This document shows, piece by piece, positions 1 through 54,512 of a stretch of 54,512 nt of DNA. The stretch lies in the IMG/VR virus record IMGVR_UViG_2529293142_000033. One strand, written 5' to 3'. Under the pieces are notes generated by a model. It saw only the letters and a list, made by a program, of their open reading frames with translations. It was not told the DNA's origin and did not search any database. Each line of letters begins with the position of its first letter. Position 1 is the stretch's first letter. Both the position numbers and the translations under genes were made by a program. Source of the stretch: a virus. Taxonomy: Duplodnaviria > Heunggongvirae > Uroviricota > Caudoviricetes.

Positions 1-708
1 ATGTGGGTCAATAAGTATATTGACGATTGCACTGATGAGGATTTAAACGATCGTGACTTTATTGCATCAGTTGTTGACCGGGCTATTTTTCATTTCGCGA
101 TTAATAGTATATGTAATCCTGGGGATAATAAAGATGCGACTCCCATTGAACAATGTACTTTTGATGTAGAAACTAAGAATGGCCTTCCCTCCACGGTTCA
201 GCTATTTTATGAGGAATCTAAGGATAATGAACCTTTAGCGAATATACATTTTCAAGCAATAGGTTCTGGTTTTTTAACGTTTGTTAATGCCTGCCAGGAA
301 CATGATGACAACAGCTTAAAATTATTTGCTTCGCTGTTAATTTCACTTTCATATTCTAGTGCCTACGCAGATTTATCAGAAACAGTGTATATTAATGAAA
401 ATAATGAGAGCTACCTGAAAGCTCAGTTTGAAAAATTATCTCAACGTGATATGAAGAAGTACCTGGGAGAGATGAAGCGTCTGGCTGATGGGGGAGAAAT
501 GAATTTTGATGGCTATCTGGATAAGATGTCACATCTGGTGAATGAAGGAACGCTCGATCCTGATATTTTAAGCAAAATGAGAGATGCTGCACCACAATTA
601 ATTAGCTTCGCGAAGTCGTTTGACCCAACCTCAAAGGAAGAGATTAAAATACTTACAGACACTTCTAAATTAATTTATGATTTGTTCGGGGTTAAATCGG
701 AGAAATAA
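1..708 (+). CDS. yjbM: uncharacterized host protein, YjbM-like (gene immediately upstream of dusA)
   Basis: 235-aa ORF beginning at window position 1; size and position upstream of dusA match the E. coli yjbL-yjbM-dusA neighbourhood (recalled synteny, not searched). Confidence 0.55.
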   Translation: MWVNKYIDDCTDEDLNDRDFIASVVDRAIFHFAINSICNPGDNKDATPIEQCTFDVETKNGLPSTVQLFYEESKDNEPLANIHFQAIGSGFLTFVNACQEHDDNSLKLFASLLISLSYSSAYADLSETVYINENNESYLKAQFEKLSQRDMKKYLGEMKRLADGGEMNFDGYLDKMSHLVNEGTLDPDILSKMRDAAPQLISFAKSFDPTSKEEIKILTDTSKLIYDLFGVKSEK

Positions 709-749
709 TATGTGAAGTTCTTCGATAGTATGGAAGGCATTATATAAAA

Positions 750-778
750 GGACCCAATATTTATTGGGTTCTTTTTTC
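750..778 (+). terminator. rho-independent terminator after yjbM-like gene
   Basis: hairpin acccaata..tattgggt followed by T-run. Confidence 0.5.
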
Positions 779-1070
779 TCTATCAATGCTATTAGCAGGG
801 AGATATATCACCAGAGTTTAATGTGTGATTTTTTATTTATCGTCGAACCTGGATTGTTTATCATTGGCCTTAACAAAGTTAACGGCTAATAAGATTATTT
901 CCATCACTTCGTGAGAGCTTCATGCCTTGAGAGGATCTCAATTTTCTTTTGCAATGAGACAGGCGCTTCCTGTTGTTATGGTATAGTACCCCGCTATTGA
1001 GCCTCCTGAATAGTGATGCTGAATAACATAACCCCATGATATATCGATAAAATAATCTCTACATTTGAAA

Positions 1071-1193
1071 ATGCACGGTAATTCTGAAATGCAAAAAATC
1101 AACCAAACCAGCGCAATGCCTGAAAAAACTGACGTTCACTGGAGTGGTCGGTTTAGCGTTGCACCAATGCTCGATAGGATGTACCGTTGTTGA
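1071..1193 (+). pseudogene. displaced original 5' end of dusA (attL side); first ~34 codons then unrelated sequence and stop
   Basis: translates MHGNSEMQKINQTSAMPEKTDVHWSGRFSVAPMLD then diverges; about 75-80 percent nt identity to the 5' end of the intact dusA at 53475; shared core atgctcga at 1167-1174. Confidence 0.8.
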
Positions 1194-1318
1194 AAAACAA
1201 GTAGTTATACACTCTGTGGGAGCCTATTGGGAACTCGGCGTTTTCATTTCAAGGTGTAATCCATACGCGGCTTAAGAATGAGATATAATGCGACTTTTAG
1301 TGTTCCGCTTGAGAGGCC

Positions 1319-1855
1319 ATGATGCTTACCCTGGACGAGATAGGTCAATCAGTACGTAACAATATCCAGTTGATTATTGATCATGTCGGCTTACCTCTTG
1401 CTGTTGGTCCGCTCAGTGATGATGATTACAAGATTCTGTGTGGTGGCTATGGTGAGCTTGAATGGGACTATGCGTTAAGTACCTATGGCAACTCCAGAGA
1501 AAAGTATGAGTTCTGCATAAAACTTGTTCAGCAAGGTCGGGTTCAGGGAATACCATCAGGAGCAGCAATTTGTGTTTATGGGGTTGAAGAAAACATCTTT
1601 CGTATCCATATGATCGAAAGGTTTTCTAGAGAAGATGAATCTCACCCATTGAAAGGGCGCATGGTTTTACTCACTCTTATGAGTGCTTTTATATTTTGTA
1701 AAGCTGTTGAATGTAAAGTTGTCCACATTGTAGAGCCAGTACCAGAACTGGTGCAGTATTACGAGTCTTTTGGTTTCCGCATGGAACAGTGCGGTTATGT
1801 GATGTCGGCAGTCATTGATGAGCTGCAGGATATCTTTCTTAAATTTGCTCAGTAG
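1319..1855 (+). CDS. hypothetical protein, possible GNAT-fold acetyltransferase-like (att-proximal cargo)
   Basis: 178-aa ORF; C-terminal segment (FRIHMIERF..VVHIVEP..LVQYYESFGF) resembles GNAT beta4-alpha3-beta5-alpha4 pattern without canonical QxxGxG; putative -10 tataat about 30 nt upstream. Confidence 0.5.
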   Translation: MMLTLDEIGQSVRNNIQLIIDHVGLPLAVGPLSDDDYKILCGGYGELEWDYALSTYGNSREKYEFCIKLVQQGRVQGIPSGAAICVYGVEENIFRIHMIERFSREDESHPLKGRMVLLTLMSAFIFCKAVECKVVHIVEPVPELVQYYESFGFRMEQCGYVMSAVIDELQDIFLKFAQ

Positions 1856-2051
1856 GTATAGACGAGAAGGGTCTACAAATTGTAGGATACCCGTCCAGAT
1901 TACCTTAAAGGTACATCTATGGCAGTCGTTTTGTGCTTAAACTACTAAGAAACGATGTCACCAATCGACATGATCGATTGGCATAAGTTAGCGAAACAAG
2001 CTAGCTTTAAAGAAAGGGTTAGAGACGCCTTTACTGTCTCGGGAGTTTTCT

Positions 2052-2225
2052 ATGAAAGATCAAAAAGCAACCAAGCCACAGGTTAAGTTCGACACAATGA
2101 AAGCATTCGCAGGTATGGGTGCTGCTGTTGAAGTTCTGATGAAGGCTGCTCCTAATGCGTTCACTCACGCTACTGTCTCTGGTAAAGAGCAGCAGGGTAA
2201 GCTTCGTCGTCGCAAAGCAGCATGA
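2052..2225 (+). CDS. small hypothetical protein (57 aa), Ala/Lys-rich
   Basis: ATG preceded by gggag RBS; followed immediately by strong terminator; below the 60-aa ORF-track cutoff. Confidence 0.4.
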   Translation: MKDQKATKPQVKFDTMKAFAGMGAAVEVLMKAAPNAFTHATVSGKEQQGKLRRRKAA

Positions 2226-2244
2226 TCATAGCTGGTGCTTTTTG

Positions 2245-2272
2245 AAAACCCGCCTTCAGGCGGGTTTTTTCT
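2245..2272. terminator. bidirectional rho-independent terminator
   Basis: aacccgcc ttca ggcgggtt hairpin with T-run on plus strand and partial U-run on minus strand; sits between convergent genes. Confidence 0.7.
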
Positions 2273-2581
2273 TTAGTGATGTTCTTTGCCCTTCTGTTTG
2301 ACTGTTCTGACCTGTTCCCACTCGATACGTCCTTCTTCTCGTCTTTTGTCTATGTATTCCGCAAGATCCTGAATATTGATGCAACGTTTTGCTTTTTGTG
2401 ATGTGCCGATGCGATATGTTGGAATGGGCAACTTACAAGCGTTTGCTTTTGCTTCTGCCGTGGCTGGACTCATACCAAAGTACTTTTGGCTAACTGCTGA
2501 GAGTTCAATGTTTGGGGTATTGAATTCAGCCATCAGTAAAAACAAGGTGTTCATAATTTTCTCCATCAAAACCGGCTGCAC
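2273..2581 (-). CDS. PrtN-like / excisionase-like small DNA-binding regulator
   Basis: 102-aa protein with KYFG..PATAE..LPIPTYRIG..IQDLAEYID pattern typical of pyocin-activator PrtN family. Confidence 0.65.
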   Translation of the reverse strand: MQPVLMEKIMNTLFLLMAEFNTPNIELSAVSQKYFGMSPATAEAKANACKLPIPTYRIGTSQKAKRCINIQDLAEYIDKRREEGRIEWEQVRTVKQKGKEHH

Positions 2582-2590
2582 CCGGGAAAA

Positions 2591-3163
2591 TCATAATTCT
2601 GTGCTGGTGGCAGGAATTAATTTCTGCCAGATAGCTGAAACATATTTGGCCTGATGACGAGCATCAGCCAGGGCGTTGTGCCGTTCGCCATCGAAAGGCA
2701 TGTCCATTTTTGGGTCGAATCCGATGGAACGCCCAAGCGTAACGATCGTGCGTACATCGTGATCATTCCAGTACGCCCATGGGCAGATTTGTCCTGCTCG
2801 TTCATAAGCTCCGCGTAAAATTACGTTGTCGAAGGTGGCCCCGTTACCCCAAACTTTTAAATATTTCGTATTGTCTGCGTGCCGATTAATGAAATGGCTC
2901 AGTTCAGAGAGTGCATCGCTGATCGACAAAGTATCATCAATACAGATTGCAGCTCGTGCTTCAGGGCTTTGTTTCAACCACCACAGGATGGTATCGCCGT
3001 CAGGTGTGGCCCCTTGCTCCATAGCACTGTCCAGGCTGACAACCGTATAGAATTCTTGTCCGATGTCTCCGGTTTCTGGAGTGAAGAACACCGCGCCAAT
3101 GGAAACGATCGGTGCATCCTTATTTTTCCCCATCGTCTCAAGGTCGATCATTAAGTTATTCAT
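2591..3163 (-). CDS. phage 3'-5' exonuclease (DnaQ-like fold)
   Basis: 190 aa; MIDLETMG..IVSIGAV N-terminal exo motif and conserved H/D residues downstream. Confidence 0.7.
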   Translation of the reverse strand: MNNLMIDLETMGKNKDAPIVSIGAVFFTPETGDIGQEFYTVVSLDSAMEQGATPDGDTILWWLKQSPEARAAICIDDTLSISDALSELSHFINRHADNTKYLKVWGNGATFDNVILRGAYERAGQICPWAYWNDHDVRTIVTLGRSIGFDPKMDMPFDGERHNALADARHQAKYVSAIWQKLIPATSTEL

Positions 3164-3474
3164 TACTTCACCTCCTGCGTTTCTTTGCTGCTGTGAATTC
3201 GCCAGTTACCGACGCCTTCCCATTCAAACTGGCGGTTACTAATTCGCGTCCAGCCCCTGCCGAAAAGCAAATCCAGATACCAGTATTTTAAAGTTCTGAT
3301 AATTGCTCTTACAGTTGGTTTGCATCCAGAAGTCTTTGATGCGCAAATAAAGCACCGAGTTATGCTCATGGCTTCTACAAAAGGCCAGATAAACCAAACC
3401 CAGATGCAAAGAGCCACGAACAACATGAGCGCGATGTTAGCCACTAAGCCAGACCAGTACAGATAATTGCTCAT
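3163..3474 (-). CDS. small membrane protein, hypothetical
   Basis: 103-aa ORF with two hydrophobic segments; start overlaps upstream gene stop. Confidence 0.45.
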   Translation of the reverse strand: MSNYLYWSGLVANIALMLFVALCIWVWFIWPFVEAMSITRCFICASKTSGCKPTVRAIIRTLKYWYLDLLFGRGWTRISNRQFEWEGVGNWRIHSSKETQEVK

Positions 3475-3857
3475 TGGTTGCCTCCACCTTGGCTCTGAAG
3501 CATGGCAGCGCGGCAGGCGTTCCAGCCATCAACATACCCAGCCATGATATATCGATTAAAACCCACCTCTTTCTGTGCGCGTGCCAGATTCATTTCCTCC
3601 GGCACGTGTACTGGCTGAGCTATATACAGCGGCTGAACATACCAACCCTTTGATAACCAACTGTCAGCAACGTTTTTACTCCGTGTTATTGCCGGAATAC
3701 CTAAGCCATTGTCTGAATGCAGCCATGCCACCGGCTCCTCTTCTAGCGATGCCAGAGCAATTTCATAAGCACGGCGCTCAATATCGTCTCGAACCTCTAG
3801 GCTGCTGATTCGTTCTTTGATTTCTTTAATCAGTTCTTTATTGGTAAATGTGGTCAT
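3471..3857 (-). CDS. hypothetical phage protein
   Basis: 128-aa ORF in operon context, coupled to neighbours. Confidence 0.5.
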   Translation of the reverse strand: MTTFTNKELIKEIKERISSLEVRDDIERRAYEIALASLEEEPVAWLHSDNGLGIPAITRSKNVADSWLSKGWYVQPLYIAQPVHVPEEMNLARAQKEVGFNRYIMAGYVDGWNACRAAMLQSQGGGNQ

Positions 3858-4219
3858 TATGCTCCAGCCTCCGGCGCTTTTGGCATTACTGCCCAGTGAG
3901 TGATATTGAAGTTTTCAAGGTCCCCGACCTGAAATGTCCACTGCCATTCTCCGGTTTCTTTTTGTCCCCAGGTGTACCAGAGAGAACGCCAGCCAATCAG
4001 CCAGCCTTCTCCGTTAGCATCAAATAACAGAACACTTTCATTTGCTGGTGGCAGTTCAGCTGACACTGGTATTATTTTGTTTTCCAGTGCCGCACATTTA
4101 GCTTCAAGCGCGTCGAATTTACGTACTAGGTACTCAGCATTTGTTTCGTTCACTTTCAGATCTCGCGGTACACATTTCCCGCGAAGAAACCCTTCCATTT
4201 CGAAAACATTCATGCGCAT
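3857..4219 (-). CDS. hypothetical phage protein (Trp-rich C-terminal domain, DUF551-like)
   Basis: 120-aa ORF, operon context. Confidence 0.5.
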   Translation of the reverse strand: MRMNVFEMEGFLRGKCVPRDLKVNETNAEYLVRKFDALEAKCAALENKIIPVSAELPPANESVLLFDANGEGWLIGWRSLWYTWGQKETGEWQWTFQVGDLENFNITHWAVMPKAPEAGA

Positions 4220-4746
4220 TTGCGTAACTCCGATAACTCGTTAAAACGTTCCATAAACATCCCGTAGGCATGGCTAGGTGCCAGTGGAATCACGTTGAAC
4301 ATCTCTGTTGCCGGGATGCCTTCCAGTACAGGCCAGAAAGAGCCATCATCAAGCCCGAGATCGCGGCGTTCGGTTGCCAGCATGATAAGATCGGCATATT
4401 TCACGGGCGTACTCATAACTGGGGGTAACCCGTATTTCTCACGGATTACGGCGTCAATTTTTTCTTCCATCCGTTTATAGTCAGGAAGAAGGCGTTTCAG
4501 TGGAGCGGGAATATCCTGGCAATACGCTTCTGTTGCATCATGCATTAACGCTTCAAAAGCAAATTCCTGCGGCACCAGCTGGCTGCAAAGCACCGCATGT
4601 TGGGCGACACTGTAGAAGTGAGAAAGATGACCGGCAAAGCGGCAGATATTTGAAAGGGAAACCGCGATATCGTTAATCACGATGTCGTCTTTATTTATCT
4701 TGTCATAATAAAAATGCTTCCCGGAAAAAGTTTTAATAAATGACAT
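4210..4746 (-). CDS. HD-domain phosphohydrolase (YfdR-like 5'-deoxynucleotidase)
   Basis: HD motif region (HFYSVAQHAV..EALMHDATEAY); start placed at ATG 4746 with ggagaa RBS rather than the longer ORF start at 4773. Confidence 0.7.
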   Translation of the reverse strand: MSFIKTFSGKHFYYDKINKDDIVINDIAVSLSNICRFAGHLSHFYSVAQHAVLCSQLVPQEFAFEALMHDATEAYCQDIPAPLKRLLPDYKRMEEKIDAVIREKYGLPPVMSTPVKYADLIMLATERRDLGLDDGSFWPVLEGIPATEMFNVIPLAPSHAYGMFMERFNELSELRKCA

Positions 4747-4873
4747 TTTGTTCTCCACGTATATGCGCTGCACCGCGCTGAGTTTGGGTAAAAGGAAGCC
4801 CTCACCATCCGGTGATTATTGAGTTAATTACGTTTCCATAAATGCCCCCGCAGGGGCATTTGCAGTAATGAAA

Positions 4874-5698
4874 TCAGGCGGTGAAAGTACCAATAAAGGT
4901 TTCTACGTTGCTGTCTTTGAATTTCTCAACAAGCAGATCACGAAATTCGTTAGCCATATCTTCCTGCACCGCTTCCAGCTGAATAATGCGCAGAACCAGT
5001 ACAGGACGATCGCCAGTGATAATGCTGAGGCGTAATTTAAACGGACGTTCTTTCAGACCTTCAAACGGAACGCATTTAAATTCAAATGCCACTGGCATAA
5101 TGTCTTTGGTCTTCGCTTCGACAGATTCCATCAGGGAGCGTTTGCCGCTGAAGTCATTATCTTCAAAATCAGCGGTCTGGTTTGCTTCAATCGTGATTTT
5201 ACGGACTGCCGCAGCCGCTTTTGTTGCCTGAATAGCGTCACCATTAGCATCAAAGCCCACAAGGTAGTCGGCCCAGTCTTCAATCCATTCTGCCAGTGAC
5301 TTCTGGGAGTTACGCTCGCCGTTAACAGACAACAGGGCAGAGAACGGTGCTGTCTTTTTCAGTTTGAGAGTGGCGGTGTTATCTGCGTGACCTGGTTCAT
5401 CAATAGTACCCAGGTTAAGTACACTGACGGCACGCATATTATCAGCATCGATAAAGCAGCGGGTGCCTTCATCTGCAAGATCTTTAGAATAACGGGTAAA
5501 GTCATCGATGCTGGCAGTGGAAAGCGCACCACGGAAACGGAAGCGATTTAAATTAAATTTTTCCAGATCATGAATGCGGAAATTCTCAGGCAATGCCACA
5601 GCATCGGCACCAATCTTACTGATAATTTCATTAACACCCTGAGCAGAAATAAGGGCATGGATTTGATTAATTGCGGTTGCGTCTAAGTTCTGAGACAT
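4874..5698 (-). CDS. DUF2303 (YfdQ-like) phage protein
   Basis: 274-aa ORF resembling the YfdQ family found in CPS-53-type prophages (recalled). Confidence 0.6.
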
Positions 5699-5763
5699 AA
5701 TAAGTCCTCACTATATAAAGATATTCAGTGATGAGATAAATAATCAGTTAATTAAGAACGATA

Positions 5764-6126
5764 TTAATGACCTGCTGCGCGTAGTTTTCCGTCAGGTTCA
5801 CCGGCAAGAGTCAGTAATTGTCCCTGGTCTTCCTGCAGAATAGTCAGGCGACCACCGCGATTGACATACATCGGCGTTTCGGTGGTGTCTTCTTCGGAAA
5901 TTTTCCCGCGGTTAGTCGGGCGAACATATGAGAGTTTGTGTTTGATTTTCACACGGTTCTCATCAAATGGTTCGATTTCCAGGTTGAGTGAGACCTTACC
6001 TTTGGTTTTCGTGTTCATCACACCTGAAGCGACTTCACTGAGAACTGCGCCGATTTTGGTTTCAAATACGCCGCCGTCCAGCTCCCCGATAAATGCCTGC
6101 ACATCAGTACTGCGTTCGCTAGCCAT
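5764..6126 (-). CDS. hypothetical phage protein (120 aa)
   Basis: start at ATG 6126 with gaggag RBS; the longer 182-aa ORF extension lacks an RBS. Confidence 0.55.
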   Translation of the reverse strand: MASERSTDVQAFIGELDGGVFETKIGAVLSEVASGVMNTKTKGKVSLNLEIEPFDENRVKIKHKLSYVRPTNRGKISEEDTTETPMYVNRGGRLTILQEDQGQLLTLAGEPDGKLRAAGH

Positions 6127-6989
6127 TTTGCTGCTCCTCATCATATCGACCCTGCAAGGTCGGTTGGTTTCTCCACAAAACAGAGAAGAACACCTGCGGT
6201 GGCAGCCGCCCGGATGGATTGGGTTATGAGCCCGTCGTCCGGTGATGCTCTTCTCTGTTTTGTAAAAAGAGCGGTACCAGCCGGAAGCAAGTGTACAAAC
6301 TGGTACCGCCAAAGCAGTGGCTGTTGTGGTGACCGGTGCTGATCTCCGGCTTGCGGTTATTTCAGACTCTCACGGGCGTTTAATTGCCCCGCCGAACAGC
6401 TCTTTTCCGCAATAGCTGCAATGTCTTTCGCGCATCAGCCTGCGCATTCACCACAACGCTGAGAGCACTTAGCCAGTTACGGCACCACACTTTGTCGCGG
6501 CTCCATAAATGCCCTCATCGTTGCCCCCTGGTCTCTTCCCAGGCGTCAAACCGAATCGCCACGCTGGTTAGGCGTCTTATCAGCATCATCATTGACTTGC
6601 ACATTCCGGCTACCTGGTTTGTTTGCCCGAGCAGGGAGTGGATAGTCCCCTTTAACGTCCCCAGACCGCTAACGACGCATGTGCCATACGCCGTGATACA
6701 ACAATATGTTCGGTATTAGTTACCAAAGAGACGATTACTCTTATGGTTGAATGTAATACCCATGTTGAATATTTTTCTTGCTTACTATTTGTTTTATCTA
6801 TGTGGTGAACTGGTTTTTGTTTACACAAGAAAAAGTTTTCTTAAGTAAGTTTACATTGTTTTGTCTTGCTATTTTTTTAAATTCAAGAACAATAAATTGC
6901 CGCTATCAGTAATTATTCTTTATGAAATTTTATAAATAACTCCCTGCTTTTGAGTTCTGTACGCAGTGTTTTTAGTTGTCGAGGACATA

Positions 6990-7199
6990 ATGGATAATCA
7001 AAATACACCTGTTTTTGATGTATGTGGTTGGTACTGTGTGCCCGTTAAAGATCATAATTCAGTTATAGTTCAACTGTCTTGTAAACAACCACCATTTGAA
7101 TCTGATAAAATTATCGAAAGTCCAATATATTCTTTTCCCATAAAAGAAATACCAAATCTCATAAATACATTACAAAACATTTATGAAGAAAATAATTGA
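6990..7199 (+). CDS. small hypothetical protein (69 aa) in AT-rich moron next to repressor
   Basis: ATG with gaggac RBS; preceded by about 270 bp very AT-rich DNA; followed by terminator. Confidence 0.45.
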   Translation: MDNQNTPVFDVCGWYCVPVKDHNSVIVQLSCKQPPFESDKIIESPIYSFPIKEIPNLINTLQNIYEENN

Positions 7200-7218
7200 T
7201 TATAAATCCAGTTCAAAA

Positions 7219-7248
7219 GTGAAGCGTCCATTTGGGCGCTTTTTTATT
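7219..7248 (+). terminator. rho-independent terminator
   Basis: gcgtcca ttt gggcgc hairpin plus T-run. Confidence 0.55.
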
Positions 7249-7394
7249 TACGAATCATTCCGGTCTTCGTATGCCCCGGACGGCTACTTCGTGGGCGTCC
7301 TGCCTGTTCGATATCTTATGTAGGTACATTATGTATCTGTAGGGTACATTGTCAAGTATAAAAAAACCTGCCGAAGCAGGTTCATAGACATTGA

Positions 7395-8068
7395 TCAGGC
7401 TTTAATTTTGTATCTTCTTGGTTTTCCTGAGAAAATAACTGTACCAATGATAGAGCAATTACCGTTTATCTTAATGTAAGGCTCAGGCCAGTTGGGGTTT
7501 AATGCTTTGAGATAACGCTGTGTCCCGTCTTCTATCAACCTTTTGAAGGTGGTTTCACCTGTATCGTGCATCAATGCAATAACGTCATCGCCGTGGCAGG
7601 CTGGTACTTCTGGATCGACAAAAATCATGTCTCCCGGACGGTACTCATCAATCATTGAATCACCAATCACCCTCAATATATAAGTCATTTCGCCACAGGG
7701 TACAGGGCAGGGATACGTTTCTGTTGTGCTCAAATCAACCTCAGAATAGCCAACTTCTTTCCATGCTCCGGCCTGTACCCATGATATGACAGGGACTAAC
7801 GTTATTTTTTATTAGTGATTGAAACATCAGGTTTTTTTGTGATGTTCGTTGTCTGGTGTTCTTGATCAAGCCATCCGACAGGCAGGTCGAAACATTTTTC
7901 GATGTGCCGTGCCATGCTGTCACCGATATTTTTAGTAGCGCCATCCCCCATAAACCTGCTGGTCTGGGTAGGCTCGCGATCAATCATGGTGGCAAAGGAT
8001 GAATTTCCGCCAACACCATCTCTCAGTTTTCTGGCGTTAGACCGCCGGATGTCATGGATTGTTTTCAT
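7395..8068 (-). pseudogene. CI-like repressor (N-terminal HTH plus C-terminal S24 LexA-type peptidase domain), reading frame broken by -1 shift at T6/A6 tract 7805-7810
   Basis: N-terminal ORF 7802-8068 (MKTIHDIRRSNARKL..) ends at the A-run; C-terminal frame from 7808 reads KITLVPVISWVQAGAWKE..GDSM (Ala-Gly autocleavage site and S24 motif); one extra A would fuse them. Confidence 0.75.
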
Positions 8069-8158
8069 AACGAAATTAAAACCTTTGTACCGATAAGGTA
8101 CAAGTATCTTGAAGGTTCATCTCAATCATGTAATATGTATACTGGAGGTACATGTTGT
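8069..8158. promoter_or_regulatory. divergent promoter/operator region between repressor and cro-like gene
   Basis: palindrome ctttgtacc-gataa-ggtacaag (8083-8103) and a further GGTACA half-site near the cro RBS. Confidence 0.55.
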
Positions 8159-8359
8159 ATGAAAGCGTATTGGGACTCTTTAACCAAAGAACAGCAGGGC
8201 GAGTTGGCCGGAAAAGTTGGCTCAACACCTGGCTACTTACGGCTGGTTTTCAATGGTTATAAAAAAGCCAGTTTTGTGCTGGCTAAAAAACTTGAGCAAT
8301 GCACGTCAGGTGCAATTACGAAATATGACTTAAGACCGGATATCTATCCGAAAGATTAA
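8159..8359 (+). CDS. Cro-like HTH regulator
   Basis: 66-aa protein starting at ATG 8159 with ggagg RBS; divergent from repressor. Confidence 0.65.
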   Translation: MKAYWDSLTKEQQGELAGKVGSTPGYLRLVFNGYKKASFVLAKKLEQCTSGAITKYDLRPDIYPKD

Positions 8360-8390
8360 CAGAACACCTTCAATTTTTAACCACAGAACG

Positions 8391-8954
8391 ATGAGGCTAA
8401 CCGTGGGTAAGCATCACTGGAAAGTAGAAAAACAGCCTGAGTGGTACGTGAAAGCTGTCAGAAAAACTATCGCGGCGTTGCCGGGAGGTTACGCTGAAGC
8501 TGCTGAGTGGCTGGATGTAACAGAGAACGCTTTATTCAACCGCCTTCGTGCAGATGGCGATCAGATTTTCCCGCTGGGATGGGCAATGATTTTACAGCGC
8601 GCGGCTGGCACTCACTACATTGCGGATGCTGTCGCACAGTCTGCTGGTGGGGTGTTTGTATCGCTTCCTGAACTTGAGGAAGTAGAGAACGCCGATATAA
8701 ACCAGCGCCTGCTGGAAGTCATCGAACAGATCGGGAGTTACTCAAAGCAGATTCGTTCGGCAATCGAAGATGGGGTAGTGGAGCCACACGAGCAGACAGC
8801 AATTAATGATGAGTTGTATCTGTCAATTTCGAAGCTCCAGGAGCATGCAGCACTGGTCTACAAAATCTTCTGCGCTCCAGAAAAGAGTGACGCCCGCGAG
8901 TGTGCAGCTCCGGGCGTCGTGGCGTTTTGTGTCTGTGGAGAAACTAACGCATGA
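8391..8954 (+). CDS. CII-like phage regulatory protein
   Basis: 187-aa ORF directly after cro-like gene; alternative GTG start at 8403. Confidence 0.55.
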   Translation: MRLTVGKHHWKVEKQPEWYVKAVRKTIAALPGGYAEAAEWLDVTENALFNRLRADGDQIFPLGWAMILQRAAGTHYIADAVAQSAGGVFVSLPELEEVENADINQRLLEVIEQIGSYSKQIRSAIEDGVVEPHEQTAINDELYLSISKLQEHAALVYKIFCAPEKSDARECAAPGVVAFCVCGETNA

Positions 8955-9099
8955 ACAGTTTAACGGCAAATAACCGTTTGTCGCAACAGCTGGTGGTCAG
9001 TGTCGCTGAACACCTGTTGTTACGGCATGAATGCAGATTACCAAATCACCTGGCTGTAAGTAACCACAGAGAACTTTACCTGACTGTGGGGGGCGAGTT

Positions 9100-9279
9100 G
9101 TGCAGGAACTTAACCGCTGGTTTCGTGACGGAAGAGGGCTTTATGTCCATGTTATTCGTTGGGAGCCAGAAACACAGCGCGTTATCTATCTTCGCAAAGA
9201 CTACCCGCATGAGTGCTTTAGTCCTTTGTGGAAATTCAGGCGTGATTTTGTTGAGTGTGAAGGACCACCAGCACATTGA
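9100..9279 (+). CDS. possible small protein (59 aa, Trp/Arg-rich)
   Basis: GTG start with gggggg SD 6-7 nt upstream; protein-like translation QELNRWFRDGRGLYVHVIRWEPETQRVIYLRKDYPHECFSPLWKFRRDFVECEGPPAH; frame differs from the listed 383-aa ORF. Confidence 0.35.
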   Translation: MQELNRWFRDGRGLYVHVIRWEPETQRVIYLRKDYPHECFSPLWKFRRDFVECEGPPAH

Positions 9280-9365
9280 TTCTGCCATTCCGGGACGTTA
9301 CACTGTTCAGGCACCTTATAAAACGGGTGCCGGGATTGGCGTCCTGAAATTGATTACTGAGCATA

Positions 9366-9390
9366 ACCGCGCTCATGCGGTTTTTTCGTG
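9366..9390 (+). terminator. rho-independent terminator (tR1-like) upstream of rha
   Basis: ccgcgctcatgcgg hairpin followed by tttttt. Confidence 0.65.
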
Positions 9391-18307: not shown

Positions 18308-18802
18308 TTACCGCAGGGCTTTTTCAATTAACGGAAGTGCTGCCGGAATGTTCATTACCCCCTGAGTCAGTAATTGCAGGGTCAAATGTTTTATGGCGTC
18401 TGACGGAAGCTCTCGAAGTTTTGAAATCAGTCCCTTCTTCTGATCTTCAGGAATATTGGCAATCCGGATTATGTCCTCTATAGCAGTCAGGGTGCTGTGA
18501 TGAAATTTTATGGTCTGAACTTTCAGTATGGCGCTCAGACCACCATCATTTCGCAGAAAATCAATGCCATTGATTGTGATTGCTGGCATCCAGACATGGC
18601 TGTATCCGCATGAGTCAAGTCGTAATCCACTGGTTATAAGACCATGACCTTCCAGATATAAAAGATTAGCAATCGCTGTTTTGTTGTCAGGGAATACCGA
18701 TAACAGGCGCTTTAACTGCTCATTGTTTCTTATTTTGTCGGGGAATATGTCGTTGAGAGACGATAAGAACTCGAGTTGCGTTTGACGATCGAACTTGTCC
18801 AT
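18308..18802 (-). CDS. hypothetical protein, reverse-oriented orphan gene
   Basis: 164-aa ORF on minus strand inside a plus-strand late region; no family recognised. Confidence 0.5.
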   Translation of the reverse strand: MDKFDRQTQLEFLSSLNDIFPDKIRNNEQLKRLLSVFPDNKTAIANLLYLEGHGLITSGLRLDSCGYSHVWMPAITINGIDFLRNDGGLSAILKVQTIKFHHSTLTAIEDIIRIANIPEDQKKGLISKLRELPSDAIKHLTLQLLTQGVMNIPAALPLIEKALR

Positions 18803-18940
18803 GATGAGCGCTTGCTTTTGATAGTGTTAATTCATGAAGTTTAACTCCGCCAAAGTTATTTATTCAACCGCCCTTCAGGGCGGGCAGAAGCCTTCACATC
18901 GACACTGAGGTCGCCATCCGGCGGCCTTTTTTGTACCCGA

Positions 18941-19513
18941 ATGAAAACCTTCATCTGTACTGCCAGCGGTCCTTCGCTGTCTGCTGAGGACTGCCGGTTT
19001 ATTGCGGACTGCGGTCTGCCTGTCATCGCCGTTAACAGCACCTGGAAACGGGTTCCTTTTGCCACGCACGTGTTTGCCTGTGACTTCTCCTGGTGGAAGG
19101 CCTGCGTCCGTCACATCACCATTCCGGCTCAGCGCTGGACTGACAGCCGGGCTGCTCACAAGCGCTTCGGCATTAACTTCTTTCCTGAAGAGCGCGGCTC
19201 TCCGGTTAACTCCGGCAGACGGGCCATTGAGTTTGCGCTCTGGCTGGGCGCGGAGCGGGTGATTCTGCTGGGATATGACTGCTCCGTCTCACGCGGAACA
19301 CACTGGCACGGTGACCATCCGGAGGGGCTTAAGAACCCGACGGAGAACAGCACGCGTCTGTGGCGGAGCGAATTTGAAAAACACGCGCCCGTACTGAATG
19401 CACGGGCGGAAATCATCAACTGTTCGGTGGAAACAGCCCTGACCTGCTTTCCCCGGAGACGGCTCAGGGAGGTTCTTGATGCCACTGTCAAAAAGTCGCC
19501 CCGTGTATGTTAA
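18941..19513 (+). CDS. hypothetical protein (190 aa), translationally coupled to downstream glycosyltransferase-like gene
   Basis: ORF overlaps next gene by 38 nt; contains a GAERVILLGYDCS Rossmann-like strand; no confident family. Confidence 0.5.
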   Translation: MKTFICTASGPSLSAEDCRFIADCGLPVIAVNSTWKRVPFATHVFACDFSWWKACVRHITIPAQRWTDSRAAHKRFGINFFPEERGSPVNSGRRAIEFALWLGAERVILLGYDCSVSRGTHWHGDHPEGLKNPTENSTRLWRSEFEKHAPVLNARAEIINCSVETALTCFPRRRLREVLDATVKKSPRVC

Positions 19514-20411
19514 GGGAATGCACGGGATTGGCGACAACATTAACCAGCGAATGTTCATTGATGCGCTTTCGCGTGCCGGATACAGGGTGGAGCTACAGAC
19601 ACCCCTGCCGCAGCTTTACGCGGACCTGCCGGGGGTGACCTTCATTCCCTCGGAGACCACCCTGCGTACCCAGCAGAAAAATGAGCAGCGGGCCTACAGG
19701 AGCCTGCCGTACATCGCCCGCCCCTCAGCGGATGCACAGCGTATCCGCATCATGCATGACCGGCAGACGAAGGGGCGGGGGGAAAGCGTCGTTATGACAA
19801 TGACACGACAGTTCGGGATTGCGCCAGCTCCGGCGTCTCTTCCGTCGTTCAGGCGTTCATCACTGGTGGTGACCGACAAACCGGTGGCGGTGATTCGTCC
19901 GACAACGGTGCGTAATGAGTGGAAGACCACCTCCCGTGGACCGCTGAATGAGTACATCGACATGGCCTCGCGGATGCTCGCTGCGCGCGGCTATCACTGT
20001 GTGAGTGTGGCAGACCTTAACGAGTCTGATGCCTGCGAAAAGCGTCGCGAATGGATTGACGGCATGGTGCCGTTTGCGCATCAGCGATTTCATCACGGTG
20101 AGCTGTCACTTGAAGAGCTGCTGTCACTGACTGAGAGCGCGGCTGTGGTGGTCTGCGGGGACTGTCTGCTGCTGCACGCAGCGATAGCGTACGGTACCCC
20201 GCTGCTGGCCATTCTTGGTGGCATGGGCGGTGCCTGTCGTCCTGAGATTATTGCTGACCCGTCCCACTATGACCTGTCGAAGGTGTGCTTCATTAAGCCG
20301 GACAATTTCTGTCTGTGTCATGAGATGACGCACGACTGCGACAAGCACATCAGCGGAGTGGAAGGCAAAATCGCGGCGTTTCTGGATGGCCCCGTATTCA
20401 GGGGAGGCTGA
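19476..20411 (+). CDS. putative GT-B glycosyltransferase, family 9 (heptosyltransferase)-like
   Basis: N-terminal RPVYVKGMHGIGDNI and C-terminal VVVCGDCLLLHAAIAYGTPLLAILGG resemble the two signature segments of ADP-heptose:LPS heptosyltransferases (by eye). Confidence 0.5.
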   Translation: MMPLSKSRPVYVKGMHGIGDNINQRMFIDALSRAGYRVELQTPLPQLYADLPGVTFIPSETTLRTQQKNEQRAYRSLPYIARPSADAQRIRIMHDRQTKGRGESVVMTMTRQFGIAPAPASLPSFRRSSLVVTDKPVAVIRPTTVRNEWKTTSRGPLNEYIDMASRMLAARGYHCVSVADLNESDACEKRREWIDGMVPFAHQRFHHGELSLEELLSLTESAAVVVCGDCLLLHAAIAYGTPLLAILGGMGGACRPEIIADPSHYDLSKVCFIKPDNFCLCHEMTHDCDKHISGVEGKIAAFLDGPVFRGG

Positions 20412-20412
20412 T

Positions 20413-20733
20413 ATGCCTGACAAATCACCGGGATTCTGGATGTCCCTGCTGGCCTGGTTCCGGGCGGAGCCGGATGTGTCTGTTGCTGCTGCAACCGGGC
20501 TGATGGCCCTGCTGCGTTCCTGTCAGCAGGGAAAGTCACTGAGGGCGATGTTGCTGGACTCATGCATCTGCGCCTTTCTGGCGTTTTATCTGCGTGATGC
20601 GCTGGGGCTGTGCGGTGTGGACCAGGACTGGGCCATGATTCTGGGCGTGGTGCTGGGGTATCTGGGGACAGAGTTCATCCGCACCCTGCTGATTCGCTGG
20701 GCGGAGCGTCGCGCCGGGATTACCCGACACTGA
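20413..20733 (+). CDS. holin
   Basis: 106-aa protein with two to three TM segments and charged C-terminus, ggggagg RBS, directly upstream of endolysin. Confidence 0.7.
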   Translation: MPDKSPGFWMSLLAWFRAEPDVSVAAATGLMALLRSCQQGKSLRAMLLDSCICAFLAFYLRDALGLCGVDQDWAMILGVVLGYLGTEFIRTLLIRWAERRAGITRH

Positions 20734-20746
20734 AGGAGTTCTCATT

Positions 20747-21214
20747 ATGAACAAAAATGTGAAGGCCTTTCTGGATGCGCTGGCGTGGACAGAAGGCACC
20801 AGTACCAGCCGTTACACGAAAAATGACGGTTACGACATCATCGTTGACGGCATCGACTCGCCGCACACCTTCACGGACTACAGCACACATCCGGCTGTTC
20901 TGGTCACGGTTAACCGTCGCGGGCTGAAATCCACGGCGGCAGGGCGTTACCAGCTGCTGTCCCGTTACTGGCCGCATTACCGCGACCTGCTGAAACTGCC
21001 GGACTTCTCGCCGGCCTCACAGGATGCGGTGGCCGTGCAGATGATAAAGGAGCAGGGGGCATATGCGGATGTGGTGGCGGGGCGTACTGAGATTGCCGTG
21101 CAGAAGTGCCGGAACATCTGGGCCAGCCTGCCGGGGGCCGGATACGGTCAGCGTGAGGTGACGATGGCGATGTTCGTGGCGCAGTACCGGCGCTGTGGCG
21201 GGGTGACGGCATGA
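20747..21214 (+). CDS. endolysin, lambda R-like lytic transglycosylase
   Basis: KAFLDALAWTEGT..GRYQLLSRYW..FSPASQDAVAVQMIKEQGA..IWASLPGAGYGQ aligns closely with lambda R as recalled. Confidence 0.9.
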   Translation: MNKNVKAFLDALAWTEGTSTSRYTKNDGYDIIVDGIDSPHTFTDYSTHPAVLVTVNRRGLKSTAAGRYQLLSRYWPHYRDLLKLPDFSPASQDAVAVQMIKEQGAYADVVAGRTEIAVQKCRNIWASLPGAGYGQREVTMAMFVAQYRRCGGVTA

Positions 21215-21447
21215 GTGTGATACCGCAATGGCGTTACTGGTGGCGTTTCTACTCGACGCATGCCCTGCTTATCGCCTCTGCCGTGCCGCTGGCGATGAAT
21301 GAGGCGGAATCATATCTCGGGCAGTCGCTGCCGTTCTGGCTGAAGCTGCTGGTTGCCCTGGTCATTCTGGTCAGTGGTGTGACTGGTCGTCTGATTGTGC
21401 AGGTGAAGGAGGGGGAGAATGTGGACACTGCTCAGCGCACTGATTAG
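21211..21447 (+). CDS. small two-TM membrane protein in lysis cassette (antiholin/LysA-like?)
   Basis: 78-aa ORF with ATGA overlap to endolysin stop; two hydrophobic segments. Confidence 0.5.
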   Translation: MSVIPQWRYWWRFYSTHALLIASAVPLAMNEAESYLGQSLPFWLKLLVALVILVSGVTGRLIVQVKEGENVDTAQRTD

Positions 21448-21700
21448 TGCCATTGCCGCCTTCTTCGGTGCCAGAAAGGCTGATACCGCACAGAGCGAAA
21501 AACAGCTCATCAACCGCACGTCCCGTACCGGGGCTGACATCACCCGAAAAACACAGAGGAAAACAGAACGTGAAATTCGTGAAGCGACTGATATCAGCGC
21601 TGCTGATTCCGGGCGCGTGCGTGCTTCTGGCAGCGTGTCAGAACGCACCGGAATCATTAACGACGCAATCCGACGGGTTAACGACGAAGGCCACCGTTAA
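21419..21700 (+). CDS. i-spanin (Rz-like)
   Basis: N-terminal TM (WTLLSALISAIAAFF) then charged coiled-coil region; ggaggggga RBS. Confidence 0.65.
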   Translation: MWTLLSALISAIAAFFGARKADTAQSEKQLINRTSRTGADITRKTQRKTEREIREATDISAADSGRVRASGSVSERTGIINDAIRRVNDEGHR

Positions 21701-21914
21701 CTGTGGTGAGGACACGCCTTTCCACACGCTGCCGTCTTATCCGGAGTGCAGTGAATGTGACCAGACTGACGACCCTGCTGTTCTGCGCGATTACATCGCT
21801 GCTCAGCAGGCGTGGGCCGTTGATGTCATCGGCGTCCACACCTGGAACAGCATATTACGCGACAACACCGCCGGATGTCTCAGACAACTGCGGGACAACG
21901 GCATCATCAACTGA
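21570..21914 (+). CDS. o-spanin (Rz1-like lipoprotein), overlapped architecture
   Basis: GTG start with agagga RBS inside Rz gene in another frame; lipobox LLAAC; extends beyond Rz stop. Confidence 0.55.
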   Translation: MKFVKRLISALLIPGACVLLAACQNAPESLTTQSDGLTTKATVNCGEDTPFHTLPSYPECSECDQTDDPAVLRDYIAAQQAWAVDVIGVHTWNSILRDNTAGCLRQLRDNGIIN

Positions 21915-21936
21915 ACCTGAATCAGAGGAAAAAAAC

Positions 21937-22287
21937 ATGAGTGTGTCACTGAGTACCCTGACAACGATTGTCTCCGGCGTGTCAGCGATAGCGTCGGGGG
22001 TGGTCAGTGTTTACGAAAACGGCGCGAAGCTGCTGGACATCATGAAGTCCGCCATTGTGAAGGTGGAAGAGGCTTACGAAGCGCTGAAGGCGTCAGGGGC
22101 CACCAAAAAGGCGCTGGTGCTTGCCACCCTGAAAGCGGCGGCAGAGTCGCTGGGGGAGGAATGGGACAACATCTGCGCCTATTTCTCGGCGCTGATTGAC
22201 TCGGTGGTGGACCTGTACAACACGGCGGTGGCGGCAATATCCGGTACGACGTATGAAGACGCCACCGGCGAAGAGGTTACCGCCTGA
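21937..22287 (+). CDS. hypothetical protein (116 aa) after lysis genes
   Basis: ATG 21937 with gaggaaaaaa RBS; followed by terminator. Confidence 0.5.
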   Translation: MSVSLSTLTTIVSGVSAIASGVVSVYENGAKLLDIMKSAIVKVEEAYEALKASGATKKALVLATLKAAAESLGEEWDNICAYFSALIDSVVDLYNTAVAAISGTTYEDATGEEVTA

Positions 22288-22290
22288 TAA

Positions 22291-22320
22291 CGCCCTTTCA
22301 TCCTGAAGGGGCTTTTTTTA
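22291..22320 (+). terminator. rho-independent terminator
   Basis: ccctt..aaggg hairpin plus T7. Confidence 0.55.
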
Positions 22321-22332
22321 CGAGGAGAAAAA

Positions 22333-22764
22333 ATGCCAAAAATCACATTAACGGTTGAAGACACCATCCGTATTGTACTGAACAACGATGATGTGCTTTC
22401 TCTGGTGAAGCAGAAATATCTGGAATCCACGCCGCCGGAATTTGACCTGAGCGAACTGGAGGCGCTGGTCAGTGACACGTCAGATGATGACGAACCAGAG
22501 GCTGACGAATCAGAGACTGATACGGACAGTCTGGCACTGTCTGAAACGACGGTCAGCGGAAAGGCGGGCGACACACTCACCGTTCAGGTCACCGCCGCAG
22601 GCGACAGCGACGTGCAGGTGAATACCTCAGACCTGAGCGTTGCGACAGCAGAATATGCGGACGGCGTGCTTACCATCACTCTGGTGGCAGAAGGCACGGC
22701 AACCATCGCGCTGACGAAAGGTGAGTCCTCTGCGGAGGTGGCAGTCACCGTGACGGCAGACTGA
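22333..22764 (+). CDS. acidic protein with probable bacterial Ig-like (Big_2-type) domain
   Basis: 143 aa; C-terminal 70 aa (TVSGKAGDTLTVQVTAAGDSDVQVNTSDLSVATAEYADGVLTITLVAEGTATIALT) looks like an Ig-like beta-sandwich. Confidence 0.55.
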   Translation: MPKITLTVEDTIRIVLNNDDVLSLVKQKYLESTPPEFDLSELEALVSDTSDDDEPEADESETDTDSLALSETTVSGKAGDTLTVQVTAAGDSDVQVNTSDLSVATAEYADGVLTITLVAEGTATIALTKGESSAEVAVTVTAD

Positions 22765-22773
22765 TAAAACAAA

Positions 22774-22806
22774 ACCCCGGCTGCGGGAACAGTCCGGGGT
22801 TTTTAG
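22774..22806 (+). terminator. rho-independent terminator
   Basis: ccccggctgcgggaacagtccgggg hairpin plus T-run. Confidence 0.7.
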
Positions 22807-22837
22807 TTTTCTGACCTTGGGTAAGGCAAGGGAGAAC

Positions 22838-23020
22838 ATGAGGAAGTATAAACGAATTCTGTTGAGGTTGACTATGAAAAACGGCCTTGAATTGAAAGCG
22901 CCTGTAACTGATGACATCAGCAGAGCGGTGGCTTTTGCCATTAAGTGGGTGGCGGTTGGCATAGCCGTGTCTCCGATGCTGTATGGGCTGGCAAAATTGA
23001 TTGTTGCTCTGAAATCGTGA
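22838..23020 (+). CDS. small membrane protein (60 aa)
   Basis: ATG 22838 after gggagaac RBS; one TM segment (VAFAIKWVAVGIAVSPMLYGLAKLIVAL). Confidence 0.45.
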   Translation: MRKYKRILLRLTMKNGLELKAPVTDDISRAVAFAIKWVAVGIAVSPMLYGLAKLIVALKS

Positions 23021-23378
23021 GTGGGGATGGGTGTTATGAGGAGCATGGCAACTGATGATAAAAGCAGAAACCACTCCGCAGGGTGAGACGGAGGGGTATC
23101 CGTCGGCGGTGACTGTCACGGGTAATACCCGTCTGGTTCAGACAGACACATCGGGGCGTACCTGGCGTGTCATGGGAGAAGACGGTACCAGTTTATAGCG
23201 GGGCGTGACATCGTCGCCGTGCCCCTGCATTAACGATGAACGCCGTGGTAGCGGGCGGGAGTGTGCAGGGGTAATCAGAAACGATGCAACACCAGGTGAG
23301 ATACAACCTTTCCGACCGGCTTTCCGGTGCCGGGGTGGGCGAAACCGGAATCTGTTTAACTCCTGATGGTGCGAAGCT

Positions 23379-23822
23379 ATGAATAACAAAGAAAACGTGA
23401 AATTTACCAGTGAGTTAATTTGCGGTGCAATGACTCATCAGATAGCAGGCATCACTGATCGCGTGAGAAGCCGGGCATTCTGGGAATGTCTCCTTCGTGA
23501 AGCGCCGGAAGAATTACTGCCTCTCCTGATTTCCCGGGCAATTATTCGCGGACGGGTATTTATGGCCGCCGGTGATATCCGGTTTCCTGTTGAACCTGAA
23601 CCGAAGGCAGACATGTTTGCTGATTTCAGGGAAGAGCTGGAAAAAGCAGAGAAGCGCGAACTGATGTGTATTGCCCTGAAGAGCCAGTTATCAGGAGAGG
23701 TGGATGAAGTCCGTATCACTGAGTTCTGGAAAGCATTCCTGAGACTGTCGTCCCGTGAGTTGCTGGCAGAGGTGCTGACTGAAGTGATTCATGAATGCAG
23801 CAAAAAGGTGAGATGTGGCTGA
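23379..23822 (+). CDS. hypothetical protein
   Basis: 147-aa ORF upstream of cos region. Confidence 0.5.
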   Translation: MNNKENVKFTSELICGAMTHQIAGITDRVRSRAFWECLLREAPEELLPLLISRAIIRGRVFMAAGDIRFPVEPEPKADMFADFREELEKAEKRELMCIALKSQLSGEVDEVRITEFWKAFLRLSSRELLAEVLTEVIHECSKKVRCG

Positions 23823-24480
23823 CCTTAACGACCTTCACAGACAGCTTCAGGGGATGCAGAAGCAGGTGCGTTTTGCCACTGCGCGCGCCATCACCTCAAC
23901 CGTGAGGAAAATTGAAGCGGCAGAGAAGGAAAACCTTCGCCGGAAGCTGGATAACCCGACGCCGTTCACTGTGAACTCGGTGCGCTCAAAAGGGGCCACA
24001 CGGGACAATCTGACCGGGCGGGTGTTCATCATGGATACCGCCGTGCCTTACCTTGAACCCTTTGAGGTGGGCGGGCTGCATTATCTCGGTGAGGGGCAGA
24101 AAGCTGTACTGAACCCGAAAAATATCCGGCTGAACAAATACGGCAACCTGCCAAAGGCAAAACTGCAACAGCTGAAGGCCAGACCGGATGTTTTCATCGG
24201 TAAGGTGATGAACAACGATGGTGAGGCCGTTGGTGGCGTCTGGCAGCGTAAGAAAGCGAAAAAAGTGGCAAAAACCAGGAAGCGGAGAAAACGCTCCCCC
24301 AATGGCACACGCGCTCCCCGCAAAAAAAACCGTCCACCAAAGCTGTTGATACGTTTTGGTGATGCACTGCCGGTCACGCCGGTACTGGGTTATCAGGAAC
24401 TGGCCCATGACATGGCATCGCGTCTCATGAAGACGGAGCTGAATGTGGCGCTTGAACAGGCTTTAAAGACGGCGAAGTGA
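23815..24480 (+). CDS. hypothetical protein with highly basic Lys/Arg-rich segment
   Basis: 221-aa ORF (GTG start); segment RKKAKKVAKTRKRRKRSPNGTRAPRKKNRPPK. Confidence 0.5.
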   Translation: MADLNDLHRQLQGMQKQVRFATARAITSTVRKIEAAEKENLRRKLDNPTPFTVNSVRSKGATRDNLTGRVFIMDTAVPYLEPFEVGGLHYLGEGQKAVLNPKNIRLNKYGNLPKAKLQQLKARPDVFIGKVMNNDGEAVGGVWQRKKAKKVAKTRKRRKRSPNGTRAPRKKNRPPKLLIRFGDALPVTPVLGYQELAHDMASRLMKTELNVALEQALKTAK

Positions 24481-24582
24481 TGCAGACAGTACAGCAGGTG
24501 GGTAACGGGTCCTTCCTGAGCGGGTTATTGCACGGGCATTGCGCGAGCGCGGTGTTTCGCCAGCTATAAATTTTCAATTTTG

Positions 24583-24765
24583 CGTCCCAATGTCCCATTG
24601 TTAATTTTTGTTTCATTCCTTGCTGTGTCTGGCTTAAGTGGTGTTTTGACCTGGGTTTTGTGTCCCAAAAAATGGGACATTTTGATGTCCCAATGTCCCA
24701 ATGTCCCAATGTCCCAATGTCCCATTTCATGTCCCATCAATGGGACATTCGTTTTCGATGTCCCG
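24583..24765. repeat. cos-region repeat cluster (candidate small-terminase binding sites)
   Basis: at least ten direct and inverted copies of the octamer ATGTCCCA / TGGGACAT, including four tandem copies at 24686-24717, immediately upstream of the small terminase start. Confidence 0.6.
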
Positions 24766-24783
24766 GTTTTCGGAGGTGATTCA

Positions 24784-25379
24784 GTGAGCTTAATGACAGT
24801 CGGGCAGTACGCCGAACATGCCGGGGTGAACCGGAAAACAATTTCACGATGGATCAAGGCCGGTACGTTTGTTGTCATGGACGGAAAAAAAATTGACGTG
24901 GAGGCGACAGATAAAAATCTGAAGCGTTTTCGTGACAGCGCCGATCCGCGTGCGGCAAACGGAAAAAAAACAGAGTCGCCAGAAAAGCTAGGGAATCGCA
25001 GTCCGGCACGGTGGAAGGGTTCGAGCAACGGGCAAGAGATGTGTTTGATTCGCTCACCTCCGGGGATGTTGTTATCCGTCCACTGGAAGAGTCCCGCGCA
25101 ATGAAAGAACACTTTTTTGCGGAGATGGCGCGTCTGGAATATGAGGATAAGGACGGAAAGCTGTTTCCGCTGAAACTCGTTACGGAACAGGTCGCTGCTG
25201 AATACACGCGAGTGAGGACGCGCCTTGTTGCCCTTGCGCCTGAGCATGGTCCCCGTCTGCGGGCGCTGGCGGGAATGACGGACGATCAGGGCTTCACGGC
25301 AGCGCTGCAGGAGTTGGTATACGAGGCACTGGATGAACTTGCATTTGAGAAAAGGGAAATCGAAGAAGACCCTTCTTAA
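24784..25379 (+). CDS. terminase small subunit (Nu1-like), with apparent -1 frameshift at A8 tract 24962-24969
   Basis: GTG start after ggagg; N-terminal HTH GQYAEHAGVNRKTISRWIKAG in one frame; protein-like C-terminal 120 aa continues in the -1 frame (ORF 25011-25379); one extra A restores a single ~198-aa ORF. Confidence 0.7.
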
Positions 25380-27312
25380 GAAAGCGCTGATCCAGTTGCA
25401 ACGACATCTTGCATCACCGCAGCCGATGTCCTTAAGCCAGTGGGCCAACACCTTCGCTGTACTGTCCCGTGAGACCAGTGCCCAGACGGGGAAATTCCGC
25501 TCCTATCCCTATCAGGACGGCATGATGGATGCCATCACAGACCCGTCGGTCACGTATGTGTCAGTGATGAAATCAGCCCGTGTGGGATACACGAAAATTC
25601 TTGACCATGTGGTGGGCTATTACCTGGCACATGATCCGTCCCCCATCCTGGTGGTTCAGCCGAGGGTGGAGGACGCCGAAGACTACAGTAAAACCGAAAT
25701 TGCCCCGATGCTGCGCGACACGCCGGTGCTGGCAGCCATCAGCGGCGACCCGAAGGCAAAAAACAGCAACCAGACCATTCTTCGCAAAACCTTTTCCAAC
25801 GGCGCAAACCTCACGCTGGTCGGGGCCAACTCCCCCGGCGGGTTTCGCCGTATCACATGCCGCATCATCCTTTTTGATGAGGTGGACGGGTATCCGGCAG
25901 GGGGCGCAGGATCCGAAGGGGATCAGATTGCGCTGGGAACAAAACGTTCCGAAACCTTCTGGAACCGCAAGATTGTACTCGGCTCCACGCCAACCGTGAA
26001 AGGCGTGAGCCGTATTGAAAAAGCCTGGCTGGAAAGCGATCAGCGCCGCTACTTCGTGCCCTGTCCTCACTGCGGTGAATATCAGGTGCTGGAGTGGGGC
26101 AGCAAAAGCACCCCTTACGGCATCAAATGGGAAAAGGACAGCGAAGGTAACGGGCTGCCGGAGACCGCTTACTACCTGTGCCGCCACCACGGCTGTGTGA
26201 TTGTGCACAGTGAACTGCCCGGGATGCTGGCAAAAGGCGAATGGCGCGCCGGTGCACCATTCAGGGGACATGCCGGTTTTCATATCTGGACGGGCTACAG
26301 CCCGCACTCAAATGCCTCCTGGCCGAATCTGGTCGCCGAGTGGCTGAGGGTGAAGGACGATCCGCTGATGCGCCAGACATTCATCAATACCACGCTGGGC
26401 GAGCCTTACGAGGATGCAGGCGAGTTTGCGATGAGTGAGCAGCGGCTGATTGCCCGCGTTGAGGTCTGGGGGGCGGAGGTGCCGGAGGGCGTGCTCCTGC
26501 TCACCGCCGGGGTGGATACACAGGATGACCGCTTTGAAATCACCGTTCTCGGCTGGGGCATGAACGAAGAGTGCTGGGTGATTGCGCATGACGTGATTTT
26601 TGGTGACCTGGAAACAGAAGAGCCGTGGGAGCGCCTTGACGCGTATCTGAAACAGGTCTGGCGGCGGGCTGACGGTTTCGGGCTGACGCTCTCGGCGGTC
26701 TGTCATGACTCGGGCGGTCATCACACCAACAAAGTGTACGAGTTCTCGAAGGCGCGTATCGGGCGTCGTATCTGGGCGACAAAAGGTGAGTCCGCCACTG
26801 GCGGCAAACGTAACCCTGTCTGGCCGACGCGTGTCGTTTCGTCCCGCAACCGGAAATCCTTCCGCCCCGTCATTCTGGGGGTGAACTCCGCGAAGGACGA
26901 CATCAGGCACCGGCTGCATATTGAGCCGGATCCGGCAGGCGCGCCGACCGCAGGCTGTATCCATTTTCCGTCGTTTCTGGATCTGCACTATTTCAGTCAG
27001 CTGCTCTCTGAGCGTCTGGTGCGTAAGGAGAGCGGCGGGCAGGTGTACCGTGTCTGGGAGTTGTCTTCCGGGCGGGCGAATGAGGCGCTGGACTGCATGG
27101 TGTACGGTTACGCGGCCCTGAAGGGGCTGCTGCATCACGGCCTGAAACTGAACCGTCTGGCTGAACGGACGGCGCAGGATCTGTCGTTTATGGCGCCGCC
27201 TCCCGCGCAGCCGGAAGAAAAAATCAGTTTAAGTATGCCGGGCGCAAAAGCACCGGAGACACCCCGTAAGAAAATACCGCTGCATATGAGGCTTGCAGGA
27301 GTGAGACGATGA
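25333..27312 (+). CDS. terminase large subunit (lambda gpA-like)
   Basis: VMKSARVGYTK, FINTTLGEPYE and NEALDCMVYGYAA segments match lambda gpA pattern; start may be an internal Met (for example 25426). Confidence 0.9.
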   Translation: MNLHLRKGKSKKTLLKKALIQLQRHLASPQPMSLSQWANTFAVLSRETSAQTGKFRSYPYQDGMMDAITDPSVTYVSVMKSARVGYTKILDHVVGYYLAHDPSPILVVQPRVEDAEDYSKTEIAPMLRDTPVLAAISGDPKAKNSNQTILRKTFSNGANLTLVGANSPGGFRRITCRIILFDEVDGYPAGGAGSEGDQIALGTKRSETFWNRKIVLGSTPTVKGVSRIEKAWLESDQRRYFVPCPHCGEYQVLEWGSKSTPYGIKWEKDSEGNGLPETAYYLCRHHGCVIVHSELPGMLAKGEWRAGAPFRGHAGFHIWTGYSPHSNASWPNLVAEWLRVKDDPLMRQTFINTTLGEPYEDAGEFAMSEQRLIARVEVWGAEVPEGVLLLTAGVDTQDDRFEITVLGWGMNEECWVIAHDVIFGDLETEEPWERLDAYLKQVWRRADGFGLTLSAVCHDSGGHHTNKVYEFSKARIGRRIWATKGESATGGKRNPVWPTRVVSSRNRKSFRPVILGVNSAKDDIRHRLHIEPDPAGAPTAGCIHFPSFLDLHYFSQLLSERLVRKESGGQVYRVWELSSGRANEALDCMVYGYAALKGLLHHGLKLNRLAERTAQDLSFMAPPPAQPEEKISLSMPGAKAPETPRKKIPLHMRLAGVRR

Positions 27313-27560
27313 TGAATACCCCCGGCGTGTTTGCCGGAATGTCAAAAGAACAACTGAAGGCGGCACTGAATGAAGCTCAGGCGGCCTATATTGAGCTGCT
27401 TTCAGGGCGGCGTGGCGTGAGTTTCTCCTATGCACAGGGGGACGGCACGCGCACCGTGACTTATTCACAGGCCAGCAGTGCGGATTTGCTGGCGCTGATC
27501 GCGACGCTCCAGCGGGCGCTGGGGATAAGGACGAGAAGGTCCCTGAGCGTGCGTTACTGA
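27309..27560 (+). CDS. head-tail joining protein (gpW-like)
   Basis: 83 aa, position between terminase and portal, resembles lambda W. Confidence 0.7.
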   Translation: MMNTPGVFAGMSKEQLKAALNEAQAAYIELLSGRRGVSFSYAQGDGTRTVTYSQASSADLLALIATLQRALGIRTRRSLSVRY

Positions 27561-27568
27561 GGTGAGCG

Positions 27569-29209
27569 ATGATAGTCGATAAAAATGGCAGACCTTTTCC
27601 GCAACAGACGGAAAAAAAACGCGCACTGAATGACAGCGGGCGGATCCCCTATGACTCTGCCGGTTTCTCGCACGGTTCAGTGGCGGGCTGGAACCCGGTA
27701 CTGTGGTCACCGGACAATGAAGTGAATATCTGGCGCAACCGTATGGTTGCCAGAATGCGCGACCTTGTCCGCAATGACGGCTGGGCGAATGGCAGTATCA
27801 CCCGCCTGCTGGACAATGCCATGGGGGTGGTTTTTCGCCCGAGGATGAAGCCTGACTACCGGATGCTGGCAGAGATGACCGGCAACCGGGCATTTGATGC
27901 AGACTGGGCGGATGAGTACGGGCGTTGTGTGGAAGCGCACTGGCGCAACTGGGCCGGTGATGCCGGGTGTTACTGCGACCTTGAGCGCAGACAGACCCTG
28001 CCACAGCTTTTCCGGCTGGCATTCCGCCACAAGATGGTCGACGGCGATGCGCTGGCGGTCATCCACTGGCGACCGGACAGAATAGCCCCCGGTCGCGGGC
28101 GCTACGGTACGGTGGTGCAGGTGATTGACCCTGACCGGCTGAGTAACCCGAACGATGCGTTTGACCAGCCGCATATCCGTGGCGGTGTGGAAATTGACGC
28201 GGACGGGGTGCCGGTGGCCTATCACATCCGGTCCGCACACATGGGGGACTGGTGGAGCGGCAGTGACACGATGCACTGGGAACGCGTGCCGCGTGAAACG
28301 TCGTGGGGAAGGCCGGTGGTGGTGCATGACTTTGATCATGACCGTGCTGGCCAGCACCGTGGTGTCGGAATTCTCAATCCCGTGGTTCAGCGTCTGAAAA
28401 TGCTCATCAAGTACGACCAGGTGGAGCTGGAAGCCGCCATCATCAATGCCATGTTCGGTTTTTTCATCACGTCGCCCTATGACCCGAAACTGACAGAAGA
28501 TCTGATGAGTGACGCGGAGGTGATTAATGGCTACCAGGATGCGCGCATGAAGTATCACGATACTAACCGGATTTCGATGTCGGGCGTGCGTATTCCCATC
28601 ACGTTCCCCGGCGAAGAGCCAAAAGCCGTGAGCGCCGCCCGTCCGGTCAGTAACTTCAAGGAGTTCGAGGGCACAGTGCTCAGGAATATTGCCGCTGCAC
28701 TGGGGCTGTCCACCCAGCAGGTGACACAGGACTGGTCGGACGTGAACTACAGCTCTGCCCGTGCGGCACTGCTTGAGGCGTGGAAAACACTGACCCGCCG
28801 TCGTGATGAGTTTGCGGTCGGCTTTGCCCAGCCGGTACTGACGGCCTTTCTGGAAGAGCTGCACGAAGAAGAGGATTTGCCGCTGCCTGCCAGTGCACCG
28901 GATTTTCTGGCGGCGCGGGCCGCTTACACCCGTGCCCAGTGGATGGGGCCGGGGCGCGGCTGGGTGGATCCGGTCGCGGAGAAAAAAGGGGCCATTCTGG
29001 CGATGGAGGCCGGCATGTCCACGCTGGAAATCGAAGTGGCCGAGAACGTGGGGGAAGATTTCGAGGATATTCTCGACCAGCGGGCGCGTGAAGAGCGGGC
29101 CTTTAAGGAAAGAGGCCTGACACCGCCTTCCTGGTTTCAGGCAGAGCAGTTTGCCCCCACACCGACGGGGAGCGCCCCGGCAGAGCCGAAGGAGCCTGAT
29201 GTTTCATGA
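27569..29209 (+). CDS. portal protein (lambda gpB-like)
   Basis: 546 aa; DLVRNDGWANG and other blocks parallel lambda B. Confidence 0.9.
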   Translation: MIVDKNGRPFPQQTEKKRALNDSGRIPYDSAGFSHGSVAGWNPVLWSPDNEVNIWRNRMVARMRDLVRNDGWANGSITRLLDNAMGVVFRPRMKPDYRMLAEMTGNRAFDADWADEYGRCVEAHWRNWAGDAGCYCDLERRQTLPQLFRLAFRHKMVDGDALAVIHWRPDRIAPGRGRYGTVVQVIDPDRLSNPNDAFDQPHIRGGVEIDADGVPVAYHIRSAHMGDWWSGSDTMHWERVPRETSWGRPVVVHDFDHDRAGQHRGVGILNPVVQRLKMLIKYDQVELEAAIINAMFGFFITSPYDPKLTEDLMSDAEVINGYQDARMKYHDTNRISMSGVRIPITFPGEEPKAVSAARPVSNFKEFEGTVLRNIAAALGLSTQQVTQDWSDVNYSSARAALLEAWKTLTRRRDEFAVGFAQPVLTAFLEELHEEEDLPLPASAPDFLAARAAYTRAQWMGPGRGWVDPVAEKKGAILAMEAGMSTLEIEVAENVGEDFEDILDQRAREERAFKERGLTPPSWFQAEQFAPTPTGSAPAEPKEPDVS

Positions 29210-30066
29210 ATCAACTTGCACTGTTAAGCCAGCGCCTGCTGAACACGCCGCTGGCCCTTCATCCGCGAAAAGCGGAAATCATTGTTACGGCACTGGCAGA
29301 ACGCCTCGGGATCACCCGGATAAAAACGGGGGCCTGGTATGACGATGATGAAGACGATTTCTGCCGTCCCGCCCGTGAAAGCGGGTACGACATTCTGGAG
29401 GGGATCGCCATCATTCCCGTGCACGGCACCCTGGTACAGAAACTGGGGACACTGCGGCCTTATTCCGGCATGACAGGGTATGACGGCATCCGGCGAAATT
29501 TTCTGACGGCGCTTAACGACCCTGATGTGAAGGGCATCTGTCTTGATATCGATTCACCCGGCGGAGAAGTGGCCGGGTGTTTTGATCTGGTGGACACGAT
29601 TTTTGCCTGTCGCGGGCAGAAACCGGTGCACGCCATTCTCTCGGAGTCGGCGTACTCGGCGGCCTATGCCCTTGCCAGCGCCGCCGACCGGATCCTGGTC
29701 CCCCGCACGGGTGGCGTGGGGTCCGTTGGTGTCATCTATGTGCACTGTGACATGTCGCGCCAGATGAAGGATGAAGGGCTGAACGTGACCATCATCACCT
29801 GTGGCAGCCGGAAGGCGGAGACCAGTCCGCTGCGTCCGCTGAGTGAGGCGGCACAGGCAGCACTTCAGGCGGACATTGACGCCGCAGGTACGCTTTTTAT
29901 CGAAACCGTTGCCCGCAACCGTGGCATCAGCGCGGATGCGGTGCGTGCACTTGAGGCCCGGACGTTACGGGCTGACGAAGGGGTGCAGGCAGGTCTTGCC
30001 GACGATGTGATGTCACCGGATGAGGCCTTTTCTTTTCTGTTAAAGGAGACAGCAAACAATGGGTAA
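29206..30066 (+). CDS. head maturation protease (S49 / ClpP-like, gpC-like)
   Basis: 286 aa with S49 peptidase core (ICLDIDSPGGEVAG..SAAYALASAADRI). Confidence 0.85.
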   Translation: MNQLALLSQRLLNTPLALHPRKAEIIVTALAERLGITRIKTGAWYDDDEDDFCRPARESGYDILEGIAIIPVHGTLVQKLGTLRPYSGMTGYDGIRRNFLTALNDPDVKGICLDIDSPGGEVAGCFDLVDTIFACRGQKPVHAILSESAYSAAYALASAADRILVPRTGGVGSVGVIYVHCDMSRQMKDEGLNVTIITCGSRKAETSPLRPLSEAAQAALQADIDAAGTLFIETVARNRGISADAVRALEARTLRADEGVQAGLADDVMSPDEAFSFLLKETANNG

Positions 30067-30640
30067 ATTTTCTTTCATGCACCTGGTAGGCATGGGCGGT
30101 CGTTCGCGAATGGATGACGATCCGGAGGACAAACGCGACGACGAGAATGCAGGGGATGATGAGGACCGTCGCGAAAGCCGTAAGGCGCGCTCCCGTGCGG
30201 ATGACGACGATAACGACGACGGGGAGAATGCGGGGGATGACGAGGAGCGCCGCGAAAGCCGTAAGGCGCGCTCCCGTGCGGATGATGACGATAACGACGA
30301 CGATGAAAACGCAGAAGACGACGATGACGAAGAAAAGATCCGCGCCAGTGAACGTCATCGCTGCGCAGCCATCTTCGCCACGCCGTATGCGGCAAAAAAT
30401 ACGGCCCTTGCCGCAGAGCTGGCCTTCAACACCCGCATGAGTGTGAAACAGGCCAGCGCCGTGATGAAAGCGGCGGTGGCGGTATCCTCAGGCCAGAAAG
30501 CCAGACTGGCGGAGCGGATGCAGCATGTGCCACAGCCGGGAACCGGACGTGATGTCCGCCCTGCACCGACGGAGGCGCACGCGATGGCACAGCACGCCAT
30601 GAAACTGTACAACGAGGCAATGGGAGGTAAAGCGCAATGA
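30059..30640 (+). CDS. scaffold-like protein with acidic tandem repeat
   Basis: 193 aa; position between protease and decoration/capsid genes; contains duplicated ~20-aa acidic unit. Confidence 0.6.
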   Translation: MGKFSFMHLVGMGGRSRMDDDPEDKRDDENAGDDEDRRESRKARSRADDDDNDDGENAGDDEERRESRKARSRADDDDNDDDENAEDDDDEEKIRASERHRCAAIFATPYAAKNTALAAELAFNTRMSVKQASAVMKAAVAVSSGQKARLAERMQHVPQPGTGRDVRPAPTEAHAMAQHAMKLYNEAMGGKAQ

Positions 30641-31038
30641 GCACATACGGAAACAACCCGTCGGTACCGGGTTACTGGTCGGACACATACCAACCGGACC
30701 AGCTGTTGTGCGGCCCGCTTCAGGTGGTCACGAAAACCGTGACCATCACCGGTGGTGAGGTATACCAGCGCGGTACGGTGCTGGGGCGCATCACGGAAAG
30801 CGGCGCGTACACCCTCTGCACTCAGGGGACGGGCGTGACGGACGGCAGCGAAACGCCGGTGGCGATTCTTGCCGACCTGGCGGATGCCTCGTCCGGTGAT
30901 GTGCTGGCCGGTGTCTACCTGATGGGTGAGTTCAACGCAAACCGGGTGATTTTTGATGAAAGCTGGGACATTGACGATCTGAGCGTGGCGCTGGAAAAAG
31001 AGAAAATCTTTCTGCGCAACCCGGTCACGGTGCCCTGA
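30637..31038 (+). CDS. head decoration protein (gpD-like)
   Basis: 133 aa, gggagg RBS, position immediately before major capsid gene. Confidence 0.7.
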   Translation: MSTYGNNPSVPGYWSDTYQPDQLLCGPLQVVTKTVTITGGEVYQRGTVLGRITESGAYTLCTQGTGVTDGSETPVAILADLADASSGDVLAGVYLMGEFNANRVIFDESWDIDDLSVALEKEKIFLRNPVTVP

Positions 31039-31056
31039 TCCCCACTGAGAGCCTGA

Positions 31057-31081
31057 CAGCCGCATGATGCGGCTTTTTTTA
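31057..31081 (+). terminator. hairpin plus T-run between decoration and capsid genes
   Basis: gccgcatgatgcggc followed by T7; probably attenuating. Confidence 0.5.
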
Positions 31082-31093
31082 TGGAATTTTTTC

Positions 31094-32149
31094 ATGAGCG
31101 AAAAAGACTTTAATCTGCTGTACGACACCGCGTTTCTGGCGCAGGTGGTGCCGAACCTGTTTGTGGCCCAGAACTGGCTGCTGGACAGTTTCTTCCCGAA
31201 TATCGTGCTGAGCGATACGGAGTCCGTGGCCATTGACGTGGAAGTGGGCGCACGCCGTATGTCGCCGTTCTGCTCCCCTCTGGTGGAAGGACCAATGGTT
31301 GAGGCCCTGCCGTATCAGACCAACATCTTCAAACCGGCCTACATCAAGGACAAGCGCGTTCCCGATTTGCTTCGTCCGGTGCGCCGTATGATCGGCGAAC
31401 GCCTGGGCGGGCGTGAGTACACGCCAGCAGAGCGTGCAATGCTGAACCTCCAGTACGAGATGGCCGACCAGATCAACATGCTGAACCGTCGTCTTGAATG
31501 GATGGCGGCACAGGCGCTCCAGTACGCGAAGGTGACGATAGCCGGTGAGGGCTACCCGACCACGGAAGTGGATTTTCGTCGTGACAGTGACCTGACGGTG
31601 ACGCTGAGCGGTGATGATGTCTGGCCTTCTGAGGAAAGCAGCACGATCCCGACCACCTGCCTGGAGGCGTGGGCGACGCTGATGCTGAAAAAATCCGGTG
31701 CGTACCCGACCGAGGTGATTTTCACGCCGTCGGCCTGGAAGGCGTTCATGAACGACAGCTTCATTCGTGAGAACGCCATCAACATGCCCGCCCTGAACCC
31801 GACCAGCAACGTGGTGAACCCGGGGACGCAGATCAACACCGGTGCGGTGTACAAGGGCAAATGGGGTAACTTCAACCTCTGGCTGTATAACGACTGGTTC
31901 ATCGATCCGGATGACGGAACCGAAAAACCGATGCTGGATGACGGCAACGTCATTCTGACCGGAGCAGCCCTGATGGGAACCCGCGCGTTCGCCTGCATCA
32001 TGGATCCGGCGTTTAATTACGGCCAGATGGCCTATGCCCCGAAAATGTGGGATCAGCAGGATCCGGCACAGCGTTTCCTGATGATGCAGTCGGCACCGAT
32101 TGTCATCCCATCCCGTGTCAATGCGTGCCTGTGCGCGTCGGTGGTGTGA
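31094..32149 (+). CDS. major capsid protein (lambda gpE-like)
   Basis: 352 aa; overall pattern and C-terminal FLMMQSAPIVIP match lambda E (FTMIQSAPLMLL). Confidence 0.85.
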   Translation: MSEKDFNLLYDTAFLAQVVPNLFVAQNWLLDSFFPNIVLSDTESVAIDVEVGARRMSPFCSPLVEGPMVEALPYQTNIFKPAYIKDKRVPDLLRPVRRMIGERLGGREYTPAERAMLNLQYEMADQINMLNRRLEWMAAQALQYAKVTIAGEGYPTTEVDFRRDSDLTVTLSGDDVWPSEESSTIPTTCLEAWATLMLKKSGAYPTEVIFTPSAWKAFMNDSFIRENAINMPALNPTSNVVNPGTQINTGAVYKGKWGNFNLWLYNDWFIDPDDGTEKPMLDDGNVILTGAALMGTRAFACIMDPAFNYGQMAYAPKMWDQQDPAQRFLMMQSAPIVIPSRVNACLCASVV

Positions 32150-32150
32150 G

Positions 32151-32336
32151 ATGGCGTCCGGCAAAAAGGGCGCGCCGGTTGACTATGTTGTGCTGCGCGG
32201 TTGTGTGCAGCACAACGGACAACGGGTGGCGCAGGGCCATGTGATTACCCTGAGCGAAAGTGAGGCGCAGCGTCTTCTGCGTCTGGGGGTGATTGTTTCA
32301 CTGGCGGAGATGAAGGGTGATGACCGGACCGGTTGA
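32151..32336 (+). CDS. small head-completion-region protein
   Basis: 62-aa ORF from ATG 32151 directly after capsid gene. Confidence 0.45.
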   Translation: MASGKKGAPVDYVVLRGCVQHNGQRVAQGHVITLSESEAQRLLRLGVIVSLAEMKGDDRTG

Positions 32337-32655
32337 CTGGGACAAAAACCTGCTCTCCCCGTTGTTCGGGGTGTTTGGTGAGGAATGCGAACACCGCCCG
32401 CGTGGCGGTGAGGCGTACCGGCTGACGGGGGTTTTTGACCGGGCGTACACGCAGCAGCTTGTCGGCGAGGACGGAGGCACGGAATCAAACTCCACGCTGC
32501 CCGTGCTGGGTGTGCGGGATGCGGAATGCCGCGTGAAGCCGAAACAGGGCGATATTTTTCTCATCGTGCGGACGGGGAAGCTGTATATCGTGCGGGATGT
32601 GCAGCCGGACAGTCACGGCGGCACGCGACTTGAACTGAACAGGGTGAAGGAATGA
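32317..32655 (+). CDS. head-tail connector / adaptor protein
   Basis: 112-aa ORF in head-tail joining region. Confidence 0.5.
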   Translation: MMTGPVDWDKNLLSPLFGVFGEECEHRPRGGEAYRLTGVFDRAYTQQLVGEDGGTESNSTLPVLGVRDAECRVKPKQGDIFLIVRTGKLYIVRDVQPDSHGGTRLELNRVKE

Positions 32656-33212
32656 ATACTGCAGAAGCCAGAAAAATTGTCACCCGGGCACTGAGTGATG
32701 CCACCGGGGCTGGCTGGAAAGTGTATTCCCCGCGCACCCTGCCGGTAATGCCCGATCAGTATCCGCTAGTCATTGTGTCCGTGCAGTCTGAACACAAGGT
32801 GTCACAGGGGCGGCATGTGCCGCAGTACACGACCACGACGACGTTGCGCATCGACGGTCGCGTACTGGCGTATGACAGCGGGGACGAAACGGAGAGCGCA
32901 GCCGGTGTTGCGTGGGAAGAGGCGGAGGCGATGAAGGAGGCGATAGAGCGGGCCGTCATCGGTAATCCGGCTGTCCGCATGAAGTTTCAGCAAATCGCTG
33001 ATATCCGGGCGCATATCGGTGTGGACTCCGACGGTGAAGCACACACCGGTATCGTGGTGCTGGAGCTGGATCTGGAGTATTACCAGGGGCCGGAGGATTT
33101 CTTCCCGTCTGAGATTGTGCCACTGCGAGAGGTGAACGTGCGCGGCGTGCATCCGTCATTCCGCCTTCATTTTGATTTACCTGCCGGTGATGAAACCGGC
33201 AGCGAAACCTGA
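32652..33212 (+). CDS. minor tail / tail completion protein
   Basis: 186-aa ORF between connector and sheath. Confidence 0.5.
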   Translation: MNTAEARKIVTRALSDATGAGWKVYSPRTLPVMPDQYPLVIVSVQSEHKVSQGRHVPQYTTTTTLRIDGRVLAYDSGDETESAAGVAWEEAEAMKEAIERAVIGNPAVRMKFQQIADIRAHIGVDSDGEAHTGIVVLELDLEYYQGPEDFFPSEIVPLREVNVRGVHPSFRLHFDLPAGDETGSET

Positions 33213-33225
33213 CAGGAGAAATTCC

Positions 33226-33450
33226 ATGTTTGTGAAACCTGTACCGGGGCGCAGGGTGCGCTACCCCGGCGACCCGTCACGCCTGCTGCCTGATGAGGGG
33301 GCGGAGGTGCCGGATCGTGATTTGTTCTGGCGACGCCGCCTGAAGCAGGGGGATGTGGTGCTGGCTGACAAAGCCACCACGGCAGCCAGCGGCAAAGTGA
33401 CCGTGTCCACGGCAGCAACAGGCAGCACGGCGAAAGGGGGTGATGCATGA
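33226..33450 (+). CDS. small structural-module protein
   Basis: 74-aa ORF with aggag RBS. Confidence 0.45.
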   Translation: MFVKPVPGRRVRYPGDPSRLLPDEGAEVPDRDLFWRRRLKQGDVVLADKATTAASGKVTVSTAATGSTAKGGDA

Positions 33451-34949
33451 CGGTCTCGTTCAGCAATATCCCGTCAAATCTTCGTGTGCCACTGTTCTAC
33501 GTCGAAGTGGACAACTCGATGGCGAACAGCGCTACGGAGACACAGCGCACACTGCTGATTGGTCAGATGACGGCAGAGGGGACCGCCACGGCAGGGACGG
33601 CATACCGCTGTTCGTCGGCCTCCACGGCAGCCGGACTGTGTGGTGAAGGCTCAATGCTGCATACCATGCTGACAGCCTACCTTAAAAACGACAGCTACGG
33701 AGAGACCTGGCTGCTGCCGCTGGCGGATGATGACAGCAGCATGACGACGGCCACGGGCAGCATATCTGTTGACAGTGTGCCGACGGCATCCGGCGTCATT
33801 TACCTGTACATCGCAGGGACCCGTGTTCGCCTGACGGTGAAGTCAACGTACACGCAGTCGGAGATAGCCAGTCTGCTGGCAGCCAGAATTAATGCAACCT
33901 CTGCGCTGCCGGTGATCGCATCGGTGGCCAGCGACGGCACGACCATTGAACTCACCGCCAGAAATGCCGGCGAGGTGGGGAACACCATTGACATCCGGCT
34001 GAATTATTCCGGGTCATCCGGCGGCGAGTCCACCCCGGACGGCCTGACGCTGACCATCACGGCGATGAGCGGTGGCGAAGGTGCGCCGGACCTTGCGGAT
34101 GCGCTCGCCAGTCTGGGTGACCGCACGTTTGATTTCATTGTCCTTGCTTATCCGGACACCACATCGCTCAACGATATGAAGGATTTTCTGTCGGATGACG
34201 AAGGGCGCTGGGCGTGGGACAAACAAATCTACGGTCATGCCTTCACGGCGGCGAGCGGCAGCTACGGCGAGCTGGCGGACAAGGGGGAAAGCCGCAACGA
34301 CCGGCACATGACCATCTGGGGCGTGTATGACGGTCCGAACACTTCGTATGATTATGCTGCCGCGATGGTGGGAGCGCTGGCGCAGTCGGTCCGTAACGAT
34401 CCGGCGAGACCTACGCAGACGCTGTCGGTGTCCGGTGTGCTGGCTCCACCGCTGGCAAGTCGTTTCACCCTGACGGAGCGGAACACGCTTTTGTACAGCG
34501 GCATCTCAACCTTCACGGTGTCAGACGACGATACGGTGACGCTTGAGAACACCATCACCACGTACCAGACCAACAGCTACGGTGCGGCGGACGACAGTTA
34601 CCTGCAGATCGAGACGATGTACACACTGATGTATGTGATGCGCTCCATGAAGACGCAGGTGACGTCGAAGATGGGGCGGATGAAGCTGGCGGACGATGGC
34701 GCGAATATTCCGGCAGGGAGTGCGATTGTCACCCCGTCGATCATCCGGGCCGAACTGATTGCTCAGTTCAACACGCTGGCGAACAACGGCTACGTACAGG
34801 ATGCGGATGCGTTTGCGGAGCAACTGGTGGTTGAGCGTGACAGTGACAACCCGAACCGCGTGAACGTGGTGTGGCCGGGCCGCCTGATGAACCAGTTACG
34901 CATCTTTGCGGTGCGGAACCAGTTCAGGCTGAACAGCAGCAGTGATTAA
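33447..34949 (+). CDS. contractile tail sheath protein (Mu gpL-like)
   Basis: 500 aa; size and position immediately before tube gene; overall pattern consistent with Mu-type sheath. Confidence 0.8.
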   Translation: MTVSFSNIPSNLRVPLFYVEVDNSMANSATETQRTLLIGQMTAEGTATAGTAYRCSSASTAAGLCGEGSMLHTMLTAYLKNDSYGETWLLPLADDDSSMTTATGSISVDSVPTASGVIYLYIAGTRVRLTVKSTYTQSEIASLLAARINATSALPVIASVASDGTTIELTARNAGEVGNTIDIRLNYSGSSGGESTPDGLTLTITAMSGGEGAPDLADALASLGDRTFDFIVLAYPDTTSLNDMKDFLSDDEGRWAWDKQIYGHAFTAASGSYGELADKGESRNDRHMTIWGVYDGPNTSYDYAAAMVGALAQSVRNDPARPTQTLSVSGVLAPPLASRFTLTERNTLLYSGISTFTVSDDDTVTLENTITTYQTNSYGAADDSYLQIETMYTLMYVMRSMKTQVTSKMGRMKLADDGANIPAGSAIVTPSIIRAELIAQFNTLANNGYVQDADAFAEQLVVERDSDNPNRVNVVWPGRLMNQLRIFAVRNQFRLNSSSD

Positions 34950-34954
34950 CCATG

Positions 34955-34980
34955 ATGCCGCCTGCGGGCGGCTTTTTTAC
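34955..34980 (+). terminator. hairpin plus T-run after sheath gene
   Basis: gccgcctgcgggcggc followed by T6. Confidence 0.5.
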
Positions 34981-34988
34981 GGGAGACG

Positions 34989-35354
34989 ATGATGAGTAAG
35001 AACGCGTTAGCGGGCACCTGTACCGTGACGATTGACGGCGTGTCGGTCAATGTGGCCGGGACGTTCAGATATTCCGTGGGTGAAATCGAGCGTGAAACGC
35101 TCACGGGAATGAGCGGCATACATGGCTTTAAGGAGTCGTACAAAGCGCCGTTTATCGAGATGACGGTACGTGATTCCGGCTCACTGTCACTGAAGGATTT
35201 TGCGGCATATACGGATGTGACGGTGGCGGCTTATCTGGTGAACGGCAAGACCATTCTCGGCCAGAACATGTGGCTGGTTGGCCGGATTGAGACAGACAAC
35301 AACGATGCAACCTTTACGGCCCGTTTTGAAGGGCAAACGGTGTCGGAGAGCTGA
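34989..35354 (+). CDS. tail tube protein (Mu gpM-like)
   Basis: 121 aa, gggag RBS, position after sheath. Confidence 0.75.
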   Translation: MMSKNALAGTCTVTIDGVSVNVAGTFRYSVGEIERETLTGMSGIHGFKESYKAPFIEMTVRDSGSLSLKDFAAYTDVTVAAYLVNGKTILGQNMWLVGRIETDNNDATFTARFEGQTVSES

Positions 35355-45487: not shown

Positions 45488-46027
45488 ATGATAAACATCA
45501 AAAATTTCACGCCATACATCCCGGAAAACCCGCCCGTGGCGTGGGCGTCATATCTCATCAGCGAGGATGGTCAGGACTGGTATGAATGCCAGACGCAGTT
45601 TGCAGAGGATACATACAAAGTTGCGTACGGCAGTGACGGTATCGTGCGCAGCATTTCGACCGATGTGTCGGCACTTTTTCCGCTCAACATGAGTGTTGCT
45701 GAGGTTGAGTCGCTGCCGGACGGTGCGGATATTGACGGCAACTGGGTATTAGACGGGGAGAGTGTGGTTGCGCGGACGCTGACGGCAGCGGAGTGGCAGG
45801 CAAAGGCGGAATCACAACGAAGCGCGCTGATATCGGATGCGAAGGCGACAATCAGCCTCTGGCAGTCAGAGCTTCTGCTGGGCATCATCAGTGATGACGA
45901 CAAAGAGAGTCTGACGGAATGGCTGTCTTACATAAAGGCGCTTCAGGGGCTGGATTTAAGTGGTGTGACAGATGAGGAGGGTTACAACGCGACAGTCTGG
46001 CCGGATGAACCGGGAGCCACAGCATAA
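45488..46027 (+). CDS. tail fibre assembly protein (Tfa)
   Basis: aaggagag RBS; about 180 aa; follows fibre gene as in P2/Mu. Confidence 0.65.
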   Translation: MINIKNFTPYIPENPPVAWASYLISEDGQDWYECQTQFAEDTYKVAYGSDGIVRSISTDVSALFPLNMSVAEVESLPDGADIDGNWVLDGESVVARTLTAAEWQAKAESQRSALISDAKATISLWQSELLLGIISDDDKESLTEWLSYIKALQGLDLSGVTDEEGYNATVWPDEPGATA

Positions 46028-46080
46028 AAGCCGCTGAGAAGCGGTTTTTTTAACAAAAAAAGCGGCACATAAAGTGCCGC
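46028..46080. terminator. pair of hairpins with T-runs (bidirectional terminator)
   Basis: aagccgctgagaagcgg+T8 on plus strand, then gcggcacataaagtgccgc whose complement is followed by T-run on minus strand. Confidence 0.65.
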
Positions 46081-46526
46081 AAACGCATTGTTTGTGAGTT
46101 TTAGGCCTTATACCTTTGACGCCTTTCATTCAACAGAAAAAGAATTTCTTTGTCAATTTTATATTATATGTTGTGTTGCTTTTTGTTGTTTTTTTGATTT
46201 TTATTTTTATATTATTGCACGTTTTTGATTAAAACTTTGCTGGATGTTTGTGCGCGTTATAGAAAGCTGAAGATGAATAAATGTTTTCTTTAAAAGAAAA
46301 ACCGGCACGGTTGATGCCGGTTATATCAAGGAGTGATATAAAATGGGATGAAAGGATTGGAAAAAAGAACTTAATCAAAAGGCATCGTAGGATCAAGCGA
46401 ATATGCAAATATCGTTGTTTTTTATTGAATTACTATATTTTTGTAACGATTGATGGTCCATGGTTCGAGAGTGCATTGTCCTTCGGTGAAAGAAAAATCC
46501 GAAACATTGATCCTACCCACGTAATG

Positions 46527-46709
46527 TGGACACGGCCCTAAGCGAGATTATGGTTTTCAAATTGTTCCGGGCTGAGACCGCCACAGGCACTGTGACGACG
46601 CCAGCGATTGTAATCACACTCGATATAATTAAACACCGTTGCCCGCATTATTTCCCGGCTGCTAAAGCGTTCCCCGTGGATACATTCCACCTTCAGCGAA
46701 TGAAAGAAG
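46527..46709 (-). pseudogene. IS3-family transposase orfB, 3' fragment
   Basis: minus-strand translation ..[58 protein letters not shown] is a typical IS3-family OrfB C-terminus. Confidence 0.8.
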
Positions 46710-46907
46710 CTTTCTGCGTATTTTCATGAAAGGAGATCACTCAATAACTTCCATCGAGATCGGGTAATAACATTTGAACAGATCGCTGAATAACATCGAT
46801 GGAGATCACTTTTGACTCATTTTGTTATTCAGTGATCTCCATCAATGTTATTGGAACTTCACAGGTGTGTTGATCTGTATCTTTTGCCATTCCGGTAAAG
46901 GATACCT

Positions 46908-48449
46908 ATGCCAACAGTTCCAATTTCTATGAGAAAACTTAAAGAAATTCTTAGGCTTAAATACGGTGTTGGACTCAGCCATCGACAAATTGGTCGTAGT
47001 CTTGCAATCTCCCCTTCCGTTGTATCCAGATATGCTAATCGGGCGGCTCAACTTGGCATAAAGCAGTGGCCCTTACCTACAGGATGGGATGATACAAAAC
47101 TAAAACATGCGTTCCTTCAGACCCAGGTTAAGATGAAGAAGCACTCTCTGCCTGACTGGGCTACAGTACACCGGGAACTGCGTAATAAATGCGTGACGCT
47201 GCAGCTACTCTGGGAAGAATACTGTGAGCGTAATCCAGGCGGTTTTTACAGCTATAACCATTACTGCCGGATGTACCGTGAATGGCTCAAAACCACTTCA
47301 CCATCAATGCGTCAGGTACATAAAGCTGGCGAAAAACTTTTCGTTGATTACTGTGGACCTACCGTTGGCGTTACCGACCCTGAGACCGGAGAAATAAGAA
47401 CTGCTCAGGTCATCGTAGCTGTTCTCGGGGCATCAAGTTACACATGGGCAGAGGCCACCTGGTCTCAGCAGCTTGAAGACTGGGTGATGAGTCATGTTCG
47501 CTGCTTCCAGTGGTTGGGTGGCGTTCCTGAACTTGTTGTTCCGGACAATCTGAAAAGCGCCACATCCAGGGCATGTAAGTATGATCCTGACGTTAACCCT
47601 ACCTACCAGCAGATGCTTGAGCATTATAATGTCGCAGTTTTGCCTGCGCGGCCACGTAAACCGAAAGATAAAGCCAAAGCTGAAGTTGGCGTTCAGGTTG
47701 TTGAACGCTGGATCATGGCCCGAATCAGGCATGAGATCTTCTACAGCCTTGCATCGCTTAATCAGCGCATTCGGGAGTTGCTGGAAAGACTGAATAACAA
47801 AATAATGCAGAAGTTGGGTTATTCACGTGCAGAACTCTTCATCCAGCTTGATAAACCCGCACTGAAGCCTCTTCCTGAAGCCAGTTACAGTTACACCCTG
47901 GTGAAGAAAGTCAGAGTTCATGCCGATTACCACGTGGAAATCGACAAACATTACTACTCGGTTCCATGTTCGCTGTTAGGCCAGCAACTGGAAGCATGGA
48001 TCTCCGGAGAACTGGTAAGACTCTTCAATCAGGGGCAGGAGGTTGCTGTGCACCCGCGCAAGCGTACTTATGGCTACAGTACCCGCAACGAGCACATGCC
48101 TGAAGCTCATCGACAGCATGCCACCTGGACGCCAGAGCGTCTTCTGGAATGGGCGGGGCACATAGGCAGTGAAACTCATAGTTATGTGCTTCATATACTG
48201 AACTCTCGTCCACATCCGGAACAAAGCTATCGCTTCTGCCTTGGACTCCTGAACCTTCATAAAAAATACAGTAAAGCCAGACTTAATGCAGCATGTGCAA
48301 GAGCTCTGAAAACAAAGGTATGGCGTCTGTCAGGTATTAAATCGATCCTGGAAAAAGGTCTGGATAAACAACCTGTTCAGGATCCAAAACCAGATCTGTT
48401 ATCCACGATGGAACACGAAAACGTACGCGGCAGTGAGTATTACCACTGA
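46908..48449 (+). CDS. istA: IS21-family transposase IstA
   Basis: 513 aa with N-terminal HTH and DDE integrase-like core; followed by istB. Confidence 0.85.
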   Translation: MPTVPISMRKLKEILRLKYGVGLSHRQIGRSLAISPSVVSRYANRAAQLGIKQWPLPTGWDDTKLKHAFLQTQVKMKKHSLPDWATVHRELRNKCVTLQLLWEEYCERNPGGFYSYNHYCRMYREWLKTTSPSMRQVHKAGEKLFVDYCGPTVGVTDPETGEIRTAQVIVAVLGASSYTWAEATWSQQLEDWVMSHVRCFQWLGGVPELVVPDNLKSATSRACKYDPDVNPTYQQMLEHYNVAVLPARPRKPKDKAKAEVGVQVVERWIMARIRHEIFYSLASLNQRIRELLERLNNKIMQKLGYSRAELFIQLDKPALKPLPEASYSYTLVKKVRVHADYHVEIDKHYYSVPCSLLGQQLEAWISGELVRLFNQGQEVAVHPRKRTYGYSTRNEHMPEAHRQHATWTPERLLEWAGHIGSETHSYVLHILNSRPHPEQSYRFCLGLLNLHKKYSKARLNAACARALKTKVWRLSGIKSILEKGLDKQPVQDPKPDLLSTMEHENVRGSEYYH

Positions 48450-48460
48450 TACGGGATCCA

Positions 48461-49210
48461 ATGATGAATCATCTTTACGAACAACTGACCGCACTTAAAC
48501 TCACCGGCTTCCGTGATGCGCTTAAAAAGCAACTTGCTCAGCCGGGCACATACCAGGAGCTGGGCTTCGAAGAACGCCTGTCATTACTGACAGCAGAAGA
48601 ACTAACCTGCCGTGAAAACAGGAAGGCAGAGCGTCTGATCAAACATGCACGGTTCAGACTTAATGCTGAGTTATCAAAGCTGGATTATCGTAACAATAGA
48701 GGGCTGGACAGGGCCCTCATCCGTTCACTCAGTCAGGGAAACTGGTTAACCCTGAAACAAAATATTTTACTGACCGGGGCCACCGGCAGCGGTAAAACGT
48801 TCCTGGCATGTGCACTTGGTCATAATGCCTGCCGACAGGGATACAAGGTCTACTATTATCGCCTTAAAGCGCTGATGGAACAGTGCTATCAGGGGCATGC
48901 TGATGGAAGATACAGCAAACTTTTGACCAGGCTGAATAATAGCGATCTGCTGCTTCTGGATGACTGGGGGCTGGAACCTCTCTCATCAGAACAGCGTAGC
49001 GACCTGCTGGAAATAGTGGATCTGATGTACCAACGAGGCTCAATCATCGTAGTGAGCCAGTTGCCGGTGGAAAACTGGTACAAAATGATCGGAGACTCCA
49101 CACATGCGGATGCCATCCTAGATCGACTGGTTCATGGCAGTATCAAGATCGAACTTAAAGGAGAATCAATGCGGAAAATACAATCTCCGTTGACCGAAGG
49201 AGATCAGTGA
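48461..49210 (+). CDS. istB: IS21-family ATP-binding helper IstB
   Basis: 249 aa with Walker A LLTGATGSGKTF and Walker B LLLLDDWG. Confidence 0.85.
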   Translation: MMNHLYEQLTALKLTGFRDALKKQLAQPGTYQELGFEERLSLLTAEELTCRENRKAERLIKHARFRLNAELSKLDYRNNRGLDRALIRSLSQGNWLTLKQNILLTGATGSGKTFLACALGHNACRQGYKVYYYRLKALMEQCYQGHADGRYSKLLTRLNNSDLLLLDDWGLEPLSSEQRSDLLEIVDLMYQRGSIIVVSQLPVENWYKMIGDSTHADAILDRLVHGSIKIELKGESMRKIQSPLTEGDQ

Positions 49211-49267
49211 AGGTAATTTAAAAACGGTTCTGTGAAAGTGACACGAACCGATCTCCATCGATGTTAC

Positions 49268-49978
49268 TCACCGATCTCCTTCACGGTAATACGCACTTTC
49301 CACACAGGCATTGTCATAACAGTAGCCTTTCGCACTCATACTGCCACGCAGGTTGTGTCGCTTCAGCAGCGCCTGATAATCCCCTGAACAGTATTGACCA
49401 CCACGGTCCGTATGAACAATGACGCTTTCCGGGCGTCTTCTCCGCCACAACGCCATTTGCAGTGCATCACAGGCCAGTTGTACTGTCATTCGCGGTGACA
49501 TCGACCAGCCAATGACGGCGCGTGACCACAGGTCGATGACTACTGCGAGATACAACCAGCCCTCATCGGTACGCAAGTATGTGATGTCACCCGCCCACTT
49601 CTGGTTCGGGCCACTGGCGCTGAAGTCCTGCTCCAGCAGATTCTCCAATACGGGCAGGCCATGTGCACGGTAGCTGACCGGGCTGAACTTCCGGCTGGCT
49701 TTCGCCTGCAGCCCCTGACGACGTAGGCTGGCGGCAATGGTTTTAATATTGAACTCCGGCAGTTCGTCAGCAAGGCGGGGAGCACCGTATCGCTGCTTTG
49801 CCTCAAAGAATGCCTTATGGACAGCGGCATCGCAGGTGAGCCGAAACTGTTGGCGCAGGCTCATCTGGTGACGACGCCTGAGCCAGACATACCAGCCGCT
49901 GCGGGCAACCCGAAGTACACGACACATCACTTTGATGCTGAACTCTGCCCGATGATTTTCGATGAAGACATACTTCAT
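49268..49978 (-). pseudogene. IS3-family transposase orfB, 5' part (truncated by IS21 insertion; last codons read into IS21 end)
   Basis: ..[46 protein letters not shown] then unrelated tail; matches IS3-family OrfB. Confidence 0.8.
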
Positions 49979-50199
49979 TTCAGGCGGACATTTTCAGCGG
50001 CCAGTTCGCTTTCGCGCTCTGACGAACTCATTTGTTGCTGCTGTTTACTGCGCCAGGTATAAAGCTGAGATTCATACAGGCTGAGTTCACGGGCTGCGGC
50101 GGCCACACCGATGCGTTCAGTGAGTTTCAGGGCTTCGTTACGAAATTCAGGCGTATGTTGTTTACGGGGCTTCTTGCTGATTGATACTGGTTTTGTCAT
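49975..50199 (-). CDS. IS3-family transposase orfA
   Basis: 74-aa HTH protein overlapping orfB start, typical orfA/orfB frameshift arrangement. Confidence 0.7.
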
Positions 50200-50299
50200 G
50201 AGTCACCTCTGGTTGAGAGTTTACTCACTTAGTCCTGTGTCCACTATTGGTGGGTAAGATCATTCTGATATCAGTCCAAAGCAAATGCATCAGTGTAAT

Positions 50300-51130
50300 T
50301 CAGAGAATGATTTTGGGATATGTAATGAAGTAATGCTTAAACTTTTTTGGAGTTATTCCAAAATATTCCCTAAATTTTTTTATGAAGTATGATGGACTCG
50401 ACATTCCTACTTCCGATGATATCTGAGATATCTGGAGATTGTTTTCGATTATAAGATCCATAGCTCTATTTAATCTTATTTGTAAAGCCATTCCGCTGAT
50501 GGTCAAATTTTCTTTTGCAAGTCGTTTTCTTACTGCAGACTCAGATAGGTGAAAATGCTTAGCTATATCCCGAACGCACCATTTTCTCTTTATGTTCATT
50601 TCAATAAATGCTCTTACCTTATCACTAAAGTGACTGACAGATGATGTAAGCAACGAACGAATGATGTAATCACGATCTTTGAATTTTGAGATAAAAAGTA
50701 GCGTCTTAATCAAAATTAGTTTTTCATCATTGGTAGTTGCAAGTTTTTTGAAAAAGAGTATAAGCTCATCTGTAGGCGTAAGTGTCAGTATTTTATCTCT
50801 TGATATTGCTGATTGATTAATTACCTGATGCCCTTTAAAGTAGATTTCTGCAATTACTCGTCGGAGTGTTTGTAGTTTATCCTCGTTGAATCTTATTGCC
50901 ACATATGGTTCTTTATGTTCATCATTCTTTTTCAGGTAGGCAGAAAAACAAGTTCCTTTATCAATGAAAATGAATTGGTTAAACCCGCATGTCAGTTTTT
51001 TATTTGATAGTGAGAAATTAATAGTGCAATTATTTGTATAAAGAATGATATATTTACTGGTTCTTATGTTAACGATCTTTAACTTTCTTTGTGAATGATG
51101 TTTGATGCTATTAATCATGTGTTTAGCCAT
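50300..51130 (-). CDS. AraC-family transcriptional regulator (AT-rich, horizontally acquired)
   Basis: 276 aa; C-terminal double-HTH (VRDIAKHFHLSESAVRKRLAKENLTISGMALQIRLNRAMDL..ISQISSEVGMSSPSYFIKKFREYFGITPKKF); markedly AT-rich gene. Confidence 0.8.
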   Translation of the reverse strand: MAKHMINSIKHHSQRKLKIVNIRTSKYIILYTNNCTINFSLSNKKLTCGFNQFIFIDKGTCFSAYLKKNDEHKEPYVAIRFNEDKLQTLRRVIAEIYFKGHQVINQSAISRDKILTLTPTDELILFFKKLATTNDEKLILIKTLLFISKFKDRDYIIRSLLTSSVSHFSDKVRAFIEMNIKRKWCVRDIAKHFHLSESAVRKRLAKENLTISGMALQIRLNRAMDLIIENNLQISQISSEVGMSSPSYFIKKFREYFGITPKKFKHYFITYPKIIL

Positions 51131-52026
51131 TTTTTTGGGGTGTGGTAATTATAACTATCAACTTCCTCAATGGAATATCTTGGCATTAAAAATAGGATGT
51201 TTTTATTAAATTTTGGCCGCTGTGGTTAAAGTAAAGGATGAGTTAATATCCAGTCCATCCTTAATGGGAGTGATTAGTTCACCATCAGATAAATCGTAAG
51301 TGGTGTTTTTGGGGGCTCGTCAAGCTCAAAAATGGCCGGGAGAAAATTGGATATAACTACAGGGTAGGACTTACGAAAGTGACAGAGTTGCTATAGGAAT
51401 ATAAAAACATTCATGGTGAACTGGGGTCTGAAAAGTCACATGCCCTCATTAGAAATGGTAGCATTTTAAGTGTGGGAATGAAAAACAGAAGAGCAAAAAT
51501 CATCCATAATATGTAGAATTAGATCATGTCAACCCATATTTAGTCCTTGTTCGATAGCAAGCCTCATTGACTTCGCCGTTATCACCAGATATGGCGAGTT
51601 CTTTGTAAGTGGGAGAGCTATTTTTAGATGTCGTGCAGCAGACATTTTTGCCGAGCGCTTCATCCGGAGCGATGAACCGTAGATTTTTCTGGTTGGAGCC
51701 GATCATATGTGATGCTATGGGGATATTTTTTCAGTAGGCTAGGTGGGAATTGTACCGTTAATATTATAGGCTTCTACCCAGTAAAAAGAGGCGAGGAAAC
51801 ATGCACGACAGGTGCTACACGTCATGCATAGATTGGGATTACTCATGACTAGCCACAGCTATAGGTCGTTAAGAGATTCGCAGCACGCTGTATGCAATAA
51901 CGTGCTGCGGCTGGCTGGTGAACTTTCGATAGTGCGAGTATTGAATGATTTCCAGCCGTTACCGATTTTACGTGTTTATTATTGAACAAACCACTCGTCA
52001 GCAGACTCCCTGGTATCTTTCAGAGT

Positions 52027-52227
52027 CTACTGAACAAATGTTTTTGCAGAATCCTTATCTGCGGTGCGTGTAACAGAAAGCTCATCATTGCTGGTGGCTT
52101 TTACGATCACTTCTACATCGTCATAACGCTTACTGATGCGCCGAGTTAATTCTTCCTTTAACGCATCCACAGCACTGTTTGGCATTTTAGTCATTTTCTC
52201 TTTGGCTATGCAGATATCAATACGCAT
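52027..52227 (-). CDS. DinI-like protein
   Basis: 66 aa, [26 protein letters not shown] resembles DinI. Confidence 0.6.
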
Positions 52228-52288
52228 AAAAATCCCTCCACGCTGTGTTTATATACAGTGTTATTTTTAACTGTGTAAATAAACAGTA

Positions 52289-53386
52289 TCAAGAGGTCTT
52301 GTTTCTGCTCCTTTGGAGTTCTTCAAAACGATTATGTAAAGATTTCGGATACAGTTCGGTATATACCTGCCATAGCACGTTTAATGAACGATGCCCTGTA
52401 ACCTGAGCGACTTCCTCAATACTAAAACCAGCCTCAAATAAGCGACTTGCCCCTTCCCTACGCAAATCATGGTATCGCAGATCTTTAATACCTAATTTGC
52501 TTCTTACCCTCTGAAATCCTGCGGTAACAGAAGTGCTGTTATATGGAAAAATGAATTCTGATTTTTGGGGTTGTTGCTGGACGATATCCCAGGCTTCCCC
52601 AAGCAAGGCAACTTTCATATGGTTGCCTTCCTTTTTACGTGGATCTTTCCTATCTCTTACTAGTATAGATTTTTGTTCCTGGTCGAGATCTTCCCATCGT
52701 AACCGGCATACTTCTCCAATTCGCATACAGGACCACACAGAAAATTTGAGGATATCAACGAACGGAATTTTTGAGCATTTATGAGTAGATCGTTGTTGAA
52801 GGCCTTCAATGAGCATGTCCAGTTCATCAGATGCTGGTCTACGATTACGACGGTTTGATTTACCAATCAAACCGAGTTTAAGTAGATATGGACGAGCGCT
52901 TTTCGCCGGGTTTGATGTGTAATTGATTCCGTATACAGGTTTTGCCGCATCCAGAACACTGCCAAGATAACTAACATCGTGGCTGACTGTTGCTGGGCCT
53001 GCACCAGCGTTGTTTCTTAGCCTGCAATGTTCAATTACGTCATTTTCTGTCAGTTCAGATAGTTTGATCGCGGAGATGTCGCTATCCATAAGCAGTTCCA
53101 GCACATATCTTTTAGTACGGCCTGCTTTACCTCCGGCATTTGGGTCATTTAAATATTTGTGTAGTAAGTCACGGACTGTAAGTCCGTCAACAGCATTTGA
53201 TGATGGAATGCCATATAGATCTAATTCCATCACTTTCTGTGCGCCCCATGTTTTGGCATGAGCATGTTTAGGGAATGTTTTGCTTTCCCTGTAAGTGATA
53301 ACACCTTTTTCTTTGATAATCACATTACAGCGATAGCGTGGTGTGCCATCGGATTTTAGTCGTTTCTCTATGTTATAGTACGCCAT
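52289..53386 (-). CDS. tyrosine-type site-specific integrase (dusA-associated)
   Basis: 365 aa, C-terminal catalytic region with conserved R..H..R..Y pattern (..DLRYHDLRREGASRLFEAGF..VAQVTGHRSLNVLWQVYTELYP); immediately adjacent and divergent to dusA. Confidence 0.9.
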   Translation of the reverse strand: MAYYNIEKRLKSDGTPRYRCNVIIKEKGVITYRESKTFPKHAHAKTWGAQKVMELDLYGIPSSNAVDGLTVRDLLHKYLNDPNAGGKAGRTKRYVLELLMDSDISAIKLSELTENDVIEHCRLRNNAGAGPATVSHDVSYLGSVLDAAKPVYGINYTSNPAKSARPYLLKLGLIGKSNRRNRRPASDELDMLIEGLQQRSTHKCSKIPFVDILKFSVWSCMRIGEVCRLRWEDLDQEQKSILVRDRKDPRKKEGNHMKVALLGEAWDIVQQQPQKSEFIFPYNSTSVTAGFQRVRSKLGIKDLRYHDLRREGASRLFEAGFSIEEVAQVTGHRSLNVLWQVYTELYPKSLHNRFEELQRSRNKTS

Positions 53387-53474
53387 TACACGACCTCGTT
53401 ATTTCGGGTTCCCATAAAACGTGGGAACCTATGCGGGAACCTAATGCGAGAAAAATAGCCTGAAATGTTCAAAA

Positions 53475-54512
53475 ATGCACGATAATCATGAAACACAAAA
53501 AATTAATCAAACCAGCGTGATGCCGGAAAAAACTGGTGTTTACTGGAATTCTCGGTTTAGCATTGCTCCTATGCTCGACTGGACGGACAGACATTGCCGC
53601 TATTTCTTGCGTCTGCTTTCCCGCAATACGTTGCTGTATACCGAAATGGTGACCACAGGGGCGATTATTCACGGTAAAGGTGATTATCTGGCGTACAGTG
53701 AAGAAGAACATCCGGTAGCGTTGCAACTGGGCGGTAGCGATCCGGCGGCGCTGGCGCAGTGTGCAAAGCTGGCAGAAGCGCGCGGATATGATGAGATCAA
53801 CCTGAATGTCGGCTGCCCGTCTGACCGGGTGCAGAACGGCATGTTTGGTGCGTGTCTGATGGGTAATGCGCAGCTGGTTGCCGACTGTGTGAAAGCGATG
53901 CGCGATGTGGTGTCGATTCCAGTGACGGTGAAAACGCGTATTGGCATCGATGACCAGGACAGCTATGAATTTCTCTGCGATTTCATCAACACTGTTTCCG
54001 GCAAAGGCGAGTGTGAGATGTTTATCATCCACGCACGTAAAGCCTGGCTTTCGGGGTTAAGCCCGAAAGAAAACCGTGAAATCCCGCCGCTCGATTATCC
54101 GCGTGTGTATCAACTGAAGCGTGACTTTCCGCATCTGACAATGTCGATTAACGGTGGTATCAAGTCGCTGGAAGAGGCCAAAGCACACCTGCAACATATG
54201 GATGGCGTGATGGTCGGGCGCGAGGCGTATCAGAATCCGGGTATTCTGGCGGCAGTAGACCGGGAGATCTTTGGTTCCTCGGATACCGATGCCGATCCGG
54301 TGGCGGTAGTGCGCGCCATGTATCCGTACATTGAGCGTGAACTCAGCCAGGGGACGTATCTCGGCCATATTACCCGGCATATGTTGGGCTTGTTCCAGGG
54401 TATTCCTGGCGCGCGGCAGTGGCGGCGTTATTTAAGTGAAAATGCCCATAAAGCGGGTGCAGACATTAATGTGCTGGAACACGCGCTCAAACTGGTGGCG
54501 GATAAGCGTTAA
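53475..54512 (+). CDS. dusA: tRNA-dihydrouridine synthase A, full length with diverged 5' end
   Basis: 345 aa; body matches DusA; first ~34 codons differ from the displaced host fragment at 1071-1174. Confidence 0.9.

Follow-up and report, generated by a model that had tools for sequence, protein, structure and literature searches.

We propose that the AT-rich gene near the right end of this DNA encodes an Rns-class AraC-family regulator that is carried as prophage cargo, that would act elsewhere in the genome, and whose module has been split by nested IS3- and IS21-family insertions; we put the probability of this overall explanation at roughly 0.7. Coordinates refer to the window, the whole stretch of 54,512 nucleotides that was analysed (Table 1). 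In diarrhoeagenic E. coli and Shigella, Rns-class regulators act as master switches for the expression of adhesins and toxins, and they are targets of anti-virulence fatty-acid mimics. Since a selectively maintained lineage of this class is prophage-borne, with relatives on bfp plasmids and beside cdtABC, our results suggest that phages can spread such switches and can rewire the control of virulence in EPEC-like strains.

A regulator gene in the cargo region of a dusA prophage

The right end of the window is the integrase-proximal cargo ('moron') of a lambdoid prophage in E. coli dusA. Lambdoid early and late genes lie upstream, and the integrase abuts dusA. The slot that separates the integrase/att end from the tail-fibre assembly gene, the last tail gene, contains a small, AT-rich regulatory module whose composition is foreign to the phage (GC 0.32–0.37 vs 0.578 for the late region). 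The gene order dusA, integrase, dinI-like gene, regulator, IS3, tail-fibre assembly gene was the same in all eight contexts inspected. No match was obtained when 16 kb of late genes were compared by megablast with 50,697 phage records, and PADLOC returned no match to anti-phage defence genes.

The regulator gene had been described in a preliminary description of this DNA as a minus-strand ORF of 276 aa encoding an AraC-family protein with a double helix-turn-helix (HTH) C-terminus, and this description held: residues 189–265 match both Pfam HTH_18 (E = 1.9e-15, 57.3 bits, cut-off 33.6) and HTH_AraC (E = 1.2e-14, 54.4 bits, cut-off 26.6). The start common to relatives is the ATG at 51118, which gives a protein of 272 aa; the ATG upstream of it is out of frame or missing in relatives, and no clear Shine-Dalgarno sequence was found at either candidate start codon. 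With a GC content of 0.319, against a median of 0.535 for the window, the coding sequence is the lowest-GC 831-bp stretch in the window (rank 2 of 2148 sliding windows), in keeping with the AT-rich, horizontally acquired setting proposed earlier.

Table 1. Features at the right end of the window, in order of position
Feature	Position	Strand	Basis or remarks
Tail-fibre assembly gene	45482-46027		Last tail gene before the module
3' part of the AT-rich regulator module	46030..46508	-	GC 0.334; beyond the IS elements from the gene
Candidate small-RNA unit	46055..46156	-	Alignments A2/A3, five sequence variants; terminator scan
Intrinsic-terminator-like hairpin	46322-46300	-	Terminator scan; within 46030..46508
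IS3-family element	46509..50262	-	ORFs, Pfam HTH_Tnp_1 and rve; ends read from sequence
IS21-family element in IS3	46715-49295		2,581 bp; 5-bp target duplication CTTTC
Rns/AggR-class AraC-family regulator gene	50300..51130	-	ORF of 276 aa
Promoter-proximal region kept in all relatives	51131..51238	-	Alignment A1, five upstream regions
AT-rich upstream DNA, prophage versions of the module only	51239..51530	-	No conserved ORF
ykgJ-family (cysteine-cluster) pseudogene	51530..51846	-	Relic of the prophage's original cargo
Hairpin, dinI-ykgJ intergenic spacer	51881..51911	.	Perfect 11-bp stem, 9-nt loop
dinI-like gene with nonsense codon	51982..52227	-	ORF 52027-52227 (66 aa); relic of last 15 codons 51982-52026
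Tyrosine integrase of the prophage	52289..53386	-	Pfam Phage_integrase E = 8.8e-21; same arrangement in L001
dusA	53475-54512	+	Adjoins integrase; 99.7% identical to E. coli dusA

The regulator matches Rns and CsvR over its full length

Judged from its sequence and its structural model, the regulator is an intact member of the Rns/CfaD/AggR class of AraC-family virulence-type regulators. In phmmer searches the protein (query residues 14–268) matched the structures of CsvR (E = 7.3e-51) and Rns (E = 4.1e-50 to 1.2e-48) full-length. The AF2 model (pLDDT 91.2) gave Foldseek TM scores of 0.84–0.87 against Rns/CsvR at 38% identity and 0.60–0.69 against ToxT, and its seven helices at 164–264 superpose on the DNA-binding domains of GadX, MarA and Rns. 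The regulator consists of an N-terminal beta-barrel ligand domain and two HTH motifs: the C-terminal domain of ~100 residues with two such motifs that marks the AraC/XylS family is present, as are the whole-protein homology, including the beta-barrel, and the length of ~260–275 aa that mark the Rns/CfaD/AggR/VirF subgroup.

In ETEC, Rns, CfaD and CsvR act as master regulators of the CS and CFA pili; AggR of EAEC and VirF of Shigella, which belong to the same AraC virulence subgroup as the regulator, are plasmid-borne and adjoin or lie near their own regulons. The size and two-domain architecture of Rns/CfaD/CsvR (PDB 6XIU, 9GFP) are shared by the regulator at 36–39% identity, as is the strong AT-richness of the gene, and the HTH recognition segments (SESAVRKRLAKE and SSPSYFIKKFREYFGITPKKF in the regulator, SEITIRKRLESE and SSASYFIRIFNKHYGVTPKQF in Rns/CfaD/CsvR) are very similar. 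Unlike these three, the regulator is prophage-borne and no pilus operon adjoins it. Amino-acid identity was 36% to CfaD, 35% to AggR and 33% to VirF, the latter two over >90% of the length, and the protein is as far from Rns as VirF is. A phylogeny against virulence regulators, which had been put forward as a check, placed it in a separate clade, sister to CfaD/AggR (NJ tree). The class is already known; within it, this lineage is rare and distinct.

Among the regulator families to which the protein had been likened, Rns and AggR are borne out by the full-length match, the fold and the tree, while the likeness to GadX extends only to the C-terminal half and stays under the cut-offs. We regard it as extremely improbable that the gene encodes a GadX/YdeO/PatE-type prophage acid-resistance regulator, like the AraC-like regulators of the effector-encoding prophages of EHEC O157:H7. 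YdeO (E = 2.7e-18) and GadX (E = 2.6e-17) are the best NCBIfam matches by E-value, and the prophage-end position resembles that of PatE, PsrA and PsrB, but both matches are limited to residues 147–265 and score 66.5 and 62.9 bits, far under the respective cut-offs of 348 and 500; the full-length match above equivalog cut-offs that defines the GadX/YdeO/GadW type was not obtained. The HilD model also matches only the C-terminal DNA-binding half, far under its cut-off. In the PDB search the GadX structure was matched in its DNA-binding domain alone (E = 3.8e-13), against full-length matches of about 1e-50 for Rns and CsvR, and the N-terminal fold of the model matches Rns. A GadX/YdeO/PatE-type identity was rejected because the match is confined to the DNA-binding half. 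PatE, PsrA, PsrB and AppY, which are GadX/YdeO/AppY-type proteins, are likewise AraC-family accessory cargo of lambdoid prophages.

Rns has a fatty-acid pocket between its domains, formed by I14, I17, H20, Y71 and R75 (PMC12379584). Four of these five residues are kept in the regulator (I14 = I19, I17 = I22, Y71 = Y76, R75 = R80). H20, which in Rns is one of two charged residues in contact with the ligand, is not kept: the regulator has S25 at this position, and its plasmid and cdt-linked relatives have Asn. In Rns, the H20A substitution still allows partial inhibition in vivo, and R75A removes most of the inhibition (PMC12379584). Fatty acids in the inter-domain pocket may inhibit the regulator as well.

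Relatives occur in other prophages, on bfp plasmids and beside cdtABC

Contigs from E. coli and E. marmotae carry the regulator: 43 encode an identical protein, and 116 encode the 272-aa form. No complete E. coli genome among 5,426 carried the gene at a coverage of at least 80%, and only 8 of 1.84 billion cluster representatives matched the protein at E <= 1e-30; by these searches the lineage is narrow. A search of the literature found no paper on the regulator or on Rns-like prophage genes.

Members of the clade were found in three settings. A 79%-identical relative occupies the same slot of related, IS-free dusA prophages (P0002-type, L012–14), a relative with 64–65% amino-acid and 74–76% nucleotide identity is present on bfp plasmids of O63:H6 strains, and a 53%-identical relative, the one such occurrence in the clade, is divergent from cdtABC. 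These settings would point to the type IVb bundle-forming pilus and cdt loci as regulated genes. The closest relative in complete genomes is the 271-aa regulator WP_062860059.1 of the O63:H6 bfp/EAF-like plasmids p377323_2f and pEC12_1, for which we found no experimental characterisation. Its locus shares the conserved TATAAT and the downstream small terminated unit (see below) with the prophage regulator; the gene is plasmid-borne, IS-flanked and ~8 kb from the type IVb (bfp) pilus operon, and it adjoins a second AraC-family regulator of 258 aa, which presumably resembles PerA. Identity between the prophage regulator and this 258-aa protein is 24%, which speaks against the close PerA-type relationship suggested earlier.

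It is very unlikely that the protein serves the phage itself, controlling for example lysogeny, tail-fibre genes or the dinI region, instead of acting on host or virulence genes. It is encoded within a prophage, and it matches phrog_1450 (PHROG, function unassigned) full-length (E = 2.6e-44), which implies relatives in other phage or prophage genomes. However, its close relatives on plasmids and beside cdtABC have no phage genes around them, and its own accessory slot, between tail fibres and integrase, is outside the phage regulatory region. Among the 50,697 deposited phage records, none has a full-length homologue that exceeds 25% identity; the homologues they do contain cover only the C-terminal 40–50% of the regulator at 33–35% identity. 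Binding sites are not enriched in the prophage.

Predicted targets of the regulator

Members of the Rns/CfaD/AggR/VirF subgroup activate adhesin and virulence promoters via AT-rich, TATC-core sites near -35, and they are functionally interchangeable. The regulator most likely binds AT-rich sites at or near promoters, like its solved relatives, and would activate adhesin or toxin genes that were acquired horizontally and lie elsewhere in the genome. No target gene adjoins it, and any targets would therefore lie elsewhere, as the preliminary description had anticipated. In promoters of the AggR/Rns type, W7TATC stands 21–23 bp upstream of the -10 (PMC6392122). A scan of the window by this rule, which is AggR's and may not be that of the present clade, gave 9 sites against 6.7 ± 2.6 expected, that is, no enrichment, and none in the regulator's own promoter region. 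A gene for an AraC negative regulator (ANR) is a frequent, non-obligatory partner of the subgroup (PMC4983702). Whereas such a gene lies directly upstream of cfaD, none was detected in the window or at any related locus by tblastn with the cfaD-linked ANR (best E = 0.93).

The DNA upstream of the regulator is composite

The ~900 bp upstream of the regulator (51131–52026) had been described as AT-rich and ORF-poor. The stretch contains no ORF >60 aa, as claimed, but it is not uniformly AT-rich (GC 0.365 at 51131–51530, 0.443 at 51531–51846 and 0.461 at 51847–52026), and it is composite, being made up of native upstream DNA, a ykgJ-family pseudogene, a hairpin and the tail of a dinI-like gene. 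Only ~400 bp (51131–51530) travels together with the regulator gene, and only ~110 bp is kept in all relatives, the homology ending at ~51208–51230 in the plasmid relatives and at 51238 in the L012 prophage block. The remainder of the ~400 bp, 51239–51530, had no Pfam, NCBIfam or Rfam match; an overlapping interval, 51379–51676, aligns at 75.7% with the P0002-type dusA prophages (L012–14) and not with the plasmid copies.

The part kept in all relatives is predicted to function as the regulator's promoter. A perfect TATAAT (51153–51148, minus strand) is located ~30 nt upstream of the conserved ATG and is shared, at a fixed distance from that ATG, by the four closest relatives. An AT-rich tract lies upstream, and the -35 is poor, which is why a consensus scan missed this putative promoter. 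With a good -10 and such a -35, the promoter is probably silenced or dependent on an activator; transcription would start near 51141.

The short ORF remnants noted earlier in this stretch proved to be real relics, one of the ykgJ-family gene and one of the last 15 codons of the dinI-like gene. The ykgJ-family pseudogene aligns in two frames (tblastn) at 56–57% identity with the YkgJ-family protein of L001, a related dusA prophage in which this gene is intact and annotated; its lesions are two in-frame stops, a frameshift, degraded Cys motifs and the loss of the last three codons. The dinI-like ORF (Pfam DinI, E = 5.8e-11) belongs to a gene that is 91% identical to an 82-aa DinI-like protein of L001 and is stopped at codon 67; every P0001-bearing contig has the gene called in this 66-aa form.

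The hairpin reported in the spacer between these two genes is also real, but it is modestly better than chance: it folds at -18.6 kcal/mol on the minus strand (z = -2.2), and 5 of 200 shuffles fold equally well. It is a recurrent prophage sequence outside the regulator module; the interval 51879–51971 recurs, at 80% identity, downstream of cdtC in L015/L016. A role as terminator was ruled out by the lack of a U-tract, the z-score and its absence from the terminator scan. A search of the upstream region for small ORFs or small RNAs, which had been recommended, yielded only the relics above: there was no NCBIfam match, and in Rfam the hairpin gave a sub-threshold match to the 3' hairpin of CssrB (27 bits, gathering score 76), which together with a spurious miRNA match was all that the Rfam E-value scan of 45900–52400 returned.

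Nested insertions split the module

The left edge that had been assigned to the AT-rich island, 50263, immediately follows the last base of the IS3-family element, whose terminal sequence ...GGGTAAGATCA ends at 50262; the insertion point is 37 bp beyond the regulator stop codon. The IS21-family element inside it is missing from the otherwise identical contigs L003/4/6/7 and present in L008, and the IS3-family element is missing from the P0002-type prophages. In a junction of the L005 type, the prophage IS3 adjoins bfp-plasmid DNA, which may be genuine or may stem from the assembly. Insertion of IS3 would have come first and that of IS21 later, inside IS3, leaving the module split. The island's 3' part, 46030–46508, beyond the nested elements, had been missed in the preliminary description. 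It aligns colinearly with the sequence that follows the regulator gene in the IS-free prophages (77%) and on the plasmids (70–73%). The IS3 insertion cut the regulator off from its own terminator and from the conserved small terminated unit. It removed the native 3' region, and expression of the regulator in this strain could be altered or silent.

The state of the surrounding DNA bears on a further reading, in which the regulator is silent, decaying cargo, intact by sequence and lying in silenced, AT-rich foreign DNA, orphaned, severed from its native 3' region by IS3/IS21, surrounded by pseudogenes and with no targets in this genome. Both cargo neighbours are inactivated, the ykgJ-family gene as a pseudogene and the dinI-like gene by its nonsense codon; two IS insertions adjoin the regulator; the window has no target-like sites or partner genes; and the gene is missing, at the coverage given above, from the complete E. 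coli genomes. We nonetheless judge this reading to be quite unlikely. The coding sequence is full-length relative to Rns and free of lesions, the IS leaves both promoter and coding sequence untouched, and the identical sequence is found on dozens of contigs from two Escherichia species. Moreover, dN/dS against four relatives is 0.09–0.27; these include the 79%-identical copy found at this prophage position, which indicates that selection has acted there over the long term. The full-length Rns alignment and these dN/dS values also rule out that the regulator is a pseudogene, a finding that would have told against the preliminary description.

A candidate small RNA accompanies the regulator clade

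The 3' part of the module contains a small unit with the layout of a short transcription unit: an invariant TTGACA (46156–46151), a variable 17-nt spacer, an invariant TTGAAT (46133–46128), a near-invariant 27-nt block GTCAAAGGTATAAGGCCTAAAACTCAC, a variable linker and a terminator (stem at 46080–46062, 7 bp, 6 of them GC, followed by T7). Across the five variants the hexamers and the 27-nt block are invariant or near-invariant, and the flanks are 70–77% identical. The predicted small RNA would be ~48–66 nt long, its start site being uncertain because position 2 of the -10-like TTGAAT is not A. The unit may be expressed, and we treat it as a candidate sRNA.

No Rfam family matched the unit, and its fold shows no covariation. 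Pairing above shuffled controls was detected neither with the regulator leader (four variants), nor anywhere in the window, nor in the first 45 kb of the bfp plasmid. HnrS, a 66-nt prophage sRNA of EHEC, is common in LEE+ strains (PMC13502914); the small unit is present in 3 of 5,426 complete genomes, which ruled out that it is HnrS. Ten small ORFs of the AT-rich module DNA had no NCBIfam match. One of 59 aa (46229–46408, minus strand), considered as a small protein, is broken by indels in the plasmid copies. For a hydrophobic 38-aa ORF (46116–46232, plus strand), antisense to the small unit, the reading of a type I toxin was ruled out: its frame is interrupted by a stop in L019, is shifted in L017 and lacks a start codon in three of the five variants.

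Taken together, the regulator and the candidate small RNA show no new mechanism. The small unit occurs solely downstream of this regulator clade and accompanies the clade always. A tentative and unlikely reading is that the two form a two-gene mobile cassette, a new Rns-class activator with a new riboregulator, that has moved between bfp virulence plasmids, a cdt locus and dusA prophages; if so, lysogeny would supply EPEC-like hosts with a regulator of the master-switch type that cross-talks with their pilus or toxin regulons.

Classification and integrity of the regulator

The class of the regulator and its likely mechanism are already known; what is new is the lineage, its carriage by a prophage and the small unit linked to it, and no paper on the gene was found in the literature. 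The AraC-family protein belongs to the Rns-type subgroup and represents a narrow lineage, as established by structure matches, predicted fold, sequence identities, phylogeny and database breadth. Among solved structures, CsvR (E 7.3e-51) and Rns (E 4.1e-50 to 1.2e-48) matched over residues 14–268. An AlphaFold2 model (46 homologues as input, pLDDT 91.2) superposed on Rns/CsvR at TM 0.84–0.87 and on ToxT, a weak sequence match, at 0.60–0.69. Identities by tblastn and alignment were 36–40% to CfaD, 35–38% to AggR and 33–34% to VirF. In a neighbour-joining tree, the regulator and five relatives formed their own clade, sister to CfaD/AggR. Only 8 matches at E ≤ 1e-30 were found among 1.84 billion cluster representatives, the nearest being 53% identical. 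In contrast, similarity to the GadX structure was confined to the DNA-binding domain (E 3.8e-13), and the YdeO, GadX and HilD NCBIfam models matched only the C-terminal half with scores far under their cut-offs. Thus, the resemblance first suggested holds for the Rns/AggR type, with its full-length CsvR/Rns match, but GadX-type identity was rejected.

The minus-strand ORF and its double helix-turn-helix were as first described (two AraC-type Pfam domains, residues 189–265), and its GC content of 0.319 is the lowest of any 831-bp stretch in the whole window (median 0.535; phage late region 0.578). The gene is not a degraded pseudogene, a possibility raised earlier, since it aligned with Rns end to end with no lesion and gave dN/dS of 0.09–0.27 (Nei-Gojobori, against four relatives of 53–79% identity). 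The identical 276-aa protein occurs in 43 contigs and its 272-aa annotation in 116 contigs (E. coli and E. marmotae). Because relatives conserve the ATG at 51118, whereas their counterpart of the first ATG (51130) precedes a stop, lies out of frame or is missing, the true length is probably 272 aa.

The fatty-acid pocket of Rns includes I14, I17, H20, Y71 and R75; inhibition by decanoic acid is nearly abolished by R75A and partly by H20A (PMC12379584). The corresponding residues here are I19, I22, S25, Y76 and R80 (HMMER alignment), so that four of five are conserved, whereas Ser replaces the Rns His; the plasmid-borne and cdt-linked relatives have Asn there. From these residues, fatty-acid control of the regulator is plausible.

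Prophage setting and extent of the module

Features are collected in the table. With a lambdoid prophage upstream (exonuclease, O-like replication protein, Q-like antiterminator; Mu-type baseplate and tail-fibre genes are also present) and integrase and dusA at the window end, the regulator occupies an accessory slot flanked by the integrase and the tail-fibre assembly gene. The order dusA, integrase, dinI-like gene, ~900 bp, regulator, IS3 was the same in all 8 public contexts of the identical protein. A search of 50,697 deposited phage records gave no full-length homologue exceeding 25% identity, and no defence-system model matched. There is precedent for such proteins on prophages, since phrog_1450 (a PHROG family with no assigned function) matches the regulator full-length (E 2.6e-44).

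Coordinates of features in the window and in L005, a contig (GCA_005043865.1) with the exact protein
Feature	Coordinates	Strand	Remarks
Tail-fibre assembly gene	45482-46027		
Small unit	46055-46156	-	TTGACA, 17-nt spacer, TTGAAT, ~7 nt, 27-nt block, linker, terminator
IS3-family element	46509-50262		37 bp past regulator stop codon
IS21-family element	46715-49295		2,581 bp; nested in IS3; target duplication CTTTC
Regulator ORF	50300-51130	-	276 aa
Gene-travelling upstream DNA	51131-51530		GC 0.365
ykgJ-family pseudogene	51530-51846		56-57% identity to related dusA prophage's intact gene, two frames
dinI-ykgJ spacer	51847-51981		hairpin inside
dinI-like gene tail	51982-52026		last 15 codons
Tyrosine integrase	52289-53386	-	precedes dusA
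dusA	53475-54512		99.7% identical to E. coli dusA
bfp-plasmid-like DNA	L005 8932-14179		258-aa AraC-family regulator, IS4, pilin-like gene

Related dusA prophages with a 79%-identical regulator (P0002) lack any IS, and two window segments, 51676 to 50268 and 46465 to 45995, are colinear with them. Judged from this colinearity across the IS gap, AT-rich 46030-46508 (GC 0.334) is the 3′ part of the regulator module; an intrinsic-terminator-like hairpin in it, on the regulator's strand (46322-46300), is probably the original terminator. The IS21 is polymorphic, being missing from otherwise near-identical contigs. The 3-bp IS3 flanks are unmatched (CAT vs TTC) and ~300 bp found in IS-free relatives are missing there, suggesting that the IS3 insertion was accompanied by a deletion.

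A candidate small RNA linked to the regulator

A candidate small RNA came to light beyond the IS, in the small unit; no Rfam family matched it. The pattern is shared by five variants whose flanks are merely 70–77% identical: TTGACA and TTGAAT are invariant, the 27-nt block (GTCAAAGGTATAAGGCCTAAAACTCAC) is near-invariant, and the 17-nt spacer, the ~7 nt and the linker vary. The terminator is strong, with seven T. The unit was present in every fetched locus reaching far enough and was found, in prophages and bfp plasmids, only downstream of the regulator clade. Among 5,426 complete E. coli genomes, 3 had the unit, each on an O63:H6 bfp plasmid with the 65% relative, and one metagenome contig had it alongside the same plasmid module; searches of viral contigs and of GTDB representative genomes yielded no copy. 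TTGAAT, the −10-like hexamer, has no A at position 2, where one is conserved. Within the block there is an alternative −10, TATAAG, so that transcription could start at more than one position and the candidate RNA could be 48–66 nt. No covariation was found in the unit, nor targets in the regulator leader, the window or the first 45 kb of the bfp plasmid.

Shortly upstream of the −35-like TTGACA, a near-perfect 16-bp palindrome is present in four other loci carrying relatives (L012, L017, L019 and L021; CACATCATATGATGTG in L012) and could be an operator. Its window counterpart (46158-46178, minus strand) is degenerate.

Composite upstream DNA

The preliminary description delimited an island from 50263, the first base past the IS3 end, to 52026, the base preceding the stop codon of the dinI-like ORF, with about 900 bp of AT-rich, ORF-poor DNA upstream of the regulator. 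AT-richness was borne out for 51131-51530, but the stretch is composite, the rest being ykgJ relic, spacer and dinI tail. Across all relatives only about 110 bp are conserved, to about 51238. This part includes a perfect TATAAT (51153-51148, minus strand) whose spacing from the conserved ATG is constant; its −35 is poor, and an AT-rich tract accompanies it. We infer that it may be the regulator promoter. The consensus promoter scan did not list it.

The ykgJ relic contains two stops and degraded Cys motifs. Since ykgJ 3′-end remnants still lie upstream of the regulator in the P0002-type prophages (L012–L014), insertion of the regulator beside ykgJ is older than the divergence of these prophages. 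In the same prophages a 107–113-aa zinc-ribbon ORF (Zn_ribbon_ISL3; 6962-7303) replaces the dinI-like gene. In the window the latter (51982-52227, minus strand) is 66 aa, with a nonsense codon at position 67 and the last 15 codons still readable; the 66-aa form was called in all contigs with the identical regulator.

The hairpin noted at 51881-51911 was confirmed (11-bp stem, −18.6 kcal/mol, z = −2.2) and has no U-tract. Rfam gave a match to CssrB (Shigella sRNA B; 51804-51909, plus strand; 27 bits vs gathering score 76, E 0.003) that stayed below threshold and was driven by the terminal hairpin. The sequence of 51879-51971 is found again, with 80% identity, beyond cdtC on its downstream side in L015/L016, loci with a cdtABC-linked relative. 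The hairpin is recurrent prophage sequence outside the regulator module.

Relatives and candidate targets

In E. coli O63:H6 EHEC/EPEC, bfp (type IVb pilus) plasmids carry a 64–65% relative next to a second AraC-family regulator, of 258 aa, and a 53% relative is divergent from the cdtABC (cytolethal distending toxin) operon across a 680-bp intergenic region (L015/L016 5221-8819). These surroundings make pilus and toxin loci candidate targets. AggR/Rns-type sites, scanned with the published promoter architecture (PMC6392122), numbered 9 in the window vs 6.7 ± 2.6 expected; no ANR partner gene was found in the window or related loci. In some strains with the exact protein, IS3 leads not into tail-fibre genes but into a stretch sharing 99.7% identity with the bfp-plasmid region of O63:H6. 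The join in L005 may be a genuine chromosome-plasmid junction mediated by IS3, or the assembly may have run through the repeat; on both readings, those strains hold such plasmid DNA. The L015/L016 sample also carries the 79% relative in its dusA prophage.

Follow-up and report, generated by a model that had tools for sequence, protein, structure and literature searches.

A DinI-like gene with a premature amber stop at the integrase end of a decaying lambdoid-type prophage

Results

A DinI-like gene between a dusA-type integrase and prophage cargo

The stretch of DNA analysed here (hereafter, the window) is a 54,512-nucleotide Caudoviricetes record (IMG/VR IMGVR_UViG_2529293142_000033). Near its right end, on the minus strand, an open reading frame of 66 codons (52027..52227) begins with ATG and is preceded, 6 nt 5′ of that start codon, by a Shine-Dalgarno sequence, GGAGGG (52234..52239, minus strand), which was found by direct reading of the sequence and is kept in 4/4 aligned relatives. 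An initial annotation had called this gene a DinI homologue. Profile searches agree: the 66-aa protein matches Pfam DinI (PF06183) with 43 bits (E = 5.8e-11; gathering cut-off 24.2) over profile positions 1–44 of 63, and PHROG 189 ("RecA filament binding protein DinI") with 73.9 bits over positions 71–134 of 151. Because it scores 40.8 bits against the NCBIfam DinI equivalog NF007893, below the cut-off of 111, we class the gene by these scores as a phage-type (phage-borne) paralogue and not an orthologue of chromosomal dinI. In RefSeq the 66-aa product has an exact counterpart, WP_001217107.1, named "DinI-like family protein"; membership of the DinI-like family, the position of the gene and its SOS boxes are all already known or annotated.

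The gene was also said to lie between the integrase and an accessory region, and it does. A dusA-type tyrosine integrase of 365 aa (52289..53386, minus strand; Pfam Phage_integrase, 74.9 bits) is located 61 bp upstream on the same strand and is divergent from dusA (53475 onward); a RefSeq integrase also of 365 aa, WP_000332257.1, occupies the same position by dusA in closely related E. coli prophages. Cargo and insertion sequences lie on the other side. Directly 3′ of the dinI cassette is a ykgJ-like (CxxCxxCC) pseudogene (51524..51846, minus strand), which has an in-frame stop and a 1-nt deletion relative to the intact gene of E. coli A24. The A24 counterpart encodes 109 aa, matches Pfam PF03692 and is ~78% identical to the chromosomal ykgJ locus, while a Pfam search of the fragments of the window pseudogene returned nothing significant. 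Farther along the cargo region are an AraC-family regulator gene (50300-51130, minus strand, 276 aa), an IS3-family orfA/orfB pair (49268-50199, minus strand) and an IS21-family element encoding a 513-aa transposase and a 249-aa IstB-like ATPase (46908-49210). Both insertion sequences lie between a tail-fibre assembly gene and the cargo, where sister prophages have an alpha/beta hydrolase gene. The best NCBIfam similarities of the AraC-family regulator are weak (YdeO, GadX and HilD), and its DNA, which appears AT-rich by eye, shares 76% identity with that of an HTH regulator located on a plasmid in the three E. coli strains with sister prophages.

Both prophage junctions can be recognised. A phage-supplied dusA 5′ end on the attR side (53472..53578, plus strand) forms a 107-nt direct repeat with the displaced original dusA 5′ end on the attL side (1068-1174, 82% identical), which lies beside yjbM (DUF2713); the prophage therefore spans ~1175-53570. 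Elements with dusA-associated integrases are known to bring their own dusA 5′ end and to leave the old one at the far junction (Farrugia et al. 2015, PMC4482086), and the window prophage has this arrangement. The window thus contains a complete prophage of ~52 kb inserted in the dusA 5′ end, with the integrase and dinI at the extremity most distant from the early-left genes. Three complete E. coli genomes have sister prophages, which are 97–98% identical to it over the shared regions (55–77% of each query), combine lambdoid early genes with a contractile, Mu-like tail, and encode the same 66-aa protein, WP_001217107.1.

A promoter with two LexA boxes and a conserved 3′ hairpin

If the gene were SOS-regulated, a LexA box would be expected upstream of position 52227, and two were found there. 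A promoter scan placed a sigma-70-like promoter at 52263..52292 on the minus strand (TTGATA, 52292..52287; an 18-nt spacer; AAAAAT, 52268..52263; 9/12 matches), whose −35 hexamer overlaps the stop codon of the integrase gene. The distal LexA box, AACTGTGTAAATAAACAGTA as written on the plus strand (52269..52288), lies in the spacer between the −35 and −10 hexamers and has a perfect CTGT-N8-ACAG core (52271-86), and the proximal box, CGCTGTGTTTATATACAGTG (52241..52260), lies between the −10 hexamer and the Shine-Dalgarno sequence and also has a perfect core (52243-58), so that the two bracket the −10 hexamer. At the level of sequence, two perfect-core boxes overlapping a sigma-70-like promoter point to SOS (LexA) control. 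Across the 54.5-kb window, CTGT-N8-ACAG occurs six times, against 0.83 expected (0/100 shuffles reached six), and two of the six sites stand directly upstream of the DinI-like gene.

We also scored the window with a symmetric LexA matrix; it was built from 20 E. coli operators, and its bit scores are approximate (training range 13.2–28.0 bits, median 21.4). The distal box ranked first (24.8 bits) and the proximal box third (21.3 bits), both inside the range of known E. coli boxes on this approximate scale, and none of 30 shuffled windows gave a score of 21 bits or more. Ranked second was an unrelated site, TACTGTATTTATGAACAGTA (13043-13062, 24.3 bits), located just after rusA and upstream of an ORF (13053..13964, plus strand) encoding a KilA-N domain protein that matches PHROG 129 ("transcriptional regulator") from residue 33. 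On sequence grounds, this ORF is a candidate SOS-controlled, KilA-N/antirepressor-like gene. In one sister prophage (L003), no LexA-like site of comparable strength was found outside its own dinI promoter.

The arrangement is shared with relatives. The promoter, two LexA boxes and Shine-Dalgarno sequence are kept in E. coli A24 and in phage cdtI, the boxes despite differing DNA 5′ of the −35 hexamer, which is TTGACA in both relatives versus TTGATA in the window; homology between cdtI and the window begins at this hexamer. In each related locus scanned, the top two LexA sites were the same two dinI boxes. The proximal box shares its entire 16-nt core with the presumptive LexA box 5′ of the Gifsy-2 dinI homologue, where swapping the segment that contains the box abolished mitomycin-dependent activation (PMC3121763). 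We infer that LexA binds the dinI boxes in vivo and that the SOS promoter of the window copy is still active.

The cassette is closed by a conserved stem-loop (51879..51909, minus strand; RNAalifold consensus, with three compensatory pairs among the window, A24 and cdtI), followed by a T-rich tail in A24 and cdtI that is weaker in the window. It is a probable terminator or RNA-stabilising hairpin, and our interpretation of the conserved stretch 3′ of dinI is a 3′ UTR followed by this terminator hairpin. Two other candidates in the same stretch were rejected: a small ORF (51849..51989) without a Pfam match, and a small RNA, for which the sole Rfam match was CssrB, an sRNA encoded by the Shigella chromosome, on the plus strand (51804-51909), opposite to dinI, at 27 bits far below the gathering score of 76 and confined almost wholly to the conserved hairpin. 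RefSeq also has a 46-aa "capsid protein" here, WP_086204751.1 (51845-51985, plus strand; 6166-6306 in locus L001), antisense to the dinI 3′ UTR and hairpin; overlapping the vestigial dinI tail as well as the hairpin, it looks like a spurious call.

An amber codon interrupts the usual 82-aa protein

The ORF is short because codon 67 (52027-52029) is the amber codon TAG where 82-aa relatives have GAG: DNA alignment shows TAG in the window and in EC12 versus GAG in E. coli A24. Exactly 82 aa, the length of 61 of the 134 related proteins retrieved, is the standard length in this family, and the 16 residues lost from it are ETLKDTWESADEWFV. The DNA of the old tail is still present beyond the current ORF. 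Codons 68–82 survive as vestigial sequence (TLKDTRESADEWFVQ) up to the ancestral TAA (51979-81), together occupying 51979..52026 on the minus strand, and the old frame past TAG reads TLKDT(W/R)ESADEWFVQ up to that TAA. The alternative at residue 73 reflects AGG in place of TGG at codon 73 (52009-52011), a W73R change common to the window and to locus L005, while seven other loci with the TAG allele keep TGG. L005 (GCA_002486035.1), the nearest assembly, matches the window at every position of the 451-nt dinI region compared, and its AraC and IS3 genes downstream are those of the window.

Database records place the identical 66-aa protein on 747 contigs, and it adjoins the dusA integrase in 7/7 places inspected. 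Because of this recurrence on 747 contigs we regard the stop codon as real and reject sequencing error as its source. The sequence identifies 52027..52227 as a nonsense allele of the 82-aa protein that is usual in phages.

No part of the phage DinI-like proteins is better conserved than the lost segment: E67, T68, W73, E74, A76, D77, W79 and F80 are conserved in 56–61 of the 61 full-length relatives. The truncated allele also has D4 and S18, both absent from 61/61 full-length relatives, in which position 4 is E in 60/61 and position 18 is G in 61/61. These two substitutions (E4D and G18S) in the truncated lineage, and W73R in the vestigial tail, are evidence suggestive of relaxed constraint; divergence within the TAG lineage (0–1 differences in 451 nt) is too low for a formal test of relaxed selection.

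Other alleles of the family have been truncated independently near the same helix, including forms of 72 and 58 aa whose last residue is T72, immediately ahead of W73, and forms of 68 aa, one of which is on 84 contigs (truncated relatives include P0017, P0024, P0027, P0075 and P0123). Three further phage DinI-like relatives (P0001-P0003) have internal duplications.

The initial annotation described such genes as common in lambdoid prophages, and our searches bear this out. At the protein level, 133 phage records gave matches, among them Stx-converting phages, cdtI, mEp460 and VT1-Sakai. Of 5,426 complete E. coli genomes, 1,677 carry the dinI cassette at 60–100% identity, some of them in as many as five copies. 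The truncated lineage is rare among these, with three of the 1,677 cassette-bearing genomes carrying it at ≥99% identity. A scan of species-representative genomes for both alleles returned just one full-length E. coli copy and was uninformative on host range.

The truncation removes most of the predicted RecA-binding surface

Structural comparison was made with an intact 82-aa sibling (P0005), which matches the PDB entries of E. coli DinI (1GHH and 7YWA) over its full length (E = 5.9e-13). Its AlphaFold model (pLDDT 73.5) superposes on 7YWA_A and 1GHH with TM scores of 0.74–0.77 and contains strands at residues 2–8, 39–45 and 51–55 and helices at 19–32 and 59–81. By this model, the stop removes 15 of the 23 residues of helix 2 (59–81) and leaves eight, so the complete beta-alpha-beta-beta-alpha DinI fold is absent from the 66-aa product and a beta-alpha-beta-beta core remains. 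AlphaFold predicted the 66-aa product with pLDDT 74–84 over residues 1–50 and ~47–61 in its tail, a prediction that is no measure of stability.

In the cryo-EM structure of the RecA-DinI complex, RecA F203 enters a DinI pocket formed by L13, L21, W71, W77 and F78, while E24, E69 and D76 of DinI form an acidic patch opposite a basic patch of RecA (Gao et al. 2023, PMC9926225). [quoted passage not shown] In our alignment of P0005 with DinI, the equivalents of W71, W77, F78, E69 and D76 are W73, W79, F80, D71 and E78, all of which lie past the TAG. Three of the five pocket residues and two of the three acidic residues of E. coli DinI thus have no counterpart in the 66-aa product, which retains M15, L23 and E26 (the equivalents of L13, L21 and E24). 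Because these pocket and acidic residues are missing along with the C-terminal RecA-binding helix, RecA filament binding is predicted to be lost. By profile, the 66-aa product is a DinI-like family member, yet it is without the complete fold and the RecA-binding helix.

Decay elsewhere in the prophage

The window prophage is decaying at several places besides dinI, namely at the ykgJ-like gene, at its cI-type repressor gene and through insertion of IS elements. The repressor gene (HTH and Peptidase_S24 domains; 7395-8068, minus strand) is intact in E. coli 2015C-4136CT1, where it encodes 224 aa, and is split in the window into ORFs of 88 and 112 aa: an A-run near 7800 is one nucleotide shorter (A6 instead of A7), which separates the DNA-binding part from the peptidase part. 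This frameshift could reflect genuine decay or an error in sequencing the homopolymer; in the former case, the prophage no longer encodes a normal RecA-cleavable CI.

Discussion

A probable remnant, presumably still transcribed

The window copy is a nonsense allele and, we conclude with good though incomplete confidence, a non-functional remnant, still SOS-transcribed, in a decaying lambdoid-type prophage. The locus appears to be a self-contained, portable moron at the integrase end, consisting of a two-operator SOS promoter, a DinI-family gene and a 3′ hairpin. For its intact 82-aa form, LexA would repress the promoter until DNA damage activates RecA and LexA cleaves itself, whereupon the small 82-aa protein would be made. 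Its C-terminal helix would then dock in the RecA filament groove like that of E. coli DinI, stabilising the filament, and the docked protein would compete with LexA, UmuD and CI-type substrates. By analogy with E. coli DinI, LexA-repressed expression followed by DinI-like docking is the best-supported model for the intact family, in which RecA binding by the 82-aa form would be expected. The product of the window copy would stop before the helix, with the core kept and most of the RecA-binding surface gone, and we infer a loss of function from this truncation. These statements about the 66-aa protein draw on its sequence and on the known behaviour of E. coli DinI.

This bears on the proposal, in the initial annotation, that a prophage copy of DinI could tune SOS-dependent induction through RecA. 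Modulation of RecA is plausible for the family and unlikely for the window copy, in which the amber stop removes the RecA-binding helix. With the S24-type repressor frameshifted, there would therefore also be little normal SOS induction left to tune. Any benefit of a DinI-like gene to a prophage is so far hypothetical: in the sole experimental test of phage dinI homologues that we found, made on Gifsy prophages, deleting these genes non-polarly left induction unchanged (PMC3121763).

A counterpoint to reading the gene as a dead remnant is that the gene retains, in intact form, its promoter, two operators, Shine-Dalgarno sequence and first 66 codons, and the persistence of the TAG allele on hundreds of assemblies could mean that it is tolerated or that some use is retained. 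The truncation might be adaptive and the 66-aa product functional, with its core binding RecA in a second mode, binding another partner or acting as a dominant negative on chromosomal DinI. The intact expression signals and ORF would fit this proposal, as would the 747 contigs with the exact allele, the predicted folding of the core, the retained M15, L23 and E26, and the other family alleles cut short around the C-terminal helix (one of 72 aa whose last residue is T72, others of 68 and 58 aa). Against this, the segment lost is the family's most conserved and includes residues whose single substitution impaired DinI (PMC9926225), E4D and G18S fall at otherwise invariant positions, the lineage occurs in only three of the complete E. 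coli genomes that have the cassette, and the genes nearby are pseudogenes. We therefore consider a functional 66-aa product unlikely.

Less probable still is a broader proposal, that repeated independent loss of the helix (the 66-aa form on 747 contigs, the 72-aa form, and the 68-aa form on 84 contigs) is not neutral decay and reflects selection on dosage or a RecA-independent role for the core. If true, helix loss would indicate selection against excess DinI dosage in hosts with up to five cassettes or, alternatively, an SOS-induced core that remains useful independently of RecA.

The SOS promoter might instead serve a downstream antirepressor that induces the prophage, as in the LexA-controlled modules of phage 186 (Tum) and of Gifsy prophages (dinI-gftA-irsA). 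Tum has a DinI-like half (PMC3121763), and the core of the proximal LexA box is that of Gifsy-2. Inspection of the neighbours in the window, A24, cdtI and Gifsy-2, however, led us to reject such an operon for the window locus. Downstream of dinI in the window and A24, beyond the conserved hairpin, is a YkgJ-family CxxCxxCC gene that is not gfoA/gftA- or irsA-like, and an antirepressor of ~70 aa would not fit in the 136-nt gap of A24; the cassette of cdtI is on its own, with convergent cdt genes beyond it; and the gene annotated at the irsA position of Gifsy-2 (STM1020) is DUF1367, another family. At the window locus, no antirepressor is fused to the DinI-like gene or immediately beside it in one operon, the DinI-like proteins have no additional N-terminal domain (66 or 82 aa versus 146 aa in Tum), and the prophage has a repressor gene of the S24-type, self-cleaving kind. 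An antirepressor module is accordingly very improbable. The least probable reading is that amber read-through or suppression still yields the full-length protein, for although the ancestral frame is open for 15 codons to the original TAA and the tail is unchanged in seven other TAG-allele loci, an overall identity of 99.8% makes tail conservation uninformative, no recoding signal is present, amber suppressors are generally absent from natural E. coli isolates, and W73R in the window tail falls at the position of DinI W71, where substitution impairs DinI (PMC9926225).

The likely-remnant reading has modest consequences. Scoring of prophage cargo, as in association studies of DinI-like genes and quinolone susceptibility, should leave the 66-aa allele out of the tally of functional SOS modulators. 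The conserved two-LexA-box cassette illustrates cleanly what an SOS-controlled moron looks like and would suit use as an SOS reporter in lysogens. Overall, a routine annotation has been confirmed and refined, and the outcome matters little, in keeping with the modest interest first ascribed to the gene; our only addition is that the allele is truncated and probably inactive, which RefSeq does not flag.

Comparison with known DinI systems

The window gene differs from Tum of phage 186 in having no fused antirepressor domain. The Gifsy dinI homologues of Salmonella form the first gene of a LexA-controlled dinI-antirepressor-irsA operon in the nin region. The Gifsy-2 homologue (STM1019) is a DinI-family protein with 41% identity, preceded by a presumptive LexA operator with an identical 16-nt core and with a 73-aa ORF and the DUF1367 gene as neighbours. 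The window gene, unlike these, is at the integrase end, with a second operator, its own hairpin and a ykgJ-like gene next to it.

Chromosomal E. coli DinI (1GHH; RecA complex 7YWA) has the same family and fold as the full-length phage form, with ~40% identity to the phage-type protein, and shares with the 82-aa form a conserved W-x5-WF acidic C-terminal helix, the RecA-binding helix that the window copy is without. A promoter bearing LexA boxes is common to chromosomal dinI and the phage cassette, with one box in the former and two in the latter.

The nearest relatives are the 82-aa phage DinI-like proteins of cdtI (gp30, YP_001272543.1), VT1-Sakai (H0001), Stx-converting phages and mEp460, which RefSeq names "DinI-like family protein". 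They are 94–95% identical to the window copy over its 66 residues; the window copy departs from them in the amber at codon 67, with the last 16 residues gone, and in E4D and G18S, and it shares with their loci the two-LexA-box promoter, the Shine-Dalgarno sequence, the 3′ hairpin and the position at the integrase/cargo end.
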